Of a stretch of DNA of 64,000 bases, positions 1 through 64,000 are shown piece by piece. Position 1 is the first letter of the stretch; each line of letters opens with the position of its first letter. Under the pieces are notes generated by a model. It was not told the DNA's origin and did not search any database. It saw only the letters and a program-made list of their open reading frames with translations. The stretch comes from a phage. The DNA lies in sequence record PZ445448.1; one strand, 5' to 3'. The translations under genes and the position numbers were made by a program.

Positions 1-151
1 AATGAAGTTTGTCATTGGGCAACACGCCAACAAATTTACCTAGACCCTGTGTGGCTGATTGAAAATAGTCGTTGACAAGAAGTAAGGTTAGATGTAAGAT
101 ACTCCTCACAAACAGAGTATTGATTGTTAAATAATTAAGGAGACCTCTAAG

Positions 152-406
152 ATGAAAATCATGTTGAAACCAGAATGCGTTGCAAACGACCGAGCTTTTA
201 AAGATTGCACACTTGGCGCTACTTATGAAGCAGAGTTTTGTGAGAACCCTTTGGTAAAAGCCCTTTTGGAAGAAGGGGCCCCTCTATCACAAGAAGAGCT
301 TGATGAGCTGGAAAACTCAGCACAGTGCCTTACCTTTAAAGATGATGAAGGAGACTCTGTCTGGTGCACTGTTAACGAAGTAGTTTTTGTAAAAACTGAA
401 CATTAA
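152..406 (+). CDS. hypothetical small acidic protein
   Basis: ORF starts 8 nt after AAGGAG; TTGACA-type promoter about 70 nt upstream. Confidence 0.55.
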   Translation: MKIMLKPECVANDRAFKDCTLGATYEAEFCENPLVKALLEEGAPLSQEELDELENSAQCLTFKDDEGDSVWCTVNEVVFVKTEH

Positions 407-469
407 TACTTGACAACAGCGATAGGACCTAATACAATGGTCCTATCAAAACGAAAGGGGACCACAGCA

Positions 470-730
470 ATGACCAAACAATATCAACGAATTAAAGCCA
501 AGGTTAAGCCAGACTATCTAGAGAAGGACTCTGCTTTTCGGGACTGCACAGCTGACAAAGTTTACACAGGGGCCGTCCTGTTGAACGATAAACTTGAAGT
601 AGATGTGCTGGGTAAAGAGGCCGTTATCGAGGATGACAACGGTGACTGTGTTTTCTGCACCACACGAGAGCTAGAAGTCTTAGAATATTTCGGTGAAATC
701 TTCAACTCCTTAGACGACGAGGAAGCGTGA
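470..730 (+). CDS. hypothetical protein (start moved to internal ATG, MTKQYQ...)
   Basis: ATG preceded by AAAGGGGA; promoter TTGACA..TAATACAAT with hairpin upstream. Confidence 0.5.
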   Translation: MTKQYQRIKAKVKPDYLEKDSAFRDCTADKVYTGAVLLNDKLEVDVLGKEAVIEDDNGDCVFCTTRELEVLEYFGEIFNSLDDEEA

Positions 731-1119
731 TGAAAAATATTTGGGATATCGATATCTTTGAAGCCTCTAAGCTTGACGGTGCTGATGGAGTGATTATGGT
801 GTCTGATGGCAAGGCAACACTAACTTCCGGAGATATCATCTATGCCTTGGACGAGCTGGCGCTTCTGAAATCTACCGGTAACACTTTGGAGGAGCGTCTT
901 CAAGGATTCGCTTTCAAAGAAGGTACAAATACAGCCATGATGTGCACCACACGGACAGTTCAGGTTGGTAACGGTGTCTATATGATTATTGCTGTGTGTC
1001 CTAAATTCAGCAACGTCAACAAAGATGATGCTGACGCGGTCAACGATGTGGTTGTTCTCTTCGTGGGTGACGCTATGGCAGATCTGATGAATGCAGGAGA
1101 AGCAGCAAATGAAGACTGA
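727..1119 (+). CDS. hypothetical protein
   Basis: ATGA stop-start overlap with upstream gene (translational coupling). Confidence 0.5.
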   Translation: MMKNIWDIDIFEASKLDGADGVIMVSDGKATLTSGDIIYALDELALLKSTGNTLEERLQGFAFKEGTNTAMMCTTRTVQVGNGVYMIIAVCPKFSNVNKDDADAVNDVVVLFVGDAMADLMNAGEAANED

Positions 1120-1411
1120 AAACATCACCCCAGCAGGGTTCTTAAAAGTATACCGTGAACTGCTATATACTACAGAGGACAGTGTTCTAGAGTATCCAGA
1201 ATATCTTTTGCTGTATAAGTATCTGCAGGAGGCTGGTGAAAATCTGCCAGTTAGTGCAGAAGGTGGTCCAAACTGGATATACAGCGCATGGAGAAAGGTT
1301 GACATTCTCCCAGACCCAGGTAAAGATATGGTAGTTTGGCAGCTTATCAACAACATCGGGATTCCAATCTTTGATGAAGCTGTTAAAATCTATTTTGAAC
1401 TTGACGATTAA
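1109..1411 (+). CDS. hypothetical protein (start at MKTENITP)
   Basis: ATG 8 nt after GCAGGAGAAG. Confidence 0.5.
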   Translation: MKTENITPAGFLKVYRELLYTTEDSVLEYPEYLLLYKYLQEAGENLPVSAEGGPNWIYSAWRKVDILPDPGKDMVVWQLINNIGIPIFDEAVKIYFELDD

Positions 1412-1428
1412 TATCAGGAGACCTTAAG

Positions 1429-1674
1429 ATGACTGAAGCAGTTGCTCGCGCAGGACAGAAAGTACGTTGTGTTGAAGTAGGTTTTGGTGGCAAAGGGTGT
1501 CAAAACTTGACTCAAGGCAAGGAATATGCTGTTATCTCTGGTGGTGGCGACGAAAGTATTGTGTTCGAGGGCCACATCCTGGATGCTGAAAACTTTGAAA
1601 TCTTTGACGACGATGGGGATCCGATCACCTGCCTGCTGGACGGGAATTGGGGAACTTTCGAAGTGATTGGCTAA
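1429..1674 (+). CDS. hypothetical small acidic protein
   Basis: ATG after CAGGAGACC SD. Confidence 0.5.
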   Translation: MTEAVARAGQKVRCVEVGFGGKGCQNLTQGKEYAVISGGGDESIVFEGHILDAENFEIFDDDGDPITCLLDGNWGTFEVIG

Positions 1675-1757
1675 CAAATACCTATTGTAATTTACAGAAG
1701 GGGATGCTAAAATAGTGTCTCCTTCTATGTTGTTCAAATAAAATCGGAGATTCCATA

Positions 1758-2126
1758 ATGGAACAAATGAACGATCAAGAGTCGGTTGCGATGAACGAGC
1801 AAGAACAACCTCAAGAATTTTTCTTAGGGTTAAGTAAAGATCAAGTGTCTCTTTTGCTAGTGCTTTCTTCTTTCATGGGAAGACTTCAGGAGCTCACACA
1901 ACAACCGGAGGCTGAACAATTATTTCAGGCTCTGCGTGAAGAAGAAAAATATCGTCGTTTGGACTATGCCTTAGGTTGGGTAGCTCAACAACGAGATATG
2001 CTGATGGCCCTCTCTGGGACCACAAGTTTTGCAATGGGCCTGTTGGCTCAAGTTCAGGACAAATTAATTCAAGCAGGGTTTGCACACACGGCAAACACTA
2101 ACGAAGAACAAGGAGACAAAGAATGA
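1758..2126 (+). CDS. hypothetical protein
   Basis: ATG after TCGGAGATT SD. Confidence 0.5.
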   Translation: MEQMNDQESVAMNEQEQPQEFFLGLSKDQVSLLLVLSSFMGRLQELTQQPEAEQLFQALREEEKYRRLDYALGWVAQQRDMLMALSGTTSFAMGLLAQVQDKLIQAGFAHTANTNEEQGDKE

Positions 2127-3349
2127 GCGTTATTCAACAATTCGCTAACCCGATGAATCCGCGTGAAACTGTTTTACTGGCTCACGGCATGATTAAACGC
2201 GTCAGCATCAAGCCTATCAAAGGTGCTGATCCTACAACAGGTATTAAAACCACTGTGTGGCAAGGTAAGAAAATTGAATCCAGCCACACCATCTCTTTAC
2301 TGATTTCTGAACTGGATTCCTCTGATAACCTACTTCAAGGTGGTGAAGAAGTTTGGATCAGTATGGGCGATAAGCTGCTTAAACCGGGTCATCAAGACTC
2401 TGTCTCTGTTAAAATTGATGACAAGTGGGAAACCGTAACGCCAGGATGGATCGTAAATATCCCTTTGAAGGCAAACGAGCATAACGGTAAGACCTACTAC
2501 AAAGGCTCACTGGCTAAGATGGTTAAGCTGGGTGCAGGAGAGGCTCCAGCAGCGACTCAGCAGCAAAAACAGCAACAAGGTGCACAATCACAAGGCCAGA
2601 AGCAGAAACCTCAGCAGAATGCCAATCAGGACGTTTTACGCATCTATGGTGATGTGACTCAGATTGTTGGCAACGTGGTTACTGTAAATGATCACAAGAT
2701 TGGCGAAGGTGCTATGGTTGTAACTGATGAGCAGCTTAAAGACCTGGTGGTAGGTGGTCGTGTTGCAGCCATTGTGGACAAAGACACCGGAAACATTATC
2801 AGTGGTTTCAAAGCCTACCCACCTAAGGCAGAGAACGGCACTCAAGGCCCTGGTGGCAAGCGTAAATCCTCTTACGACCCTATTGGTGTGGAGACGGGGC
2901 ATAGCATCAATGCGTTGCAGATCATCCTGGATCGTGGGTTTAAGGTAGACGACCCACTAGGCGTGGCTAAAACACTGCACGTAGTCACCATCGAGCTTAA
3001 GAAAGAGTATGCTCAAGCCACCAACCGAACTGAAGATGAAGTAGGTGCCAGTGTCGGTAATGCGGTGTTGAACGCTTGTCGCCGTATTGACAAGAAAACG
3101 AAAGTTGATGATTTTGCAGCGGCAATTACTGCAGAAGCAAAAGATGTCTTGACTAATCTGGCTGAGCCGTTGTACGATTGGATCAAGAACGGTGCTGGGT
3201 CAACTGACCATCAAGAACCTCAGGCTGCCAAACAGGAAGCAGCTCCACAGCAAAACACTGTAGACGCTCCTCCTGTAAATGATGGGGAAGATGACCCGAT
3301 GGATCAGAATCCAGCACAGTATGACTTCTGTGATGACATACCGTTTTAA
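2123..3349 (+). CDS. SSB-like protein with Gln-rich linker and C-terminal YDFCDDIPF tail
   Basis: C-terminus DFCDDIPF matches the conserved acidic tip of bacterial SSB (DFDDDIPF); ATGA overlap with upstream gene. Confidence 0.55.
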   Translation: MSVIQQFANPMNPRETVLLAHGMIKRVSIKPIKGADPTTGIKTTVWQGKKIESSHTISLLISELDSSDNLLQGGEEVWISMGDKLLKPGHQDSVSVKIDDKWETVTPGWIVNIPLKANEHNGKTYYKGSLAKMVKLGAGEAPAATQQQKQQQGAQSQGQKQKPQQNANQDVLRIYGDVTQIVGNVVTVNDHKIGEGAMVVTDEQLKDLVVGGRVAAIVDKDTGNIISGFKAYPPKAENGTQGPGGKRKSSYDPIGVETGHSINALQIILDRGFKVDDPLGVAKTLHVVTIELKKEYAQATNRTEDEVGASVGNAVLNACRRIDKKTKVDDFAAAITAEAKDVLTNLAEPLYDWIKNGAGSTDHQEPQAAKQEAAPQQNTVDAPPVNDGEDDPMDQNPAQYDFCDDIPF

Positions 3350-3363
3350 CAATTAGTTAACAT

Positions 3364-3393
3364 AGCCCTGCCCGAAAGGGTGGGGCATTTTTG
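3364..3393 (+). terminator. intrinsic terminator (GC stem, GAAA loop, T-run)
   Basis: GCCCTGCCC GAAA GGGTGGGGC followed by ATTTTT. Confidence 0.6.
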
Positions 3394-3411
3394 TATAAGG
3401 AGATCTGAAAA

Positions 3412-3828
3412 ATGACATTAGAAGATATCATTGTTAAACCTGAGAACTATGACCAATACAACCTGTCAACTCAATCTGTAGACCTTGGATGCGCCACAGT
3501 TAGTGCGTGGCTGGTTAATGGAAAAGAGCTGGACAAGTGCTTAGAAGCTCACATGTCTGTTAACAAGTTTCTGGATGAAAATACTCACTGGCTTGAGGGT
3601 GCTGGAGTATATGCTTCATGGTTGGAGAGCATGGGCTTTGACTATCAATCTGATGAAGGGTGGTGGAGCTATCTAGCTATCTGTCCAGAAACACTGCAAT
3701 GCTTCATGAAATACTCTGAAGATCTTGAGTACCGGGCGGTGGTTGATAGTGCTATTGCCCGTTATAGCCGTAAACCTTTTTCCCATGACATTAAAACTGT
3801 GGAAGAATTTGTTGAAGTTTTCTGTTGA
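3412..3828 (+). CDS. hypothetical protein
   Basis: ATG after AAGGAGATC SD. Confidence 0.5.
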   Translation: MTLEDIIVKPENYDQYNLSTQSVDLGCATVSAWLVNGKELDKCLEAHMSVNKFLDENTHWLEGAGVYASWLESMGFDYQSDEGWWSYLAICPETLQCFMKYSEDLEYRAVVDSAIARYSRKPFSHDIKTVEEFVEVFC

Positions 3829-3924
3829 CACAGGTTGAAAGGTGTGCAATTATAACTTCATAAAACGGGAGGACGTGATGAACGAAGAAAACTGGGATGT
3901 ATAACTAACAGGAGGCCACTGCCC

Positions 3925-4122
3925 ATGATTTATCGAATCCGTGTAAGAGAAGATGCACCAGGCTGTTACTTTGACTGGCGTGGGTGGTGGTTTCTCCACC
4001 CAATGGATGGACTCACAGATAGAATGCTGGATGCTGCCCTTTATACAGATACCGACATAGAGTATAATCTTTATCTGAAGGATGGTATAGATAACGGCCT
4101 GTTTGAAGCAATTCCTGTGTAA
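3925..4122 (+). CDS. hypothetical small protein
   Basis: ATG after ACAGGAGGCC SD; TTGACA promoter at about 3826. Confidence 0.45.
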   Translation: MIYRIRVREDAPGCYFDWRGWWFLHPMDGLTDRMLDAALYTDTDIEYNLYLKDGIDNGLFEAIPV

Positions 4123-4247
4123 GAGACTGTGATAGCCATGTTTTATGATCTTCCTGTAGCACCACCTGTTGAACCTGGAGAACTAAGATGATCTATGAAA
4201 TGCCAAAATTGATCCGTGACGATGCCTAAAACGCTCACACCATTATT

Positions 4248-4613
4248 ATGGGCAAACGCATGGATATTATTTGTCATAAAGATTTCTGGGAAGGAAGTTA
4301 CTTCACAGAATATTTTGGTAAACTGGACAATGGTCTGCTGATCCAGTTCTACACCGATGCGGAAAACAACATTCACTGGGAGTTCGAAACTGAAGATATC
4401 CATAAACTTTTCACCTTCCTCGGTATTAAGGTTGAGGCCAAGTTTGAAGAAGGTGAGTGCGACGATTGTGGATTCTATGAGGTAACAGATTTCTATCTCC
4501 CGAGTGGTGAGAACCTTTACTATGAGAGTCACTTCGGAAACACCAACATGCCTCAAAGCTGGGAAGAATTTTTCAGTATCGTAGAAGAGGAGCTGGCATA
4601 CCGTGATTATTGA
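4248..4613 (+). CDS. hypothetical protein
   Basis: ORF in plus-strand array; weak SD. Confidence 0.4.
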   Translation: MGKRMDIICHKDFWEGSYFTEYFGKLDNGLLIQFYTDAENNIHWEFETEDIHKLFTFLGIKVEAKFEEGECDDCGFYEVTDFYLPSGENLYYESHFGNTNMPQSWEEFFSIVEEELAYRDY

Positions 4614-5061
4614 TACTGTAAAGGGAGATTTAATCTCCCTTTTTAAGAGCGGTGCTGGTCACCTAATCCACGGTTGTAACTGCTTCCACACAATGGGTAA
4701 GGGCATAGCAAAACAGATTGCCCGTGAGTTTCCTCAAGCATTGTCAGCCGACAAAGAGACCAGACACGGTTGCCTAAGTAAACTGGGTGCGTTCTCCCGA
4801 TGGGAGCACTTATCTCCGAGAGGTATTGTCTACGGAATCAATCTGTATACTCAGTTCTACCCAGGGCCTAATGCTGAATATTTCTCAATCCTGAAAGGCT
4901 TTGAGCTAGTCAATGAGGTATTCGAGGGATCGACTTTACCATTCTACATCCCTAAGATCGGGTGCGGCATAGGCGGTTTGAAGTGGGAGCACGTAGAGGA
5001 CGTTATTAACCTCGCCACTTTTGATATAGATATTATCGTGGTGGAGTACAAAGAGTGTTGA
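4603..5061 (+). CDS. macro-domain protein (ADP-ribose binding/processing fold)
   Basis: motifs HGCNCFHTMGKGIA and IPKIGCGIGGL resemble macrodomain Gly-rich loops. Confidence 0.5.
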   Translation: MIIDTVKGDLISLFKSGAGHLIHGCNCFHTMGKGIAKQIAREFPQALSADKETRHGCLSKLGAFSRWEHLSPRGIVYGINLYTQFYPGPNAEYFSILKGFELVNEVFEGSTLPFYIPKIGCGIGGLKWEHVEDVINLATFDIDIIVVEYKEC

Positions 5062-5086
5062 CAGCCGACTTTTGAGATGGTATAGT
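5058..5086 (+). promoter_or_regulatory. sigma70-like promoter TTGACA-N17-TATAGT
   Basis: consensus -35 and near-consensus -10 with 17-nt spacer. Confidence 0.45.
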
Positions 5087-5117
5087 CACCACAACGATTG
5101 AGAGAGGGAGCACCACT

Positions 5118-5318
5118 ATGGAGACTAAAATCTTAATTCTGGCTGTGATAGATACGACCGAAGGGGCCGTGTTCGAATCTGCAGGAGGGTATTTCTACCT
5201 GCCCTACGGAAAAATAACTTCCGAACCGAGTAAAGATTCAATCCTTAAAGTGTTCCCTTGTGCTTTCTGGCTGGAGATTCTAGTAGAAGATTGCAGAGGA
5301 TTGGGGAGAGAATTATGA
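5118..5318 (+). CDS. hypothetical small protein
   Basis: ATG after GAGAGGGAGC SD. Confidence 0.4.
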   Translation: METKILILAVIDTTEGAVFESAGGYFYLPYGKITSEPSKDSILKVFPCAFWLEILVEDCRGLGREL

Positions 5319-5509
5319 GAAACAAGAAAGAGCTTTATTCTGGCGAGTGGATCAACGATCAACAGGTCGGAGAGGTAACCTGCTTCCGGTGTTTTACTCG
5401 GTACAATCTTAAAACTGCACCAAAAAGTGTTCCAAAGACTGACGGTTATTACATAAAAGAACCTCATTGCCCAAAATGTAAATGCCGATTGTACTGGAGC
5501 AATCTATAA
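5315..5509 (+). CDS. zinc-ribbon small protein (CxxC...CxxC)
   Basis: ATGA overlap with upstream gene; TCFRCF and HCPKCKC motifs. Confidence 0.45.
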   Translation: MRNKKELYSGEWINDQQVGEVTCFRCFTRYNLKTAPKSVPKTDGYYIKEPHCPKCKCRLYWSNL

Positions 5510-5513
5510 GAGG

Positions 5514-5541
5514 TTGACATCTGAAAACTGCAGTGTATAGT
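5514..5541 (+). promoter_or_regulatory. sigma70-like promoter TTGACA-N16-TATAGT
   Basis: -35/-10 hexamers. Confidence 0.45.
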
Positions 5542-5572
5542 ATACGCATAAACTAACAGAGAGCGATGTATT

Positions 5573-5764
5573 ATGGTAATTTTTAACCGGGATGGTATCA
5601 TAGTTAGACAGCACCCGTTCCTTGAATACTATCAAATTGAGCAATGGTGCTACGGGGATTGCAGTCACTCCTATGGGCAAAGTTGGGGATATCGCACAGT
5701 TTTTGAATCAACAGACCTTGACAAAGTAAGACAGAAAGTTTTAGAACTTATTAACAACAAGTGA
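5573..5764 (+). CDS. hypothetical small protein
   Basis: ORF downstream of promoter. Confidence 0.45.
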   Translation: MVIFNRDGIIVRQHPFLEYYQIEQWCYGDCSHSYGQSWGYRTVFESTDLDKVRQKVLELINNK

Positions 5765-5773
5765 GTATGATAT

Positions 5774-6106
5774 ATGGTAACATTAGAAAGACGTAAAGCT
5801 ATCGCCGCCACACTGGCAGACATCTTTTGGGATTGCAACTTAAAAGATACCAGAAATTGTGGCGCATCTGTAGATGTATTATTCCCACGGCCCACCATTG
5901 TTGCAATGGGAAACCTGTTAAACGTAGTGTACGGAGCATGGGACAAAGAAGGTGGATTCTATATCTGGCAACCTGACTACGGAGCCTGGAAAGAGGTAAG
6001 GGGTGCGGATGACTTTGGGCCTACAGTTGCTAAGATGGATGGCTGGGAAATTTATGTTGGAAACGACATGAAGCTGAAAGGCGAGATTGTTTACTGGTTA
6101 CCTTAA
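5774..6106 (+). CDS. hypothetical protein
   Basis: ORF in array. Confidence 0.45.
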   Translation: MVTLERRKAIAATLADIFWDCNLKDTRNCGASVDVLFPRPTIVAMGNLLNVVYGAWDKEGGFYIWQPDYGAWKEVRGADDFGPTVAKMDGWEIYVGNDMKLKGEIVYWLP

Positions 6107-6126
6107 GAAAGTGCAGGAGATAAAGT

Positions 6127-6372
6127 ATGAACAAAGGGTGGACATTTGTAGACGGCGTTAAAAACATGCCTCTAGGAAAGTATATCGTAGCCATGGCTGA
6201 TGAGGATGGCAATGTAGATTTCGGAGCTTGCGAGGTTGTTCTTGCAGGATCTGGTAACTATGTGAGTAAAACCGGGATAATTAACGGTCAGTTCTACTTT
6301 GATCACAACCCTGTTGTAGCGTATATGGCTATGCCAGAGTTCAAGTTCCCAAAGGAGGGTGCAGATGTTTAA
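6127..6372 (+). CDS. hypothetical protein
   Basis: ATG after GCAGGAGATAAAGT. Confidence 0.5.
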   Translation: MNKGWTFVDGVKNMPLGKYIVAMADEDGNVDFGACEVVLAGSGNYVSKTGIINGQFYFDHNPVVAYMAMPEFKFPKEGADV

Positions 6373-6562
6373 GCTTAAATCTGCATGGAACATCGCTGTG
6401 GGGGACGAGATCCGTATCCCAGGTGGAAAGACCATTATGAAGATATCTCGTATTGAGTACGAAGGTGACCGTGTATTCCACATCTTCGCAGAAGATGGTC
6501 GAGAAATTTATATACAGGCAGGTTCTCACATTTATATCCGTAAGAAAGGGGACGACAAATGA
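6359..6562 (+). CDS. hypothetical small protein
   Basis: ATG after AAGGAGGGTGCAG. Confidence 0.45.
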   Translation: MQMFKLKSAWNIAVGDEIRIPGGKTIMKISRIEYEGDRVFHIFAEDGREIYIQAGSHIYIRKKGDDK

Positions 6563-6888
6563 CAGAGATCATCATTTCAACTGCAGGGTATGTGTTCCTG
6601 ACAATCATTGCACTGACTATTTTGGTGACAGTGTATGGGTTTGTTATCCTTCCTATCCTTGAGACATTTAGTTTGTGTCGGTGTTGGAGAAAAGCTTACG
6701 GTCCACAACCATGGAAGGACTGGCCCCACCTGGTGCGCTTAGCGTTCTCTTATGCTTACGATCACTCCAGTAGTGCATGCATAACCGGATACCACGCCCA
6801 CAACTGGAGCTGGGAAGGATTGAGGAAATGGAATGTTACAAAGACCATACCTCTACGCATGTACAAACCTAAAAACAAAGACAGCTGA
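6559..6888 (+). CDS. hypothetical membrane protein
   Basis: N-terminal hydrophobic stretch; ATGA overlap. Confidence 0.45.
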   Translation: MTEIIISTAGYVFLTIIALTILVTVYGFVILPILETFSLCRCWRKAYGPQPWKDWPHLVRLAFSYAYDHSSSACITGYHAHNWSWEGLRKWNVTKTIPLRMYKPKNKDS

Positions 6889-6889
6889 T

Positions 6890-7480
6890 ACTTGAAAATT
6901 CCTGGCATATCAAGTGTAAGGGGGATTTCTAAAATGGATTTCCTCCTTTTGATATTTCACCGGGCTGGATATTTTAAAATTCTTAGAAAATCAGAAAATG
7001 GATCGAAAACTAAAATGGATTTTTCAGAGTAGGCGCGACAAGCTGAATAACTCATCCTATCGTTTGCACCATATTCCAGGCCACCATTATAGATTTCCCA
7101 CACATGCTAACCTCCCTCTACTAGAACTTCCTCCACTTGCCCTTAACCTTCTATGGTAACAATCTAACCACTATCTTGAAGTTGCGGTGCAGCTTTCCAA
7201 GTACTCGATCTACTTTTCATTTCATGGCTTGGATTTTCTGAAAATTTTTCTCGATAAATTTCTCAGTACTCGATCTGTTTTTCGTTTTCTGAATCGGATT
7301 TTCTGGAAATCGTTCCGGATCTCGACCTGAAATTTTTGGGGACGAAATCGATTTTTCGTTTTCAGAAATGGATTTTTAAAATTTCTATATGGGAATATTT
7401 TATGGGATACTGTTTTATAGGAAATTGTTACGGAGGGTAATTAGCATGCTAATTAAATTTATTAAATGCGAGGAGTTCTC
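6890..7480. repeat. gene-free AT-rich region with GGATTTT(C) repeats and duplicated AGTACTCGATCT
   Basis: at least 6 copies of (A)TGGATTTT and two copies of CAGTACTCGATCT; no ORF with SD. Confidence 0.5.
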
Positions 7481-7524
7481 ATTTAGAATTTTGAATGATA
7501 ATCATTCTCGTTTGCAGAATAACG

Positions 7525-7549
7525 GGCAGGCCCGGTGATTGTCTCCCCC
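7525..7549 (+). repeat. 25-bp core GGCAGGCCCGGTGATTGTCTCCCCC inside a longer hairpin; inverted partner at 17149-17173
   Basis: 24/25 identity to the reverse complement of 17149-17173. Confidence 0.6.
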
Positions 7550-7949
7550 GTCACCGGTGCCTGCCGTCCTTTCGATAGGTATATTGTGCCACCTGGCGGG
7601 GCCGCTGTCAACACTTTTCAAAAAATTTTTCTAACCTGATGCGCTAACCGCTGCAACCTGGCGGGGCCAGCCTGGCAGGACCTAACTGACCAGGTAGGAG
7701 AGAATGAAGGCTTGTAAACCTGGTGGGCCTATGCTATAGGACAGGTAACAATTGAAGAGGAGGTACAAAAATGAAAGGTAATGTGATCCCCTGGAAAATG
7801 TAGCTATTAATGACGCTGAGGCTATCGCCCTGGTTGAAAAGGCCATGGCGGGAGCGTTGGAACATAAAGAAGAGTACGAAAAAATGATGGTTAACCTGGT
7901 AGGGCGGCGGCAGGTGGATTCTATCATAAAAAATAATTTAAAATAATTG

Positions 7950-7977
7950 TTGACAACCGGGGGAGTCCTGCTATTCT
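7950..7977 (+). promoter_or_regulatory. sigma70-like promoter, first of the cassette array
   Basis: TTGACA and TATTCT 16 nt apart, followed by strong SD and ATG at 8030. Confidence 0.45.
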
Positions 7978-8029
7978 TACCCTACAAGGTGAACAACACC
8001 GCACTAACTAGTAAAGAGGATAAAAAATC

Positions 8030-8227
8030 ATGAACGCATACGGAATCAAAGTACGTCGCAACACTCGCCAGGTGGTCACCGATCAAGTGGTTTGCCTGGT
8101 GGATGTAACCATCAACAACGGGCAAGGCCTTTATAAATTTCGTCGCGGTCATAGCTATACCCTGCAACAGCTTAATCGTTGCGCCCTGACAAAAGGTCAG
8201 ATCAATCACTGGTTTAATAAAAAATAA
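8030..8227 (+). CDS. hypothetical small basic protein
   Basis: AAGAGGATAAAAAATC-ATG. Confidence 0.55.
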   Translation: MNAYGIKVRRNTRQVVTDQVVCLVDVTINNGQGLYKFRRGHSYTLQQLNRCALTKGQINHWFNKK

Positions 8228-8230
8228 GTA

Positions 8231-8259
8231 TTGACATACGCCCCGACACAAAATATACT
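8231..8259 (+). promoter_or_regulatory. sigma70-like promoter TTGACA-N17-TATACT
   Basis: hexamers with 17-nt spacer. Confidence 0.5.
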
Positions 8260-8291
8260 GAAATCACAAAAGACACTAAGAGGATAAAATC

Positions 8292-8690
8292 ATGAAAACC
8301 ACAACCTTTAATTTTGACAATGCCGACTTCTCTTTTTCTGATGTCAAGAACTGCCGCCGTGATCGTGGATTTTACAAGGCTTATAATCTGGTTGGCCTGG
8401 ACGATGATAATAATTTGCACGAAGTAGCGGAGATCCGGTACTATGCCGCCGCCAGCGGTAACACTAACTACTGCGTTTTTTGGATACACGACAACAAGAA
8501 CAATAAGTACGGTTATACTGGCGGCAAGGCGAGCGGTCACGGTTATGATAAAGCTAACGCAGCACTTGAGAGCGCATTAAATGCTATGGGGATCACTGCC
8601 AACGGCTGGATCTATGAAGAAGAGTTTTTGTCAGCACTTGCTGCCCACCTGGGGTATAAAAAGCACATTGTGACATGCGCCCACGAATAA
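8292..8690 (+). CDS. hypothetical protein
   Basis: AAGAGGATAAAATC-ATG. Confidence 0.55.
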   Translation: MKTTTFNFDNADFSFSDVKNCRRDRGFYKAYNLVGLDDDNNLHEVAEIRYYAAASGNTNYCVFWIHDNKNNKYGYTGGKASGHGYDKANAALESALNAMGITANGWIYEEEFLSALAAHLGYKKHIVTCAHE

Positions 8691-8782
8691 AAAAAAAAAA
8701 AATTATTGACACGCTGCAAAATTCAAGTAAACTATACACAAAAGGCGGGAATGTTTCCCGCCAACACAAAGGAAAAAAGATC

Positions 8783-9178
8783 ATGAATAAGAACGTACGC
8801 CGCATCATGAACGAACTGGCAAACGATGAAAAAATTATTGATATGCATTTGGTCAACATTTGCCGCCGTTGTGTAACATATAACAACCGCGCCGCAAAAG
8901 CGCGTGAGATGAACGCAAAAGGCACCTTAAAGCCCTTTCAGGTGGTTGTAAAATCTATAACCAGTGCAGCAGGCCAGGCGCATGACCACAACAACGGGAG
9001 CACTAATATTGATCCGTCTTACGTAATGAAACGGATCCGGACTTGCAAGAATAAAGAGCAGGTGTATAACGTCATAGATTGGCTGGACTCCCTGGGCGAT
9101 GTGGTTTATAATAGGTTTTCTGCAGCTATCGAGATCCAGCTTGACAGACTGGACGGGAAAGTACTGAAAACTTACTAA
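8783..9178 (+). CDS. hypothetical protein (start at MNKNVRR)
   Basis: promoter, GGCGGGAATGTTTCCCGCC hairpin, CA-rich leader, AAGGAAAAAAGATC-ATG. Confidence 0.55.
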   Translation: MNKNVRRIMNELANDEKIIDMHLVNICRRCVTYNNRAAKAREMNAKGTLKPFQVVVKSITSAAGQAHDHNNGSTNIDPSYVMKRIRTCKNKEQVYNVIDWLDSLGDVVYNRFSAAIEIQLDRLDGKVLKTY

Positions 9179-9180
9179 GT

Positions 9181-9228
9181 TTATTTTTAGATGGCCTTGA
9201 CGCCAGGGCCATCAATAAAGTAAACTAA
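9181..9228 (+). repeat. 45-bp palindromic element copy 1 (TTATTTTTAGATGGCCTTGAC.CCAGGGCCATCAATAAAGTAAAC)
   Basis: near-identical copies at 9800-9846 and 13511-13560; hairpin ATGGCC..GGCCAT overlapping TTGAC -35-like hexamer. Confidence 0.65.
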
Positions 9229-9257
9229 TCCCAGTTAAGCTAAAAGGAGGCTTGAAG

Positions 9258-9377
9258 ATGAGCACTACACGCCAGCACACAAAGGTAACTATTATCGTTT
9301 GCATCATTGGTTATATCCTGGCGCAAATGTTGATGGGTAGCGCCAACGGTGTCGCAAAATTTTTCTTAAACTTTTAA
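9258..9377 (+). CDS. small hydrophobic peptide (39 aa)
   Basis: AAAGGAGG SD 7 nt before ATG; single predicted TM helix; below ORF-track size cutoff. Confidence 0.45.
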   Translation: MSTTRQHTKVTIIVCIIGYILAQMLMGSANGVAKFFLNF

Positions 9378-9455
9378 TTGACAAGCTAACTTAGATCGGT
9401 ATACTAAACACATCAACGGGAAAACTTCCCAGAACACACAAAAGGAGAAAACACC

Positions 9456-9797
9456 ATGACCACTATGACCGCCGCAGAAAAAGCTATTCAGATCGCTGCC
9501 CTGAAAAAACAGATCGCAGACCTTGAGAATAAGATCGATAACTTTGAAATCGACGAGGACAAGTACGACGAAAACTATGATGAATGGTTAGACGAGATCT
9601 ACGGCGAAATTATGATCGGAAACATTTCTTTTCTTCCGTCGCGTATCCTCAAGGAGCTAGATCCTATCGCTTACCGCTGCGGATTTAGCGACTACATCGA
9701 CAGCCTGGATATTGAGGACGATGAAGAATACCAGGAATTACAGACAGAGTTGGAAGAAGCAAAAGAAGAGCTTGCGGAGCTGGAAGAAAACGAGTAA
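9456..9797 (+). CDS. hypothetical acidic coiled-coil protein
   Basis: AAAAGGAGAAAACACC-ATG; promoter and hairpin upstream. Confidence 0.55.
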   Translation: MTTMTAAEKAIQIAALKKQIADLENKIDNFEIDEDKYDENYDEWLDEIYGEIMIGNISFLPSRILKELDPIAYRCGFSDYIDSLDIEDDEEYQELQTELEEAKEELAELEENE

Positions 9798-9799
9798 GA

Positions 9800-9846
9800 T
9801 TATTTTTAGATGGCCTTGACTCCAGGGCCATCAATAAAGTAAACTT
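9800..9846 (+). repeat. 45-bp palindromic element copy 2
   Basis: sequence identity with 9181-9228. Confidence 0.65.
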
Positions 9847-9886
9847 TATACTGTTAACACTGAACTAATGCATAGGAGTTAAAACC

Positions 9887-10132
9887 ATGGCAGCACTAAT
9901 CACTAAATATTACGCCCCTACCAACACCAAAAGCGCCCGTATCATGGTAAAAGGCTTCGGACGTAAAAAGGTTTACACCTGGGATTATGCCTTAGACACG
10001 GAAGACAACTACACCAACGCGATGACAGATTTTATTAATGAGCTGAACACGCGGATCTTGACAAATTATAAAATTACCGATATTGCCTATATAGGGGAAG
10101 GCGGGATCTGTTTTGTCGGTATCGTCAAATAA
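9887..10132 (+). CDS. hypothetical protein
   Basis: AGGAGTTAAAACC-ATG. Confidence 0.55.
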   Translation: MAALITKYYAPTNTKSARIMVKGFGRKKVYTWDYALDTEDNYTNAMTDFINELNTRILTNYKITDIAYIGEGGICFVGIVK

Positions 10133-10208
10133 ACTGTTTTTTCGGTGGTCCTGGTAGCAGGGCCATCTATAAAGATAGTTTATCAATACAATGAAAGGAG
10201 AAAGTAAC

Positions 10209-10562
10209 ATGATCAGTGGGGCAAGTTTTATCATTGGCGCTATTGCTACGGCTTTAATTGTAAATAAGATCCAGGATAAAAAGGAAAGAGGAAGTACCGC
10301 CCTTGCAGAATATCCATTTTGGGCATTCAACGATAACGAAGATTATATTATAAAGTATAAAAATAAAGAAGGTGACCAAGTAACACCACGACCGATCCCG
10401 GCTTACAAAATGCAGGAAACACTATACCGCCTGGAGGCGGGTGGCGCAAAAATTGTAGACTTTTGGGGATACGACCACACAGATCAGGAAGTTATAAAGC
10501 GCCGTATCCGGGCTATTCAGGCCAATATTGAAGTTAGCAAGGGGGGAATATATGAAAATTAA
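10209..10562 (+). CDS. hypothetical membrane protein (start at MISGASF)
   Basis: AAAGGAGAAAGTAAC-ATG; N-terminal TM helix. Confidence 0.5.
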   Translation: MISGASFIIGAIATALIVNKIQDKKERGSTALAEYPFWAFNDNEDYIIKYKNKEGDQVTPRPIPAYKMQETLYRLEAGGAKIVDFWGYDHTDQEVIKRRIRAIQANIEVSKGGIYEN

Positions 10563-10749
10563 TTTCGAGAAAATTGTAAAGCGCCCTCATGATTCCGAAG
10601 AGCTGCCAGAACGCCGCCAGCGTAACAATAAACTGAATAAGCCAAAAAGGTTTGGGAAGATCTGGCGGAATCATTATGATCGTAAATTGCCGGGCCTACT
10701 TTTGGAACGTGAACGACAAGCGGAACGATACCGCCACAAAGACAAATAG
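10552..10749 (+). CDS. hypothetical small basic protein
   Basis: GGGGGAATAT-ATG; overlaps upstream stop. Confidence 0.45.
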   Translation: MKINFEKIVKRPHDSEELPERRQRNNKLNKPKRFGKIWRNHYDRKLPGLLLERERQAERYRHKDK

Positions 10750-10756
10750 CAACCAA

Positions 10757-10786
10757 CGCCCCGCCATTGTGCGGGGCTTTTTATTT
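10757..10786 (+). terminator. intrinsic terminator
   Basis: GCCCCGCCATTGTGCGGGGC followed by TTTTTATTT. Confidence 0.65.
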
Positions 10787-10966
10787 CTATCCTACGAATA
10801 GCGCCCCTGGTTGGCCCTGTAAGCGCCAAAAAGGCCCCCACCTATGCAATCGCCCCTTTAACCTGAAAACATCGCCCAGGGCCGTTTTATGGCGTTAAAA
10901 ATATCATTGACATCGTCAACAGGTTAGCTATACTAACCACATCAAAGAGAGAAAGGAGTAAACGCC

Positions 10967-11227
10967 ATGCGTAAATTAAAAAATTTTGATAAAGTTGATG
11001 TTATCCTGAATAATTTTTACTACTGCAACAACAAGGCTATTTGGTGGCGTGATAGTTCCACCGATAAAGTCAAAGCGCGCTTTCTTCAGGGGCACTGGCA
11101 AGGCCGCCCAGTGATTAAAATCATGGGGCAATTGGTAGCGTTTAAAAATTGCCGCCGTGTTGATGACGTTGAGGAGATTTTAAACATTTTGCGCCACAAT
11201 AATTTAAAAAATAGTGTTGACAAGTAA
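10967..11227 (+). CDS. hypothetical protein
   Basis: TTGACA..TATACT promoter; AAGGAGTAAACGCC-ATG. Confidence 0.55.
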   Translation: MRKLKNFDKVDVILNNFYYCNNKAIWWRDSSTDKVKARFLQGHWQGRPVIKIMGQLVAFKNCRRVDDVEEILNILRHNNLKNSVDK

Positions 11228-11244
11228 ATCTCAATAAGTATAAT
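11217..11244 (+). promoter_or_regulatory. sigma70 promoter TTGACA-N16-TATAAT
   Basis: consensus hexamers. Confidence 0.55.
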
Positions 11245-11301
11245 TAAACACACAGGCGGGAAAACTTCCCGCCACTAACAAAGAAAACAGGAGAAAATAT
11301 C

Positions 11302-11925
11302 ATGACCACCGTTAACATTACCACAGGTTACAATTTAGCTTTCGACGTGCTGACCGACGAACAAAAAGAAAAAGCCGTTGAAATGGTCCGCGAAAGAGAA
11401 GAACACAGCGGGGATAACTTTTTTGCAGAAAGTGTAATTGAAGACTATAAAGAATATATCTTTCCAGAGTATGGCCTTGAAGATACCGAAGTACATTGGT
11501 CCGGCTTTTGGTGCCAGGGCGACGGCGCATCAATCAGTGCGGAAAACGTGGATTTAGAAAAATTCTTGCGTAAAGTCAAGTCTCTGACTAAATTCCGCTC
11601 AATTCGTCACTTGTTCGGCACAATGCACGATGGCGAGCTATCCGCAAGTGTTGAGCGCGATCCATATAGCCGTTATAGTCACGAAAACACTGTAAGCGGG
11701 TACATCGATACTACATGGCTAGACCTGACCGCCAAACAAGAAAACAAAGTGGAAGACCTGGAAGAACTGATCACCGAGACGGTACGGGAGCTATCCCGCA
11801 AGGTTTACGTAGACCTGGAGGAGGCCTATCTAGAACAGTTCACCGCAGAAAACCTGATCGGCCTTATCGAGGCCAATGATTGGCGGTTTGATGTCGATGA
11901 ATATGGTGAGATGACTTTTTCATAA
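11302..11925 (+). CDS. hypothetical protein
   Basis: hairpin GGCGGGAAAACTTCCCGCC then AACAGGAGAAAATATC-ATG. Confidence 0.55.
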   Translation: MTTVNITTGYNLAFDVLTDEQKEKAVEMVREREEHSGDNFFAESVIEDYKEYIFPEYGLEDTEVHWSGFWCQGDGASISAENVDLEKFLRKVKSLTKFRSIRHLFGTMHDGELSASVERDPYSRYSHENTVSGYIDTTWLDLTAKQENKVEDLEELITETVRELSRKVYVDLEEAYLEQFTAENLIGLIEANDWRFDVDEYGEMTFS

Positions 11926-12015
11926 ATAAAGTGTTGCAATAACCTAAAAACCTGCTATATTAAAACTCAAGGGGGCAAGACGTTTGCCCCCACACAAAAC
12001 AAAGAGGAAAACATC

Positions 12016-12396
12016 ATGAAAAACACTACTAAAGCTATTGACACTGTTATGTTTAACCTGGTTACATTCCGTGAAGATATGAAAGATCTTCCACGTGAAA
12101 CAGTGTGCGATCACATTGAAAACTATCGCAAACTAATCAAAGAGTTGCCTTTAAAACGTGACCAGTATGCGGCTAACGCTATGCTTAACGCCATGATCAA
12201 AAAGATGATTCAGTGTGATTTAACTCTGGCCTATGATTATGCAGGTGGTCGTTTTGCAGTATACAATCAGCCCGTGCCTGGTATGAGCACCACCGAAGAA
12301 TTGCACGCGTTAAATCTGAAACAAGATGTATGGGATAACATGCCCCGCGTGGTGGTGTGGGCAGAAAGCGGAAAGATTTACGGCGATAATTTTTAA
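12016..12396 (+). CDS. hypothetical protein
   Basis: hairpin GGGGGCAAGACGTTTGCCCCC then AAGAGGAAAACATC-ATG. Confidence 0.55.
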   Translation: MKNTTKAIDTVMFNLVTFREDMKDLPRETVCDHIENYRKLIKELPLKRDQYAANAMLNAMIKKMIQCDLTLAYDYAGGRFAVYNQPVPGMSTTEELHALNLKQDVWDNMPRVVVWAESGKIYGDNF

Positions 12397-12460
12397 TCAG
12401 GTAACAGGCGGCATATTTGCCGCCTTATTGTTAAACAGAACTGCAAAAGAGGTACATAGA

Positions 12461-12832
12461 ATGGAATTTATTATTTTGGCTGTAGTAGTTGCCTTGTTCA
12501 ACGCCTGGATCGCTGGCAAGATAGGTAGATCCGCTTTTCTATGGTTTGTTATATCTATTTTCCTGGGAGTGGTTGCAACTATTGTATTGGTTATCCTTGC
12601 AATTGTTGACAAGGGCGATAATAGAAAGGGTAAAGTGTTTTCCGACCTGTATGACGCACAAACGTTTGTCAACGCCTATTATAGTGATCTTCCAGTCTCC
12701 CTACGCTGCAGCCTGGCACAACAGGTTTTTGATGAGGCTAAAACCAGAGACCAAGCCCATGAGATATGTTTAACTGAAGCGGATCGCCTATTTGAGAGGA
12801 ATAGAAAATATGTGGACCAGCCGTTTAAATAA
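12461..12832 (+). CDS. hypothetical membrane protein (start at MEFIILAV)
   Basis: terminator hairpin then AAGAGGTACATAGA-ATG; two hydrophobic segments. Confidence 0.5.
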   Translation: MEFIILAVVVALFNAWIAGKIGRSAFLWFVISIFLGVVATIVLVILAIVDKGDNRKGKVFSDLYDAQTFVNAYYSDLPVSLRCSLAQQVFDEAKTRDQAHEICLTEADRLFERNRKYVDQPFK

Positions 12833-12942
12833 CGCCACGTTAATTAATCCCTTTAGTGAAGATTTGAAGCCAGCCGCCTGGCGTGACGGATTCAATAACG
12901 AACGCTTTATTTTCAGGCCTGATCTTGAGGAATTTTATAACA

Positions 12943-13068
12943 ATGGATCGAACAACAGCGGAGATAATTTTTCTTGTGGTGTGCGTGGTGATAGGACTCC
13001 TGGGGGCCATTGTAAACCACGTCACTACTAACAGGAGGGAAGGGGGAGACGATGACAACCAAGGATAA
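12943..13068 (+). CDS. possible small TM peptide
   Basis: hydrophobic 41-aa ORF; competing overlapping ORF 12810-13031 in another frame. Confidence 0.25.
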   Translation: MDRTTAEIIFLVVCVVIGLLGAIVNHVTTNRREGGDDDNQG

Positions 13069-13170
13069 GCCATGCGCTGATAAGGTGCGCCGTGTTATGG
13101 TATGGCTTGAGATTATCGCCCTTGAAATATTGTTAGGCGTAGGGATGTACTTTATCGCTGTAAGTAACTA
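13052..13170 (+). CDS. small hydrophobic peptide (39 aa)
   Basis: GGGGGAG SD then ATG; followed by terminator. Confidence 0.4.
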
Positions 13171-13173
13171 AGA

Positions 13174-13203
13174 GCGGCCCCCGATCATGGGGGCCTATCT
13201 TTT
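13174..13203 (+). terminator. intrinsic terminator
   Basis: GGCCCCCGATCATGGGGGCC followed by TATCTTTT. Confidence 0.6.
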
Positions 13204-13309
13204 AAAAAATTTTTCTTCCGGGGTGTTGCAATCCGGTCCGGAATGTGGATAATAACAATCAACGGGGAGCTAATCCCCACCACCACAAAAACCAGAAAGG
13301 AGAAACAAA

Positions 13310-13510
13310 ATGAGCAACAATATCCGCGTTATTAACTTCAAAAAAGAAGAAAAAATTGCCGTGCTGATTGACGGTCAAGAAATCTTCAAGGGCGACTATG
13401 AAGATCATCAAACGGCGATTAGTATCACTCGCGTGATTGGTTATCATAATTTCTACCCCCAAGGCGCTGAGGCAGCAGTTAAACGAATCAAAGAGATTGT
13501 AGGCCTGTAA
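13310..13510 (+). CDS. hypothetical small protein
   Basis: hairpin GGGGAGCTAATCCCC then AAAGGAGAAACAAA-ATG. Confidence 0.55.
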   Translation: MSNNIRVINFKKEEKIAVLIDGQEIFKGDYEDHQTAISITRVIGYHNFYPQGAEAAVKRIKEIVGL

Positions 13511-13560
13511 AATTTATTTTTAGATGGCCTTGACTTCAGGGCCATCGATAAAGTAAATTT
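13511..13560 (+). repeat. 45-bp palindromic element copy 3
   Basis: sequence identity with 9181-9228. Confidence 0.65.
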
Positions 13561-13603
13561 AAACCCTGTTAAAATACCACGCAGTTAACAAGGAGTGATA
13601 GAC

Positions 13604-13903
13604 ATGTTTATCCAGGCTAATAATCTTTATTTCTTTGATGGTCAGATCGTAGATGGTGTGGAAGTGGAGATCACCGGGTGCCCTGGCGGTCAGGCTATGA
13701 CTTTTCGGAATAATGCCTTTGATGATTCTCATATCGTTATGAGAATGGAAGTTACGAAGCTGGACGACAAGAAAACACTTATTGACTATTCTGTGAAAGA
13801 TCATCCAGACTACCGCATGATCCATGGTGATTTGTGCATTGTTGACCGTGACAAGGTGGGCGGCATTGTGATCGCTATTGTGAACGATGTTTTCTCAAAC
13901 TAA
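13604..13903 (+). CDS. hypothetical protein (start at MFIQANN)
   Basis: AAGGAGTGATAGAC-ATG. Confidence 0.5.
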   Translation: MFIQANNLYFFDGQIVDGVEVEITGCPGGQAMTFRNNAFDDSHIVMRMEVTKLDDKKTLIDYSVKDHPDYRMIHGDLCIVDRDKVGGIVIAIVNDVFSN

Positions 13904-13920
13904 TTTCAGCAGGCGATTTT

Positions 13921-14271
13921 ATGAAAGTCAAACTATATTACCTTAATGAGCTTAACCCCCTTGCCCAGGTCCGCGCCCTAGCTAATACCTTGATTTGTGA
14001 GAAATCTGTATATTGTGTTGAGCTTAACGCCATGCGTGAACGTCTCAAAGGTGGTTACTTTGACATCCATGCTGCAATCAACGGCCTGAATATGGAATTT
14101 ATACGCTTACGTAACAGCCGCCGGAATCTGGCAAGAATGGAACAAGATCCGGCCCACCTTCGTAAGCTGGTTATTGAAAATCATCTGATGTTTAATGCCG
14201 AGGGTGATTATTACCATTTTCACCGCAAACGCTGGTACCGTGGCGGCAATACAGGCAAGAATGCAAAATAA
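13921..14271 (+). CDS. hypothetical protein
   Basis: ORF in array. Confidence 0.5.
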   Translation: MKVKLYYLNELNPLAQVRALANTLICEKSVYCVELNAMRERLKGGYFDIHAAINGLNMEFIRLRNSRRNLARMEQDPAHLRKLVIENHLMFNAEGDYYHFHRKRWYRGGNTGKNAK

Positions 14272-14308
14272 GGCCCCTAGCAGGGCCTGCAGCAATATAA
14301 TCACATAA

Positions 14309-14340
14309 AGGCCATGCGGTTGCATGGCCTTTATTATTTT
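14309..14340 (+). terminator. intrinsic terminator
   Basis: AGGCCATGCGGTTGCATGGCCT followed by TTATTATTTT. Confidence 0.65.
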
Positions 14341-14473
14341 GGCGTTACAACGGCATACGGGGCGCTTAAAAAATTTTTAAAGAAGTACTTGCATCATTCC
14401 CGACAATATGGATAATAAGAGTTGTCGAGGGGGAGGCCCCCAATCGTTGACCAGATAGATAGGAGTTAAAATC

Positions 14474-14758
14474 ATGGCTATTGTTACCGCTGGCGATGTA
14501 GTAGAAATGGAAGCAAAATACTTAAAAGCGGGTATGCACATCCTACGGAATGATCAAGAGTTATTATTAACGATGGTTGACTATAATCACGGCCAGGATT
14601 ATCCAAGCATCGACTACTTTTTTGAGTATGTTGATGAAGAGTTGAAAGAGGATGAGGCCTATTGCGGTGAGTTCTGCAACTTCTTTTGTCCTGATGAGGT
14701 TGTAAAGGTTATTTATCAACCTGGCGTAGCTTTCCCGCTGCACGCTATCAATAAATAA
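14474..14758 (+). CDS. hypothetical acidic protein
   Basis: hairpin GGGGGAGGCCCCC then AGGAGTTAAAATC-ATG. Confidence 0.55.
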   Translation: MAIVTAGDVVEMEAKYLKAGMHILRNDQELLLTMVDYNHGQDYPSIDYFFEYVDEELKEDEAYCGEFCNFFCPDEVVKVIYQPGVAFPLHAINK

Positions 14759-14813
14759 ACCTGGCGGGGCCGAAAAGGCCCCCAATTATGAAAATAAAGA
14801 GAGGCAAATCATC

Positions 14814-15047
14814 ATGATGGAACAAATTAAACGCGCCGAGGCTATTAATGGCAACGTGATCTATTTTGTCAGCAAAAACGAAAAAGGCGTACCATATGCG
14901 GCAGTAATAGTACAACCTGACGGCGATTATTGGTTTACTGTGTACGGCGCTTATTCTTTTGGGCGTCCAGTGCATGATAAAATTTTGAAAGTAGCGAACC
15001 CTACCGGGAAGAATATCACAGCAGAAAAATTTTTTGAAAATAGTTGA
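14814..15047 (+). CDS. hypothetical protein
   Basis: AAGAGAGGCAAATCATC-ATG. Confidence 0.5.
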   Translation: MMEQIKRAEAINGNVIYFVSKNEKGVPYAAVIVQPDGDYWFTVYGAYSFGRPVHDKILKVANPTGKNITAEKFFENS

Positions 15048-15122
15048 CATGACCATATAAGACTGTAATATATAAATCAAAGGGGGCAACTAACCCCACC
15101 AACTACAAAGAGGATAAAAATC

Positions 15123-15302
15123 ATGGCTATTATTGCAAAGACTGAGATCGTAGGCTTAGATTCTATTCTCCTCGCATATGAGGAAGCTATAGAAATGTAT
15201 GTGGTTTCCTATGGTGAGTATATCCGTGAATATAAATCTATTGATCTGGCTTTTGAATGTTATATCCGCCAGGTTAATAAAGCGTACGATGATTATCGTT
15301 AA
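15123..15302 (+). CDS. hypothetical small protein (59 aa)
   Basis: promoter, hairpin GGGGGCAACTAACCCC, AAGAGGATAAAAATC-ATG; below ORF-track size cutoff. Confidence 0.5.
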   Translation: MAIIAKTEIVGLDSILLAYEEAIEMYVVSYGEYIREYKSIDLAFECYIRQVNKAYDDYR

Positions 15303-15389
15303 AATAGTTTGACAACAGCCATCTTACAAAGCATAATACATAAGGCGGTGGAATGGTCCGCCACCTGGAACAAAGAAGAGGTAAACACC

Positions 15390-15635
15390 ATGAAAAGCAA
15401 TAAAGGTTATAACGGTTACAAAAACAAAACTCATTGGAATGTAAGCCTTTGGATTAATAACGATGAGTCATTGTACCGGTTGGCCCAAGGCTTTATTAAC
15501 GCCAATGCTAATCGTAATGATGCGGCGCGGGATATGATGCTTTTTCTGGAGCTAACCGGACAAGATAAGACCCCGGACGGCTTCAAGTACAGCACTACGG
15601 CGATCCGTGCCGCGATGGTTGGAATGAAACACTAA
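15390..15635 (+). CDS. hypothetical protein (start at MKSNKGY)
   Basis: promoter, hairpin GGCGGTGGAATGGTCCGCC, AAGAGGTAAACACC-ATG. Confidence 0.55.
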   Translation: MKSNKGYNGYKNKTHWNVSLWINNDESLYRLAQGFINANANRNDAARDMMLFLELTGQDKTPDGFKYSTTAIRAAMVGMKH

Positions 15636-15712
15636 AAGCACATAGCTGCCTTACCCTGGGGCTGTGGTAGCGGCCCCATGAATAAGGTTACTAACAGAAG
15701 AGAATAAACACC

Positions 15713-15817
15713 ATGAAACAGAAATTAATCGATGCAGTGATCTTGGTTATTGCCCTGGGTATTGGCCTGATTGCAACCATGTCTAATATGATCTTGTCTT
15801 CCAACGGTATCGGGTGA
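15713..15817 (+). CDS. small hydrophobic peptide (34 aa)
   Basis: AGAGAATAAACACC-ATG; single TM helix. Confidence 0.4.
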   Translation: MKQKLIDAVILVIALGIGLIATMSNMILSSNGIG

Positions 15818-15826
15818 GGTTGGCAA

Positions 15827-16042
15827 ATGATCACTAACAAAACAGGCAAAACGGAATTTTTACGCAACTTACAGATCGGCAAGCCTGAGATCTGGTACTG
15901 CACTAAAACACCACGTGACGAAATGAAAGACTTCACCGCCACGCTGCAACGGGTAAAGATATCTATCACGCAGAAAAAGGCCTTACTAGTGGTGGAAGGG
16001 GAGATCCCCCAAACCGTTGTTATAGTTGAGCGTACAGCATAG
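15827..16042 (+). CDS. hypothetical protein
   Basis: GGTGAGGTTGGCAA-ATG. Confidence 0.45.
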   Translation: MITNKTGKTEFLRNLQIGKPEIWYCTKTPRDEMKDFTATLQRVKISITQKKALLVVEGEIPQTVVIVERTA

Positions 16043-16133
16043 TTTAATTTATACAGATACCTGAAAATTAACCAACAAAGCATAAACAGGCGGTTACCGC
16101 CGCCTTAAACGTAGCAGAAAGAGGATAGACACA

Positions 16134-16418
16134 ATGAAAAAGATGATCGCAGTGGTTACCCTGGTTGTTGGACTTAATGCGCCTGTAATGGCTAAAGAGC
16201 TGGCAAAAGAGGTTAATCTAACGGATATTCATGCCGTCAATCAAATCGGGGTTACTTATCGCTTATGCCTTGCCGCTAAAACTTTTAAGGACGGCACAAC
16301 AGAGTACTACGGATTCGAGGGTATCCGGTGCGGTGAGCTTGCTCGCGACCTTAAGGAAGATCCAGACCTGGAGGATCTGCCCATAACCGTGAACGGAAAA
16401 ACTTACGTGAACCGTTAA
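16134..16418 (+). CDS. hypothetical secreted protein with signal peptide
   Basis: hairpin GGCGGTTACCGCCGCC, AGAAAGAGGATAGACACA-ATG; N-terminus MKKMIAVVTLVVGLNAPVMA. Confidence 0.55.
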   Translation: MKKMIAVVTLVVGLNAPVMAKELAKEVNLTDIHAVNQIGVTYRLCLAAKTFKDGTTEYYGFEGIRCGELARDLKEDPDLEDLPITVNGKTYVNR

Positions 16419-16420
16419 CC

Positions 16421-16555
16421 ATGAGAAAGATAATTATTACCATGGGGATCGTGGCGGCAATGTTGGCGATCTTTCCCTTTATGGTTAGGTATGTGCTGAT
16501 TAATGTTGTCCTGGTAGTCAGCGATCTGGTGTTATATATTAACTCATTGTTTTAG
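16421..16555 (+). CDS. small hydrophobic peptide (44 aa)
   Basis: ATG 2 nt after upstream stop; strongly hydrophobic. Confidence 0.35.
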   Translation: MRKIIITMGIVAAMLAIFPFMVRYVLINVVLVVSDLVLYINSLF

Positions 16556-16563
16556 GCGCGATA

Positions 16564-16755
16564 ATGACAGCGGAAGAAGTTAAAAAAGTACTGGCGGTAC
16601 TGCGTTATCATAATCATTGCAAGGTGAAGAATGATCCTGATTATCTTGATTCATCCCTTGAAGAGGATACACTACAAGCCATAAGCAACATGCAAGAATT
16701 GCTTAAGCGTATGACAGAGAAAAACCGACCGGACTACATAGGGGGTAAAATATGA
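16564..16755 (+). CDS. hypothetical protein
   Basis: ORF in array. Confidence 0.45.
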   Translation: MTAEEVKKVLAVLRYHNHCKVKNDPDYLDSSLEEDTLQAISNMQELLKRMTEKNRPDYIGGKI

Positions 16756-17063
16756 TCGCTATTACGCCAACCGTTTTAGATTGGTATCGGCAACGCATAG
16801 CGCCTCCGCTGGCTATCTTCAAAGATGCGGAAGCAAAACAACGCCGGATCTCAATACATGAGATCATCAACCTTAACGCTGGAGGCACACCATACCGCCC
16901 AGGACCTGGCCGTGAGATGGACAATACATTGGCGATCCTGAAGATACGCCGTAAACGGTCCTCCCTTACGCTGGATTCATTACACACAATGCAGTCCCCG
17001 TTCCAGGTGACTGGGAAACGGATCGCCAGGTCCTGGACAAAGGCCAATGACCGGACCGTATAA
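16752..17063 (+). CDS. hypothetical protein
   Basis: ATGA overlap with upstream gene. Confidence 0.45.
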   Translation: MIAITPTVLDWYRQRIAPPLAIFKDAEAKQRRISIHEIINLNAGGTPYRPGPGREMDNTLAILKIRRKRSSLTLDSLHTMQSPFQVTGKRIARSWTKANDRTV

Positions 17064-17148
17064 ATAAAAAGTGTTTTGGTACTGATTTTGGGGTTGACTT
17101 GTTCGGCCCCTTTTGCTATTCTTATTAAACGGGCGGCACTTGGGAACA

Positions 17149-17173
17149 GGGGGAGACAATCACCAGGCCTGCC
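17149..17173 (-). repeat. inverted copy of the 25-bp core at 7525-7549
   Basis: reverse complement GGCAGGCCTGGTGATTGTCTCCCCC. Confidence 0.6.
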
Positions 17174-17281
17174 TGTCATATAAGAACTATAAAAACCGTT
17201 GACATCTGCCAGGGGGTGGGGTAACATTTATCTTGAAGGGGCAAAGGTGCCCACACAACAACCAGAAGAGAGGAAAACACT

Positions 17282-17554
17282 ATGTCAAGCTGGATTAATC
17301 AAGAAGTCGAATCACGTTTTAATGCTATTTGGGATCTCATCGAAAAAGAAGACGGCACATCAAGCCCCTACCTCAACAATTTGGAATTCCATTTTGTGGA
17401 AGCGATGAACGCAGAACATGATCACGAAGGTGGTGCGGACGAGTTCGCTAAAGGGTATGGCTTCAACAATGCCAACGAAATGATCGAGGCGGTTGTACTC
17501 CAGGCTGAGGAAGATTATCAATTAAAAACGCTTGAATTCTGCCGCCGTAAGTAA
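17282..17554 (+). CDS. hypothetical acidic protein
   Basis: TTGACA promoter, hairpin, AGAGAGGAAAACACT-ATG. Confidence 0.55.
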   Translation: MSSWINQEVESRFNAIWDLIEKEDGTSSPYLNNLEFHFVEAMNAEHDHEGGADEFAKGYGFNNANEMIEAVVLQAEEDYQLKTLEFCRRK

Positions 17555-17614
17555 TAAGATAATGACACGGGCCGGGAGGCCCACTAATCAGAACCACACA
17601 AAGAGGTAAACATC

Positions 17615-17878
17615 ATGAAACGTCTTGATCAGCTTAAACTAGTTCAGTACATGGCCTACAAAGTTCTTGAAGTCCAAAAAGGTAGCAAAAAAGAGGTTTG
17701 CGAGAAAGCATATAAGATCTTTACCCGTAAAAAAGATGATTGGATGTTACGCCAGACCAAAAAAGCCGATATCCTGGGATACCTGGAAGAAGAGATCCGA
17801 CTTGAAGAACAAGAAGAGATCCGCCGTAGTGAGGCAGATTATCAGGCAGCTTGGGAAAACTGGATGAGCAACAAATAA
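17615..17878 (+). CDS. hypothetical protein
   Basis: hairpin GGGCCGGGAGGCCC then AAAGAGGTAAACATC-ATG. Confidence 0.55.
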   Translation: MKRLDQLKLVQYMAYKVLEVQKGSKKEVCEKAYKIFTRKKDDWMLRQTKKADILGYLEEEIRLEEQEEIRRSEADYQAAWENWMSNK

Positions 17879-18022
17879 TACAACAAGTTACATGGTCAGG
17901 GGCAATAAAGCCCCTTGATCACATAAAAATTATGCTATCCCTGGTTGACAGGGATCGGCAGTTTTGCTATATTCTTTTTTGAAGGGAAGTTGTAAGAAAA
18001 TTAACTAAGAGGTAAAAACACC

Positions 18023-18442
18023 ATGAACATTAAATCTAATAATCCGGCATATAGCTTTGATAACGCTTTTTGTCACGGTCCGGCGGCGAAAGGATTCGAA
18101 ATCGATGGTAAACTAATTATTGTCAATGTTGACGGGGAAGAGGTTGCAGTATATCCGGTGGCAGACGTAAAAAGCCGTTTACAATGCCGCATGGATGTTA
18201 CCGCCTATCAGCTTGATCCGGTCCGCATAGTTGCCCTGGTCCTGGAAGAAGAAATTAAAGCCATGCACCATAGCAACAGATTTATTGGTGACGCGCAGGA
18301 TAATATGAAAGTATGCCGCCATAAAGTTAATGAAGTGCTTAAAGAGTACGGCTATAAAGATCTTATGATCAAACGTGAGGAAAAATTCCGCTACCGTAAC
18401 GACCTGGCAAATCGGATTTTTGAAATATACGAATCATTATAA
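18023..18442 (+). CDS. hypothetical protein
   Basis: TTGACA..TATATT promoter; AAGAGGTAAAAACACC-ATG. Confidence 0.55.
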   Translation: MNIKSNNPAYSFDNAFCHGPAAKGFEIDGKLIIVNVDGEEVAVYPVADVKSRLQCRMDVTAYQLDPVRIVALVLEEEIKAMHHSNRFIGDAQDNMKVCRHKVNEVLKEYGYKDLMIKREEKFRYRNDLANRIFEIYESL

Positions 18443-18461
18443 TTTTTTAACTGAATTATCA

Positions 18462-18486
18462 AGGGGCTTAGGCCCCTTTCTTTTTG
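18462..18486 (+). terminator. intrinsic terminator closing the plus-strand array
   Basis: AGGGGCTTAGGCCCCT followed by TTCTTTTTG. Confidence 0.65.
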
Positions 18487-18489
18487 TCT

Positions 18490-20950
18490 GCTCTTCCTCC
18501 TACCACAAACGGCCCAGCCTGGCAAGTGGAATAATTGACTAGCCATCAATCCCACACACTGTACAAATATACATGGAAAATAACTATTGCATAATTTTTC
18601 ATTGTGTGGTAGCAGGTCCATTTTTACCCGTTTTCTCTCTCAAAATTGCACGTAATGCCGCTATTGCACAAAATTTAACCTGATGCACATCTTCAATATC
18701 TTGTCAACAACTAAAAATCTTTATAAGTCATACACTTACACACTCACAAAAGCGTGTTCTACGTGAAAAATCGAGTATAACTATAGCCGCCAGATCTCAG
18801 AATTTACGTACGCTCACCATTCTATAGTCTGCTAAGTATTTATTCCAACCATGGAATAACGGAATAGTCAATACCTGCATAAAATAATTATTCGTGTAAA
18901 CTGCATAACATAAATCAGCTCAGGTGTCAACATTTTTCGTAAACAGTCCGAAATTGTCACGGTGAGTTATCATAAACAGAGAAATATTTAGTCGTCTAAT
19001 GTTTACTGTACATTACTATACTGACTGGAATCATTAGATGACTAAGAGAAAGATAAGAAATAATTAACAATACAATTATTTTATCTGTAACAATAAGGCA
19101 ACTATGCAAACGAATGGCATGGCGCGACGGAGTCGCGACATAATATAAAAGCAGTAACCATCACCCCCGTGATAGTTTGTCTGCAAACTATTAATCAGAT
19201 CATAGTTGCCTTGTATTTAGTTAATCATGACATAACAAGCAAGGCAACTATAGATCTTCTAATAGTTGCCCTGCTTTTATATTATGTCATAGAAACACCC
19301 GAAGGGGTGACCAAAGGTCACCTGGCATGGCCAGTGAAAGATTATTAACTTGTTAATTGTTAACTTGCTAATTGTTTTCATGCAAACGAATGTCATGGCT
19401 TATCCTATCTGTGTAAACAGTCAAGGTGTAAACTATCCAGGCGTAAACAATCTATACGTGAACAGTGAAACATGAAATAATAACAGTCGTTATTGTGTCG
19501 AAAGTGTATAAGGTGTCATAGTATGTCAGACAAGTTTTTCTCCTCTTTGTCAAGTGCTGCATGAAAAATTTACAAGCTTGTATGGTAGCATTTTTGCTGC
19601 CCTGTTTACATTCAGTTGTGTATGTATAACCCTTGTTGTGTGGGCGTTTAGACGTCTAGACGGTTGGAAGTCCGCAGGTTAATATCTAATCTATTGGCTG
19701 CTAACTATATCCCACACAAATAGTAAGAAATATAATTGTTATGTGCGTAAACAGTAACTCATGTTATCAATCCCTGTATGTATCGCCAGTGGTGCGCATA
19801 ATGGGTATTATGTTAAATTGCCCGTAATGATAACTATTCTCACAATGATAGGTATTCTCATTCACTCCCACAAGATAGGTTGCAAATGTTGTGCCACTGT
19901 GTGAACGGCCTCACCTATTAATTTGCCTCACTGCCTCGATATTTGAGAATTGTTATAAGAATGAGAAGTATTCCCATTTCGTCCGCCTGGCAGCACTCCA
20001 GTCGCTACCGCTCATGACAGGGCAGAACTAGACCCTCTTCAGATATTTCTGGCTGACTCTTCAGGCCTGTGTGGGAAAAGCCAACCTCTCCGGCGGCGGG
20101 GAGGGGTTTGTCAGGAAAATTGCAGGTCAATTAAAAAATTTACGTGGTATATGAAGCGCTCTTCAGGTAAGGCATGTATTATGGGATGAAACCCTCTTCA
20201 GGCAATGATATTTGTGGGTGTGATATTTGCTGGAAAGCCAGATATGACGGGACTCCCGGCGGGGCAGGGGTAGTACAGACAGGGGAAATATGGAGGATGT
20301 AGTTGGGGGAGTTGATCAAACAGGTAGAGTATGGAATATGTTACAAGTATGTTAAATATGGAGGGTGGATATCTGTAGGATTTATGTGTAAAATCAAAGA
20401 CTTAAGTGGTGTTGTGGTATTTTCTATAAATAATTCAAGTTTAATAGGTAATATTTGTCTCTATCCGCTTTGTGTGGTAAACAAATTCAGATGGTGTTGG
20501 TTTACAAGTGTATACATAATATACAAATTAAAGATACAAGAAACCCCCCTCCCCCTTCGGCTACCATTCACCTTTTCCTCTGACTGGTACTTAAACACTT
20601 ATTCAGACTCTTCAGGTTATCACCCATATATCATATGGCAGTGACTGGTGTCCTCCGGCCCCTCTTTCGTCACCCGTCCGCTTCGCCATGCTAATGCCAT
20701 AGCCAATGGTTCGGTTGTTCACCCTGTTCACTCAGGTGTATCTCCATACCCCTTCAAACCGAAGAGAACAGAAAACCCGAATTACTCGGTAAAAGAAAAG
20801 AGAAGAACTTAATTTTATCAGGATAGGCAAGAATGTCAAGGCATGACTGCTCACTAAACAAGCAAACAGTCATGTGTGGGAGGTAAGTGATTGTGGTGGT
20901 AGGAAATTTAGTTGAAAGATGTGTTATAGGTGCTCCCAGCACTTTAGCCG
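18490..20950. repeat. 2.4-kb gene-free repeat-dense region (GTAAACAG iterons, AAGGCAACTAT sites, CTCTTCAGG repeats)
   Basis: no ORF with SD on either strand; multiple short repeat families. Confidence 0.6.
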
Positions 20951-20966
20951 GGTAGCTAATTGTGTG

Positions 20967-21182
20967 TCAGTCCAGTGGTTCATCACCTACTTCACTGAAA
21001 TCAATGTTCATGGTCTCCTCCCAACCATCAATCTCAGCACCAGAGTAGAGATCTTTAGGACTTACTCCCAAAGCATCAGCAACAGAGTCCATATTTAACA
21101 CCTCTGGCAGGTATGATTTATCGAATTCAAGGTAAATCAGGCCACGAGTATTGTCAGCTCCACCAAATATTTCTATCTTCAT
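20967..21182 (-). CDS. hypothetical small acidic protein
   Basis: AGAGGAGATTTC-ATG on minus strand. Confidence 0.45.
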   Translation of the reverse strand: MKIEIFGGADNTRGLIYLEFDKSYLPEVLNMDSVADALGVSPKDLYSGAEIDGWEETMNIDFSEVGDEPLD

Positions 21183-21303
21183 GAAATCTCCTCTGGAAAT
21201 GAGAGTGTGAACAGGGTTTTATACGTTCCGATGCACAGGAATTATGCACGTTTTCCTCTTCAGGCCATGCTTTAGCATGAGGAACCTGTGTGGGCTCGGT
21301 GCT

Positions 21304-21516
21304 TCATAGTCTACCACCCCTGAACTCTTCGTGCTCAGGCATAATAGAGAACCAGATATCTACGATGTCTTCCCACGTTAGGTCATCAGCCTCAGGATCT
21401 ACCTGGAGCAAAGATGGAGAATCTTCAGAATCGAAGTTTTCCTCTTGCACTGGCTCAGTCAAGGGACATATAGTCACTCCTTTGGATGTCTCTTCAGATG
21501 CATGCGTGTTTATCAT
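21304..21516 (-). CDS. hypothetical acidic protein (internal start of a longer ORF)
   Basis: acidic C-terminal half; upstream half has atypical composition. Confidence 0.3.
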   Translation of the reverse strand: MINTHASEETSKGVTICPLTEPVQEENFDSEDSPSLLQVDPEADDLTWEDIVDIWFSIMPEHEEFRGGRL

Positions 21517-21876
21517 GTTCCACCCGTGAGTATTCCGGCAACAGCCGCTATGGACGTAATGATCATCAGAATAACCACCAAAACCTCTGACAATGTTTTC
21601 ATTGTGTATCCCATATTCTCCAAACGATGTGTGGATACTATCACTGGAGCGGCAATGTGTCAACAGAAACGCCGCGAGGGTTTGGTTAAAATCCGAGCGT
21701 ATGGTGATTTGGGTCAAAACGGACGTGCGTTCTCGCTACGCTCGAAATATAGAGTTGTTTGTAGGAAGCTCTTAAACGCTCTGTAACGAGATTATCTGTC
21801 CAAGGTATGCAATCGTGCACCAGATAAAGAAAAGGACGCCACAGAGCGTCCTAGGTGTCTTAAATTTGATATTTTG

Positions 21877-22176
21877 TTATACCCATGAGGGTTTATCAAG
21901 GTTGGAGTAGCTGAAAGGTGTCAAAAGGTGATTGTCAAAATCTCTCAAACTATCCAGATCTTTCTCCTCGTCCTGACACCATCTGTGCCTACATTTATTG
22001 TTGTAGTGCATAGAATGCATAGCGTTCTGCAACTTAACAGGTACAAGTGATTCAGGAGTAGATAGTATTGTTGGGTATGCCAGAACCACCTCAAACAGTG
22101 GAAACACATCGAAACTAAAGTCTACCTCTGCAGAGGTTGATGGCATGTAAGAGTATTTAGCCGCCTTTGTAGACAT
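21877..22176 (-). CDS. hypothetical protein (start at MSTKAAKY)
   Basis: GAGGTGG SD then ATG. Confidence 0.4.
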   Translation of the reverse strand: MSTKAAKYSYMPSTSAEVDFSFDVFPLFEVVLAYPTILSTPESLVPVKLQNAMHSMHYNNKCRHRWCQDEEKDLDSLRDFDNHLLTPFSYSNLDKPSWV

Positions 22177-22184
22177 AATCCACC

Positions 22185-22511
22185 TCACACAGGTTTGATA
22201 ATACCTTTACCGAATAATTCTTCGTATCTAATCTTATCCGGATCCCACTCCTGGATAATTTCGAAGACAATATCCAACCCAGGGATAATCACTTCTCCAG
22301 TGTCAAGTTTGGCAAGAACAAAACCAGAAGGCTGAATGGTTTCCCAGTTGCGCCGATTGGAATAGAAGACCTCGAAAATATCGCCGACCTTTATCTGTTG
22401 ATCAAGATGTTCAAGATTCTCTTTCATATAGACGCAGCGGATTTTTCGTGCAGGCCATAGACCACCTGCATCACGTTCATTTAGCTCTTTTACAGTAATC
22501 GGTATACCCAT
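22185..22511 (-). CDS. hypothetical protein
   Basis: ORF in minus-strand array. Confidence 0.45.
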   Translation of the reverse strand: MGIPITVKELNERDAGGLWPARKIRCVYMKENLEHLDQQIKVGDIFEVFYSNRRNWETIQPSGFVLAKLDTGEVIIPGLDIVFEIIQEWDPDKIRYEELFGKGIIKPV

Positions 22512-22532
22512 CTCAAATCTCCTTCATAGATA

Positions 22533-22560
22533 GTAAAAAGAGGGGCCCAAGCCCCCCTCT
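22533..22560 (-). terminator. intrinsic terminator (minus strand)
   Basis: AGAGGGGGGCTTGGGCCCCTCT followed by TTTTTA on the minus strand. Confidence 0.55.
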
Positions 22561-22566
22561 TTGTCA

Positions 22567-22872
22567 TTATTCTACAGAGCGTTTGAACAGAATGTCTGCC
22601 TCAGACATGTGCTCAACCTCTTCTTCGATTTTAGCGCGACGTTTTTCAGCCTCATAGCGAATATCGAACTCGGTAGCCACCAGAGATTTGATGAATTTAG
22701 GAGAATACAGGTGATCCTGCTTCTCAACGAGAATGATATCCTTAATGGCATCTTTCAGATCTTTAATCTGAAGTTGGAGTTCTACCAGTTCTTCGATTGT
22801 TTTGCGAAGGCGATCACGCTCTGCAGTGTCAGAAGGAAGAGAGGTGAACAGTTCAACTTTAGATTTAGCCAT
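22567..22872 (-). CDS. hypothetical coiled-coil protein
   Basis: ORF with charged heptad-like sequence. Confidence 0.45.
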   Translation of the reverse strand: MAKSKVELFTSLPSDTAERDRLRKTIEELVELQLQIKDLKDAIKDIILVEKQDHLYSPKFIKSLVATEFDIRYEAEKRRAKIEEEVEHMSEADILFKRSVE

Positions 22873-22900
22873 AGTAAGAGTCTCCTTATGTTGTTTTAAA

Positions 22901-23152
22901 TTAACGTTCTACAAAAATACCGTTCAGTTCAATAACCAGGAATTTCTGGTCTTCACTATCGTCTCGTGCCAGCACCTCACAGACGTATCGGTCATCCCCA
23001 TCATCATCGCAGTCAAATACAAGACTGAGGACTTTATCATGGTAAACCTTCGCAACTACCGCCTCGTAAGTATTGCCGATTGTGAATCCAAGATAATCTC
23101 CGATGCATTTGACAACAACATGGTCTCCAGCATTTAAGTCAATCTTCGTCAT
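22901..23152 (-). CDS. hypothetical protein (start at MTKIDLN)
   Basis: AAGGAGCGCAGTA-ATG. Confidence 0.45.
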   Translation of the reverse strand: MTKIDLNAGDHVVVKCIGDYLGFTIGNTYEAVVAKVYHDKVLSLVFDCDDDGDDRYVCEVLARDDSEDQKFLVIELNGIFVER

Positions 23153-23307
23153 TACTGCGCTCCTTGGGTAATAATACTGTATGTAAAACTTTAACCAGAG
23201 ATGTGAATAACGCCCCAAAACACACCGATAGCGCTAAAACAGACAAGGCCATCATTAAAGCTTCAGTAAAATCAGTCATTCCTCACCTCTTGTTAGTCAC
23301 TATACTA

Positions 23308-23571
23308 TCATTTATCCTTGTCGTCAAGAACTTTTTTAAATCTTTCAGGGATATCTCCCGTTCTTAGATAGTTCATGACCTCGCAAGGTTCCCACTTGAA
23401 TTTCTTACAGAGCAGGGCGGCTGAGATTGTTTCATTGCGAAAAGAAAGGATATTAATATCCCACTCTGAGAACCCCAACTTCCGAAGGGTAGCTACAGAA
23501 ATCCTCACCGCAACCCAGCAGCAAAAACATGCAACAAACGCCACTGCTACAACCCACATCAGGATGTTCAT
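23308..23571 (-). CDS. hypothetical membrane protein
   Basis: N-terminal TM helix. Confidence 0.45.
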   Translation of the reverse strand: MNILMWVVAVAFVACFCCWVAVRISVATLRKLGFSEWDINILSFRNETISAALLCKKFKWEPCEVMNYLRTGDIPERFKKVLDDKDK

Positions 23572-23580
23572 ATAAGCACC

Positions 23581-23664
23581 TTACTGAAATACAAGACACA
23601 GTGTTAAGGTTACTGACCAGCAAATAATTAACAGTGCCGTTGCAACCTTGGCAAGATTTATCAT
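23581..23664 (-). CDS. small hydrophobic peptide (27 aa)
   Basis: ATGA overlap with upstream stop; AGAGG SD. Confidence 0.35.
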   Translation of the reverse strand: MINLAKVATALLIICWSVTLTLCLVFQ

Positions 23665-23948
23665 AGTGCCTCTAAGATTTCATATCCTTCGGGTCGGAAT
23701 ACAAGCCACTCCGTGGCTCCGTTTGGTCGATACGCTTTATACAGAACAACCTGGTCTCGGCACATGCACATGGCTACATAGTTTTCATCCACACCTGCAG
23801 CCTGCATTGCATCTTCTTCTCCGGCAACTGCTTTGCTTACAACTTCCTTGGTAGGCAGGTGTGCGATCAGCTCGTCACCATCATTAATTCCAAAATGGCT
23901 GAGTTCGCCGTTGGTATCTTTAATCTTAATCTTAACCAGATCTTTCAT
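23661..23948 (-). CDS. hypothetical protein
   Basis: ORF in array. Confidence 0.45.
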   Translation of the reverse strand: MKDLVKIKIKDTNGELSHFGINDGDELIAHLPTKEVVSKAVAGEEDAMQAAGVDENYVAMCMCRDQVVLYKAYRPNGATEWLVFRPEGYEILEAL

Positions 23949-24277
23949 TAGTCTTCCCCCAGGTTCAAAGGTCCTAAGATTTCATATGCCAGATTAGAAG
24001 TTACAAGAGGGTCTTCTGCGTCTTTAGTATTATACCACCCGTGAATAACCAGAGTCCCACTTTGTTTCATGTCCAACTGGAACTCTTCTGCCGTTTCCTC
24101 ATCCAGCTCCAAGATTTCCATAAGGTATTTGATGTTAGGGAGGTATGCAGCTGTTACAGTCCCCTCTACCAGACCTTCAGGCCAACCTACATCTGGATGA
24201 CAAGTAGGAACCAGATTGGTCAGCTTAATGGTGTACGCTTTTTCTGCACGAGCCTTCAGTAACGGGTCAATCTTCAT
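23948..24277 (-). CDS. hypothetical protein
   Basis: ORF in array. Confidence 0.45.
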   Translation of the reverse strand: MKIDPLLKARAEKAYTIKLTNLVPTCHPDVGWPEGLVEGTVTAAYLPNIKYLMEILELDEETAEEFQLDMKQSGTLVIHGWYNTKDAEDPLVTSNLAYEILGPLNLGED

Positions 24278-24627
24278 TATTCGTCCTCCTCTTCGGTACC
24301 TGCTTCCAGTAATAAGTTAAGAATATCTTCTGCACAAGGCTCATAGAACTCTTGGCCTTCATTATCGATGATTTTGTAGTCATCTCCGCGAATAATCAGA
24401 GGATCACTCTCAAAATTATCGAGACCTTTAACAACGACAACACGATCGATTGCCATCATTGTAAGAACTTTATCGACATCTTCCTCTGCTACACCATACT
24501 GCAGCAGAATGTCTTTGGTAGGAGGAACAGCATCCACCACAACACCGTTACCAAAACCTTCCGGTAAGTTAGCTAAAATATCTTCCGGAACCACACTAAC
24601 ATCAAAACCAGTAATTTCTACTTTCAT
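24277..24627 (-). CDS. hypothetical acidic protein
   Basis: ORF in array. Confidence 0.45.
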   Translation of the reverse strand: MKVEITGFDVSVVPEDILANLPEGFGNGVVVDAVPPTKDILLQYGVAEEDVDKVLTMMAIDRVVVVKGLDNFESDPLIIRGDDYKIIDNEGQEFYEPCAEDILNLLLEAGTEEEDE

Positions 24628-24888
24628 TTACAGCACCTCTTCGTCAACTACTTCATAAAAATGGCCTGGGATTGCAATAGCGTTCTCACCTTCACCTACA
24701 AACACAGTTCCGTCAAGAATCAACATCATAAGAGTTTCTGGAATATCCTCTTCCTGAACGTTGCCAAAACCTTTAATCAGCTCGTAGGTTGGAAGATTTA
24801 CCTCTAAGATGTCACCATCTTTAGAGCGGAAATCAACACCATCCTGAATCTCTGCCATTTCAAGGTTTTTCAGTTTAATCTTCATCAA
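24628..24888 (-). CDS. hypothetical small protein (MKIK family-like)
   Basis: N-terminus MKIKLKNLE similar to neighbouring small proteins. Confidence 0.45.
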   Translation of the reverse strand: MMKIKLKNLEMAEIQDGVDFRSKDGDILEVNLPTYELIKGFGNVQEEDIPETLMMLILDGTVFVGEGENAIAIPGHFYEVVDEEVL

Positions 24889-24964
24889 TCAGTCTCCCGT
24901 CTTGTTAAGATGAAGGTATTATTTCACACAGGGTTGGCGTTGTCAACACCTGTGTGCAAGAAAA

Positions 24965-25360
24965 TTACTGAAACAGTGCGGATAAATTACCTTCTGGTGG
25001 GAACTTATCTGCCAAAAACGGTGTTAGCACAGTAGCCTTCTGAAGATCTGGGGTCCACTCGTTGTTCAGAACATCCCAGTAGTACGCAATGTTGCTGTGT
25101 GGGTGCCGCATTACGAACTTTTTCCCTTCGTAGTCATCTGAAACCTCTACAGAAGAAATAACAACAGAATCTTCAAGGGTTTCTTCATAGAAAGATCCAC
25201 CTTCAAATTTCCAACGAGATGCAAGAGCTCCTGCCTTGAACGCTGCAGATAACGGACTGTCTGCAAGAACATACATTTCTTGCACTCTGTCGCTGCGATC
25301 TTTGCTTCTTACGTTGTATACAGTATCTGAGCTATACTCAACACGGTATAGGCTTACCAT
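24965..25360 (-). CDS. hypothetical protein, paralogue of 27167-27565
   Basis: shared segments HP.S...YW......WTP with 27167-27565. Confidence 0.45.
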   Translation of the reverse strand: MVSLYRVEYSSDTVYNVRSKDRSDRVQEMYVLADSPLSAAFKAGALASRWKFEGGSFYEETLEDSVVISSVEVSDDYEGKKFVMRHPHSNIAYYWDVLNNEWTPDLQKATVLTPFLADKFPPEGNLSALFQ

Positions 25361-25719
25361 TACCGCACCTCCTCAATAACTTCCACATCTGAGCCCACCA
25401 CAAATGCAAAAGGACAGGTTTCATGAAAGACATCCGGATCGCCGCCAAGCTTGCTAACAATCTCTCCACCACTAATAAACACAAGCTCACCGATATTCAT
25501 CAGATTGCTGAAATAGTACCCATAATGATTAAAGAATGCAGCAGGGTCAGGTAGACTAGTAGCCTCAAGCACTACATCAGTTGAGGTTACTTTCTTATCA
25601 TAACCTCTCGCCTTTTGAGATGCAAGATCTGCAGAATCCTCAGGCGACCGGAGATGCACAGGAATTGTTTCACCAATAAAGCGTACTTTCATATTATCAC
25701 CCAACAACCATAGCTTCAA
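25360..25719 (-). CDS. hypothetical protein
   Basis: ORF in array. Confidence 0.45.
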   Translation of the reverse strand: MKLWLLGDNMKVRFIGETIPVHLRSPEDSADLASQKARGYDKKVTSTDVVLEATSLPDPAAFFNHYGYYFSNLMNIGELVFISGGEIVSKLGGDPDVFHETCPFAFVVGSDVEVIEEVR

Positions 25720-25960
25720 AAGGGGTCATGAACGAATAAACGGCATCATCATCTGCTTCAGGGAATGCTCCCAAAGACTTCATGTCTGAGCCCTTGACAA
25801 ATACAAGGTTTTGATCAAAAGCTTCTTGAGGATCAATCCGATACATATTTCGTAGAATATCGCCTACCTCCTCATCAAGAGGTGAGTATGCTGTGCACGT
25901 TTTTCCGATCAAGCTTTGAGAATCAGGGTATCCACCTGAAGTTTTAAAATAAACAATCAT
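25697..25960 (-). CDS. hypothetical small protein (divergent member of MKVK family)
   Basis: shared VKG.D...GA motif. Confidence 0.4.
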   Translation of the reverse strand: MIVYFKTSGGYPDSQSLIGKTCTAYSPLDEEVGDILRNMYRIDPQEAFDQNLVFVKGSDMKSLGAFPEADDDAVYSFMTPFEAMVVG

Positions 25961-26051
25961 ATAGTATCACCTCTGGTAAGAGATTGGGATTCCTTTCCCA
26001 CAAATAATTACAAACCTTCCTTATCGAGGAAGTATGCTAATCCAAGCAGGA

Positions 26052-26321
26052 TTATTCCTCTACAATCTCATACACATCCGGAGTTACAATCAACTCTTCT
26101 CCGTTACCCGGTGCAACAAACACCACCATGCCTTCAGGTGTGTGCTTTTTAGCCATCTCGATAACATCTTCTCGCAGAGCTGGCTCCATCAGATCAAAAC
26201 CTTCACCCAGGGCATCACGAACCACCTTCATATAGTCAACTGGTTGTGCTTCGACAATCATACCTTCAACCAGTCCACAGTTTTTGTCTGCCAGCTCAGT
26301 TTTGAATAATTTAATTTTCAT
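26052..26321 (-). CDS. hypothetical small acidic protein
   Basis: ORF in array. Confidence 0.45.
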   Translation of the reverse strand: MKIKLFKTELADKNCGLVEGMIVEAQPVDYMKVVRDALGEGFDLMEPALREDVIEMAKKHTPEGMVVFVAPGNGEELIVTPDVYEIVEE

Positions 26322-26458
26322 TTAGAGGTCTCCTCAATTATTTGATATTAATAGCCGTAACCTAACACATTAACTACAACTGCGATTGCAAACATAATTT
26401 CAAAGCATGCAATCTCTACATTTGGAACTAATTTCTTGATCACACCCATTGTAGCACC

Positions 26459-26776
26459 TCATTCTCTAAAGTCAATCTTTACTTTGCCTTTCCCCTTACC
26501 TTTCTTTCCACCGCATTTAGCCAGTTGACGTGCTGCAACATCTACCATACGGTCAGTTGCCTCGTAAGCATCACTGCCTTTAGCTTTGGCAATAACTTCT
26601 TTTCCAGAATTGTCAAAAATGAACGCCATAACTTCCTGGTGATCATTTTCAACTTTTACACTCACACGTGCATAGTTGGCAGAGGGATGCAAACGCTCCA
26701 GCTTAGACATTTTGTGGGAAATGAAAGACACCATACCTTCAGTGATTTCTACGTTGCCAGTGATTTCAATTTGCAT
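26459..26776 (-). CDS. hpf: ribosome hibernation promoting factor homologue (HPF/YfiA/RaiA family)
   Basis: MQIEITGNVEITEG...KVE...DAYEATDRMVDVAARQLAK aligns with E. coli HPF MQLNITGNNVEITEA...KVEK...DMYAAIDGLIDKLARQLTK. Confidence 0.65.
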   Translation of the reverse strand: MQIEITGNVEITEGMVSFISHKMSKLERLHPSANYARVSVKVENDHQEVMAFIFDNSGKEVIAKAKGSDAYEATDRMVDVAARQLAKCGGKKGKGKGKVKIDFRE

Positions 26777-26858
26777 AACGTGTTCCTTTTAAAGAAGAGG
26801 GAACCAAACCCTCTTTGAAAACAATGATACTAAATCTGAAGCGTTGTGTCAACAGTTT

Positions 26859-27149
26859 TTACAGATTGTTGTCGATAGTTTTTAAAATATCCACAGCAAG
26901 ATCTGCCATTTTTCGAACATACTCTGCAAACTCAACAGGATCCTTGATCAAAGAATTCACAGGGTCGTACCCTAGAGCGTTCAAAATGGCTGCAGCATCT
27001 ACAACCTTCTCATCATTTGCGAAGATCTCTCCATCAAACTTGTAGGTCCATTTTGAGTCAATCTTGGCAGGGAATGATTGGTCAACGCTTGTTACACCAT
27101 CCTTTTTAAACGCTCCGGTGTTATCAGTGTCTAGAACTAAATCCATCAT
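26859..27149 (-). CDS. hypothetical protein
   Basis: ORF in array. Confidence 0.45.
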   Translation of the reverse strand: MMDLVLDTDNTGAFKKDGVTSVDQSFPAKIDSKWTYKFDGEIFANDEKVVDAAAILNALGYDPVNSLIKDPVEFAEYVRKMADLAVDILKTIDNNL

Positions 27150-27166
27150 GTTAGTACCTCACCGTT

Positions 27167-27565
27167 TCAGTTTAGCTTTTCTTCAACAACCCCATAGCTC
27201 GGGACAGAGTCAAGAGCTTTCTGGTTTAAAAGTGGTGTAGCAGAATCTGCAAACGGTGTCCAAGTTTTTGTTCTGGCATTCCAGTAATGCTTCACTCTGG
27301 AATCTGGATGCACTATAACAAAAACTTTTTCACTTGTCAACACATTAATTTCTTCTACACCCTTGCTGATAATTTCTCCGTCATAGCCACCAGTCTGGTA
27401 TCCTTCGTACCAGGTTCTTGCATATGCATAGCCAGCCTGCCAGCATGCAGCCTCCTCCGAGGTGGAGACTACGTAGAAGTCTTTCTCAAATTCTGGGATA
27501 CGCCCTTGCTTTACGCTCCAAGCTCCGCGAATTTTCATTGTAACTTTGAACAGTTTATTTTTCAC
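27167..27565 (-). CDS. hypothetical protein, paralogue of 24965-25360
   Basis: shared motifs with 24965-25360. Confidence 0.45.
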   Translation of the reverse strand: MKNKLFKVTMKIRGAWSVKQGRIPEFEKDFYVVSTSEEAACWQAGYAYARTWYEGYQTGGYDGEIISKGVEEINVLTSEKVFVIVHPDSRVKHYWNARTKTWTPFADSATPLLNQKALDSVPSYGVVEEKLN

Positions 27566-27577
27566 AACGGTTACCCA

Positions 27578-27832
27578 TCACAGCTCTACAATCTCTGCAT
27601 CTGACCCTGCCCCAAAGGCATAATAGGATTCTTCCCCGAAATAATATTCCGGTGCACCAGCAGCGATCAGGTCTGATCCCAAGATAAACACCACGTTGTG
27701 GCCTACATAACTGTGATGTTGCCGCACAGGATCATCCCACGGCAACCCTTCAAAGTATACCGCAGGAACGACCTTTCCCTTCAGGAAGGATTGTCCCAAG
27801 TAGACGTTAGAATCAAGAATTTTAACCTTCAT
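27578..27832 (-). CDS. hypothetical small protein, MKVK family
   Basis: MKVKILDSNVYLGQ..LKGKVV....ILGSDLIAAGA..E.VEL paralogous to 27822-28049 and 31469-31702. Confidence 0.5.
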   Translation of the reverse strand: MKVKILDSNVYLGQSFLKGKVVPAVYFEGLPWDDPVRQHHSYVGHNVVFILGSDLIAAGAPEYYFGEESYYAFGAGSDAEIVEL

Positions 27833-28049
27833 TCTCGTCCTCCACTATCTCTACATCCTCACCAAGGGCAAAGTTGTAGGTCCACTGGCTGTCAAAGCAG
27901 TCCTGAGATGCACCAGCGGAAATAAGATCTGCACCTTTTATTTTTAAAAGGTCAGGATAATCTTCGTTAGGGATAGCGGTAAACACTTTCCCCACTAAGG
28001 GCTCCTGACCAATATAGAAGCTTGAATCTAAAACTTTAACTTTCATCAA
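27822..28049 (-). CDS. hypothetical small protein, MKVK family
   Basis: MMKVKVLDSSFYIGQ..LVGKVF....IKGADLISAGA. Confidence 0.5.
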   Translation of the reverse strand: MMKVKVLDSSFYIGQEPLVGKVFTAIPNEDYPDLLKIKGADLISAGASQDCFDSQWTYNFALGEDVEIVEDENEG

Positions 28050-28333
28050 CGGTCTCCCTCAGGCGGTTGTGGGACGTAAACACTGTTACGAATATCGTCA
28101 GCAGTGTAGTAATAAGTGGTTCCAACCCTATCTCGGGCTGCAATGTACTCTGCTATACCAATAAGTGCCATTGATTTGGTGGCGTATCTTCCCCACTCGT
28201 TAGCTCCCCAGTAGAATTTAGACCAGTAGGGAATAATACCGAACAAATATACCTTTTGACGAACTTCCCAGTAAGTGCCTTTTCCGACAAGTTTAAACTC
28301 TACTTCACTACTGTTAATCTTTTTCATTATCAA
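28046..28333 (-). CDS. hypothetical protein
   Basis: ORF in array. Confidence 0.45.
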   Translation of the reverse strand: MIMKKINSSEVEFKLVGKGTYWEVRQKVYLFGIIPYWSKFYWGANEWGRYATKSMALIGIAEYIAARDRVGTTYYYTADDIRNSVYVPQPPEGDR

Positions 28334-28626
28334 TCTCCCTCTACCGTGGTCGGATTGTCAGTAAGAAATTGAGCATTGGCTGGAGGCACGCCTGACATTT
28401 TCCACACAACCATAAGTTTGTAACCAGGAACTCTATTAAGTGCAGATCGAGTAGAGTTTGTGCACGTATACTTTCGCTTTCCAAACCCGTTCTCCATCAT
28501 AATCCAGTACCCAGTATCTTTGTCACCAGGTATCGGTAGACCACCTTCATCAACCCACTGAATGGACCACGGCACGATGGCTACAGCTTTATATTTAAAC
28601 TTTTTAAACCACTCAAAAAGTTTCAT
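28330..28626 (-). CDS. hypothetical protein
   Basis: ORF in array. Confidence 0.45.
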   Translation of the reverse strand: MKLFEWFKKFKYKAVAIVPWSIQWVDEGGLPIPGDKDTGYWIMMENGFGKRKYTCTNSTRSALNRVPGYKLMVVWKMSGVPPANAQFLTDNPTTVEGD

Positions 28627-28721
28627 AATTCAGCCTCGCATAGACATAATCACTATAAACAGGCAAACAATGAATCCGAATGCCACGCCACCCATAAACG
28701 TTAATATTGATGCAATCATAG

Positions 28722-28907
28722 TCAATCAGCCTCGCTTGGCAACTCTTCTACCTTAACATGCCGAAAAGTGTTACCGTAATGGTTGATCCATGACATCAGC
28801 TCGCTTTCTTGCTCTTCCTCTGGGATGAACTCTCGAATGCTGACAAGTTTTAAGAAAACCCAATCACAATCTGCACCCATTCTACCAGACAGGCAATAGT
28901 GCTTCAT
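28722..28907 (-). CDS. hypothetical small protein (start at MKHYCLS)
   Basis: AGGTGGGGG SD before internal ATG. Confidence 0.4.
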   Translation of the reverse strand: MKHYCLSGRMGADCDWVFLKLVSIREFIPEEEQESELMSWINHYGNTFRHVKVEELPSEAD

Positions 28908-28923
28908 AAAACCCCCACCTGGT

Positions 28924-29118
28924 TTAGAATATTGCTTCTTCCATTGCACCTGAGAGCAACAAAGAGGTGATCTGGCTAACATTCATCTCAGACTCTACTT
29001 CCTCCCCTTTGAAAGGTTCGCGGCAGAATAGGACTGTTTCAGGACTTTTACTTCGAACAATATAATACAAATCATTCAATGTGTTGTAGTAATAAGTGTT
29101 AAAACGTAAGTTTTTCAT
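28924..29118 (-). CDS. hypothetical small protein
   Basis: ORF in array. Confidence 0.4.
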   Translation of the reverse strand: MKNLRFNTYYYNTLNDLYYIVRSKSPETVLFCREPFKGEEVESEMNVSQITSLLLSGAMEEAIF

Positions 29119-29402
29119 TTTCTAGTCCCCTTCTTAGATTTTTGTGTAGAAACGCTTTCTGCAATACGAGACAAACGTTCTTCTGAAGCCTTGCCTATTC
29201 CAGGTTTTTTGAGTGGGTTATCTTTATGACCACAATCCAATTGGATATTGGATACCTCTCCAACCTTGTAAGTCAATTCTAGCAAAAGGTTGTCGTCCTT
29301 GTCAAATGTTCTTACGATAAATTTTTTATCGTTCTCCTGAACTTCGTATCGGGTACCCGCAGTATACAGCATGGTGCCATCCGCATAGGATATCCAGATC
29401 AT
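29115..29402 (-). CDS. hypothetical protein
   Basis: ORF in array. Confidence 0.45.
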   Translation of the reverse strand: MIWISYADGTMLYTAGTRYEVQENDKKFIVRTFDKDDNLLLELTYKVGEVSNIQLDCGHKDNPLKKPGIGKASEERLSRIAESVSTQKSKKGTRK

Positions 29403-29746
29403 TGAACCTCCTTCTGCTGCAACAGCATTAACTCTTTGTTGGAGATTTTTACTGCTGTTTTTATTGTTCCATCTTCACGAAACCACGACCAGAACTCTAC
29501 AGTGTCCCCACTGTCAAGCAAAGCATACCCGTGGTAGAAGTCTTTGTCCTTAGACAGTTTCTCATCTATGTCTGCATCGACACATTCGTGATCCATAGCA
29601 TTTTGCCTGAATGCATCGGTTATACCAATGCACGCCTTGCTCTCAAGACTGGTATATCCGATATCTTTTAATTCAGTTTCCCAAGTCCAGTACCCTATAA
29701 AAGCTAAAACAGCTACCCACATTAATAACGTTTTAATCTTTGGCAT
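29399..29746 (-). CDS. hypothetical exported or membrane-anchored protein
   Basis: N-terminal hydrophobic segment LLMWVAVLAFIGYW. Confidence 0.45.
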   Translation of the reverse strand: MPKIKTLLMWVAVLAFIGYWTWETELKDIGYTSLESKACIGITDAFRQNAMDHECVDADIDEKLSKDKDFYHGYALLDSGDTVEFWSWFREDGTIKTAVKISNKELMLLQQKEVQ

Positions 29747-29808
29747 TCTCTCTACCTCTTTCTTAGTTTATTTCACTATGGCACATCCTTTGTGCCATAT
29801 CTCAACCA

Positions 29809-30270
29809 CTACTTAAATAGTAGTCCAAAATAGTGCAAAATTAACAGAAGTTGAACTACACCTAGTGCAACGGCGAGTATGTTAATCTTAGAATCGAAAA
29901 ACTTCTTAACTTTTACTCTAAAAGGTTCCTTAATGTCCTTTACGATCCTATTTATAGATGATTTCATATCCCTGATTACCATCCTAAACATTAGAGACGG
30001 ATCTTCCTTCTCTGTAATAGAATCGAAAACATACTCTCTTCGGTCATAAGGACCTCCAGATCTGCGTATTAACCTCTCCACAGAGACCTCGTACGACACA
30101 CCTGTAACGTAATCATCTATGATAAGTAGTGACGGGTCTTTATCGTCCAAGGGTATTAAAGTTATCTTTCCAGATTTTGTTAAAATTTCCCCTTTTTCAA
30201 GCAAGGTGTACCAATGCTCTCTGCCAAGACTGTTGAGGCACGTTTTTACATATTTAACAAACATCGTCAC
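29809..30270 (-). CDS. hypothetical protein with C-terminal TM helix
   Basis: C-terminus ILAVALGVVQLLLILHYFGLLF. Confidence 0.45.
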   Translation of the reverse strand: MTMFVKYVKTCLNSLGREHWYTLLEKGEILTKSGKITLIPLDDKDPSLLIIDDYVTGVSYEVSVERLIRRSGGPYDRREYVFDSITEKEDPSLMFRMVIRDMKSSINRIVKDIKEPFRVKVKKFFDSKINILAVALGVVQLLLILHYFGLLFK

Positions 30271-30452
30271 CCCTCATCGCACGTCTGATATAACCACTCT
30301 ATAAAATCTTGATACCATTCGCCCTCTGAGCGCTCCGTAGGCCAATAATCTTCACCCTCTCGTGCATTAAAATCTGAGTATTCAACTTTCCACTCCTTTA
30401 CCAGCTCGTGGAGAAGGTTTTCAGCCTGCTCTAAAGATTTATTTTTTACCAT
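30267..30452 (-). CDS. hypothetical small acidic protein (start at second ATG)
   Basis: AAGGAG SD before second ATG. Confidence 0.4.
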   Translation of the reverse strand: MVKNKSLEQAENLLHELVKEWKVEYSDFNAREGEDYWPTERSEGEWYQDFIEWLYQTCDEG

Positions 30453-30671
30453 TGCTGTCTCCTTTTTCAAGATAGTTATACATCAGAACTGCACCACCTA
30501 AGATGGCTACCAGTAACAATACCCCAGATAGCATCTCAATAAACATGGCTTGAAACACTGGAAGGCCTCCCTAAATTAACGCACCATTTTAAATACATGC
30601 TCTTTTCCCATAAAGGTGCCTGGCTAAGATCTGCGTAGAACGCAATCTCTTTAAGAACAGTATAAACAGTT

Positions 30672-30908
30672 TTAGGTGCGGTCTCCATCCCTACCCTCCT
30701 TTTTCTCCTTACGGATATTCTTGTAGTAATCAACCAAGCACATTATCACGATGAAGATAACAACAGGCCAAAAAGGTGCAGCAGTGATGATGGTGATAAA
30801 ATCATCAAACTTCACCCTTCGTCTGGACACGATGCATACACCTGTCAAGAATACCGCTGTTATAACGGACATTACCAGGTAACCTATTAGCACAACATTT
30901 ATACTCAT
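30672..30908 (-). CDS. hypothetical membrane protein (2 TM)
   Basis: two hydrophobic segments. Confidence 0.4.
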   Translation of the reverse strand: MSINVVLIGYLVMSVITAVFLTGVCIVSRRRVKFDDFITIITAAPFWPVVIFIVIMCLVDYYKNIRKEKKEGRDGDRT

Positions 30909-30938
30909 TGGTCCTCCCTTTGTAGGTTAAATTGTATA

Positions 30939-31472
30939 CTACAAATGGTCGCTGAGGGTGTCAAGAAAATTATCCCGTTCTTTCTCAGAGTTTTCATGTG
31001 TGTAGCTGAAAAACATATCGAGAATAACCTTATTGATATATTCCAGCTCCTCTGTGTTCAGATGCTTAGCAGGATCTACAATGACATCCCAAATATCATA
31101 CAGACCGCACTCATGATACCCATAACGCCACTCAATTGTCAAGCTGAGCGGCAAATCTTTACCTTCACAAACAACCTTCCATCTACATATGTTGGTATCT
31201 GGTCGTACCTGTGCACGGTACACCTGCACAAAATCCAATTTGAATTTGAGGTACTCGTCATACAATTTAAGCACAAAGCTCTCGATTTGTGGAGACACTT
31301 TTGCAGCAAACTGTGCGTATTTGTACTTGCACTGGATGATCTTTCTGCGTTTTGCAGTTAAATTTTTTGCCGCCAGTTGTTCTTCAGTGTATCTCCACCT
31401 ACGATCAACAAACGCAACAGGGTCTTTGTCCCCATAGAGGTCTTCCCAGTTAATCAGAAGCATACCTGTCAC
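30939..31472 (-). CDS. hypothetical protein
   Basis: ORF in array. Confidence 0.45.
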   Translation of the reverse strand: MTGMLLINWEDLYGDKDPVAFVDRRWRYTEEQLAAKNLTAKRRKIIQCKYKYAQFAAKVSPQIESFVLKLYDEYLKFKLDFVQVYRAQVRPDTNICRWKVVCEGKDLPLSLTIEWRYGYHECGLYDIWDVIVDPAKHLNTEELEYINKVILDMFFSYTHENSEKERDNFLDTLSDHL

Positions 31473-31702
31473 TCCTCCACAACTTCAAGGCCTTTACCGC
31501 CTCGCTCTGGCAGATTACTTAAAGATAGGTAATACATATAATCAGGAGAGATCCTGCCAGACTCTGCACCTGCAGCTAGTAAATCCTTCCCTTTAACCAG
31601 GACAACATTCTCGTTTGCAGATAGCCGTTTTGCTTCCACAATTTTACCAACACAGTCAACCAAGGAAGGGTACCCTAAATCTGTAAGAAATTTAACTTTC
31701 AT
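31469..31702 (-). CDS. hypothetical small protein, MKVK family
   Basis: MKVKFLTDLGYPSL..VGKIV....VKGKDLLAAGA..LEVVEE. Confidence 0.45.
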   Translation of the reverse strand: MKVKFLTDLGYPSLVDCVGKIVEAKRLSANENVVLVKGKDLLAAGAESGRISPDYMYYLSLSNLPERGGKGLEVVEE

Positions 31703-31739
31703 GCTACCTCCTACCTACCGTCCCTGGTAAGATAAATTA

Positions 31740-32138
31740 TTACTGAACAGAGCGCGGTGCTGGGAAGGATAACTCTTCTAAAGAGAAGATTTCATTTCCT
31801 ACCACCCAAGTTGCTGGGTCATCTGGATCAACAGGTTGGATAATCATTACCTCATCCGCCTCGCACACACGTTTCCCACCCATAGTAGCGTCAGCCACTA
31901 ACATACGCGGCTCTTCAGAAATGCACAGGTAGCCACCTCGGCCCACTGTTCCTTCCACGGGATCCTGCCCTTTGACCACAATGAATACCTTCTCTCCTGT
32001 GGAGATATTACTTTTCACACTAACAGTTTGACCAACTTTAGATGTACCGATCTTGGTGGCTTCAAACATTAAATCCCGAATTACTGTTGCATAGTTGCCG
32101 GACACTTTCTTACCTTCTTTAGTAATCTCAATCTTCAT
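31740..32138 (-). CDS. hypothetical protein
   Basis: ORF in array. Confidence 0.45.
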   Translation of the reverse strand: MKIEITKEGKKVSGNYATVIRDLMFEATKIGTSKVGQTVSVKSNISTGEKVFIVVKGQDPVEGTVGRGGYLCISEEPRMLVADATMGGKRVCEADEVMIIQPVDPDDPATWVVGNEIFSLEELSFPAPRSVQ

Positions 32139-32410
32139 AATCTAGGCTCCTTAAATGAATCTATGTAATCAATTAAATCCCAAGCATCGCGATGGGCTGT
32201 CAGAGGGTATACTTCTCCGAGAGGGATCATAGCAATAAGTCTATCAAAAACCCAGTCTGGACGCAACATTTTATGGTGATATTCCCACTCACCTTCCACA
32301 GATTTTTTCTGAGTGATCAGGATCTCTGTGTAGTGTTTCGCCTGTCTTGAGTAGATTGAAAATGACTTGTACATAAATGACCCCCTCTTGTTGAAAACAA
32401 CAATACACAA
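32135..32410 (-). CDS. hypothetical protein
   Basis: ORF in array. Confidence 0.45.
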   Translation of the reverse strand: MCIVVFNKRGSFMYKSFSIYSRQAKHYTEILITQKKSVEGEWEYHHKMLRPDWVFDRLIAMIPLGEVYPLTAHRDAWDLIDYIDSFKEPRL

Positions 32411-32725
32411 CTACCAGGTTACTGTCAAGTAGGCAACCGTATTATTTTTCTCTGGGGAGATGCCAACAACATCTACCTGCAGACCTCCTGCTCTTAAATC
32501 TCCAACAATGTGCGGGAAGTAATCTGAGAGATGCGAGGGTAGATTTATCGAAAATCCGCACCCCAGAAAGCCTGCTAACGCTTTATTTTGTATCTCCCCT
32601 ACAATCGCATCATAAATGGAGTTAAGCTCGTCAGGGAGCGTTACAGGGCGTTTTAGCGCTAGCTGGTGTAATTTGTCCTTAGCACTCATTTTCATTTCAG
32701 GTCTACCTCTGGGGGTGCCAACCAC
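32411..32725 (-). CDS. hypothetical protein
   Basis: ORF in array. Confidence 0.45.
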   Translation of the reverse strand: MVGTPRGRPEMKMSAKDKLHQLALKRPVTLPDELNSIYDAIVGEIQNKALAGFLGCGFSINLPSHLSDYFPHIVGDLRAGGLQVDVVGISPEKNNTVAYLTVTW

Positions 32726-33225
32726 ATAAACGGCGGCAAGTCTAAACGGTTTTTCTTATCCCACACAAAATATGCATATGCTTGCCCGTCAGTTCTGCCG
32801 TTTGATTGAAATGATGGACGCTTAGATATTGTGATCACAGTAGTAGGTGCATTATCAAGCCACCATTCAAATCTGGCTTTGCTTTCCAGAAAATTAAGAC
32901 GCAAAAGCATAATAACTACGTCAGCATCTTTCAACGCCTTGTCTACAAACTCACGAGCCAGGCTGTATGGTGGGTTGGTGATAATACAGTCAACATGGTT
33001 GTATTCTGTATTCAGATAGTCAACACCTTCTTGTATTTCTCCCCATGCAGATCCTAACGGCATACGGGAGTAGAACACACCTGAGGCACTATTCCTGCAA
33101 GGCTCTAAGTAGGTCCAGTCTTCTGGGAACGGAATAAGGTCATACAGCCCTTCTGCACACCACTCCGGTGTCACATACTCATCGTAGGCGTTACGTTGTT
33201 CATCAGGTTTTCTAGCACAAGTCAT
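32692..33225 (-). CDS. putative small N6-adenine methyltransferase-like protein
   Basis: catalytic-type motif ITNPPYS. Confidence 0.4.
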   Translation of the reverse strand: MTCARKPDEQRNAYDEYVTPEWCAEGLYDLIPFPEDWTYLEPCRNSASGVFYSRMPLGSAWGEIQEGVDYLNTEYNHVDCIITNPPYSLAREFVDKALKDADVVIMLLRLNFLESKARFEWWLDNAPTTVITISKRPSFQSNGRTDGQAYAYFVWDKKNRLDLPPFMWLAPPEVDLK

Positions 33226-33240
33226 GCAAATCTCCAGATC

Positions 33241-33264
33241 ATAAAAGCCCTCCGAAGAGGGCTT
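33241..33264 (-). terminator. intrinsic terminator (minus strand)
   Basis: AAGCCCTCTTCGGAGGGCTT followed by TTAT on minus strand. Confidence 0.5.
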
Positions 33265-33276
33265 TAGAATTAATGT

Positions 33277-34326
33277 TTAAGCTTCTTCGACAATTCCTGC
33301 ACCCAGGATTTTTTCATTGAGCTCTTTTGCTGTTTTAATAATATTGTCCACCAGACGCTTGCGAGTCTTATCTTTCACCTTAACCTCTTCACCGCCGTTC
33401 AGAGTAGTCTTCAATTGAGACAGAATATCCTGAAGTTCAACGACAGAGAATCTCTGCAGATCTTCTGAAGTAATCTCACTCAGGGCAATTCTGACGGTCT
33501 CGCCACTTTCCATCTGCAGATTCAGGAACACAGTGTGAACATCACCTTTCGAACCACCCGCTTTTGCAGATTCAACAGCATGAACTAACTCATCTAAAGA
33601 TGTGCACTGGTGAATCTCCGGAAGACCTGCTTCACCTAACACGCCTTCTTCATCACCTTTTGCCAGAAGCTTTTTCGGTTTTTGTCCGTTCTGGATGCGT
33701 TGTATGTTGCCTTCATCCAGAATAATAGCTCCAGTGCGTGCTGCCAGCTCTTCTCCGTCCAACCACACTTCGCCACCAGCTGTGATGGATGCGATCTCAT
33801 CTTCTGTCAGCACCCCACCGTAGTATTTTTCGATCAGGCGTTCAAAACGTTTTTTCCAGTAGCTGACCTGAGTATTCATGTTCACACCGTTACCATAAGT
33901 GCCACCTTGATAGTAGTGGAACATAAACTCTGTGTCCGGAGCCACAGTACGTTCTTTACAACCAAGCCATAAGATTGTTCCAGCAGAGCAGCACATCCCT
34001 TCAGCATGTGCAACAACGCTTGCCTGAGACTCTCGGAATGCCTGCAGATAAGCCATTGCAATGTTCACGCAACCCCCAGGGCTATTGATGATCACCCGAA
34101 TGCTTTCTTCCGGCTGAGCCATACGGATCGTCTGCAGACGAGACATATGATCTTGTAAGTCTTCCAAATCGTCGATATAAAGAACGTGGTCAACAACAGG
34201 TGTTGGGTAGCTGTATGTTTCCATGATACCGCCCGGCATACCAAACATTTTATTACTCATAGGTTCGAAACCGTTCTGTTTTTCTTTCATGCCGTGTACC
34301 ATGGTTCTGCGAGGTGTTAAATTCAT
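33277..34326 (-). CDS. ClpP-family serine peptidase with about 150-aa C-terminal extension
   Basis: INSPGG and MCCSAG(T) align with ClpP INSPGG and AASMG; downstream His in FHYYQ. Confidence 0.55.
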   Translation of the reverse strand: MNLTPRRTMVHGMKEKQNGFEPMSNKMFGMPGGIMETYSYPTPVVDHVLYIDDLEDLQDHMSRLQTIRMAQPEESIRVIINSPGGCVNIAMAYLQAFRESQASVVAHAEGMCCSAGTILWLGCKERTVAPDTEFMFHYYQGGTYGNGVNMNTQVSYWKKRFERLIEKYYGGVLTEDEIASITAGGEVWLDGEELAARTGAIILDEGNIQRIQNGQKPKKLLAKGDEEGVLGEAGLPEIHQCTSLDELVHAVESAKAGGSKGDVHTVFLNLQMESGETVRIALSEITSEDLQRFSVVELQDILSQLKTTLNGGEEVKVKDKTRKRLVDNIIKTAKELNEKILGAGIVEEA

Positions 34327-34386
34327 GAGAAATCCTTAATATTGGAAGTTGAAAGCTATTTATTTAAACCTGATTCACATTTACCT

Positions 34387-34698
34387 TTATTTAGCAATCA
34401 CTATGGAATACTTACGATTGTCAGAAGCATCACAACTCAATGATTGCCAGTCTACCACATACCACGTATCATTGTCAACAATTACTTTATCGCCTGTTCT
34501 GTAGCAGGTACTGCTTTCAATAATCCGAGACTCGATAAAGAATCTGTGTCGGCGCTCACGTAGCAACGCTAAGTTGATTATATTACCACCACTGTCCTTG
34601 ATCCACACATTCTTGGATCCTTTATTTGCCAAAATTGTCTCGCCGTTGTAGACAAACAGGCAGTATATTTTATTCAGTTTCTCTTGTATTGTAGCCAT
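34387..34698 (-). CDS. hypothetical protein
   Basis: TTGACA..TATTAT promoter on minus strand upstream. Confidence 0.45.
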   Translation of the reverse strand: MATIQEKLNKIYCLFVYNGETILANKGSKNVWIKDSGGNIINLALLRERRHRFFIESRIIESSTCYRTGDKVIVDNDTWYVVDWQSLSCDASDNRKYSIVIAK

Positions 34699-34799
34699 AC
34701 TGTCCTTCTCTCTGTTTTGTCCGATAATAATATCTAAAGCTTACCTATTTGTCAACAACTGTTTTAGATATTTAAGGGTGGAATAACCACCCTTCTGTA

Positions 34800-35588
34800 T
34801 TACTCGGAAACAGGGGTCCAAATATGATTTGCACGATCCTCAATAAGATTGAGTGCGATCTGACGACCCAACCCGGAACGAACGACATCGTCTGGACTAT
34901 CAAAGCTGATCATTCCAACCTCAGGATCTGGATGACGAGTAAAGAAATCCGTCACCCATGCAAGGCCAGATTTACCAGGGATGTCACGTTGGCTATTATC
35001 ACCCATAATTACAAGGGTGGCCTGATCAGAGATCCTTGTGATAATTGACAACATTTCTTCAGGGTTAGTTTGCTGTGCCTCGTCAATCAGGACAAAGCAT
35101 CGCTCATCGAAACTACGACCACGAATGCTTTCAACTTCACAAATCTCGATACGACTGTTCTGACCGTCTCCCAGCATTGCGGCAAAAGCACCTTTGCCAA
35201 CACGACGACAAATCGTGTCCATCATGCTTCGAAGATAGGGCCACAGTTTCTGCATTGCATTTCCGGGTTTAAATCCTGAAGTCTTTCCTGTCTGGACGTA
35301 AGGACGTGCAACAATGATCTTATCAATCTCGTTCTTACGCAGAAGATCACCTGCATATGCAGATGCCATAAATGTCTTACCGGATCCAAACACACCGTTT
35401 ACAATAATAATCTTACGTGACCCTAGATAATCAAGATACTTTTGCTGCTTCTTATTCATTGGTCGGAGAGCTGGAGCGGTGTGCTCTCTTTCGTCAGCAA
35501 ATTTCTCAGCAGCCTTACGCAGGCGATCAGATTTGCGAGCCTCTCTAGCTTCATCACGCATGCGTTTTGTTTCTTTAGCTCGACCCAT
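34800..35588 (-). CDS. phoH: PhoH-like ATPase
   Basis: Walker A GVFGSGKTF and overall PhoH-like layout. Confidence 0.75.
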   Translation of the reverse strand: MGRAKETKRMRDEAREARKSDRLRKAAEKFADEREHTAPALRPMNKKQQKYLDYLGSRKIIIVNGVFGSGKTFMASAYAGDLLRKNEIDKIIVARPYVQTGKTSGFKPGNAMQKLWPYLRSMMDTICRRVGKGAFAAMLGDGQNSRIEICEVESIRGRSFDERCFVLIDEAQQTNPEEMLSIITRISDQATLVIMGDNSQRDIPGKSGLAWVTDFFTRHPDPEVGMISFDSPDDVVRSGLGRQIALNLIEDRANHIWTPVSE

Positions 35589-35626
35589 GTTGGGACTCCT
35601 TTCAGATTGAGATGTGCCAAGTACTT

Positions 35627-35977
35627 TTACTGCAACAGTTTTTCAATAGCCGCTTCCATGCTGCTTGCAACAGCCTGAACTCGGATATTCATCTCTTCTT
35701 GGTGGATCAGCTCCTTAAGCTCTTTAATGGTAAATTCTTTAGAGAAACCTTCCACCATAATCTTGTGCAAAGATTCTTGCGTGTCTACTTGCAAGAACTT
35801 TTCCAGTTTGTTGGCAGAGGCTTCTAAATCAGCCCGAATACGAGGGTCATCTGTGCGATTCAGCATTAGGCGTAAGCCATCAAGATTAGTAGAAATAGCA
35901 TCTGCATGTTGAGTAACTAACCGTGGCAAAATGATGTCTACAAACTTATTAGCCAAATCGATACGTTCTTGTGTCAC
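35627..35977 (-). CDS. hypothetical protein (GTG start)
   Basis: ORF overlapping upstream stop. Confidence 0.4.
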   Translation of the reverse strand: MTQERIDLANKFVDIILPRLVTQHADAISTNLDGLRLMLNRTDDPRIRADLEASANKLEKFLQVDTQESLHKIMVEGFSKEFTIKELKELIHQEEMNIRVQAVASSMEAAIEKLLQ

Positions 35978-36087
35978 TGTTGCACCCCCTCTTCATCTTC
36001 ATGATGTTTCTTTTCACGCTTGTGTTTTTTCTTAAGCTCAAGCGCAATCTCTTTCTTGTACGCCTTCTTCAAGGCTTTTTTAGCCAT
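35974..36087 (-). CDS. small basic protein (37 aa, Lys-rich)
   Basis: GAGGAGGTGCCAA-ATG; below ORF-track size cutoff. Confidence 0.4.
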   Translation of the reverse strand: MAKKALKKAYKKEIALELKKKHKREKKHHEDEEGVQQ

Positions 36088-36118
36088 TTGGCACCTCCTC
36101 TGCTTTCATTTTACGATA

Positions 36119-36148
36119 ATTATACCTATCTAAACAAAGCTTTGTCAA
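36119..36148 (-). promoter_or_regulatory. sigma70 promoter TTGACA-N18-TATAAT (minus strand)
   Basis: consensus hexamers upstream of 36087 start. Confidence 0.5.
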
Positions 36149-36151
36149 CAA

Positions 36152-36625
36152 CTAGTCTACCTGAACCCAACCGCCTGATACTTTTTTAAACATTCTTTGG
36201 TTATCACTGCCTCGGAACGGTTTCTTGGTTGGTAAATCTTTTACATACTTACCGTCAATGATGATATCAGCCAGTTTAAGAACATCACTAGAGATATGGT
36301 CAAATGTGAACCCAGTATATACAAGAATAGTTTTCTTGTCACCAAATTTTTCCTTAATTTTCTCCATCAGGCTAATAATATCTGGCTCATTATAGTATGC
36401 TAAGGGTTCTCCACCCAGCAGAGAGATACCGCACACAGACGGGTTATCTAAATCTGACAAGATTTTTTGCAAGTCTTCTTCAGTGAACTCCCTCCCCTTA
36501 TCTTTTGACCAAAATGCCTGATTAAAGCAACCAGGGCAAGCGTGTGGGCACCCAGATACCCACAAGGCAGTTCTAATACCTGGCCCTTCGGTGTAAGATA
36601 TTTCTGTGTATCCGACAATGTTCAT
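36152..36625 (-). CDS. nrdG: anaerobic ribonucleotide reductase activating protein (radical SAM)
   Basis: CPHACPGC radical-SAM cysteine motif; adjacent to nrdD. Confidence 0.75.
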   Translation of the reverse strand: MNIVGYTEISYTEGPGIRTALWVSGCPHACPGCFNQAFWSKDKGREFTEEDLQKILSDLDNPSVCGISLLGGEPLAYYNEPDIISLMEKIKEKFGDKKTILVYTGFTFDHISSDVLKLADIIIDGKYVKDLPTKKPFRGSDNQRMFKKVSGGWVQVD

Positions 36626-36738
36626 AGATACTCCGCATCACATTTAGGGCAATGCCAAATAAAATCGTCTAGTGCCTTGCACCAACGAAGATTGCAACTA
36701 CATCCGCACTTGCAAATTTTATAAATACCTGATGACAT
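36622..36738 (-). CDS. Cys-rich mini-protein (38 aa), probable zinc ribbon
   Basis: AGGAGGTG SD; CKCGCSC...C...HCPKC; stop overlaps nrdG ATG. Confidence 0.45.
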   Translation of the reverse strand: MSSGIYKICKCGCSCNLRWCKALDDFIWHCPKCDAEYL

Positions 36739-36801
36739 ACTGCACCTCCTAGCTCACTGTGTGTCAATAATATGCCACATCCTTGTGGCTTTTGTCAAGA
36801 A

Positions 36802-38010
36802 TCAGCAACCACAACTTCCGTAGTGCTTAACTCGCTCGATAACTTCCGCTTGCTTACCTTTATTGTAAGGACGGGAGTTAGGACTGGAAAGATATCCAGA
36901 CACTCTTCGGATCACTGAGATATATTGTTCATCGTGGCATCCGCACGCAGGGCAGCAGAACCCTTTAGCTGTTGCACTGAACTCACCAGAGAAACCACAC
37001 TTGAGACATTTATCCACAGGTTGGTTAATACCAAAATACATAATGTGTTTATACCCGAAGTCAACAAGAGCCTCTAAAGCATCCAAGTTGTTTTTCAGGT
37101 TAGGTGTCTCTACGTATCCGATGTTGCCACCAGAGGAGATCATAGCAAAACCTTCCTCATACTCCCACTTATCAAAAGGAGAGCTATTTATCCATACTGG
37201 CTGATGGAAACTGTTGGTGAGATATTCATGCTCGTGCTTCAACACTTCCGGATATTCACGATCCAGACAGGTTGCAGCTTTATAGCATAGACTCTCAGAA
37301 GGAGTGCCGTACAAGCTAAACGCTAGTCTACTTTCCTTCTTGTATCGCTCACAAGCATCTCTCATGTGCTGAAGGATTCCAAGAGCTAAAGCCTTGTCAC
37401 CCTCTCTACCCAAAATCTGACAGGTTTCATACACACCAATATACCCAATACTGATGGAAGCGTACCCGTCATAGAAGAGTTTATCAATACTCTCTTCAGG
37501 ATCCAGGCGAGCAAGAGCTCCTTCACACCACATGATTGGGTTCTGCCCTGCCTTTGTTCCTTTTAGACGGTTAACCCTTACAAGGTGAGCCTCGTATGCA
37601 AGATCCAAGTATTCGTCAAGAACTGCAAAGAAATCAACACCTTCCGTCTTAGCTTTTGCCGCAATCATTGGTAGGTTAAGGCTAACAACGCCTAAGTTAA
37701 ATCTGCCAAGATATTTCTCCTCGCCTGTTTCCAAGTCACTGTATTTGCTAAGAAAACTCCGGCAACCCATGCTCGTTACTTTGCCATCTGTCGAGCCTGT
37801 CACTTTTCTATTTAGTGGTACAGATACGAAGTCAGGGTAGATACGTTCTGCACAGCATTCCAGAGCTAATCGTTTCAAATCATAGTTAGGATCCTCAGGG
37901 TTCATGTTGACACCCTCTTCTAGGAAGAACAGCACTTTAGGGAACACAGGTGTGATCCGTTCTTCACCAAGACCCATTTTGTGGACTTTCAAGTAATTTT
38001 TGGTAATCAT
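36802..38010 (-). CDS. nrdD: anaerobic ribonucleoside-triphosphate reductase, C-terminal exon (boundary approximate)
   Basis: C-terminal CCPACGC zinc site and glycyl-radical-type RRVSGYL motif. Confidence 0.7.
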   Translation of the reverse strand: MITKNYLKVHKMGLGEERITPVFPKVLFFLEEGVNMNPEDPNYDLKRLALECCAERIYPDFVSVPLNRKVTGSTDGKVTSMGCRSFLSKYSDLETGEEKYLGRFNLGVVSLNLPMIAAKAKTEGVDFFAVLDEYLDLAYEAHLVRVNRLKGTKAGQNPIMWCEGALARLDPEESIDKLFYDGYASISIGYIGVYETCQILGREGDKALALGILQHMRDACERYKKESRLAFSLYGTPSESLCYKAATCLDREYPEVLKHEHEYLTNSFHQPVWINSSPFDKWEYEEGFAMISSGGNIGYVETPNLKNNLDALEALVDFGYKHIMYFGINQPVDKCLKCGFSGEFSATAKGFCCPACGCHDEQYISVIRRVSGYLSSPNSRPYNKGKQAEVIERVKHYGSCGC

Positions 38011-38318
38011 TCTACCAAAGACCGAGGTATCCAGTCCTAAACTTAATGTGATAAAAGGGGTTTGCGGTCCCCACCCTTATGTTTCCACAAGGCCAGACTA
38101 TCTCTTGCCTGAAATCACACCGTGTGATTCTTAATCAGACCCCTGCGTTTCGGAATCTTCCATAATCCCTACACCAAAAGGTTAGTCGTTACAACCGCCT
38201 CACTCCTTGTGAAGCTAGTCACGGGATTGGCATAGCTTTCGCCTTAGCGTTCCCCGTTAGCCAGCGATCAGCTGACCCCTCATACTAAGGTTAGCAGAGT
38301 TTTAAAACGGCCAGTTTG
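38011..38318 (-). other. candidate self-splicing group I intron interrupting nrdD (exact splice sites not determined)
   Basis: about 308-bp ORF-less GC-rich hairpin-dense insert between two halves of nrdD; AGATAGTCTGG element; ACCTCGGT repeated at both flanks. Confidence 0.5.
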
Positions 38319-39182
38319 TTAACCGTTTACCGAGGTTAGTGTGTTGATCTGATAAAGCAACGTCTGCATGCTGTCAAACACGTCTTTATCTGTCATTTGC
38401 ATTGCAACAGTCTCAGCATCTGGCAACCAATGTTCCTGGCAAAATTTAAGGTTCTTCTCATAAGTCGCCTCAGCATACTGTGCCAAATAATGGTCAATAT
38501 GGCTCATAGTCTGACCCCCATATTGAGCACTAGCTACTGCACTAGAGATTTGGCTAAGGATTGTTGTTGCAACCCCTATTGACTTCGGCTTACTGACATG
38601 GGCGTTACCAATGTTGAATCCGTTTTCCAACATATCTGGATAATTTACCAAACAACAGTTTGTTAACGGACTGATCAAGTAGTCAAGATCATGCACATGG
38701 ATGAAGCCTTTATTGTGCTCTTCTGAAACACGGTCTGGCAGGATCTGTGTTGATGCAAGGTGTTTGCTAAGGATGCCTGCAAGCAGGTCACGATGAGTGT
38801 GTACATGATTGGTAGGCTTATTTGCGTTTTCTTTTGTAAATTCATCACAAGTTCGATCCAAGAAGCCACTAATATCTGCAAGCAGTTTTCCACCTGCCTC
38901 TCTGTTATTATCTCTTGTCTGTCTATACTGGATGTATTCTCTGGCTGCACATTTTAAACCCATATCCATAAGAGCATCTTCAACAAGGATATGGATATTT
39001 TTTACAGAGATCGTGCACTGGTCGGTTGGTAGATTGTTAGCAACAACTTCATTAACCGCGCAGGCGATCCGGTAAGCTTCTTCTTCAGTATGTCCAGACT
39101 CAAGTAAGGCGGACTCTGCCGCCTTGATCACCTTAATTCCGTTATAGAACTCTTCTCTACCGTCCCGTTTTACAACTTTCAC
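38319..39182 (-). CDS. nrdD: anaerobic ribonucleoside-triphosphate reductase, N-terminal exon (boundary approximate)
   Basis: N-terminal ATP-cone-like segment MKVVKRDGREEFYNGIKVIKA; in-frame stop lies inside the presumed intron. Confidence 0.7.
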   Translation of the reverse strand: MKVVKRDGREEFYNGIKVIKAAESALLESGHTEEEAYRIACAVNEVVANNLPTDQCTISVKNIHILVEDALMDMGLKCAAREYIQYRQTRDNNREAGGKLLADISGFLDRTCDEFTKENANKPTNHVHTHRDLLAGILSKHLASTQILPDRVSEEHNKGFIHVHDLDYLISPLTNCCLVNYPDMLENGFNIGNAHVSKPKSIGVATTILSQISSAVASAQYGGQTMSHIDHYLAQYAEATYEKNLKFCQEHWLPDAETVAMQMTDKDVFDSMQTLLYQINTLTSVNG

Positions 39183-39457
39183 TTTTTCTCTCCAAAACCA
39201 TTCTTAACAAAAGAGATGAAATCGTCGGCACCGCCTATATGGACACTGTCAAGATCGCTTTCTAAGAAGATCTGCGGCAACGTTCTGGGGACAATTGGAC
39301 TGCACTTCTCAATAAGCTCTTCTTTTGTGTAGCCCTCGCCAAGTGTCTTATATACAAAAGGCAGACCTTTGCTGATTGCAAATTCTTTTGCTCTGACACA
39401 ATGTGGGCAGTTATCCTTACCGTAAATGATGATGAAAAAAGATTTTTCGCAGCTCAT
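39179..39457 (-). CDS. glutaredoxin-like redoxin (CPHC)
   Basis: YGKDNCPHCVRAKEF active-site motif; between nrdB and nrdD. Confidence 0.7.
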   Translation of the reverse strand: MSCEKSFFIIIYGKDNCPHCVRAKEFAISKGLPFVYKTLGEGYTKEELIEKCSPIVPRTLPQIFLESDLDSVHIGGADDFISFVKNGFGEKK

Positions 39458-39460
39458 ATA

Positions 39461-40549
39461 TTAAAACTCCCAAATTTCTTCTTCAGCGTCGTTAACAGTT
39501 GTGTTGACGCGGTAGTCAGTGTTCGACATTTCTTGGTTCGCCGTCTGTTGTAATGAAGGTTTCATCCACACCTGCATAAACGGTAGCGGGTCCTTTGTTG
39601 GCGGCACAAAGTCTTTGTCGATGTCGTAGTAATCATAAATCGGTGAGCAGTTATAGTCAACCCACTCTTTAAGCAACGGTGAGTTAAGACCTATAATCGC
39701 TCTTCCTTCGCTGAAAATATAGTCACTCCAACCGTACTCTTTGGTTCGTACTTCATCAAGAATCTCTTTTAACTCCCCCTTTATCTCAAGGAAGCTTTTC
39801 TCCCATGCGGGATCATTAAGCAAGATATCAATGATGGCAAAATCACCTTTCGAATGTAGCATTTCGTCAAGCATGATTTTTTGAACAAGCTGCGCCACCT
39901 GAACAAAGATACCCTGTTCAGCTACTGCGAAAGTGCATGCAAAACTTGCAATAAACTCAATACTTTCCAGAGCTAAAAGCGCAAAAAGCGCTCTAAGAAT
40001 GCATTTCCGCACAATATCTTCTTCAACACTAGAAGGATCCAGGCGGTATTTTGCACCAATAACCTCAAGCTCTTGCATGTATTTGACAATAACGCCGGAT
40101 CTGCTCAGAACGTTTTGGTTTTCCTGAATCTCTTCTATAATCTCACGGGCATTGGGGAGGCATTGTCTAACAATCTCTGAGTAAGTTAGTGCGTGAAGAA
40201 CTTCAATCTCTGACTGTTTCATCAATAGAGTGAAAAGCTCACTATTAGTGATGAATGGTGAAAAGAGGCAGATGATCGATCTTGCCGCAACGCTATCAGC
40301 CTCCCATTGCCACATCAAGGTCTGCACCATCACGTCATAAGTTGACTTTGAGCATGTTACAAAATCTGAAATAGATTGCGACAAATCCACTTCATCCTCT
40401 GCCCAATCTTGCTCTTTTTGTTTTTTGTATAGTTCAAACAGTTGTGGATATTTTTTGTTGATAGAGTCGTACATACCCATTTGCTGTCCCAGAAACAGCG
40501 GATAGTCACCAGTTTTATGAGCGGTGTTCTCAGCATTAAATACAGCCAT
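39461..40549 (-). CDS. nrdB: ribonucleotide reductase class Ia small subunit
   Basis: ferritin-like di-iron protein immediately downstream of nrdA. Confidence 0.75.
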   Translation of the reverse strand: MAVFNAENTAHKTGDYPLFLGQQMGMYDSINKKYPQLFELYKKQKEQDWAEDEVDLSQSISDFVTCSKSTYDVMVQTLMWQWEADSVAARSIICLFSPFITNSELFTLLMKQSEIEVLHALTYSEIVRQCLPNAREIIEEIQENQNVLSRSGVIVKYMQELEVIGAKYRLDPSSVEEDIVRKCILRALFALLALESIEFIASFACTFAVAEQGIFVQVAQLVQKIMLDEMLHSKGDFAIIDILLNDPAWEKSFLEIKGELKEILDEVRTKEYGWSDYIFSEGRAIIGLNSPLLKEWVDYNCSPIYDYYDIDKDFVPPTKDPLPFMQVWMKPSLQQTANQEMSNTDYRVNTTVNDAEEEIWEF

Positions 40550-40560
40550 TATTCTACCTC

Positions 40561-40581
40561 TAAAATGGGGCCGGAAGCCCC
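40561..40581 (-). terminator. possible attenuator/terminator between nrdA and nrdB
   Basis: GGGGCTTCCGGCCCC followed by ATTTTA on minus strand. Confidence 0.35.
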
Positions 40582-40588
40582 TTTAAAA

Positions 40589-42904
40589 TTATAGTGCACA
40601 GCTTTCGCAATACGGATCTTCAACTGAACTATCTGCAATCAAAGGATAGTTCTTTCTGGTTTCATCTTCAGCCTGTTTCTTGGCATGAAGTTCCTCTGCC
40701 AAGGAGTCACCAGCACCAACCCTAGAGTTTAAATAATACCATGTCTTCATCCCGAATTTAGTGGCACGGATAAGGTACCCTAACTGCTCCTTCATTGAAA
40801 TTTTACCATCTTTCAACTTGGTGTAGTCTATGTATAAATCCGCGCTGATTGCCTGACCTGTGAATTTTTGAATCACGGCATACATATCGATCATGTCGTT
40901 AGTATCAACGTCCCAAGCCGAAGTGTAATACTCTTTCAACTCATCATAGTCAGGAACGATAAACAGCACCTGCCCTTGTGGCGACTTTTTAAAGATAATG
41001 TGCTCACGGACAGGATAAACCCCGTTAGTGGTGTTTGTTGCCAGCGAAGAGCTTTCATTAGGCATATATGCTTCAAGAACGCTATTACGTAGCCCACCAT
41101 TTTCAACGATTTCTTTACGTAACCCTTCCCAATCCTGTTTAAGAGAAGGATCTTTCACCACGCTATCGACCTCTTTGTTATAGGTGTCGATTGGTAACCA
41201 ACCTTCTGGATATTTTGTTTTATGCATCCACTCGCAGACACCACGCTCTTTTGCCAACCGTAAACTTGCCTTATGCAAGCTGTAGCTGTGAAGTTCTGCA
41301 AGATCGTGAACGAGCTGTTTACTTTCAGGAGATCCGTAAGTAACCTTGTGGCTGGCAATAAAATGTGCAACATTGGTAAGGCCAACCCCGATGGATCTGC
41401 GTTTTTTAACTGTGCTTTCCATATTTTCATACGGATATGTCATGATTTCCATAACATTGTCAATCATAAGCACCGTATAGTATGCAACATCCTCATACTC
41501 CTCTGGAGTAACCCTCCCAGCTACAAGAGATGACAGGAAGCACAATGCAACCTCTCCATCATCAGCATCGTACTTGAAGATATTACGCATATCTGAATAG
41601 CCTTTTGTCGGGAGGGCTATTTCTGCACACAGGTTACTTGAATAGATCACATCTTTAAAAGGTGTATGTCTATTCATCTCATCTGTCCAGTATACATACA
41701 GCCTTCCCACCTCAGTACGCTGCGTGATCAGTTCAACAGCAAGATCTCTGGCCCGGATCCATGTTTTAGGAATACTGTCATCTTTAGCAATACGATCAAC
41801 CTCTGCATCAAACTCCTCCATAGACATGGTGAAGATACCCTCATGCAGTTGAGGCGCGTGCTTATAAGAAACAAGCATCCAATCCAAATTCTTAGCCACA
41901 CGGTTGATAAACGACCTATTAATACCGATGGAGTAGTCCATGGTGTTGATTCTTTTTGAAGCAACAGTCATAGGGTTTCTCAAACGGATTAGCTCATCAA
42001 TCTGCGGGTCCAGTGCAAGGAATGATACTGTTGCAGAACCGCCACGTGATTGTTGTCTGTTCTCCTTAACACCAGCATCAATACCTCGATAATATGGAAT
42101 CTTACCCATATGTTTAATAGTGTTACCACGAACACCATCGCCTGCAGATCTTGAGGATAAATAGTAGCCGATACCTGCCTGGTTAACCGTCATTGTGTAC
42201 GCAACTTCACGTGCCACGCCAATAGATTTTGCTGTATCGTCAGCTTTTATTACACAACAAGATGCATACCCTGTCTTACCTGTGCGCAGCCCGTTTAAGT
42301 ACGGTGTCGGGGCATTGATTTTTAAGTCGGACAGATAAGTGTATAATTTTACAACATCGTTGATACGACGTTCTTTCGGCATATTCTTCATGACAGCCAT
42401 TGCTATCCCCATAAACATCATCTGGGGAGATTCAAACAAGGTGTCTTTAAGAGTATCCTTGATCCCGTATTTGTCGCGAAACTGTTTAAGGACTGCATAG
42501 CCATAACCGAGATCTTTACTGTGGTCAATAACAGCGTCTAAAGTGTTTAGCTCGGTAAAGCTATAACCCATATCCTCCCAATACCCTTTCTCAACCATGG
42601 TATTGTAAAATGATGGTAAGGAAGGGATCTTTGTAAACCCTCCAAAAGCCTCTTTATAAATCTGACCAATAAGAACACGACCAGCCATACGGGAATGTGC
42701 TTCGTCTTTACGGCTAACACATGAGTCTATGATAGCTTGGTTAACTTCTTTGGTTGTACATCCATCATACAGTCGTTTGTATGCATCCAGTGCAATGTGT
42801 GACCAATTGCCGTTACCGTCGTCACCGAAAATAGCTGCCTTATTTAAACGTTCTGGATCGAATGCCACTTCACATCCGTTGCTTTTAATTACCTTGGTGA
42901 TCAA
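40589..42904 (-). CDS. nrdA: ribonucleotide reductase class Ia large subunit
   Basis: N-terminal ATP cone, NLCAEIALPT active-site region, C-terminal CESCAL. Confidence 0.85.
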   Translation of the reverse strand: MITKVIKSNGCEVAFDPERLNKAAIFGDDGNGNWSHIALDAYKRLYDGCTTKEVNQAIIDSCVSRKDEAHSRMAGRVLIGQIYKEAFGGFTKIPSLPSFYNTMVEKGYWEDMGYSFTELNTLDAVIDHSKDLGYGYAVLKQFRDKYGIKDTLKDTLFESPQMMFMGIAMAVMKNMPKERRINDVVKLYTYLSDLKINAPTPYLNGLRTGKTGYASCCVIKADDTAKSIGVAREVAYTMTVNQAGIGYYLSSRSAGDGVRGNTIKHMGKIPYYRGIDAGVKENRQQSRGGSATVSFLALDPQIDELIRLRNPMTVASKRINTMDYSIGINRSFINRVAKNLDWMLVSYKHAPQLHEGIFTMSMEEFDAEVDRIAKDDSIPKTWIRARDLAVELITQRTEVGRLYVYWTDEMNRHTPFKDVIYSSNLCAEIALPTKGYSDMRNIFKYDADDGEVALCFLSSLVAGRVTPEEYEDVAYYTVLMIDNVMEIMTYPYENMESTVKKRRSIGVGLTNVAHFIASHKVTYGSPESKQLVHDLAELHSYSLHKASLRLAKERGVCEWMHKTKYPEGWLPIDTYNKEVDSVVKDPSLKQDWEGLRKEIVENGGLRNSVLEAYMPNESSSLATNTTNGVYPVREHIIFKKSPQGQVLFIVPDYDELKEYYTSAWDVDTNDMIDMYAVIQKFTGQAISADLYIDYTKLKDGKISMKEQLGYLIRATKFGMKTWYYLNSRVGAGDSLAEELHAKKQAEDETRKNYPLIADSSVEDPYCESCAL

Positions 42905-43131
42905 TTTGCTTCCTCCACTTCACTAACGTATTTATCAAGGCAGGTATCAGTATCTTGCTGGATAAAAGTATCCTCTTCTACAGAGATATTTATAATTTTA
43001 CCTGTATACTCGTCATAATAGACATCATCATACATTTTAATATCGTTTGTCAGGCCATTGAACCAAAGCCAACCAACATACTCTGCCCGACTTGCAAAAC
43101 CAAGATCCTTCCACTTGGAGTTATGACTCAT
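42901..43131 (-). CDS. hypothetical protein (start at MSHNSKW)
   Basis: AAGGTGG SD before internal ATG. Confidence 0.4.
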   Translation of the reverse strand: MSHNSKWKDLGFASRAEYVGWLWFNGLTNDIKMYDDVYYDEYTGKIINISVEEDTFIQQDTDTCLDKYVSEVEEAN

Positions 43132-43141
43132 CTTCACCACC

Positions 43142-43603
43142 TTAGCTTTCAATACCGAATAATTTTTCCAGGCGATGCAGATCTTCAAAATTGAAAGGTT
43201 CATCAACAATATGAATATCTTCAGCCTTTTCAGATTGTTTTGTATACTTTCTTACATTAACACGATCCTCTACAGGGATATCATACGGGAGATCTTGAAC
43301 AAGCATTGCCTCACCAGGTGCTTTATCTACATCTAAAATATCTACACCGTTATACATTTGTGGGTATCTAAAGTCTGCACGCATGACACCAGCAAATACA
43401 TCTGCCTTTCGATAATGTGTTGGCTTATTTTTGCATCGAACGTTTTTTCCACGAAGAACATCAATACTTTTTAAATCAAACCCTACGGCAAAGAGTGCAG
43501 CTCGGAGACCGTTTCGTGTGCGAACGTTAAACCCGGGGACGGTAGATAGAAAATCTAAAGTAACTGAAATAAATGTCTTTTTAGGAATCATAACATTACT
43601 CAT
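43142..43603 (-). CDS. hypothetical protein (start at MSNVMIP)
   Basis: GGAGACAGAT-ATG; TTGACT..TATAAT promoter upstream. Confidence 0.4.
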   Translation of the reverse strand: MSNVMIPKKTFISVTLDFLSTVPGFNVRTRNGLRAALFAVGFDLKSIDVLRGKNVRCKNKPTHYRKADVFAGVMRADFRYPQMYNGVDILDVDKAPGEAMLVQDLPYDIPVEDRVNVRKYTKQSEKAEDIHIVDEPFNFEDLHRLEKLFGIES

Positions 43604-43701
43604 ATCTGTCTCCATTTCTGGCTCACCAACAAAGTGAGCCATTATTATAGATTATCTAATACTATTAGTCAACACAAAAGTTACCTATCGCTGTGATAGG
43701 A

Positions 43702-44685
43702 TTAACCTTTCACGAAGTGGTTATTAAGCAGTTGTCTGTGCTGAACCCACCCACAAAAGTTGGCAGACCAGAATTTACCATCACGGTCTTGATGGGTTAC
43801 ACCTTCCTGCCAAGTACTGATGTCTTGTGTGATTTCACATGAAGACAGGTAGTAGTTTAAACGTTCCATTGCATTATCGTGATCCATAGGTGTTGCCTGG
43901 TGCTCGTAAGGGCTTGCATGAATACGATCCCCACCAATCAATTTTTTAGCAACACTATCTGCCTTTTCAAACGTGCTGTCAATATTTCGATAAGATACTT
44001 GTGCACAGCAACTAGCACTGATAGACAGAGCTTCTTTAGTATCGAGAATGCAAAGCTTTCCTTCTGTGTCACGTACAGCGTAGTTAAACTCTCCGTCCAA
44101 ATAAACGTGCTCTACATATGGGGTGTGCCATTGACCCGGTTTAAGGATTTCAGGAGTGCTATTCTCAAGAGCCTCCCACATACAATTAGCTAACATCTGA
44201 ATCGTAGGATCCGCATCGTGCCAGCAACGGAGGTGGAAAAAATTATTCCACTCGGTGCTTGTTACAACTGTTTTCATGCGCTGGAACGGCTCCACTAAGC
44301 GGTTACATACTTGCTTATGGTAACCAGCAAGGGCGAACTTCTCTGCATGCCAAGCGGCGTTTTTTGCAGCTTCTTTCCAAAACTCTTCAGGAGTTAGCTC
44401 CATGTCAGTGTACTCTACACGGATCTTTTGATCGTGTTCCCCACCATCTTCCATTCCTCGCTTATTTACACCGAAGCGAACTGGCATTGCCGGATTCTCC
44501 ACAATCTGTTGCAGCATCTTTCCGACAGGCACTGCACGGGAAGACATGGCGTTTCGGCTGAACACTCGGTGCGTCATAAGCTCTGAGTGAATAATTCGAG
44601 GATACTCTAGCTCAAAAGTGGTGATGCGCTTACCTTTCTCGGAAATGCTGTCAGCAATGATCTTTGCAGTGCACAGTTTTAGCAT
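43702..44685 (-). CDS. thyX: flavin-dependent thymidylate synthase family protein
   Basis: THRVFSRNAMSSRA matches the ThyX RHRxxSxNxxSxR signature. Confidence 0.65.
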   Translation of the reverse strand: MLKLCTAKIIADSISEKGKRITTFELEYPRIIHSELMTHRVFSRNAMSSRAVPVGKMLQQIVENPAMPVRFGVNKRGMEDGGEHDQKIRVEYTDMELTPEEFWKEAAKNAAWHAEKFALAGYHKQVCNRLVEPFQRMKTVVTSTEWNNFFHLRCWHDADPTIQMLANCMWEALENSTPEILKPGQWHTPYVEHVYLDGEFNYAVRDTEGKLCILDTKEALSISASCCAQVSYRNIDSTFEKADSVAKKLIGGDRIHASPYEHQATPMDHDNAMERLNYYLSSCEITQDISTWQEGVTHQDRDGKFWSANFCGWVQHRQLLNNHFVKG

Positions 44686-44885
44686 TATTTAGCTCTCCTT
44701 GTTTTAATTTTGGAAATTTCGTCTGGGTTTATGTTGGCCTTAAATGCAAGGTATCTGTTGAACATATCGGAGCACATGTCTTGGGTGATCCTGGAGGCAT
44801 ACACCAGCTTACCTCCCAGATCATACACCTCTAGCCAGTCACCGTATCTGACTACAGGATCGCCACCTTTAGAACATCTGCCCAT
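44685..44885 (-). CDS. hypothetical small protein
   Basis: ORF in array. Confidence 0.4.
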   Translation of the reverse strand: MGRCSKGGDPVVRYGDWLEVYDLGGKLVYASRITQDMCSDMFNRYLAFKANINPDEISKIKTRRAK

Positions 44886-44886
44886 T

Positions 44887-45480
44887 TCAAATACCTTCTA
44901 AAAACTTTCCTATTTTATACCAGCTATTAGCGGTATAGTCAACACTGACCTTTAACTCCTCAAATTGCTCATAAGGCGTATCTTTTAGGATTTTAATAAC
45001 TTCAGGGCGTGAAGCGAATTGGTTCAGGTATTCATGCCTGTCGTCAATTATAACATCTACAGCCACATTTCCCTTGAAATGCGTGGCGTAGAAGCCGTGA
45101 CCCTGGGTGTGATCGTCCAGATCCATAAAATCACTAGTCCAACGCTTTAAGAACCTTGATTTAGATGCAAGGTGACCTTTCTTGCATACCGAGATAAATG
45201 CAAGCTTGTGACCACGAGCCACCAAATCTTTCATAACCTCAATAGCCCCCTCTTCAGGCTTAAGAAAGTCGTAGAGGAACGGGTCACTCCAGAAATCAAA
45301 AGGCCCTATGATGTTTTCTTTGGGGCGATCAGGCCAATACTTTGACAGATCGTAATACATTAACCCATTAGAAGGTTTAGTGACTGTCTTACTGGCTGGA
45401 CCATATAAACGCTCCAACCACTCCCACCATGCTGTTCCTGAATCTACCAGTGTCAAATCTACATCAATACCGATTAACAT
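44887..45480 (-). CDS. putative HAD-like phosphatase / deoxyribonucleotidase
   Basis: N-terminal IGIDVDLTLVDS resembles HAD motif I. Confidence 0.35.
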   Translation of the reverse strand: MLIGIDVDLTLVDSGTAWWEWLERLYGPASKTVTKPSNGLMYYDLSKYWPDRPKENIIGPFDFWSDPFLYDFLKPEEGAIEVMKDLVARGHKLAFISVCKKGHLASKSRFLKRWTSDFMDLDDHTQGHGFYATHFKGNVAVDVIIDDRHEYLNQFASRPEVIKILKDTPYEQFEELKVSVDYTANSWYKIGKFLEGI

Positions 45481-46088
45481 TCTTCTTGGGCCTCTTTAGC
45501 ATCAATATACTTGCACACAATCTCCGATGCACATTCCCAAGGTGCACCTTCAGGGTTTACAACATCGAACTCAATTCCTTTTATTCCGTTCTTTTCCAGA
45601 CTTAGATAGGTTCTGGAATCATTTCCCCAGTCATATCCGACACGGTGAATACGGAACAACAACAGATCTCCACCTGTGCTGTACGCGTACTCGCTAAGGC
45701 ATGCCAGCTCCTCTTTGAATCCACCATCGGAGTAAACAACAACCCCTTTACCTTTAGGGAAATCTTTCTTCAAAGATGCGACTGCGGCTTTACCGAAAGC
45801 ATCTTCACCAAAGATAGGTTTAATCAGATTTTCACTACAATGGATCATCCATTCTCGCGGAGAAACATGCTTGCCGTCTATCATTAAGAAAGGGCAAGGC
45901 TCTTCTTTGTAGTGGCGGTCATAAAGTGCATTCCAGAGTTGAGGAGTTACACCAGCTGCCTTAATTGCCACACTGAAGAGCATCTCCTTAACCTCACGGT
46001 GGTGTGAGTTAGGAATAGCTTCCAACAAGAGATCTGCAATGTGATCCTTACCACTGCTGGGTGGGGCGTTAAGAACAATAATATCCAT
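45474..46088 (-). CDS. putative deoxynucleoside monophosphate kinase (T4 gp1-like P-loop)
   Basis: P-loop NAPPSSGKD with GKD variant as in T4 dNMP kinase; GGAGGT SD. Confidence 0.45.
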   Translation of the reverse strand: MDIIVLNAPPSSGKDHIADLLLEAIPNSHHREVKEMLFSVAIKAAGVTPQLWNALYDRHYKEEPCPFLMIDGKHVSPREWMIHCSENLIKPIFGEDAFGKAAVASLKKDFPKGKGVVVYSDGGFKEELACLSEYAYSTGGDLLLFRIHRVGYDWGNDSRTYLSLEKNGIKGIEFDVVNPEGAPWECASEIVCKYIDAKEAQEEC

Positions 46089-46291
46089 CAAAAACCTCCG
46101 TGGTATTCTTCAACTGCATCAATAATACTTTTACACTTATCTACCAGCTCGTTAGCCACTACAGCATCGTCTTCCCAAACAGCTTCCTCGATCTGATCAA
46201 GCAATGATCGCATCTTACCCATCATTTCTGGGATAAAGTCTTCTGAAAAGCTGTCTGGAATTGTTAACTTTAGTGTCATTGCGTTCTCCAA
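46088..46291 (-). CDS. hypothetical small acidic protein
   Basis: ORF in array. Confidence 0.4.
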   Translation of the reverse strand: MENAMTLKLTIPDSFSEDFIPEMMGKMRSLLDQIEEAVWEDDAVVANELVDKCKSIIDAVEEYHGGF

Positions 46292-46306
46292 TCATACTAT
46301 GCGTTA

Positions 46307-46765
46307 TTAGAAGTTTGTTTTTACACGTCCCTTTTCATCAACCTCGTTGTTGGCTAGAAGCGTTACAAAGTCTGTGAAACGGACATGAAGAACTCTTTTC
46401 TTATCAAGGTATCCTAAAGCCACCCCTGAGAAATTTAGCATCAAAGGGGCTAAAGAAGCTCTGGCACTGAAATGCTGTTGTTCTACCCTTCCAACACCCT
46501 TAGTGTAGGATGGGTTAAGATTGTAAGTTCTGAATCCCAGTTTTGTTGGAGCTTTAGAATTAAAAACAACTTTATAGCGTTTCTTACTCAACTTATGCTC
46601 CAGGATAAGCATTCCCTTATCACCCTTGATAAGTTGAAAATCTGTAAAGTGCTCTTTTAATACGAAAGGTAATGCCAGTCCCATCGCCTGCCCCCTTTGT
46701 ACCGCTGTCTCACCAAAAGCTTTTGCATCAGTAAGTTCTTTGGTCAAGTCTATGCTTTTGATCAT
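46307..46765 (-). CDS. hypothetical protein
   Basis: GGAGAC SD. Confidence 0.45.
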   Translation of the reverse strand: MIKSIDLTKELTDAKAFGETAVQRGQAMGLALPFVLKEHFTDFQLIKGDKGMLILEHKLSKKRYKVVFNSKAPTKLGFRTYNLNPSYTKGVGRVEQQHFSARASLAPLMLNFSGVALGYLDKKRVLHVRFTDFVTLLANNEVDEKGRVKTNF

Positions 46766-47546
46766 ACCTAGTCTCCAAAATGTATTGTAGTTCTTTCTTA
46801 CCTATACTCTTCATTCCGGCAGTCTTACCTGCTTCTTCTTGAAAAGAAGAATAGCATTCAGCAAACACTCTGTCAACACCGTCAACTAAAGATTTTATGA
46901 AATATGTTGATTCTTCAGATTTTGGGTCATCCTCCCCCAATACTTTTCCAGCATTATACCCAACACGTCTTACACAGAAGTCGTAGTCATCTGGAGTGCT
47001 AAAAGAAAATAACTTATTCTCCCCAATCTCTACAGGATCCCTGTTGCACGCCTTTTTCTCCCAAATTTGGAAAACACACGGCACGTCATAAGGTTTGCCA
47101 TTAAGTAGAAACGAGTTCTTAGGGCACCTTTCACTGTAGACAAGGTGCATCGACATGTCCAGTTTGTTTGCAAAAAATATTTTTTCAAATGTCCGTGGCA
47201 AGATGAAGGCTATAGCCCCTCCAAGCTCTAGCAATGATGCACAATGGTTGAAGAATTTGCAAGCTAAAGATGAATTCTTGCCAAATGGTGGGTTACCTAT
47301 GAAGACATCTGCCTTGGGATGAACCTCCAAGAAGTTTGCCTGAATGCACGGTGTTGGTCCTTCAAATTCAGGATCTGGTACTAAATCGTACGACAGTATC
47401 TCTGAAAATAGTTTTGAAAAAGAACCCCTTCCAGCAGAAGGCTCAACGTATGCACAATTCCCATACTTATCTTTTACTTTACCAACAAGATATTCTGCAT
47501 ACTCAGGGTTTGTGTAATATTTGTCGTTGGACTCTTTCTTACTCAA
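46728..47546 (-). CDS. DNA methyltransferase (amino-MTase, NPPF motif)
   Basis: motif I VEPSAGRGSF and motif IV FIGNPPFG. Confidence 0.55.
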   Translation of the reverse strand: MSKKESNDKYYTNPEYAEYLVGKVKDKYGNCAYVEPSAGRGSFSKLFSEILSYDLVPDPEFEGPTPCIQANFLEVHPKADVFIGNPPFGKNSSLACKFFNHCASLLELGGAIAFILPRTFEKIFFANKLDMSMHLVYSERCPKNSFLLNGKPYDVPCVFQIWEKKACNRDPVEIGENKLFSFSTPDDYDFCVRRVGYNAGKVLGEDDPKSEESTYFIKSLVDGVDRVFAECYSSFQEEAGKTAGMKSIGKKELQYILETRYDQKHRLDQRTY

Positions 47547-47559
47547 AGTGCCTCCAAAA

Positions 47560-47583
47560 GGAAAAGGGAGGCTTGCGCCTCCC
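47560..47583 (-). terminator. intrinsic terminator (minus strand)
   Basis: GGGAGGCGCAAGCCTCCC followed by TTTTCC on minus strand. Confidence 0.5.
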
Positions 47584-47592
47584 TATACTTGA

Positions 47593-48576
47593 TTAGATTA
47601 TCTGAATCAGGGTGTTTTTCATTTCTTCTCTGGTACGGATGTTGTTACGGTCACGAACAACAGATCCACAACCTTCGCAGCGATATGTTTTAAATGCACT
47701 CAGTTGAGTATACGCCAAAGCTTCTTCCTCGTGAAGGTGTTCTCCACCACAGCGTGGGCAACGAACCTTTGGCTCCTCGTCCTGGTAGTACAATGACATG
47801 TTTGGGTGCTGCTTAGCAAACGGGCGAGCCAGCAAATACAGTCCTTCCAGAGACAGGATATCACCAACATTATACTCCCGCATCTGTTTAAATGCCTCAA
47901 GATCGCCATGGACACACTTGATCCACATTTCAAATGTGTGATCAATCAGTTTCTGTCTGGCCAGTTGGAAGTATTTGCATGCATACTCCAAAGTGTTTGC
48001 ATTCAAACGGAATGCCTTCTTGATCATTTTAAGGGTGTCAACCTCTTTGTAGGGGCTTGTTGGAGGCAACCCGTGAAATGCAAATCGTTGGTTGGCCCAC
48101 CCGCAGTCAAAACCTGAATTGTGGGCTACTGCGACATCGCATTTATCCAGATAATACCACAAATCCTGAATCAATTCGAGATCATTGTGAATATCCTCAT
48201 CCCACATTTTGTAATCGGGAAGAGCGCAGTCAACCACACTAGGGCTGTCTAACCACTTACCTGCGAAAGTTAGCATATAAGGCATAACTTCAATACCACA
48301 GGTTTGAATGTTGGTCTTATAGTGCCCAAAGAACCAGCCGTTTGTTGGGGATGTCTCTGTATCATACACCCAAACTTTAGCGCCTTTGTGCTCTTCAAGG
48401 AAGCGCTCCGTTGCTTCTCCTACAATCTCTGACATATTCTCTTGTGCACGTTTAAGCTGTAGTCGGATCCAGCTCTCACGTGACTCACGGCCTAAAAATT
48501 CACGAGCAATTTGTCTATTAGTGTATCCCTGTTGCTTTAGTGTTAAAATTTGCTCAAGAGTTAACTTTGTCATCAT
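47593..48576 (-). CDS. putative DEDD-type 3'-5' exonuclease with N-terminal HTH and C-terminal zinc ribbon
   Basis: VWVYDTETS exonuclease motif I-like; CPRCGG...CEGCG. Confidence 0.4.
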   Translation of the reverse strand: MMTKLTLEQILTLKQQGYTNRQIAREFLGRESRESWIRLQLKRAQENMSEIVGEATERFLEEHKGAKVWVYDTETSPTNGWFFGHYKTNIQTCGIEVMPYMLTFAGKWLDSPSVVDCALPDYKMWDEDIHNDLELIQDLWYYLDKCDVAVAHNSGFDCGWANQRFAFHGLPPTSPYKEVDTLKMIKKAFRLNANTLEYACKYFQLARQKLIDHTFEMWIKCVHGDLEAFKQMREYNVGDILSLEGLYLLARPFAKQHPNMSLYYQDEEPKVRCPRCGGEHLHEEEALAYTQLSAFKTYRCEGCGSVVRDRNNIRTREEMKNTLIQII

Positions 48577-48588
48577 CGTTAAGATTCC

Positions 48589-48810
48589 TTAGTAAAACTG
48601 AAGAATGTCTTTTAAAGCGAAGTCACGATATTCGCCCTTGTCTACATCGAAGGCACGCATCAACCACTGCTCTTCTTTATGATACTCTGTAGAGCCAAAC
48701 CATAAATTAGGCTCAGTAACGCAGCGATCTGCAACAACACCTTTCCAGTTACGGTATTTCATCCTGATCAGGACTGAGTCGCAAGGATTGAATACCTTTT
48801 TCATCCCCAT
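48589..48810 (-). CDS. hypothetical small protein
   Basis: ORF, partially overlapping next gene. Confidence 0.35.
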   Translation of the reverse strand: MGMKKVFNPCDSVLIRMKYRNWKGVVADRCVTEPNLWFGSTEYHKEEQWLMRAFDVDKGEYRDFALKDILQFY

Positions 48811-49354
48811 AGAAATCTCTCTCCTCAGTTTTCTTTATAAACTCTTGCATGTAGAACTCAATAGCCTCATGCTTGGTGCACTCCGGATCAATGACAAGAT
48901 TGAGATCTGATTCTGCTCGTGCAATAATCGTAGCTTTAGAGCATCTCCTCAAGAACTTTGTCATATCATCTCTGTAGTTTTTGTGGAGCGGGAAGTCGCT
49001 GTAGTCTTTCTCCAAATAGTCAGCCATCCGGCGCAACGCCTCTGATAAACTGCAATCTGTATACTCGTTACAGTATTTCATCCAGTATTTAAGCACATAC
49101 CCCTCAAAGGTATTAGTGCATTGAGACAAAACACCCCTGCAACGACCAGTCAGATGATCATGATCTAAACAAGGCTTACGAAGTGGCTCGCACAAGATCG
49201 GATCAAGACCATCCTGCTCCTCTGACAATTCTTTTCGAAAGTTGGCTATGTCCTTAGAATCTTTTAACCACCCGTTATGAACTGGGGCTTTGACAGCTTT
49301 CTTTCTTATTTTACGCTTTGCGATAATCCCTCCAGATGAGCCCTGCCTATCCAA
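48749..49354 (-). CDS. endonuclease VII-family protein (Holliday junction resolvase-like)
   Basis: CEPLRKPCLDHDHLTGRCRGVLSQCTN matches the endo VII zinc/His-Me finger signature. Confidence 0.55.
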   Translation of the reverse strand: MDRQGSSGGIIAKRKIRKKAVKAPVHNGWLKDSKDIANFRKELSEEQDGLDPILCEPLRKPCLDHDHLTGRCRGVLSQCTNTFEGYVLKYWMKYCNEYTDCSLSEALRRMADYLEKDYSDFPLHKNYRDDMTKFLRRCSKATIIARAESDLNLVIDPECTKHEAIEFYMQEFIKKTEERDFYGDEKGIQSLRLSPDQDEIP

Positions 49355-49935
49355 TAAGCATCTGCGAGATCGGCCTTACCTTGTACCAAATTGATCCCGT
49401 CTAGGAACCCAGGTTCAGATACTTCGCAGGCCTTAACCATCAACTTTTTATCCATTGTAACAGGTTTCTTCACAGTATGCTCTTTACCTGTCTTTTTGTC
49501 AAGCTTTTTCTTCTCCTCAAAAGCAAGTTCTTCAGGAAGATGACTACGAGCAAACTTTTTGGCAGTTGTTGGTGTCACTGTGTGGACCTTAAACAGGCCG
49601 TCATTTTCACAATCAGCTAAGGCATCCCAAAGCATAATTTCAAGACCGTAAAACAACCCAGCCAGTTCACGTGTGGCATCCCCGCGTGATCCAAAGGAAA
49701 GCCCTTCCATAACCACGGTGTCAACGTGATGCGTGTGGATATAATATCTGACCTGTTTGCAGATCCAGTCAATACGCTCAGCAGCTGTTGCAAAAGAAAC
49801 CGTCCCTGGTTTCTTCTCTTTTGCAGATGAGCTTTGAGTTCGTAACACAACCTTATGAACAGGCTTTCCATCGTCCCATACAACGCAAGCTGTGTGTGTC
49901 AACGACTGGTCTATGGATAATAGACGCTCTCTCAT
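49306..49935 (-). CDS. putative RuvC-like nuclease
   Basis: N-terminal LLSIDQSLTHTACVVW resembles RuvC-fold first strand; weak. Confidence 0.3.
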   Translation of the reverse strand: MRERLLSIDQSLTHTACVVWDDGKPVHKVVLRTQSSSAKEKKPGTVSFATAAERIDWICKQVRYYIHTHHVDTVVMEGLSFGSRGDATRELAGLFYGLEIMLWDALADCENDGLFKVHTVTPTTAKKFARSHLPEELAFEEKKKLDKKTGKEHTVKKPVTMDKKLMVKACEVSEPGFLDGINLVQGKADLADAYWIGRAHLEGLSQSVK

Positions 49936-50267
49936 GCTTCCTCATCCTCCTCTCCTTCATCAGGAGCATAAGCCTTATCTTTGAACAAGACGAGAGAGCA
50001 AAGCTTAACATCTGTTTCCACACTGGTGAACATGCATAACCGCTCGCCCTCAATCAACTCACAATCCTCTTTTAAAACAGCAGACCATACACGGTCATCT
50101 GCGTAATCATCTGTGTACAGGATGTATGAAATAGTGTCATCTTCATACAACCGCCACATACCTGTGGCAACAATAAATGTATTTTTTGTTTTAATGGTCC
50201 CTGTTGTATGATCATCCTCAAAAACAGCTTCCATAATTGCACTATCTACAGAATTTTTAGTCATCAA
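49932..50267 (-). CDS. hypothetical protein
   Basis: ORF in array. Confidence 0.4.
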   Translation of the reverse strand: MMTKNSVDSAIMEAVFEDDHTTGTIKTKNTFIVATGMWRLYEDDTISYILYTDDYADDRVWSAVLKEDCELIEGERLCMFTSVETDVKLCSLVLFKDKAYAPDEGEEDEEA

Positions 50268-51403
50268 ATTGCTCCAACATTTCTAAGAACGTTAACAAGT
50301 TTTGTTTGATCATTGAATGTTCGCTTCATATACAAACAGTCAAAAATTATACTCATCCATTGACCTACGGAAATTCTACGATCAATACCATTGAAGTCAG
50401 TATACTTAACAACACCTTTCGGGAACCACTTCTTGTACTGATCAATAATAGCCATCCACATCTCCTTTGGAGTGCTGCACTGAGACAGTAGGTAGAATGC
50501 TGAGGCATCTCCGAACTTACCCTTACCGATAAGTCCCTGATACGGCTTGATGTTGTCAGCAGAGTCACCACACAGCATTTGGTATCCGAAGAACAGCATT
50601 CCGTAACCACCAACCTCTCCATTAGGCTTCATGAAGATGTTCCCCATACCGTTATCGATCAGCATAGGGGTTTCTCTTACAAAATCTCCCTTATCGTTTC
50701 GCATGGGATCGAACACAAGCCCCGGTAGTGTTCTTTGGTCCTTATCAATAGAGATAATAAACTTGTTGAACTTACCTGTTTTTTGGTAGTGGTTCCAACC
50801 TTCAAATTGCTGGATAGCTAACCAGTCGTCAGCCTCGATACCGTTGATCACTTGAGCATTATACTGCTTTTGGAGATACTGTCTTGCATCTCCAAGCAGC
50901 AGTGGTCGAAGAGTATTGTTACGGTTGGCTTTATATCTTTCCGGCATGGGAAGATCTAGTCTGAAATTACCTGTGCCTCCAAGTACCCCCACGCACCGAT
51001 CTTCCGGAATACCGAGATAATTAAGGACTGCATTAGCTTTACACTTAATTGTGTGCAAGCAGTTCTCTACAGGATCAGGGGTTTGGATATCTAAGACATC
51101 GAAATCTTCTCGTGTCCACGGAATAAACTCCTTGCCAGCCTTTTTACATGCAGCTTCACGGTTGGTATTCTCAGCTTTTAACCAACCACCAACGGTGTTC
51201 TTCTGCCGCCCCCAGAACTCTGTTCGTGTTTTAAACATCTTCTTACGTCCGGAGGCTTTGTGTGTTACCTCAATTGTCCTTTTTTCACAACTTGCTGCAG
51301 CTTGATATGCAACCTGATCGAAGTCATAATAAACTATAGCGTCAGGTTCAAGAAGATCAGCCAGACAATCTATGGACTCAATAAGTGGATATTCTCTACT
51401 CAA
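50264..51403 (-). CDS. putative flap endonuclease / 5'-3' exonuclease (RNase H-like)
   Basis: NGIEADDWLAI matches the G.EADD.IA motif of the 5' nuclease family. Confidence 0.5.
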   Translation of the reverse strand: MSREYPLIESIDCLADLLEPDAIVYYDFDQVAYQAAASCEKRTIEVTHKASGRKKMFKTRTEFWGRQKNTVGGWLKAENTNREAACKKAGKEFIPWTREDFDVLDIQTPDPVENCLHTIKCKANAVLNYLGIPEDRCVGVLGGTGNFRLDLPMPERYKANRNNTLRPLLLGDARQYLQKQYNAQVINGIEADDWLAIQQFEGWNHYQKTGKFNKFIISIDKDQRTLPGLVFDPMRNDKGDFVRETPMLIDNGMGNIFMKPNGEVGGYGMLFFGYQMLCGDSADNIKPYQGLIGKGKFGDASAFYLLSQCSTPKEMWMAIIDQYKKWFPKGVVKYTDFNGIDRRISVGQWMSIIFDCLYMKRTFNDQTKLVNVLRNVGAI

Positions 51404-51704
51404 AGACCCTCCTGTTAGTTATTCTGCAAGATGGTTGGATGCTGTAATGGAAGGCATCATCACTCTCTGCAATAAGTGACTCAACATCCCAATACTTTTC
51501 AAAAAGGAACGGATTAGACCCCCAGTGGTGGGTTATTTTCATCAAGGAGTCTGGTATCATATAACCACAGATCTTAATTACATCGCCAGGTTGAATTGTG
51601 TTTTCATGAAGGTTGCTTGCCTTCTTCAGAATCATACCTTTATGATTCTCGTTTGCATACAACTGGACAATATCTTTATCTTCAACAATAAAAATTTTAA
51701 GCAT
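51396..51704 (-). CDS. hypothetical protein
   Basis: ORF in array. Confidence 0.4.
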   Translation of the reverse strand: MLKIFIVEDKDIVQLYANENHKGMILKKASNLHENTIQPGDVIKICGYMIPDSLMKITHHWGSNPFLFEKYWDVESLIAESDDAFHYSIQPSCRITNRRVFE

Positions 51705-51763
51705 ATCTAGTTCTCCTAGTTTATAGATATCTTACCGATAATATCAGATTAATAACACTTTTG

Positions 51764-52057
51764 TCAAGACTTTTTAGTCTTTCTTGGAGAGCTTTTTGTT
51801 GATCTTTTCCTTTTGTGGTAGATTCCAAGTGCAGCGTTTTCTTGGGCGCACGTTTTAACAGTTCTCAGACAAGAACTTTCAGCTTTAGGCAGGTTTAACT
51901 CCCACCAACCAAGCCAGTAAAGTTCTGATTCAGACAACTGCTCAGATTCAGCCTTCCGATACAAGGCTTGCATACCTCTGATGATATCGTCCAGAGGTGT
52001 ATCGAATACAAAAGCTGTCTTATCGAATTTCTCTTTTACAGGTTTCTTATCCATCAA
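51764..52057 (-). CDS. hypothetical basic protein
   Basis: TTGACA promoter upstream on minus strand. Confidence 0.4.
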   Translation of the reverse strand: MMDKKPVKEKFDKTAFVFDTPLDDIIRGMQALYRKAESEQLSESELYWLGWWELNLPKAESSCLRTVKTCAQENAALGIYHKRKRSTKSSPRKTKKS

Positions 52058-52511
52058 GGTAACCCTCTATCCACGAAAAGTCAGTCTTCCACTCTGGAAC
52101 TTTACTAAGCTCACGCCACTCTGCAAAGCAGTCTCGGTAATACTCCTCTGCCATACCTTTGGTGATCTTATTCACCTTAGCCAACTGATTAACTGCCTGA
52201 GCATACTTTCCACGAATATTTGCTAACCCAGGATGCACCGATGTGTGACAATCTGGGCACAACGCTATCAGTCCGACAAGCCGGATCACTCCCTCTTCGA
52301 AAGTGTAAAGTTCATGACACTCCACTGGGTGTTTGCTGCCTTTACCGCCGCACACCTCACAGGTGTAGTTGGCTTCTCTATAGCACTTCTTGCGGATCTT
52401 ATCCCACTCACTCTTCTTTACAGCGTTTCGGAGGTTATTATACCAAGCTGTTTCTGGGATCAGTTGCACAATAAGCCTGCGTTCAGACTTCATTAAACGT
52501 CCGTCTTCCAC
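52047..52511 (-). CDS. putative HNH-like zinc-finger nuclease
   Basis: CEVCGG...HPVECHE...CPDCH arrangement. Confidence 0.35.
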   Translation of the reverse strand: MEDGRLMKSERRLIVQLIPETAWYNNLRNAVKKSEWDKIRKKCYREANYTCEVCGGKGSKHPVECHELYTFEEGVIRLVGLIALCPDCHTSVHPGLANIRGKYAQAVNQLAKVNKITKGMAEEYYRDCFAEWRELSKVPEWKTDFSWIEGYLDG

Positions 52512-52520
52512 GTATCCTCC

Positions 52521-52727
52521 TCATTCAAAGAAATGGGTACGAGGGCAGGAACCTGCCTCTCCTTGTTTCACAAGTTCGTAGAGCTCACCTTGGCTTGTCT
52601 CATAAAGGCAAATACGTTTACCATTGTCCCGATATACATCGACAAGATACGCTGTTTCACCTGCAAACACTACACCACAGGCCAGACATGCTGCCATGAA
52701 CAAAATTGCCAACAGAAAATCTTTCAT
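52521..52727 (-). CDS. small putative lipoprotein / secreted protein
   Basis: N-terminus MKDFLLAILFMAACLAC signal-peptide-like with Cys. Confidence 0.45.
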   Translation of the reverse strand: MKDFLLAILFMAACLACGVVFAGETAYLVDVYRDNGKRICLYETSQGELYELVKQGEAGSCPRTHFFE

Positions 52728-52790
52728 GGTTAAACCCTCCTAAACATTTTATGAGGCAACAATACCACGTCCGTGTGGTTATGTCAATGA

Positions 52791-53261
52791 TCAATCAAGG
52801 ACAACACCGCCTGCCTTTTTAAACACCTCGATCAACTTCTCAATCTTCTGTTCATGCTGACCATATCCAGCACCAGGTAACGAAGCCCAGCGGGAACGGC
52901 ATTTATGGATAGCCTCGTGGATACGCCCTTCGTCAATGTCGGCGAGAGCCTTGCACTCACGGATCAGTTGCAACGCAATCTTGTCCTGACTGGCAGGGCC
53001 AAAATCTGGCAATCCTAACTGTTCCATGTAGTGTTTAGCAAACTTCTCCAAAACCTGGTAACGCCCAGCAGCGGAGGAGGTAAGTTTAGCATTTAGCTTA
53101 ACGTACACACCTGGATGCTTGCTGTAATCGCTAAACAGCTTGCCACCAACTATGACATCATAGCCCCGATCCTTGGTGGGTTGTCTACCATTATCTGTGC
53201 CTTCTGAATATGCGATCATATCCAAGAAAGCTTTTCGTTGAACATTTTTATCAAGTTTCAT
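52791..53261 (-). CDS. endolysin, lambda R-like lytic transglycosylase
   Basis: QRKAFLDMIAYSEGTDNGRQPTKDRGYDVIVGG closely matches lambda R N-terminus. Confidence 0.75.
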   Translation of the reverse strand: MKLDKNVQRKAFLDMIAYSEGTDNGRQPTKDRGYDVIVGGKLFSDYSKHPGVYVKLNAKLTSSAAGRYQVLEKFAKHYMEQLGLPDFGPASQDKIALQLIRECKALADIDEGRIHEAIHKCRSRWASLPGAGYGQHEQKIEKLIEVFKKAGGVVLD

Positions 53262-53385
53262 TTTTCATACTCTCCAGTTTACTCATAACTAACCAGATCA
53301 ACAACACTACACAGTGTGGTTATGTAGGTGCCAATTGAAAAACCATCATTCGATTGGCTACCGTTACCTACTAAACCTTCCTACA

Positions 53386-54669
53386 TCATTCCAGAACCTC
53401 CCAAGTGTCTGGGTCAACATTTCGGACGCAGATACCGACAGGGAATTGGTAGTTGTTGTCTTCTGTCCTTGATTGATATTTGAAGGTGACAAACTTGCCG
53501 ATCATTTCCTGCATCCTGTCATAGCTACGCTCCTCGTGCGTGCCTTTCATCTTCATTTTAACAATAACACCTTCCTTGTCAACACAGATAAGAACACCTT
53601 CATCATTCTTATCTTTCTCAACGTCAATAACTTTCACCTCTGCGTCGTTGAACTTTTTCCATTTCAATGCTTCAGATGTTCGCTGACCGTACTCGTATTT
53701 ACCGCAGAAATTACGCATGATAGTACCTTCATATCCTTCGGACATGAATATACCAACAGATTCTTCGCAATGATCAACTGTGTACGCAAGCTCTGCGTCA
53801 ACAACCTTGATATGGTCAAGCATCAGAGTGGTAACGGTATCCTCTGCATCCATAAGATCCTTGCAGCGTCCAGACTCTGTTTCTGGATCCCACCACACCT
53901 TGTCGCTAGGAATATCAAAAATGTGATACTCCAGATCGTAGCTACAGTACCCACCGTAACGCAAATCATCACGAACAGGCTCAACATCGACAGGAATATC
54001 TACCTTGTTGAAGTTTTTGTATGTTGATAAGCCTGCCTTAATTGCTGCATGACGGCGTTTTTTATCTGCCTCATAGTCTTTATCGATCTCGGCCTGAATC
54101 TCTTCCTGTGTGCGCCACCGTTTAGCAAGAGACACTATTTTCTGCAAAGGAAGACCATGAATGTATAGTTCCCCATCAAGTTGTTTAATCCCAGTGGTAG
54201 AATGGAAAGAACGAAGTTGCTCTAAAAGCTTTCCTTGAATAGGGTAGGACTTATTACCACGGGAAATAAATTTAGGCTCACCATTTTGGAAAACAACAAG
54301 CAGACGAAGGCCATCTAACTTACGCAAGATCCAGCAAGGTAATTTAAGTGCCTTGCCACGCTTCAGGTAGTCATGCACCAGCATGGGTAAAAGATCAACA
54401 CCCTGCTCGCAATCTTCCATGTTTTCAACATACCCCAGACGGACTTGTTTTTCCCACTTGCTGATAGCCTCAAGCTCGGCCTGTTGCTCAGCTGTAGTCT
54501 CGTTGGCACGACCTACGTTCTTAGGTGTGCATACCGTCTCTTTGTACTGCAGTTTACCATCAAGCTTGCCAAACTCTACGATAACCTTATCACCATCCGT
54601 GAATACTTTCCACTGTTGGTAGCTGCCATCTTTATTCAGTGCGTACAGTGTTGTTTTGATCTGATGCAT
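53386..54669 (-). CDS. ATP-dependent polynucleotide ligase (DNA ligase-like)
   Basis: nucleotidyltransferase motif I KLDGLR; later EGTIMRN and KWKKF motifs. Confidence 0.55.
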   Translation of the reverse strand: MHQIKTTLYALNKDGSYQQWKVFTDGDKVIVEFGKLDGKLQYKETVCTPKNVGRANETTAEQQAELEAISKWEKQVRLGYVENMEDCEQGVDLLPMLVHDYLKRGKALKLPCWILRKLDGLRLLVVFQNGEPKFISRGNKSYPIQGKLLEQLRSFHSTTGIKQLDGELYIHGLPLQKIVSLAKRWRTQEEIQAEIDKDYEADKKRRHAAIKAGLSTYKNFNKVDIPVDVEPVRDDLRYGGYCSYDLEYHIFDIPSDKVWWDPETESGRCKDLMDAEDTVTTLMLDHIKVVDAELAYTVDHCEESVGIFMSEGYEGTIMRNFCGKYEYGQRTSEALKWKKFNDAEVKVIDVEKDKNDEGVLICVDKEGVIVKMKMKGTHEERSYDRMQEMIGKFVTFKYQSRTEDNNYQFPVGICVRNVDPDTWEVLE

Positions 54670-54938
54670 TACTCGGCCTCTTCCTTAAAAATTTTAAACA
54701 TCTCTTCTTTACTCATTACCAACCAGTCTCCCATAAAGTCAACTAGCCAATCTCCCTGGTACAAGACAAGGTTACCAAAAGGCTCGACAAGCTCACACAT
54801 GCGACGAAGATCTCTGGTCCGAACAGGTGACGATGTAAACACACCTGTATCAATCCACCGTTGCAGATCAGATACTGATGAAGAGCTTCCGTCAAACTGA
54901 TGTGCTTCTACAGGTTTAGCAAGATTAAATAACGGCAT
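54669..54938 (-). CDS. hypothetical protein
   Basis: ORF in array. Confidence 0.4.
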   Translation of the reverse strand: MPLFNLAKPVEAHQFDGSSSSVSDLQRWIDTGVFTSSPVRTRDLRRMCELVEPFGNLVLYQGDWLVDFMGDWLVMSKEEMFKIFKEEAE

Positions 54939-55233
54939 TGCAGTCCTCCTTCTGTAGTAGGTCTTTTATAGGATAAACAAGTAAGTGTGGGTCGTAATAA
55001 CGTATAGTCCTATTCTGCCACACTATGAACTTTATTACAACCAAATTTACAATATCTTTATCACCATGTAGCCCAACACACACATTTGTCCATATTTTGT
55101 GGTTGAAGACCTTGCTATCGATGTAGATTTTAGTGTCAAACTTATCCTCCATTCTACCAATAAGTTTGATCAGCTCCTTCATCTGGTCGCCAAACACAGC
55201 ATCTTTTTCAAGATCTCTGGAATGCTTGTACAT
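54925..55233 (-). CDS. hypothetical protein
   Basis: ORF in array. Confidence 0.4.
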   Translation of the reverse strand: MYKHSRDLEKDAVFGDQMKELIKLIGRMEDKFDTKIYIDSKVFNHKIWTNVCVGLHGDKDIVNLVVIKFIVWQNRTIRYYDPHLLVYPIKDLLQKEDCNAVI

Positions 55234-55295
55234 AACTGACTACCTCACTGCATACTTTCCATAGTAAGTAAAGCCGGGTAATCCCGGCTATGTTG

Positions 55296-56009
55296 TTAAA
55301 TATACTCTGTTACATCCTTGAAGCTCGAAGGCTTCATAATCTTACCTTTACTGTCAAGGAATATAATAACTTTATTGCCGTTGTAGAACTCCTCTTTAGC
55401 AACGAAACCTTCGTAGCGACCACCAAAACGACGCTCAAGATCTTTAATCTCCAACTCGATGAGTTGTTCAGCAGGCATATCTGCACTGGCACCGTGTGAA
55501 TGCCGTAGATGGTTGATCCGTGCAAACTTACTGTCATTAGATTTTAGAACCTTCCGCATCATCCCACACACATCCCCGCTAAGCTGGAACAGCAAAGCTG
55601 TTGATAACTCCGCTAGTCGGTAAGCTGACGCTCTTTGCTTGGATGTGTTTTTCGCAGCGATCAGTGTATCATAGAACTCACCGATCTTGAACTTAAGACC
55701 TCGCGGATTATCAAACAGGTTTGACCACTTTTCGTGGTTATCATTAACAAGATAAGCTGCATAACTTGTGACAACGTGAAGATCGCAGGCCTCTTTTAGC
55801 AGGTGATCTCCACCATCACCTTTCTCCAGCTCTTCCAAAACCTCATTGAACTCTTCCTCAATGAAGCTAAGCTGTAATTCGAATGGTGTGTATGATTTTT
55901 TCACTTTAGCTGCCACACGGTTCCAGTTTTCCACCCAGTTGGCAGACCAAAGGTAGTTTTCAGGCTGGGACAGTTTTTCCAGGTTGTCGATCAGTTTAGT
56001 ATTCAGCAT
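55296..56009 (-). CDS. putative MazG-like nucleotide pyrophosphohydrolase
   Basis: IEEEFNEVLEELEKGDGGDHLLKEACDL resembles the MazG EExxE...D metal-binding helix. Confidence 0.4.
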   Translation of the reverse strand: MLNTKLIDNLEKLSQPENYLWSANWVENWNRVAAKVKKSYTPFELQLSFIEEEFNEVLEELEKGDGGDHLLKEACDLHVVTSYAAYLVNDNHEKWSNLFDNPRGLKFKIGEFYDTLIAAKNTSKQRASAYRLAELSTALLFQLSGDVCGMMRKVLKSNDSKFARINHLRHSHGASADMPAEQLIELEIKDLERRFGGRYEGFVAKEEFYNGNKVIIFLDSKGKIMKPSSFKDVTEYI

Positions 56010-56022
56010 TAAAGGTCTCCTT

Positions 56023-56784
56023 TTAAAGTTCCATAAAGTTTTCTACAGTTTCAATAAATGCTTTATCAGAGAAAGCGTCAACAGCACCGTTAAACCATAC
56101 AGGGATCCCGCGATCCTCATATTGATAAAGGTCGCTACGTGAAATGCCACTTCCATCTGCACTCTGCGAATCATACTTGTTTACAATCAGCAGTTTTGTG
56201 CCTTTACAAGTAGCAGGAAACAATTCCCAGTTAAAATTAATAACTGTGTTAGAACAACCTACCAGGATCACCATATCATTGCTTGTGAGAGATGTCAACA
56301 GGTCATACATGTCTGTATACTTAGGAGCAACCTCACCGAAGAACACTACATTGGGCTTAACCCAGGTATACTTGCCTGTATCTACCTCCGTGTATCCGAT
56401 ATTTTTAATTACATCATTACCTTCAGCATCTTCGTAGGTGATTTCAGGCAAATACCCGTGGACATGTAAAATATCTTCATGTTTTACACCAGCACGCTCC
56501 AGCAAATCATCTACATTGGTAGTAAGGTTGATCACACGACCAGACCAGCGGGAATACCACTCAGCGATCCGAAGATGTGCAAGGTTAGGATCAACACTGC
56601 CCAGAGCTACACGACGTGCATTGTAAAAGTCATGCACCTTATAGTAGTTCTTGGCAAAGGTGTGGATGTTGCACACCTCATCGATGCTGAAATTCTCCCA
56701 CATTGCAGTGCTACCAGATCGGAAAGTGGGAATACCAGATTCAGCGCTCAAACCAGCACCGGAGATAATAATCAGTCGTCGCAT
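56023..56784 (-). CDS. Sir2-family NAD-dependent deacylase / ADP-ribosyltransferase
   Basis: GAGLSAESGIPTFRSG Rossmann/NAD motif at N-terminus. Confidence 0.75.
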   Translation of the reverse strand: MRRLIIISGAGLSAESGIPTFRSGSTAMWENFSIDEVCNIHTFAKNYYKVHDFYNARRVALGSVDPNLAHLRIAEWYSRWSGRVINLTTNVDDLLERAGVKHEDILHVHGYLPEITYEDAEGNDVIKNIGYTEVDTGKYTWVKPNVVFFGEVAPKYTDMYDLLTSLTSNDMVILVGCSNTVINFNWELFPATCKGTKLLIVNKYDSQSADGSGISRSDLYQYEDRGIPVWFNGAVDAFSDKAFIETVENFMEL

Positions 56785-56792
56785 AAGTGTCC

Positions 56793-57143
56793 TCAGTAGA
56801 TGTTTTGTTTAATCTCTATTCCAAACTTCTTGAATGAGTCAGCAGCAAGCATAAATTTACGAGCTGCCGATGGATTAGAAGTATGCACGAAAATAATCAC
56901 GTTGTCAATAAGTGGTGGCTTTCCGAATACAAGTTTCTCCTCTAGCGCAGAGAAGCAGTCGTACCCTTCAAGCACTTCACCTAGATCATTGTCAAAATGC
57001 CACTCAGAAACGCGCCTGTAGAGCTTTCTATTATCGTTAATAAAATCCATGAACTCAGAAGAGTTCTTCAGCCAAAGAGCATCTTGGATTCCGTAATTTG
57101 ACGGATCTCTCAAGTCATCTAGCCACACAATCAACTTCTTCAT
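56793..57143 (-). CDS. hypothetical protein (start at MKKLIVW)
   Basis: ATGA overlap with RNA ligase stop; GAGGA SD. Confidence 0.4.
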   Translation of the reverse strand: MKKLIVWLDDLRDPSNYGIQDALWLKNSSEFMDFINDNRKLYRRVSEWHFDNDLGEVLEGYDCFSALEEKLVFGKPPLIDNVIIFVHTSNPSAARKFMLAADSFKKFGIEIKQNIY

Positions 57144-58075
57144 TGCATATAGTCCTCGTTGTGAAAATAGCAATCAAGTATCTCACGGCGTTCCTGCTCC
57201 AGGAGGCAGTTCCACACATCTTCTGTGTAATTGCTACGAATGAAGTTTACCATGCCATAAAACTCTTCGTCAATACGTTTAAAGATATCATCATCCCAAA
57301 TCTTCCAAGCTTTACCCCTCATTACGGCCTTCCGTGCCAAATAGTATGGAGACTTGATCTTCAGCTGCAGGTCATAAGGGTAGTAAGGCTTACGGATCAT
57401 ATACCCTTCGCCCCTTGTTTCTGCAGCTAATTCTTTTGCATAGCTGAACGGGATTTCACGCAAAGTGTGAGGACGTTTTGCACCAAGGTATTTGGCAATC
57501 CCATCTAAAGCTGCTTCTGGTAGCATTATTCCAGAATCATTATATCTGCAACCTATCAAATATGCGCCATGGTCTTCTTGAACAATATGCGGATCTGAAG
57601 GGTGACAAATTTCAAACATGAATGTCATGTTTTCATTGCCCATAACCTTCTTGATAAGATCTAAATTACCACATTGCTCTTGGATGGTTTCCTTTGCAAG
57701 GTTACAATATGGAGAATCAAGAGACCCGGTTGTTGAGAACAATAGGTCACCTTTATGAGATGATACCACACCAAGGAATCCGTTCTTTTTCTCTACCGCA
57801 GTCACAAGCTTATTGTCAGGCAGGTTGGTGGAGTTTTCTCCCAAGTTAAACACTTTTGTGAAGGGCCATGCCACAACATTTCCTTCATTACCTACAACAA
57901 TGCCTCGGCACTCCAGTAAACGAGGGGACAAATGCCATAAATTGTTGTAAAATACTTTTCTAGCATATTTATAGATCTTTAACCCGAGATCTGGGTAATA
58001 CCTACTGGTTACAAGACCTTTGTCAACTAGGTCGTCTGCATTAAAATACTTCATCATACGTTCCTCATTTGTCAT
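57140..58075 (-). CDS. RNA ligase 1-like (T4 RnlA family)
   Basis: LLECRGIVV, KVFNLGEN and VEKKNGFL align with T4 Rnl1 ALECRGIMF, KFFNLNEN and TKEDGSL. Confidence 0.6.
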   Translation of the reverse strand: MTNEERMMKYFNADDLVDKGLVTSRYYPDLGLKIYKYARKVFYNNLWHLSPRLLECRGIVVGNEGNVVAWPFTKVFNLGENSTNLPDNKLVTAVEKKNGFLGVVSSHKGDLLFSTTGSLDSPYCNLAKETIQEQCGNLDLIKKVMGNENMTFMFEICHPSDPHIVQEDHGAYLIGCRYNDSGIMLPEAALDGIAKYLGAKRPHTLREIPFSYAKELAAETRGEGYMIRKPYYPYDLQLKIKSPYYLARKAVMRGKAWKIWDDDIFKRIDEEFYGMVNFIRSNYTEDVWNCLLEQERREILDCYFHNEDYMQ

Positions 58076-58175
58076 TTTGTCAGTCTATCCTGCCACACAA
58101 ATAACCTAGTGTCAACACTTGAAATTAACAAAACAGTTAGATATACTATCGTTGAAATTAAAACGGAGGGTCACT

Positions 58176-58586
58176 ATGTCTAAAATGCTATATATCGTGC
58201 GTGGTCTACCAGGGTCTGGCAAATCAACACTGGCAAATGCGCTATCTTTAGAGGGTCTGTATCCACATTTTGAGAACGACATGTTCTGGTATGACGATGA
58301 CGGCAATTACAACTGGGATGCAAGTAAAGTAACACTCGCAGCGAAATGGTGCAAAGATAACGTAGAAGATATGATGCGTATGGGATACGACCGTATCGTG
58401 GTAAGTAATACGTTTACAAAAGAAAAACATGTGCAGGAATATGTTGACATGGCAATCAGTCATGGGTATAGTTATACCGTGATCGTGGTTGAAAACCTCC
58501 ACGGTAATAAAAGCATTCATGATGTTCCAGACAAGGTTGTGGATCGTATGGAACGCCAGCTTAAAAACTGCATTAAACTTAAATGA
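58176..58586 (+). CDS. P-loop kinase (polynucleotide kinase-like)
   Basis: Walker A GLPGSGKST; GGAGGG SD; divergent from RNA ligase gene. Confidence 0.55.
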   Translation: MSKMLYIVRGLPGSGKSTLANALSLEGLYPHFENDMFWYDDDGNYNWDASKVTLAAKWCKDNVEDMMRMGYDRIVVSNTFTKEKHVQEYVDMAISHGYSYTVIVVENLHGNKSIHDVPDKVVDRMERQLKNCIKLK

Positions 58587-58593
58587 GGAATGT

Positions 58594-59148
58594 ATGAAAT
58601 ACTTTGTAACAAGCGACACACACTTTCTCCACCAGCGGGTCATGGAGTTTGATTCATGTCAAAAACACAGATCTCAGTATGATCACAATCTTGACAGTAT
58701 GAATGCGGGAATCATCGCCGAATGGAACTCTGTTGTGTCACCTGCAGACACTGTGTTCCACTTGGGAGATATTGCGTGCACTAATGATAAGAATATCAAC
58801 AACTTACTTCCAGATATTCTAAATATGTTGAACGGACATATTATTCTTGTTCGTGGCAACCATGACACACGGACGACTGTCAGAATTATGAAAGAGTTCG
58901 GTCATGAGGTTGTAGATTATTACGAGCTTCGCCACAACAAGAATTTGATCTGTATGAGCCATTACCAGTTTGCAAAGTGGAACAGAAAGCCTCACGGATC
59001 AGTCCAACTGTTCGGTCATGCTCACGGAACCACACAGCAGTTGTTTGGCAGGCAGTTTGATGTCGGTTGGGATGTGTGGGGGAGACTCTTACCATTAGAA
59101 GAGGCATACCGTATTGCAATGAGTCTTGCTATTGACAGCTGGGAGTAA
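58594..59148 (+). CDS. metallophosphoesterase (calcineurin-like phosphatase)
   Basis: motifs TSDTHF, GDIA and RGNHD. Confidence 0.6.
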   Translation: MKYFVTSDTHFLHQRVMEFDSCQKHRSQYDHNLDSMNAGIIAEWNSVVSPADTVFHLGDIACTNDKNINNLLPDILNMLNGHIILVRGNHDTRTTVRIMKEFGHEVVDYYELRHNKNLICMSHYQFAKWNRKPHGSVQLFGHAHGTTQQLFGRQFDVGWDVWGRLLPLEEAYRIAMSLAIDSWE

Positions 59149-59195
59149 TCCCTGCTATTTTAAAGAAAATTGCCACACAAGGAGAATCAGGAGAT

Positions 59196-59546
59196 ATGAA
59201 AGATGGGGATAAGCTGCTATATCTTAAAGTCCCCCTTGAAATACTGTCTATGTCAAAAGTTTTGAATGACACAACTGGGGAGGTTGTTGTTCTTGACTTG
59301 TATGACAAGATCGTATACTGCTACCTGCACAACTGGTATAAGCTTGGAGGAAGTTCACGCTTCACACCCAGCACAAGGAAAATTGCAGCAGATGTTGGGA
59401 TAAAGAAAACAAAAGCAGCAGCGTGCGTTAAAACTTTAGAATGTGCAGGAGTGGTTGAAATATCCACACAAGGGAGAGGTAAAAGATGCACATTTTCCAA
59501 AGTTTTGCCACCAGAAGAGGTTATTCGAATGTCAACAACTGGTTAG
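59196..59546 (+). CDS. putative DNA-binding protein (winged-helix-like)
   Basis: ORF with SD; C-terminal segment TRKIAADVGIKKTKAAACVKTLECAGVV; immediately upstream of hairpin repeat array. Confidence 0.4.
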   Translation: MKDGDKLLYLKVPLEILSMSKVLNDTTGEVVVLDLYDKIVYCYLHNWYKLGGSSRFTPSTRKIAADVGIKKTKAAACVKTLECAGVVEISTQGRGKRCTFSKVLPPEEVIRMSTTG

Positions 59547-59620
59547 ACCAGTAAAAACTTAAATATCTGTACTATAAGGATTCGTATGTTTTATGTTCGC
59601 TCTGGAACAGAGGTTAGTAA

Positions 59621-59703
59621 CTGTCCGTGATACGGACACTACTGTCCGTCACGCGGACACATCTGCCCGTAATACGGACACTAACTGTCCGTGATACGGA
59701 CAC
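59621..59703. repeat. four tandem 21-22-bp units each holding a 7-bp-arm hairpin (CTGTCCGTGATACGGACAC)
   Basis: units start at 59621, 59642, 59663, 59685; TGTCCGT / ACGGACA arms. Confidence 0.7.
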
Positions 59704-59850
59704 ATAAAGAATATAACTAAAATAACTAAATAATAAAAAATAAAAGATCTAGTACTTATGGTACTAAGTACATATACTTAACTTATGTAGAATATACTAG
59801 ATCCTAAGTACCATGTTTTAAATTTATTACTTACTATGGGTAGTGTCGGC

Positions 59851-60100
59851 CCTTCATTGGCACTCGCCTACGAGGGGCGAGATGCCGGGCCTCCCTGGTG
59901 CACACAATAACAGAAGTGCATACATGCAGGTCTGGTAACATGTGTGGGAGCGAAGCGATAGCGCAGGCCAAAGGCCGAGCACTGATGTGGACCACCGACG
60001 AAAGCTTGCCAGCGCCGTAAGGAGTCGGTTGAGAGTCTCCCGCGCGAGCTTGGATGAAGTTTATGTGTGGAAACGGACAAGAAGGCCCCTAAATCGCTCC
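59851..60100. ncRNA. candidate structured RNA or regulatory element (GC-rich island)
   Basis: abrupt GC rise; nested hairpins such as GGCACTCGCC-TACGAG-GGGCGAGATGCC; no credible ORF. Confidence 0.25.
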
Positions 60101-60206
60101 ACAGCTATATAAACTATACCAGGTAAGGCAATCGCACCAGTTTGATAGAAAAGCTCGTTACAAAGCGATACAGTGAGTTTTTCTATAACTTGAAGAGGAG
60201 GTAGTT

Positions 60207-60785
60207 ATGAGTCCACGCAAAGATGACCGTGAAAAGATTGCAAAACGTTATCAGAATGAAGAACAGATGGAGAAAACTTTCAAGTGGAAGCCAGGTTTCC
60301 AGCGTAATCATTCTAACGCTCGTGATCGTAAGCATCCGGATAAGTGGTTAACACCGCCAAATGATGGCATTCAGGTTGGTGATGAGAAGGAGCTGTCACC
60401 TGGAAAAGATGGCAACTACATTCGAACTAAGGAAGCAGGTCCAAAGGATGACAGCTATCTTGTAGATAAGGTTCTTGACGGTGTTGATGTAGGTGTTGAC
60501 ACTGTACGAAACCTTTTTCTTGGTTGGTATCGCACAGGGTTTTTCGACATCAAGGCTATTCGTCGTGTTTGTGATATTAAAAAGTCTGCCTACGATGATG
60601 ATTCCCTACATCGCACTCTGAGACAATACTCAGAGAGATACGGTCATCCAGTTATCACTCTTGACGATATTAACGAAGTTATGTATCATGTAGAGGTTGT
60701 TGCAGGTAGGTTCGGTGATGCATATCTCGGTATTCTCTCTGCAAAGGATGAGGTAATGTTAAATAAGATTTACTATGAACGCTGA
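60207..60785 (+). CDS. hypothetical protein
   Basis: GAAGAGGAGGTAGTT-ATG. Confidence 0.5.
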   Translation: MSPRKDDREKIAKRYQNEEQMEKTFKWKPGFQRNHSNARDRKHPDKWLTPPNDGIQVGDEKELSPGKDGNYIRTKEAGPKDDSYLVDKVLDGVDVGVDTVRNLFLGWYRTGFFDIKAIRRVCDIKKSAYDDDSLHRTLRQYSERYGHPVITLDDINEVMYHVEVVAGRFGDAYLGILSAKDEVMLNKIYYER

Positions 60786-60795
60786 GGGGCGATTA

Positions 60796-60984
60796 ATGAA
60801 CAATCCGGTAGCAAAGAACTGTAATAAATTCAACAAGTCTGCGATTCACACTGACAGGAAAAAGAGTTGGTTTCCTGACATTGACGAGGAGCTTGAGAGT
60901 TACTTTGAAGATTTAGTCACCAATGCAGAGGAGGTTGCGATTAAAGAATACGCAGACAGGAGGGATAAGGCCGGAATCTGTTGA
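60796..60984 (+). CDS. hypothetical small protein (start at MNNPVAK)
   Basis: GAGGGG SD. Confidence 0.4.
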   Translation: MNNPVAKNCNKFNKSAIHTDRKKSWFPDIDEELESYFEDLVTNAEEVAIKEYADRRDKAGIC

Positions 60985-61060
60985 CAAAAATAATGTTACC
61001 TGATAAGATCTGCAATATGATGTGATACAATTTTAACTTACGAGGTCTACAGGTAATGCT

Positions 61061-61303
61061 ATGTTTAAGGTTAAGCTCGTTTTTCGTTCCATGAATGAGG
61101 ATTATTTAGAAGATGAAGGTGAATTTCGTGCACTGGATGATGCAATAGATTTTGCCAACGACTTAGCTTGTATGAATACGGGTTATGGGCTATGCTGTTG
61201 GGATGGTGGTGTTCAGATCGGTGATAGCAAGATCTTCTACTTCTACCCTGAGCCCGATAACAAACAAATTAAGTATGTTTTATTTATTTGTGCTTTACAA
61301 TGA
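61061..61303 (+). CDS. hypothetical protein
   Basis: TTGACA promoter at 60973; ORF. Confidence 0.45.
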   Translation: MFKVKLVFRSMNEDYLEDEGEFRALDDAIDFANDLACMNTGYGLCCWDGGVQIGDSKIFYFYPEPDNKQIKYVLFICALQ

Positions 61304-61329
61304 GGTTGTTTTCGTGTATCATGATGAAT

Positions 61330-61620
61330 ATCCAATTTAAAGATGAATTTGATGGCTTTATCTCCGGATGCTTTGAAACAGGGTTCGGAGAAGACTGAGT
61401 TCCCCTTAGAGGGCTTGATAGTGCACCACACTTAAAATGGTAGGGGCAGCCAGCACATGACGATGTGACTCCAGCCAACCTGTAACAAGGTCGAGCCGAA
61501 GCGCGGGTAATAGGCCTCTGGTAACCCACTTGTTGGGTCTTGCTGGTCCAGGACGCTGGACAAGTCGCAGGGAACACCACCCTGCGGCGAACTTGACAAT
61601 CAGTATTTGCTATGATAAAA
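61330..61620. ncRNA. candidate structured RNA or leader (second GC-rich island)
   Basis: GC-rich with perfect hairpin CGCAGGG-AACACCAC-CCTGCG and others; no credible ORF. Confidence 0.2.
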
Positions 61621-61649
61621 TCCACCTATCACGTGATAATGGAGGAAAC

Positions 61650-61988
61650 ATGGCGGATACAACTAAAAAGCGTCGCCGTAGAGGCAGACCTCTGAAAGAG
61701 GAGTCCAACGCCATTCAGCTAGAGAAGAACATCCTTGATATGAAGGAATCTTTTATAGCGATGGTTCCAGAAGCTCACAAAGTTTTAAGAGAGCTGATGT
61801 TGGACCCGAAAACCAAACAAAATATTCGTCAAAGCATTGCAGAGTATGTTCTTGATAAGGCAGACCGAATGCAGGAAGAATATGATGAGATGTTTGGTGA
61901 AGAGGAAGAGGTGGTAGTAGAAGAGGCTGAAAAACCAGCACCTTTTATGCCATTCACCACAGAAATACAGCCTGTTGGCAATAGTTAA
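61650..61988 (+). CDS. hypothetical protein with AT-hook-like KKRRRRGRP motif and acidic C-terminus
   Basis: TGGAGGAAAC-ATG; TTGACA-N17-TAAAAT promoter upstream. Confidence 0.5.
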   Translation: MADTTKKRRRRGRPLKEESNAIQLEKNILDMKESFIAMVPEAHKVLRELMLDPKTKQNIRQSIAEYVLDKADRMQEEYDEMFGEEEEVVVEEAEKPAPFMPFTTEIQPVGNS

Positions 61989-61997
61989 AATATTTTC

Positions 61998-62026
61998 TTG
62001 ACAAACTTTGCTTAACAGTGTAATAT
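61998..62026 (+). promoter_or_regulatory. sigma70 promoter TTGACA-N17-TAATAT ahead of tRNA cluster
   Basis: consensus hexamers about 60 nt upstream of first tRNA. Confidence 0.5.
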
Positions 62027-62084
62027 TGTAAACATGGTCTCCCACCTTTTCTGGCGGCTAAGGTGTAAAAGAAAGCCACCCAGT

Positions 62085-62159
62085 GCCCTGTTAGCTTAGT
62101 GGATAAAGCAGCGGCCTTCTAAGCCGTTGACACTGGTTCGAGTCCAGTACGGGGTGCCA
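62085..62159 (+). tRNA. tRNA-Arg (anticodon TCT)
   Basis: cloverleaf folded by hand: acceptor GCCCTGT/ACGGGGT, anticodon loop CTTCTAA, T-loop TTCGAGT, encoded CCA. Confidence 0.75.
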
Positions 62160-62163
62160 AATT

Positions 62164-62250
62164 GGGGAGTTATCCCGTAGAGGTAGCGGTGTAGACTGTA
62201 AATCTATTGTCATTGCGACTCGGGTGGTTCGACTCCACCACTCCCCACCA
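62164..62250 (+). tRNA. tRNA-Tyr (anticodon GTA), long variable arm
   Basis: acceptor GGGGAGT/ACTCCCC, anticodon loop CTGTAAA, T-loop TTCGACT, CCA. Confidence 0.7.
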
Positions 62251-62364
62251 AATTTATATTTTTAGATGCATAAATAATACAGATAATGGCATTGATATTT
62301 ATCGTCGTTTATACTAGTCACTAACTGCTCGAAAATCAGTGTCATTATCAGTATAATTTATAAA

Positions 62365-62455
62365 GGAGGGTAGGGAGCAATGGTGCTCAAGCGGTCTTGA
62401 AAACCGTCCCGTTGAGGATGACTCGATGATGGTTCGATTCCATTACTCTCCGCCA
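62365..62455 (+). tRNA. tRNA-Ser (anticodon TGA), long variable arm
   Basis: acceptor GGAGGGT/ACTCTCC, anticodon loop CTTGAAA, T-loop TTCGATT, CCA. Confidence 0.65.
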
Positions 62456-62553
62456 CATTGTTGACCTTGTAATTAAGCGAAAGCCGGAAGCAGAACCGGA
62501 TTATCAAATGTTACAGTCGTCATCGCCGACTAGCAACATGGTCAACATACTGA

Positions 62554-62650
62554 GCTAGGTAAGCCCTTTGGCAAGGGCGAGGATTTTTAATCCTGAAAAT
62601 AGACGAGGTAGTCGTTGAATACATAGGTGGTTCGATTCCATCACCTAGCA
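62554..62650 (+). ncRNA. 97-nt tRNA-like element with irregular anticodon region
   Basis: perfect 7-bp acceptor GCTAGGT/ACCTAGC, D-arm, T-loop TTCGATT, but about 10-24 nt too long and no clean anticodon stem. Confidence 0.35.
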
Positions 62651-62657
62651 CCTTTTT

Positions 62658-62733
62658 GCTGATGTAGCACAATCGGTAGTGCAATTGATTTGTAATCAAT
62701 AGGTTGTAGGTTCAAGTCCTGCCATCAGCACCA
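62658..62733 (+). tRNA. tRNA-Thr (anticodon TGT)
   Basis: acceptor GCTGATG/CATCAGC, anticodon stem ATTGA/TCAAT loop TTTGTAA, CCA. Confidence 0.8.
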
Positions 62734-62734
62734 A

Positions 62735-62809
62735 GGCCCTGTAGCTGGAAGGTTCAAGCAAGCGACTCATAATCGCCAGACGGTGGTTCAATTCCACCCA
62801 GGGCCACCA
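62735..62809 (+). tRNA. tRNA-Met or Ile2 (anticodon CAT), elongator type
   Basis: acceptor GGCCCTG/CAGGGCC with G1-C72, anticodon loop CTCATAA, CCA. Confidence 0.7.
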
Positions 62810-62820
62810 AATAGTAAATA

Positions 62821-62897
62821 CTCCGCGTAGCTCAGCTTGGTAGAGCGCCTGATTTGGGATCAGGAGGTCGAGTGTTCGAATCACTCCGTGGAGACCA
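62821..62897 (+). tRNA. tRNA-Pro (anticodon TGG)
   Basis: D-arm GCTCAGCTTGGTAGAGC, anticodon stem CCTGA/TCAGG loop TTTGGGA, T-loop TTCGAAT, CCA. Confidence 0.8.
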
Positions 62898-62943
62898 CTT
62901 TCAGTTATACTTTAAACATATATAAACAAAAGGAACCTTTAAA

Positions 62944-63213
62944 ATGTATACACTTAAAATTGTAGAGCGTGTAAATCCAACTCATACCGTAGATTTTCGT
63001 GACGATTTCAATCCTCTGGCTGTAAATCTTCGAGAGTCATATCATGAACTCAGCTGCGATGCAGTGGTGGTCTTTTTTGAAGACAACTCTGAAGGGGCGG
63101 TAGCTTGTGTTGTTGATAGTGAGCAGAAGTTTTATATTTACAGAGATGTAGATGCATACTTGATGAATGAAAACGCAGTTACTGTTAGAATCATCCACCG
63201 AGTGCCTCGATAA
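62944..63213 (+). CDS. hypothetical protein
   Basis: AAAGGAACCTTTAAA-ATG. Confidence 0.45.
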   Translation: MYTLKIVERVNPTHTVDFRDDFNPLAVNLRESYHELSCDAVVVFFEDNSEGAVACVVDSEQKFYIYRDVDAYLMNENAVTVRIIHRVPR

Positions 63214-63266
63214 GTATTAGTCTCCTTTTAGTTAGTTTCGATCTATTTAGGTTACTCAATTTTAAC

Positions 63267-63300
63267 CCGCCCCGTTAGCTGTATAGCTGCGGGGTTTTTT
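63267..63300 (+). terminator. intrinsic terminator
   Basis: CCGCCCCG...CGGGG followed by TTTTTT. Confidence 0.6.
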
Positions 63301-63318
63301 CGTTTCTGGAGCCTTAAA

Positions 63319-63717
63319 ATGATTTCAGGTTTAACATGGCTGAGTAGGTATAGAGGGATCATAAAAGGTTTAGTTTTTGCAGCGGCTATAGGTACAGCTT
63401 ATCTTGGGGCCGTGTATTGGTTTAACTCTAAGCTTAATGAAGCCTACCAAGAAGGTGTGTTAGCAACAGAGTTGAAGTGGGAACGGATCCTTGATCAGCA
63501 ACAAAAGCAGGCCGACAAAATTAAAATGGGCCACGCAGAGGAGGTTAAAAACCTTGAAAAATCCCTTTCTGATCTACAGGATAAATTAAATATAGCTGAG
63601 AGGGCAGGTAGAGAAAAGCAGATTATCTACCTCCAATCACCTGAAGGTAAGAAGTCAACACTTCCTGATCAGCTTATAGATATTTATAATGAGAGTATCA
63701 ATCAGGAGGATCGATGA
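63319..63717 (+). CDS. putative inner-membrane spanin (Rz-like)
   Basis: N-terminal TM helix then long charged coiled coil; o-spanin gene starts at its stop. Confidence 0.5.
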   Translation: MISGLTWLSRYRGIIKGLVFAAAIGTAYLGAVYWFNSKLNEAYQEGVLATELKWERILDQQQKQADKIKMGHAEEVKNLEKSLSDLQDKLNIAERAGREKQIIYLQSPEGKKSTLPDQLIDIYNESINQEDR

Positions 63718-64000
63718 GAGTTGCCACACTGTTTATTGCGTGCTTGTTATTATGTGGGTGTGCAACCAGCGTTGAGAGAGAATACAAGATTGACCCTCCG
63801 GATGTAGGAAGGTTGATTGTTAAACCCCCAGAAGGTGCCATGAAACCACCTGCTAAGGCTATGCCTTTGAAGAAAGGTGCGCCAGATGCAGTGAATTCTG
63901 GCATTATGAGGGATAATAATCTGTCTTGTAGCAATGATAGAGCTAAATTGATCATTTTGCAAGACTATATTAGAACACTGTTTCCAAAGGAGAGAGGTTA
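63714..64000 (+). CDS. putative outer-membrane lipoprotein spanin (Rz1-like), 3'-partial at window end
   Basis: signal peptide with lipobox-like LLCGC; Pro-rich mature part; ATGA overlap with i-spanin. Confidence 0.5.
   Translation, partial: MRVATLFIACLLLCGCATSVEREYKIDPPDVGRLIVKPPEGAMKPPAKAMPLKKGAPDAVNSGIMRDNNLSCSNDRAKLIILQDYIRTLFPKERG

What the first reader, a model, noticed from the sequence alone, without database searches (positions are those of the whole stretch)
62554..62650. 97-nt tRNA-like element embedded in the tRNA cluster
It has a perfect 7-bp acceptor stem, discriminator, a D-arm (GCCC/GGGC) and a T-arm with TTCGATT loop, but is too long for a canonical tRNA and its anticodon region (GAGGA TTTTTAA TCCTG) plus an extra hairpin (GACGA GGTAG TCGTT) do not fold into a standard anticodon arm. 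T4 is known to encode stable tRNA-like RNAs of unknown function within its tRNA cluster; this may be an analogue, a tRNA with an insertion or a pseudo-tRNA.
Basis: partly seen in the sequence, partly recalled or inferred. Interest (0 to 1): 0.55.

Follow-up and report, generated by a model that had tools for sequence, protein, structure and literature searches.

The report
Conserved non-decoding tRNA mimic in phage rV5
A 97-base RNA gene in the tRNA cluster of E. coli phage rV5 folds like a tRNA and is kept throughout its phage subfamily, but it has no conserved anticodon, so it is probably a tRNA look-alike with a non-decoding job and not the lysine or suppressor tRNA that genome records call it.

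Summary
Window 62554-62650(+) is a five-armed, tRNA-shaped element in the tRNA operon of phage rV5. ARAGORN calls it "tRNA-???", and the Rfam tRNA model scores 35.5 bits against a cutoff of 29.

It belongs to a sharply bounded family. I found 23 distinct variants from more than 200 Vequintavirinae genomes and related metagenomic contigs. Members score 97-116 bits on a family model, while ordinary tRNAs score 29 or less.

All 460 tested base-pair cells pair, and 10 of 20 pairs show compensatory changes. One of these is the tertiary elbow pair G19:C56, which becomes U19:A56.

The "anticodon" hairpin is a covarying 5-bp stem with a 5- or 6-nt loop whose sequence differs between genera. No anticodon is conserved. 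Two junction strands (GAAAA, AAUACAUA) are invariant. The extra arm differs completely between RNAs whose bodies are 98-100% identical.

Records label it nothing, tRNA-Lys, tRNA-OTHER, tRNA-Stop or suppressor. It is not related to T4 rnaC or rnaD.

Best reading: a selected, non-decoding class-II-type tRNA mimic that acts in trans on a factor recognising the tRNA body. That function is inferred, not shown. In rV5 the loop also resembles the E. coli tRNA-Lys loop, so a lineage-specific Lys role is not excluded.

The parts
62554..62560 (+). Acceptor stem, 5' strand (GCUAGGU), pairs with 62643-62649
   Evidence: In 23 variants all 7 pairs are always paired, and 4 pairs show changes on both sides (1:72, 3:70, 4:69, 6:67).
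62561..62562 (+). Positions 8-9 (A8 invariant, A/G9). A8 replaces the near-universal U8, and U14 replaces A14.
   Evidence: Read from the alignments. The tertiary meaning is inferred.
62563..62578 (+). D arm: stem GCCC/GGGC and loop UUUGGCAA. The second G (62571) is the G19 equivalent.
   Evidence: 3 of 4 stem pairs covary. Column 18 pairs with T-loop column 90 as G:C in 16 variants and U:A in 7, with no exception.
62579..62579 (+). Invariant G at position 26
   Evidence: invariant columns.
62580..62594 (+). Anticodon-like hairpin: stem AGGAU/AUCCU with 5-nt loop UUUUA. The alternative reading is 4 bp plus a 7-nt loop UUUUUAA.
   Evidence: Pairs 1-3 are always paired. Pair 4 is A-U, U-A or C-G. 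Pair 5 is U-A, C-G, or C.A in 3 of 23. Loops are UUUUA, UUAUA, AUCAA, CAUCCA, CAGCCA, CCUCCA and CUUCCA.
62595..62601 (+). Junction strand 1 (GAAAAUA); GAAAA is invariant
62602..62616 (+). Extra (variable) arm: GACGA-GGUAG-UCGUU, the hypervariable cassette of the family
   Evidence: It folds as a hairpin in nearly all variants. A-U becomes G-C in Avunavirus. The arm is 44-70% identical between RNAs whose bodies are 97-100% identical.
62617..62625 (+). Junction strand 2 (GAAUACAUA); AAUACAUA is invariant in all 23 variants
62626..62642 (+). T arm: stem GGUGG/CCAUC and loop UUCGAUU. C at 62633 is the C56 equivalent.
   Evidence: The stem is always paired, and U-A becomes C-G at 51:63. The C56/A56 switch is tied to G19/U19.
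62643..62652 (+). Acceptor stem 3' strand (ACCUAGC), discriminator A (62650) and CC (62651-62652), followed by UUUUU rather than A
   Evidence: The other genera encode U-CCA (15 variants). Avunavirus has U/C-ACA.
61998..62026 (+). Sigma-70-type promoter of the tRNA operon (TTGACA-17-TAATAT), the likely source of the transcript
   Evidence: It is annotated P(tRNA) in the rV5 record. A second promoter-like site lies at 62329-62357. No transcription data are available.

Best explanation
The element is a gene for a stable, L-shaped, class-II-type tRNA mimic that is conserved throughout the phage subfamily Vequintavirinae. It is transcribed with the tRNA operon. It is presumably cut out like a tRNA, by RNase P at G62554 followed by 3' trimming and CCA completion.

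It keeps what tRNA-body-binding factors see: the acceptor stem and 3' end, the D/T elbow, and an anticodon-length arm. Its 'anticodon' hairpin is closed to a 5- or 6-nt loop of non-conserved sequence, so it does not act as a codon reader.

Its function resides in the tRNA-like body, in two invariant junction strands, and in a rapidly exchanged extra arm. The most likely function is to act in trans, by occupying or being used by a factor that recognises tRNA shape. My leading guess is a host tRNA-targeting defence nuclease or toxin, or a tRNA-processing enzyme.

Shown here: the structure, selection on it, the absence of a conserved anticodon, the family boundaries, and dispensability in culture.

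Inferred: expression and processing, the absence of decoding, and the trans-acting mimic or decoy role.
For: 1. Fold. The five-arm cloverleaf is the minimum-free-energy structure (z = -4.09).
2. Covariation. 460 of 460 pair cells are standard pairs across 23 distinct variants. 10 of 20 pairs changed on both sides. Partner-slid controls pair in only 34-47% of cells, and 0 of 500 shuffles reach the observed covariation score.
3. Elbow. The tertiary pair G19:C56 (16 variants) switches to U19:A56 (7 variants) without exception. This indicates a real L-shape.
4. No anticodon. The stem is 5 bp with compensatory changes at pairs 4 and 5. Loops are 5 or 6 nt and differ by genus.
5. Selection. GAAAA and AAUACAUA are invariant. 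The body is 75-95% identical between genera, against 57-78% for tRNA-Thr, Arg and Tyr of the same phages.
6. Distinct family. Members score 97-116 bits on model R1. The best ordinary tRNAs score 29 bits or less.
7. Range. It occurs in Vequinta-, Avuna-, Seuna-, Mydo- and Henunavirus and in uncultured relatives: 166 and 62 phage records with two queries, plus IMG/VR and metagenome contigs. An exact-motif scan of 185,579 bacterial genomes found none.
8. 3' end. U-CCA is encoded in 15 variants although the downstream sequence differs. This suggests a tRNA-like 3' end matters.
9. Modular arm. RNAs with 97-100% identical bodies carry unrelated extra arms. This is the pattern expected of a specificity module or an arms race.
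10. Accessory status. Natural deletions in phages V18 and O157 typing phage 4 remove it.
Against: - There is no expression, processing, charging or binding data for any member. I found no paper on it.
- No partner was identified. I did not search the phage genome for a partner gene; the only check was the rV5 genome paper, which names no tRNA-related enzyme.
- A decoy for anticodon nucleases would be expected to keep a target-like loop, yet the loop is the least conserved part.
- In rV5 itself the hairpin can be read as 4 bp plus the 7-nt loop UUUUUAA. [quoted passage not shown] So decoding as Lys in this lineage is not excluded.
- The 23 variants are related sequences, so the shuffle controls overstate significance. 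The slid-partner control is the fairer one.
Confidence: 0.45

Rival explanations
1. In the Vequintavirus lineage it is a working, oddly built class-II-like tRNA-Lys(UUU). It would be charged by LysRS and read AAA/AAG, perhaps as a replacement resistant to nucleases that destroy host tRNA-Lys (PrrC, PARIS, Schlafen-type).
For: - The Rfam tRNA model aligns a 7-nt loop UUUUUAA with anticodon UUU and passes the gathering score, 35.5 against 29.
- BASEL and other records annotate it tRNA-Lys.
- Positions 30-40 match E. coli tRNA-Lys at 10 of 11 nt (E. coli sequence in PMC11464382).
- The discriminator is A only in Vequintavirus. From general knowledge, A73 plus UUU are the LysRS identity elements.
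- Host tRNA-Lys is a known target of PARIS and of a bacterial Schlafen.
Against: - The reading needs a missing nucleotide or a G.G mismatch at 27:43, and an unpaired U32-A38 that elsewhere covaries as a pair.
- The closest genus, Avunavirus (93-95% identical), has UUAUA with discriminator U or C. Other genera have 6-nt loops. Selection has therefore preserved everything except the supposed anticodon.
- It is the only one of the seven genes in the cluster without an encoded CCA.
- A8/U14 and the 7- and 9-nt junction strands are unlike any decoding tRNA I know of.
Confidence: 0.15
2. It is a tRNA-derived remnant with no trans function. It would be kept only as a cis element of the polycistronic tRNA precursor, for example an RNase P cleavage or folding punctuation that frees the neighbouring tRNAs, or it would simply be drifting.
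For: - It always lies inside tRNA clusters. Outside Vequintavirus it sits 2 nt after the CCA of an upstream tRNA.
- It is dispensable in V18 and typing phage 4.
- The neighbouring tRNA in Seuna- and Mydovirus also has a degenerate anticodon loop.
Against: - A mere punctuation signal needs no invariant 8-nt junction strand, no conserved elbow pair with covariation, and no encoded CCA.
- The body is more conserved than real tRNAs.
- Drift is excluded by the compensatory changes.
Confidence: 0.12
3. It is aminoacylated through acceptor or long-arm recognition but is not used by ribosomes. It would serve as an amino-acid carrier or a charging-dependent regulator, as with B. cereus tRNA-Other or the non-proteinogenic tRNA-Gly of staphylococci.
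For: - The CCA end is conserved, and U73 with G1-C72 and C2-G71 occurs in most genera. This resembles the acceptor identity set of tRNA-Gly (general knowledge).
- Seuna- and Mydovirus loops contain UCC or GCC.
- It has a long extra arm like the class II tRNAs, whose synthetases ignore the anticodon.
Against: - The discriminator varies (A, U, C) and pair 3:70 varies (U-A, C-G, A-U). This argues against one fixed synthetase identity.
- The rV5 genome paper names no tRNA-dependent transferase, though the text search I ran would only have caught ligases, kinases, hydrolases and synthetases.
Confidence: 0.1
4. It is a nonsense-suppressor tRNA, as annotated: tRNA-Stop(tta) in phage JLBYU08 and 'tRNA-TERM suppressor' in Erwinia phage pEp_SNUABM_01.
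For: - Those annotations exist.
- Henunavirus variants have a 7-nt loop CAUCAAA containing UCA, and score 37.6-39 bits on the tRNA-Sec model.
Against: - In rV5 no register puts UUA at positions 34-36 with a paired stem.
- The Henunavirus loop has A33 rather than U33, and its tRNA-Sec score is below the cutoff of 47.
- Other genera have no stop anticodon.
Confidence: 0.03
5. The region encodes a small protein on the minus strand (ORF 62520-62699, 59 aa). Some records annotate a hypothetical protein here.
For: The ORF exists. FFH2, PMBT16, Mydo and KE22 records list hypothetical proteins over the element.
Against: - The substitution pattern is pairwise-compensatory in RNA helices.
- The element measures 97 nt in rV5 and about 104-107 nt in other genera, differences that are mostly not multiples of three.
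Confidence: 0.01

Closest known systems
Canonical bacterial and phage tRNA (Rfam RF00005), especially class II tRNAs with a long variable arm (Leu, Ser, Tyr)
   Same: - 7-bp acceptor stem, discriminator and a (partly) encoded CCA.
- 4-bp D stem with a GG-containing loop, and a 5-bp T stem with a UUCGAUU loop.
- An elbow pair that covaries.
- A fifth arm in the variable region.
- Located in a tRNA operon.
- The rV5 copy passes the Rfam cutoff.
   Different: - The loop is 5-6 nt and there is no conserved anticodon.
- It has A8/U14 in place of U8/A14.
- The extra arm is joined by invariant strands of about 7 and 9 nt, where class II tRNAs have one or two nucleotides (general knowledge).
- Most family members fail the Rfam tRNA model.
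Phage T4 stable RNAs species 1 and 2 (rnaC, rnaD)
   Same: Small non-tRNA RNAs encoded inside a phage tRNA cluster, with unknown function and dispensable (T4 annotation). rnaC carries a T-arm-like hairpin.
   Different: There is no detectable sequence or structure similarity: the family model gives no hit at rnaC or rnaD. The T4 RNAs are longer, at 139 and 119 nt.
Bacterial pseudo-tRNAs such as Bacillus cereus tRNA-Other (from my own knowledge, not checked here)
   Same: A tRNA-shaped RNA with an abnormal anticodon region that is not used in normal decoding.
   Different: Different organism and sequence. tRNA-Other is chromosomal and is reported to be lysylated. Nothing is known about charging of this element.
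tRNA-like modules of other non-coding RNAs: the YrlA (Y RNA-like) tRNA-like domain, the tmRNA tRNA-like domain and plant-virus 3' tRNA-like structures
   Same: Mimicry of the acceptor, T-arm and elbow part of tRNA in order to engage tRNA-binding proteins.
   Different: Those are domains of larger RNAs with other functional parts. Neither ARAGORN nor Rfam assigns this element to tmRNA or YrlA. The G3:U70 alanine identity pair of tmRNA is absent.
Phage tRNAs that neutralise tRNA-cleaving defences (T5 tRNA-Lys against PARIS; phage tRNAs with anticodon-loop mutations)
   Same: A phage-encoded tRNA-shaped RNA. The rV5 hairpin top resembles the tRNA-Lys stem-loop that AriB recognises (PMC11464382; PMC10264068 listed).
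   Different: Those are functional decoding tRNAs with 7-nt loops and conserved anticodons. This family has neither.

Membership tests
Canonical tRNA (RF00005) | 7-bp acceptor stem with discriminator and 3' CCA | tested here: met
   The stem is always paired in 23 variants with 4 covarying pairs. CCA is encoded in 15 variants. Only CC is encoded in rV5.
Canonical tRNA (RF00005) | D and T arms forming the elbow (G18G19 with psi55 C56) | tested here: met
   G19:C56 in 16 variants and U19:A56 in 7, with none unpaired.
Canonical tRNA (RF00005) | 5-bp anticodon stem closing a 7-nt loop with U33 and purine 37 | tested here: not met
   Loops are 5 nt or 6 nt in 20 of 23 variants. The three with a 7-nt loop have A33. 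In rV5 a 7-nt reading needs an open U-A pair and a G.G mismatch.
Canonical tRNA (RF00005) | Same anticodon and identity in orthologues | tested here: not met
   Possible triplets are UUU, UAU, UCA or none. The discriminator is A, U or C.
Canonical tRNA (RF00005) | Score at or above the Rfam gathering threshold (29 bits) | tested here: inconclusive
   rV5 scores 35.5 and Avunavirus 33.1. Seuna-, Mydovirus and L041 variants have no hit at E <= 0.01. Henunavirus variants match only tRNA-Sec, below its cutoff.
Canonical tRNA (RF00005) | Aminoacylation and codon-dependent ribosome binding | not testable with these tools
   Needs charging assays and tRNA sequencing.
Class II tRNA (Leu/Ser/Tyr) | Helical long variable arm | tested here: met
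   It folds as a hairpin in nearly all variants, with compensatory changes.
Class II tRNA (Leu/Ser/Tyr) | Leu, Ser or Tyr anticodon, and an arm joined by very short linkers | tested here: not met
   There is no such anticodon. The linkers are 7 and 9 nt and invariant. Normal linker length is from general knowledge.
tRNA-Sec (RF01852) | 8/5 acceptor/T geometry, UCA anticodon, score at or above 47 bits | tested here: not met
   The acceptor stem is 7 bp. rV5 has no Sec hit. Henunavirus variants score 37.6-39 bits.
Nonsense-suppressor tRNA | Anticodon complementary to a stop codon in a standard loop | tested here: not met
   rV5 has no in-register UUA, CUA or UCA. Henunavirus has UCA, but preceded by A33.
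T4 rnaC/rnaD stable RNAs | Sequence or structure similarity to rnaC or rnaD | tested here: not met
   Model R1 gives no match at L047 2909-3172. It matches only the T4 tRNA-Thr and tRNA-Leu genes, at 24-25 bits.
T4 rnaC/rnaD stable RNAs | Non-tRNA stable RNA encoded within a phage tRNA cluster | tested here: inconclusive
   The location criterion is met. Stability and expression are unknown.
tmRNA | tRNA-like domain with G3:U70 plus a tag reading frame | tested here: not met
   ARAGORN finds no tmRNA. Pair 3:70 is U-A, C-G or A-U.
YrlA / Y RNA-like | Match to RF02553 with a Ro-binding helix | tested here: not met
   There is no hit on the element. The weak YrlA hit at 62762-62874 lies on tRNA-Met and tRNA-Pro.

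The most novel reading that the evidence does not exclude
The family may be a modular tRNA decoy. An invariant tRNA-shaped scaffold would present two exchangeable modules, the anticodon-like hairpin and the extra arm. These would be re-tuned by mutation and recombination to imitate whichever host tRNA, or to bind whichever host tRNA-targeting immune nuclease or toxin, the phage meets. In E. coli phages of the rV5 type the hairpin copies the tRNA-Lys stem-loop that PARIS, PrrC and Schlafen-type nucleases attack. This would be the first RNA-only, non-decoding anti-defence tRNA mimic in phages.
Probability: 0.15. Interest if true: 0.85.

Novelty: new variant of a known kind. Interest (0 to 1): 0.58.

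Why it matters
- Annotation. More than 200 sequenced therapeutic-candidate phages of E. coli, Salmonella, Klebsiella, Cronobacter, Proteus and Erwinia carry this gene. Records either miss it or give it contradictory names (tRNA-Lys, tRNA-OTHER, stop or suppressor tRNA, hypothetical protein). A 'suppressor tRNA' label can raise needless concern, and a 'tRNA-Lys' label feeds wrong codon-usage arguments.
- Biology. It is a clean, small and strongly constrained example of a phage RNA that keeps tRNA shape while abandoning decoding. It also carries a cassette-like hypervariable arm.
- Open question. It offers a tractable entry into what the non-tRNA RNAs in phage tRNA clusters are for, and into the current question of how phages deal with tRNA-directed immunity.

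Tried and rejected
- ARAGORN's own fold (stem AUUUU/AAAAU with an 8-nt loop and 'atcc'). It depends on a U-run that is absent in the other genera. Rejected.
- Homology with T4 rnaC and rnaD. There is no model hit.
- A scan with a wrongly spaced motif found nothing. This was my error, not evidence.
- A bacterial origin. An exact motif scan of GTDB genomes found nothing. This test is weak because it needs an exact match.
- Base-pairing targets in the window for the extra arm or for AAUACAUAGG. Matches were at chance level.
- Membership for a 102-nt class-II-like RNA in Stephanstirmvirinae phage KP13-26. It scores 24.8 bits and lacks both junction motifs, so it is not a member.
- Literature searches for this element, for Vequintavirinae small RNAs and for phage tRNA mimics or decoys returned nothing specific. 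One search failed on a term that was too short.
- The rV5 genome paper lists six tRNAs, not this element. A search of its text turned up no tRNA-related enzyme.
- MAFFT and the covariance model both left the hairpin's fourth and fifth pairs out of register. I counted those by script instead.

Full report
**Source and context.** The window is the genome of Escherichia phage rV5 (DQ832317/NC_011041) read on the reverse strand. Window 62000-62950 is 100% identical to it. The finding lies in the phage's tRNA operon between tRNA-Ser(UGA) and tRNA-Thr(UGU). The operon also holds tRNA-Arg, Tyr, Met(CAU) and Pro. It sits behind a strong sigma-70-type promoter at 61998-62026, annotated P(tRNA) in the record.

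**Observation.**
- A perfect 7-bp acceptor stem, a discriminator A, a GCCC/GGGC D stem, a GGTGG/CCATC T stem with a TTCGATT loop, and an additional hairpin GACGA-GGTAG-TCGTT.
- ARAGORN reports 'tRNA-???' with a four-base 'anticodon'.
- The Rfam tRNA model scores 35.5 bits against a gathering score of 29. It does so by treating 26 nt as an insertion in the variable region and reading UUUUUAA as the anticodon loop.
- The thermodynamic optimum is a five-arm cloverleaf at -34.2 kcal/mol, z = -4.09, with 0 of 200 shuffles as stable.

**How records treat it.**
- The reference rV5 record and the genome paper list six tRNAs and omit this element.
- BASEL-collection records call it tRNA-Lys (AAA).
- Murica calls it tRNA-OTHER (Asp|Gly).
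- JLBYU08 calls it tRNA-Stop(tta).
- The orthologue in Erwinia phage pEp_SNUABM_01 is 'tRNA-TERM, suppressor'.
- Nearly all Seunavirus and Mydovirus records show nothing, or a spurious hypothetical protein.

**Homologues.**
- BLAST with the element finds 166 phage records.
- A Mydovirus-type query finds 62 records, and a metagenomic-type query finds 156.
- Motif scans add IMG/VR and metagenome contigs of about 120-150 kb.
- The same motif finds nothing in 185,579 bacterial and archaeal genomes.
- After removing duplicates there are 23 distinct variants. They come from Vequintavirus, Avunavirus, Seunavirus, Mydovirus, Henunavirus and uncultured relatives.
- A covariance model built from them separates the family cleanly. 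Members score 97-116 bits. A deletion chimera in phage V18 scores 35.7. Ordinary class II tRNAs score at most about 29.

**Structure is under selection.** On the model-guided alignment, all 460 cells of 20 tested pairs are standard pairs. Ten pairs show changes on both sides. Sliding the 3' partner by 1-3 columns drops pairing to 34-47%, and 0 of 500 shuffles reach the observed covariation score.
- Covarying positions include acceptor pairs 1:72, 3:70, 4:69 and 6:67, three of the four D-stem pairs, and T-stem pair 51:63.
- Most telling is the tertiary elbow pair. A D-loop of UUUGGCAA always goes with a T-loop of UUCGAUU (16 variants). UUUGUCAA always goes with UUAGAUU (7 variants). This is G19:C56 switching to U19:A56, and it argues for a genuine L-shaped fold.
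- The relatedness of the sequences inflates the shuffle statistics. The slid-partner control and the number of independent pair types are the fairer evidence.

**The anticodon-like hairpin.** Counted by script, because the aligners left it out of register, the stem is 5 bp.
- Pairs 1-3 are constant in type.
- Pair 4 is A-U, U-A or C-G.
- Pair 5 is U-A, C-G, or C.A in 3 of 23.
- The loop is UUUUA (Vequintavirus), UUAUA (Avunavirus), AUCAA (Henunavirus and relatives), or CAUCCA, CAGCCA, CCUCCA or CUUCCA (Seuna- and Mydovirus).
- If the fifth pair is opened, the readings become UUU, UAU, UCA (preceded by A33) or an 8-nt loop.
- No triplet, loop length or discriminator (A, U, C) is conserved, while almost everything else is. 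Selection in this family is therefore not on codon reading.
- The Rfam tRNA model fails on Seuna-, Mydovirus and L041 variants at E <= 0.01. Henunavirus variants match only tRNA-Sec, below its cutoff.

**What is conserved instead.**
- Invariant in all 23 variants: A8, the UUU at the start of the D loop, G26, GAAAA after the hairpin, and AAUACAUA immediately 5' of the T stem.
- Without the extra arm, the rV5 element is 75-95% identical to its orthologues in other genera. tRNA-Thr, Arg and Tyr of the same phage pairs are 57-78% identical.
- U-CCA is encoded in 15 variants despite differing downstream sequence. Vequintavirus has A-CC(U) or A-CA(U), and Avunavirus has U/C-ACA.
- In rV5 this is the only gene of the cluster without a full CCA. 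Maturation there would need 3' trimming and the host CCA-adding enzyme, as is known for some T4 tRNAs (general knowledge).

**The extra arm is a hypervariable cassette.**
- It is a hairpin in nearly all variants. There is a compensatory A-U to G-C change between Vequinta- and Avunavirus.
- RNAs with 97-100% identical bodies (L008, L010, L020, L029, L033, L040) carry arms that are only 44-70% identical, which is essentially unrelated.
- One arm type has a short stem and a conserved 13-nt loop, GAACUAACAGUAC.
- I found no complementary target in the window for the rV5 arm or for the invariant junction strand.

**Dispensability.** Phage V18 and O157 typing phage 4 carry deletions that fuse the 5' part of tRNA-Tyr to the 3' part of the element. 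This removes tRNA-Ser and the element. The element is therefore an accessory gene in culture.

**Comparison with the known.**
- It shares the tRNA body plan, and in rV5 it passes the Rfam cutoff. It fails the defining anticodon-loop and anticodon-conservation features, so I do not file it as a tRNA of any isotype.
- It is not related to T4 rnaC or rnaD, to tmRNA or to YrlA.
- Literature searches found no description of it.
- It is best described as a new family of phage tRNA-like RNAs, which makes it a new variant of a known kind.

**Mechanism.**
- Shown: a selected L-shaped tRNA mimic with a tRNA-like 3' end, a non-conserved closed 'anticodon' hairpin, invariant junction strands and an exchangeable arm.
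- Inferred: it is cut from the operon transcript by RNase P and 3' processing, and it acts in trans on something that recognises tRNA shape.
- The combination of an invariant core with fast-changing peripheral modules, in a dispensable phage gene, makes interaction with a variable host factor the most attractive reading. A tRNA-directed defence nuclease or toxin is the obvious candidate. There is no direct evidence and no identified partner. I give the whole statement 0.45.
- The main rival for rV5 itself is a lineage-specific tRNA-Lys role. The hairpin top matches E. coli tRNA-Lys at 10 of 11 nt (positions 30-40; sequence from PMC11464382). The discriminator is A only in this genus. tRNA-Lys is the target of PARIS and of a bacterial Schlafen. 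The same facts also fit a Lys-stem-loop decoy.
- The comparative data do not support decoding, but they cannot exclude it for one lineage.

**Verdict.** This is a real, conserved, previously uncharacterised and widely mis-annotated tRNA mimic whose function remains to be tested.

Noticed in passing
window 62456-62553 (+), between tRNA-Ser and the element: The 98-nt 'spacer' appears to be another structured RNA. Its outer helix (about 62460-62466 with 62540-62546) keeps pairing through 3 double-sided changes among only 4 Vequintavirus variants. The interior (GCCGGAAGCAGAACCGG ... CAGTCGTCATCGCCGACTAG) is nearly invariant. Single-sequence fold z = -2.57. No Rfam match. It was found only in Vequintavirus loci.
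   Followed up: partly
L005 1419-1494; L006 1418-1494; L009 1351-1426; L010/L011 1351-1425: The tRNA immediately upstream of the element in Seuna- and Mydovirus has an intact body and a covarying acceptor stem (UCCUCGU, UCCUCGA, UUCUCGA with matching 3' strands) and an encoded CCA. Its anticodon loops are abnormal and variable (ACGAUUC, ACAGAUCC, AAGAUUC, ACGAUA), with no U33 and lengths of 6-8 nt. ARAGORN calls some of them tRNA-???. This may be a second non-decoding tRNA-like gene.
   Followed up: partly
L012 1452-1543 (phage V18); L013 about 1437-1528 (O157 typing phage 4): Natural deletions join the 5' part of tRNA-Tyr to the 3' part of the element at a short shared TC(A/G)TTG. The resulting chimeras have mismatched acceptor strands and lack tRNA-Ser, the spacer RNA and the element.
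   Followed up: yes
window 61306-61592 (+), between ORF75 and promoter P74: An unusually G+C-rich intergenic stretch of about 290 nt with several hairpins. Fold z is only -1.6 and there is no Rfam match. One record (V18) annotates a short ORF there. Its nature is unknown.
   Followed up: partly
L049 2285-2386 (Klebsiella phage KP13-26, Stephanstirmvirinae): An unannotated 102-nt class-II-like tRNA-shaped sequence with an encoded A-CCA end, a 7-nt loop CUUAUAC (UAU) and a long extra arm. It is not a member of the family studied here, at 24.8 bits and with no junction motifs.
   Followed up: no
window 62000-62950: Parts of the rV5 tRNA cluster match several hundred T4-like (Tequatrovirus) and other phage genomes at 80-95% identity: 737 records matched, of which only 113 cover most of the query. 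This suggests shared or exchanged tRNA genes between unrelated phage groups.
   Followed up: no
Records MG0656xx ('Campylobacter phage' C15, C2, A12a and others): About 18 records labelled Campylobacter phages are 99-100% identical to rV5-like coliphages over this region. They are probably mislabelled or contaminant assemblies.
   Followed up: no
window 62735-62809 (+): The CAU-anticodon tRNA is annotated tRNA-Met in most records but tRNA-Ile (ATA, implying lysidine modification) in BASEL records. The isotype is unresolved.
   Followed up: no
window 62624-62660 (+): In Vequintavirus the element's T-arm/acceptor helix is followed by UUUUU, which the scan flags as terminator-like. It might cause partial termination before tRNA-Thr.
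   Followed up: no
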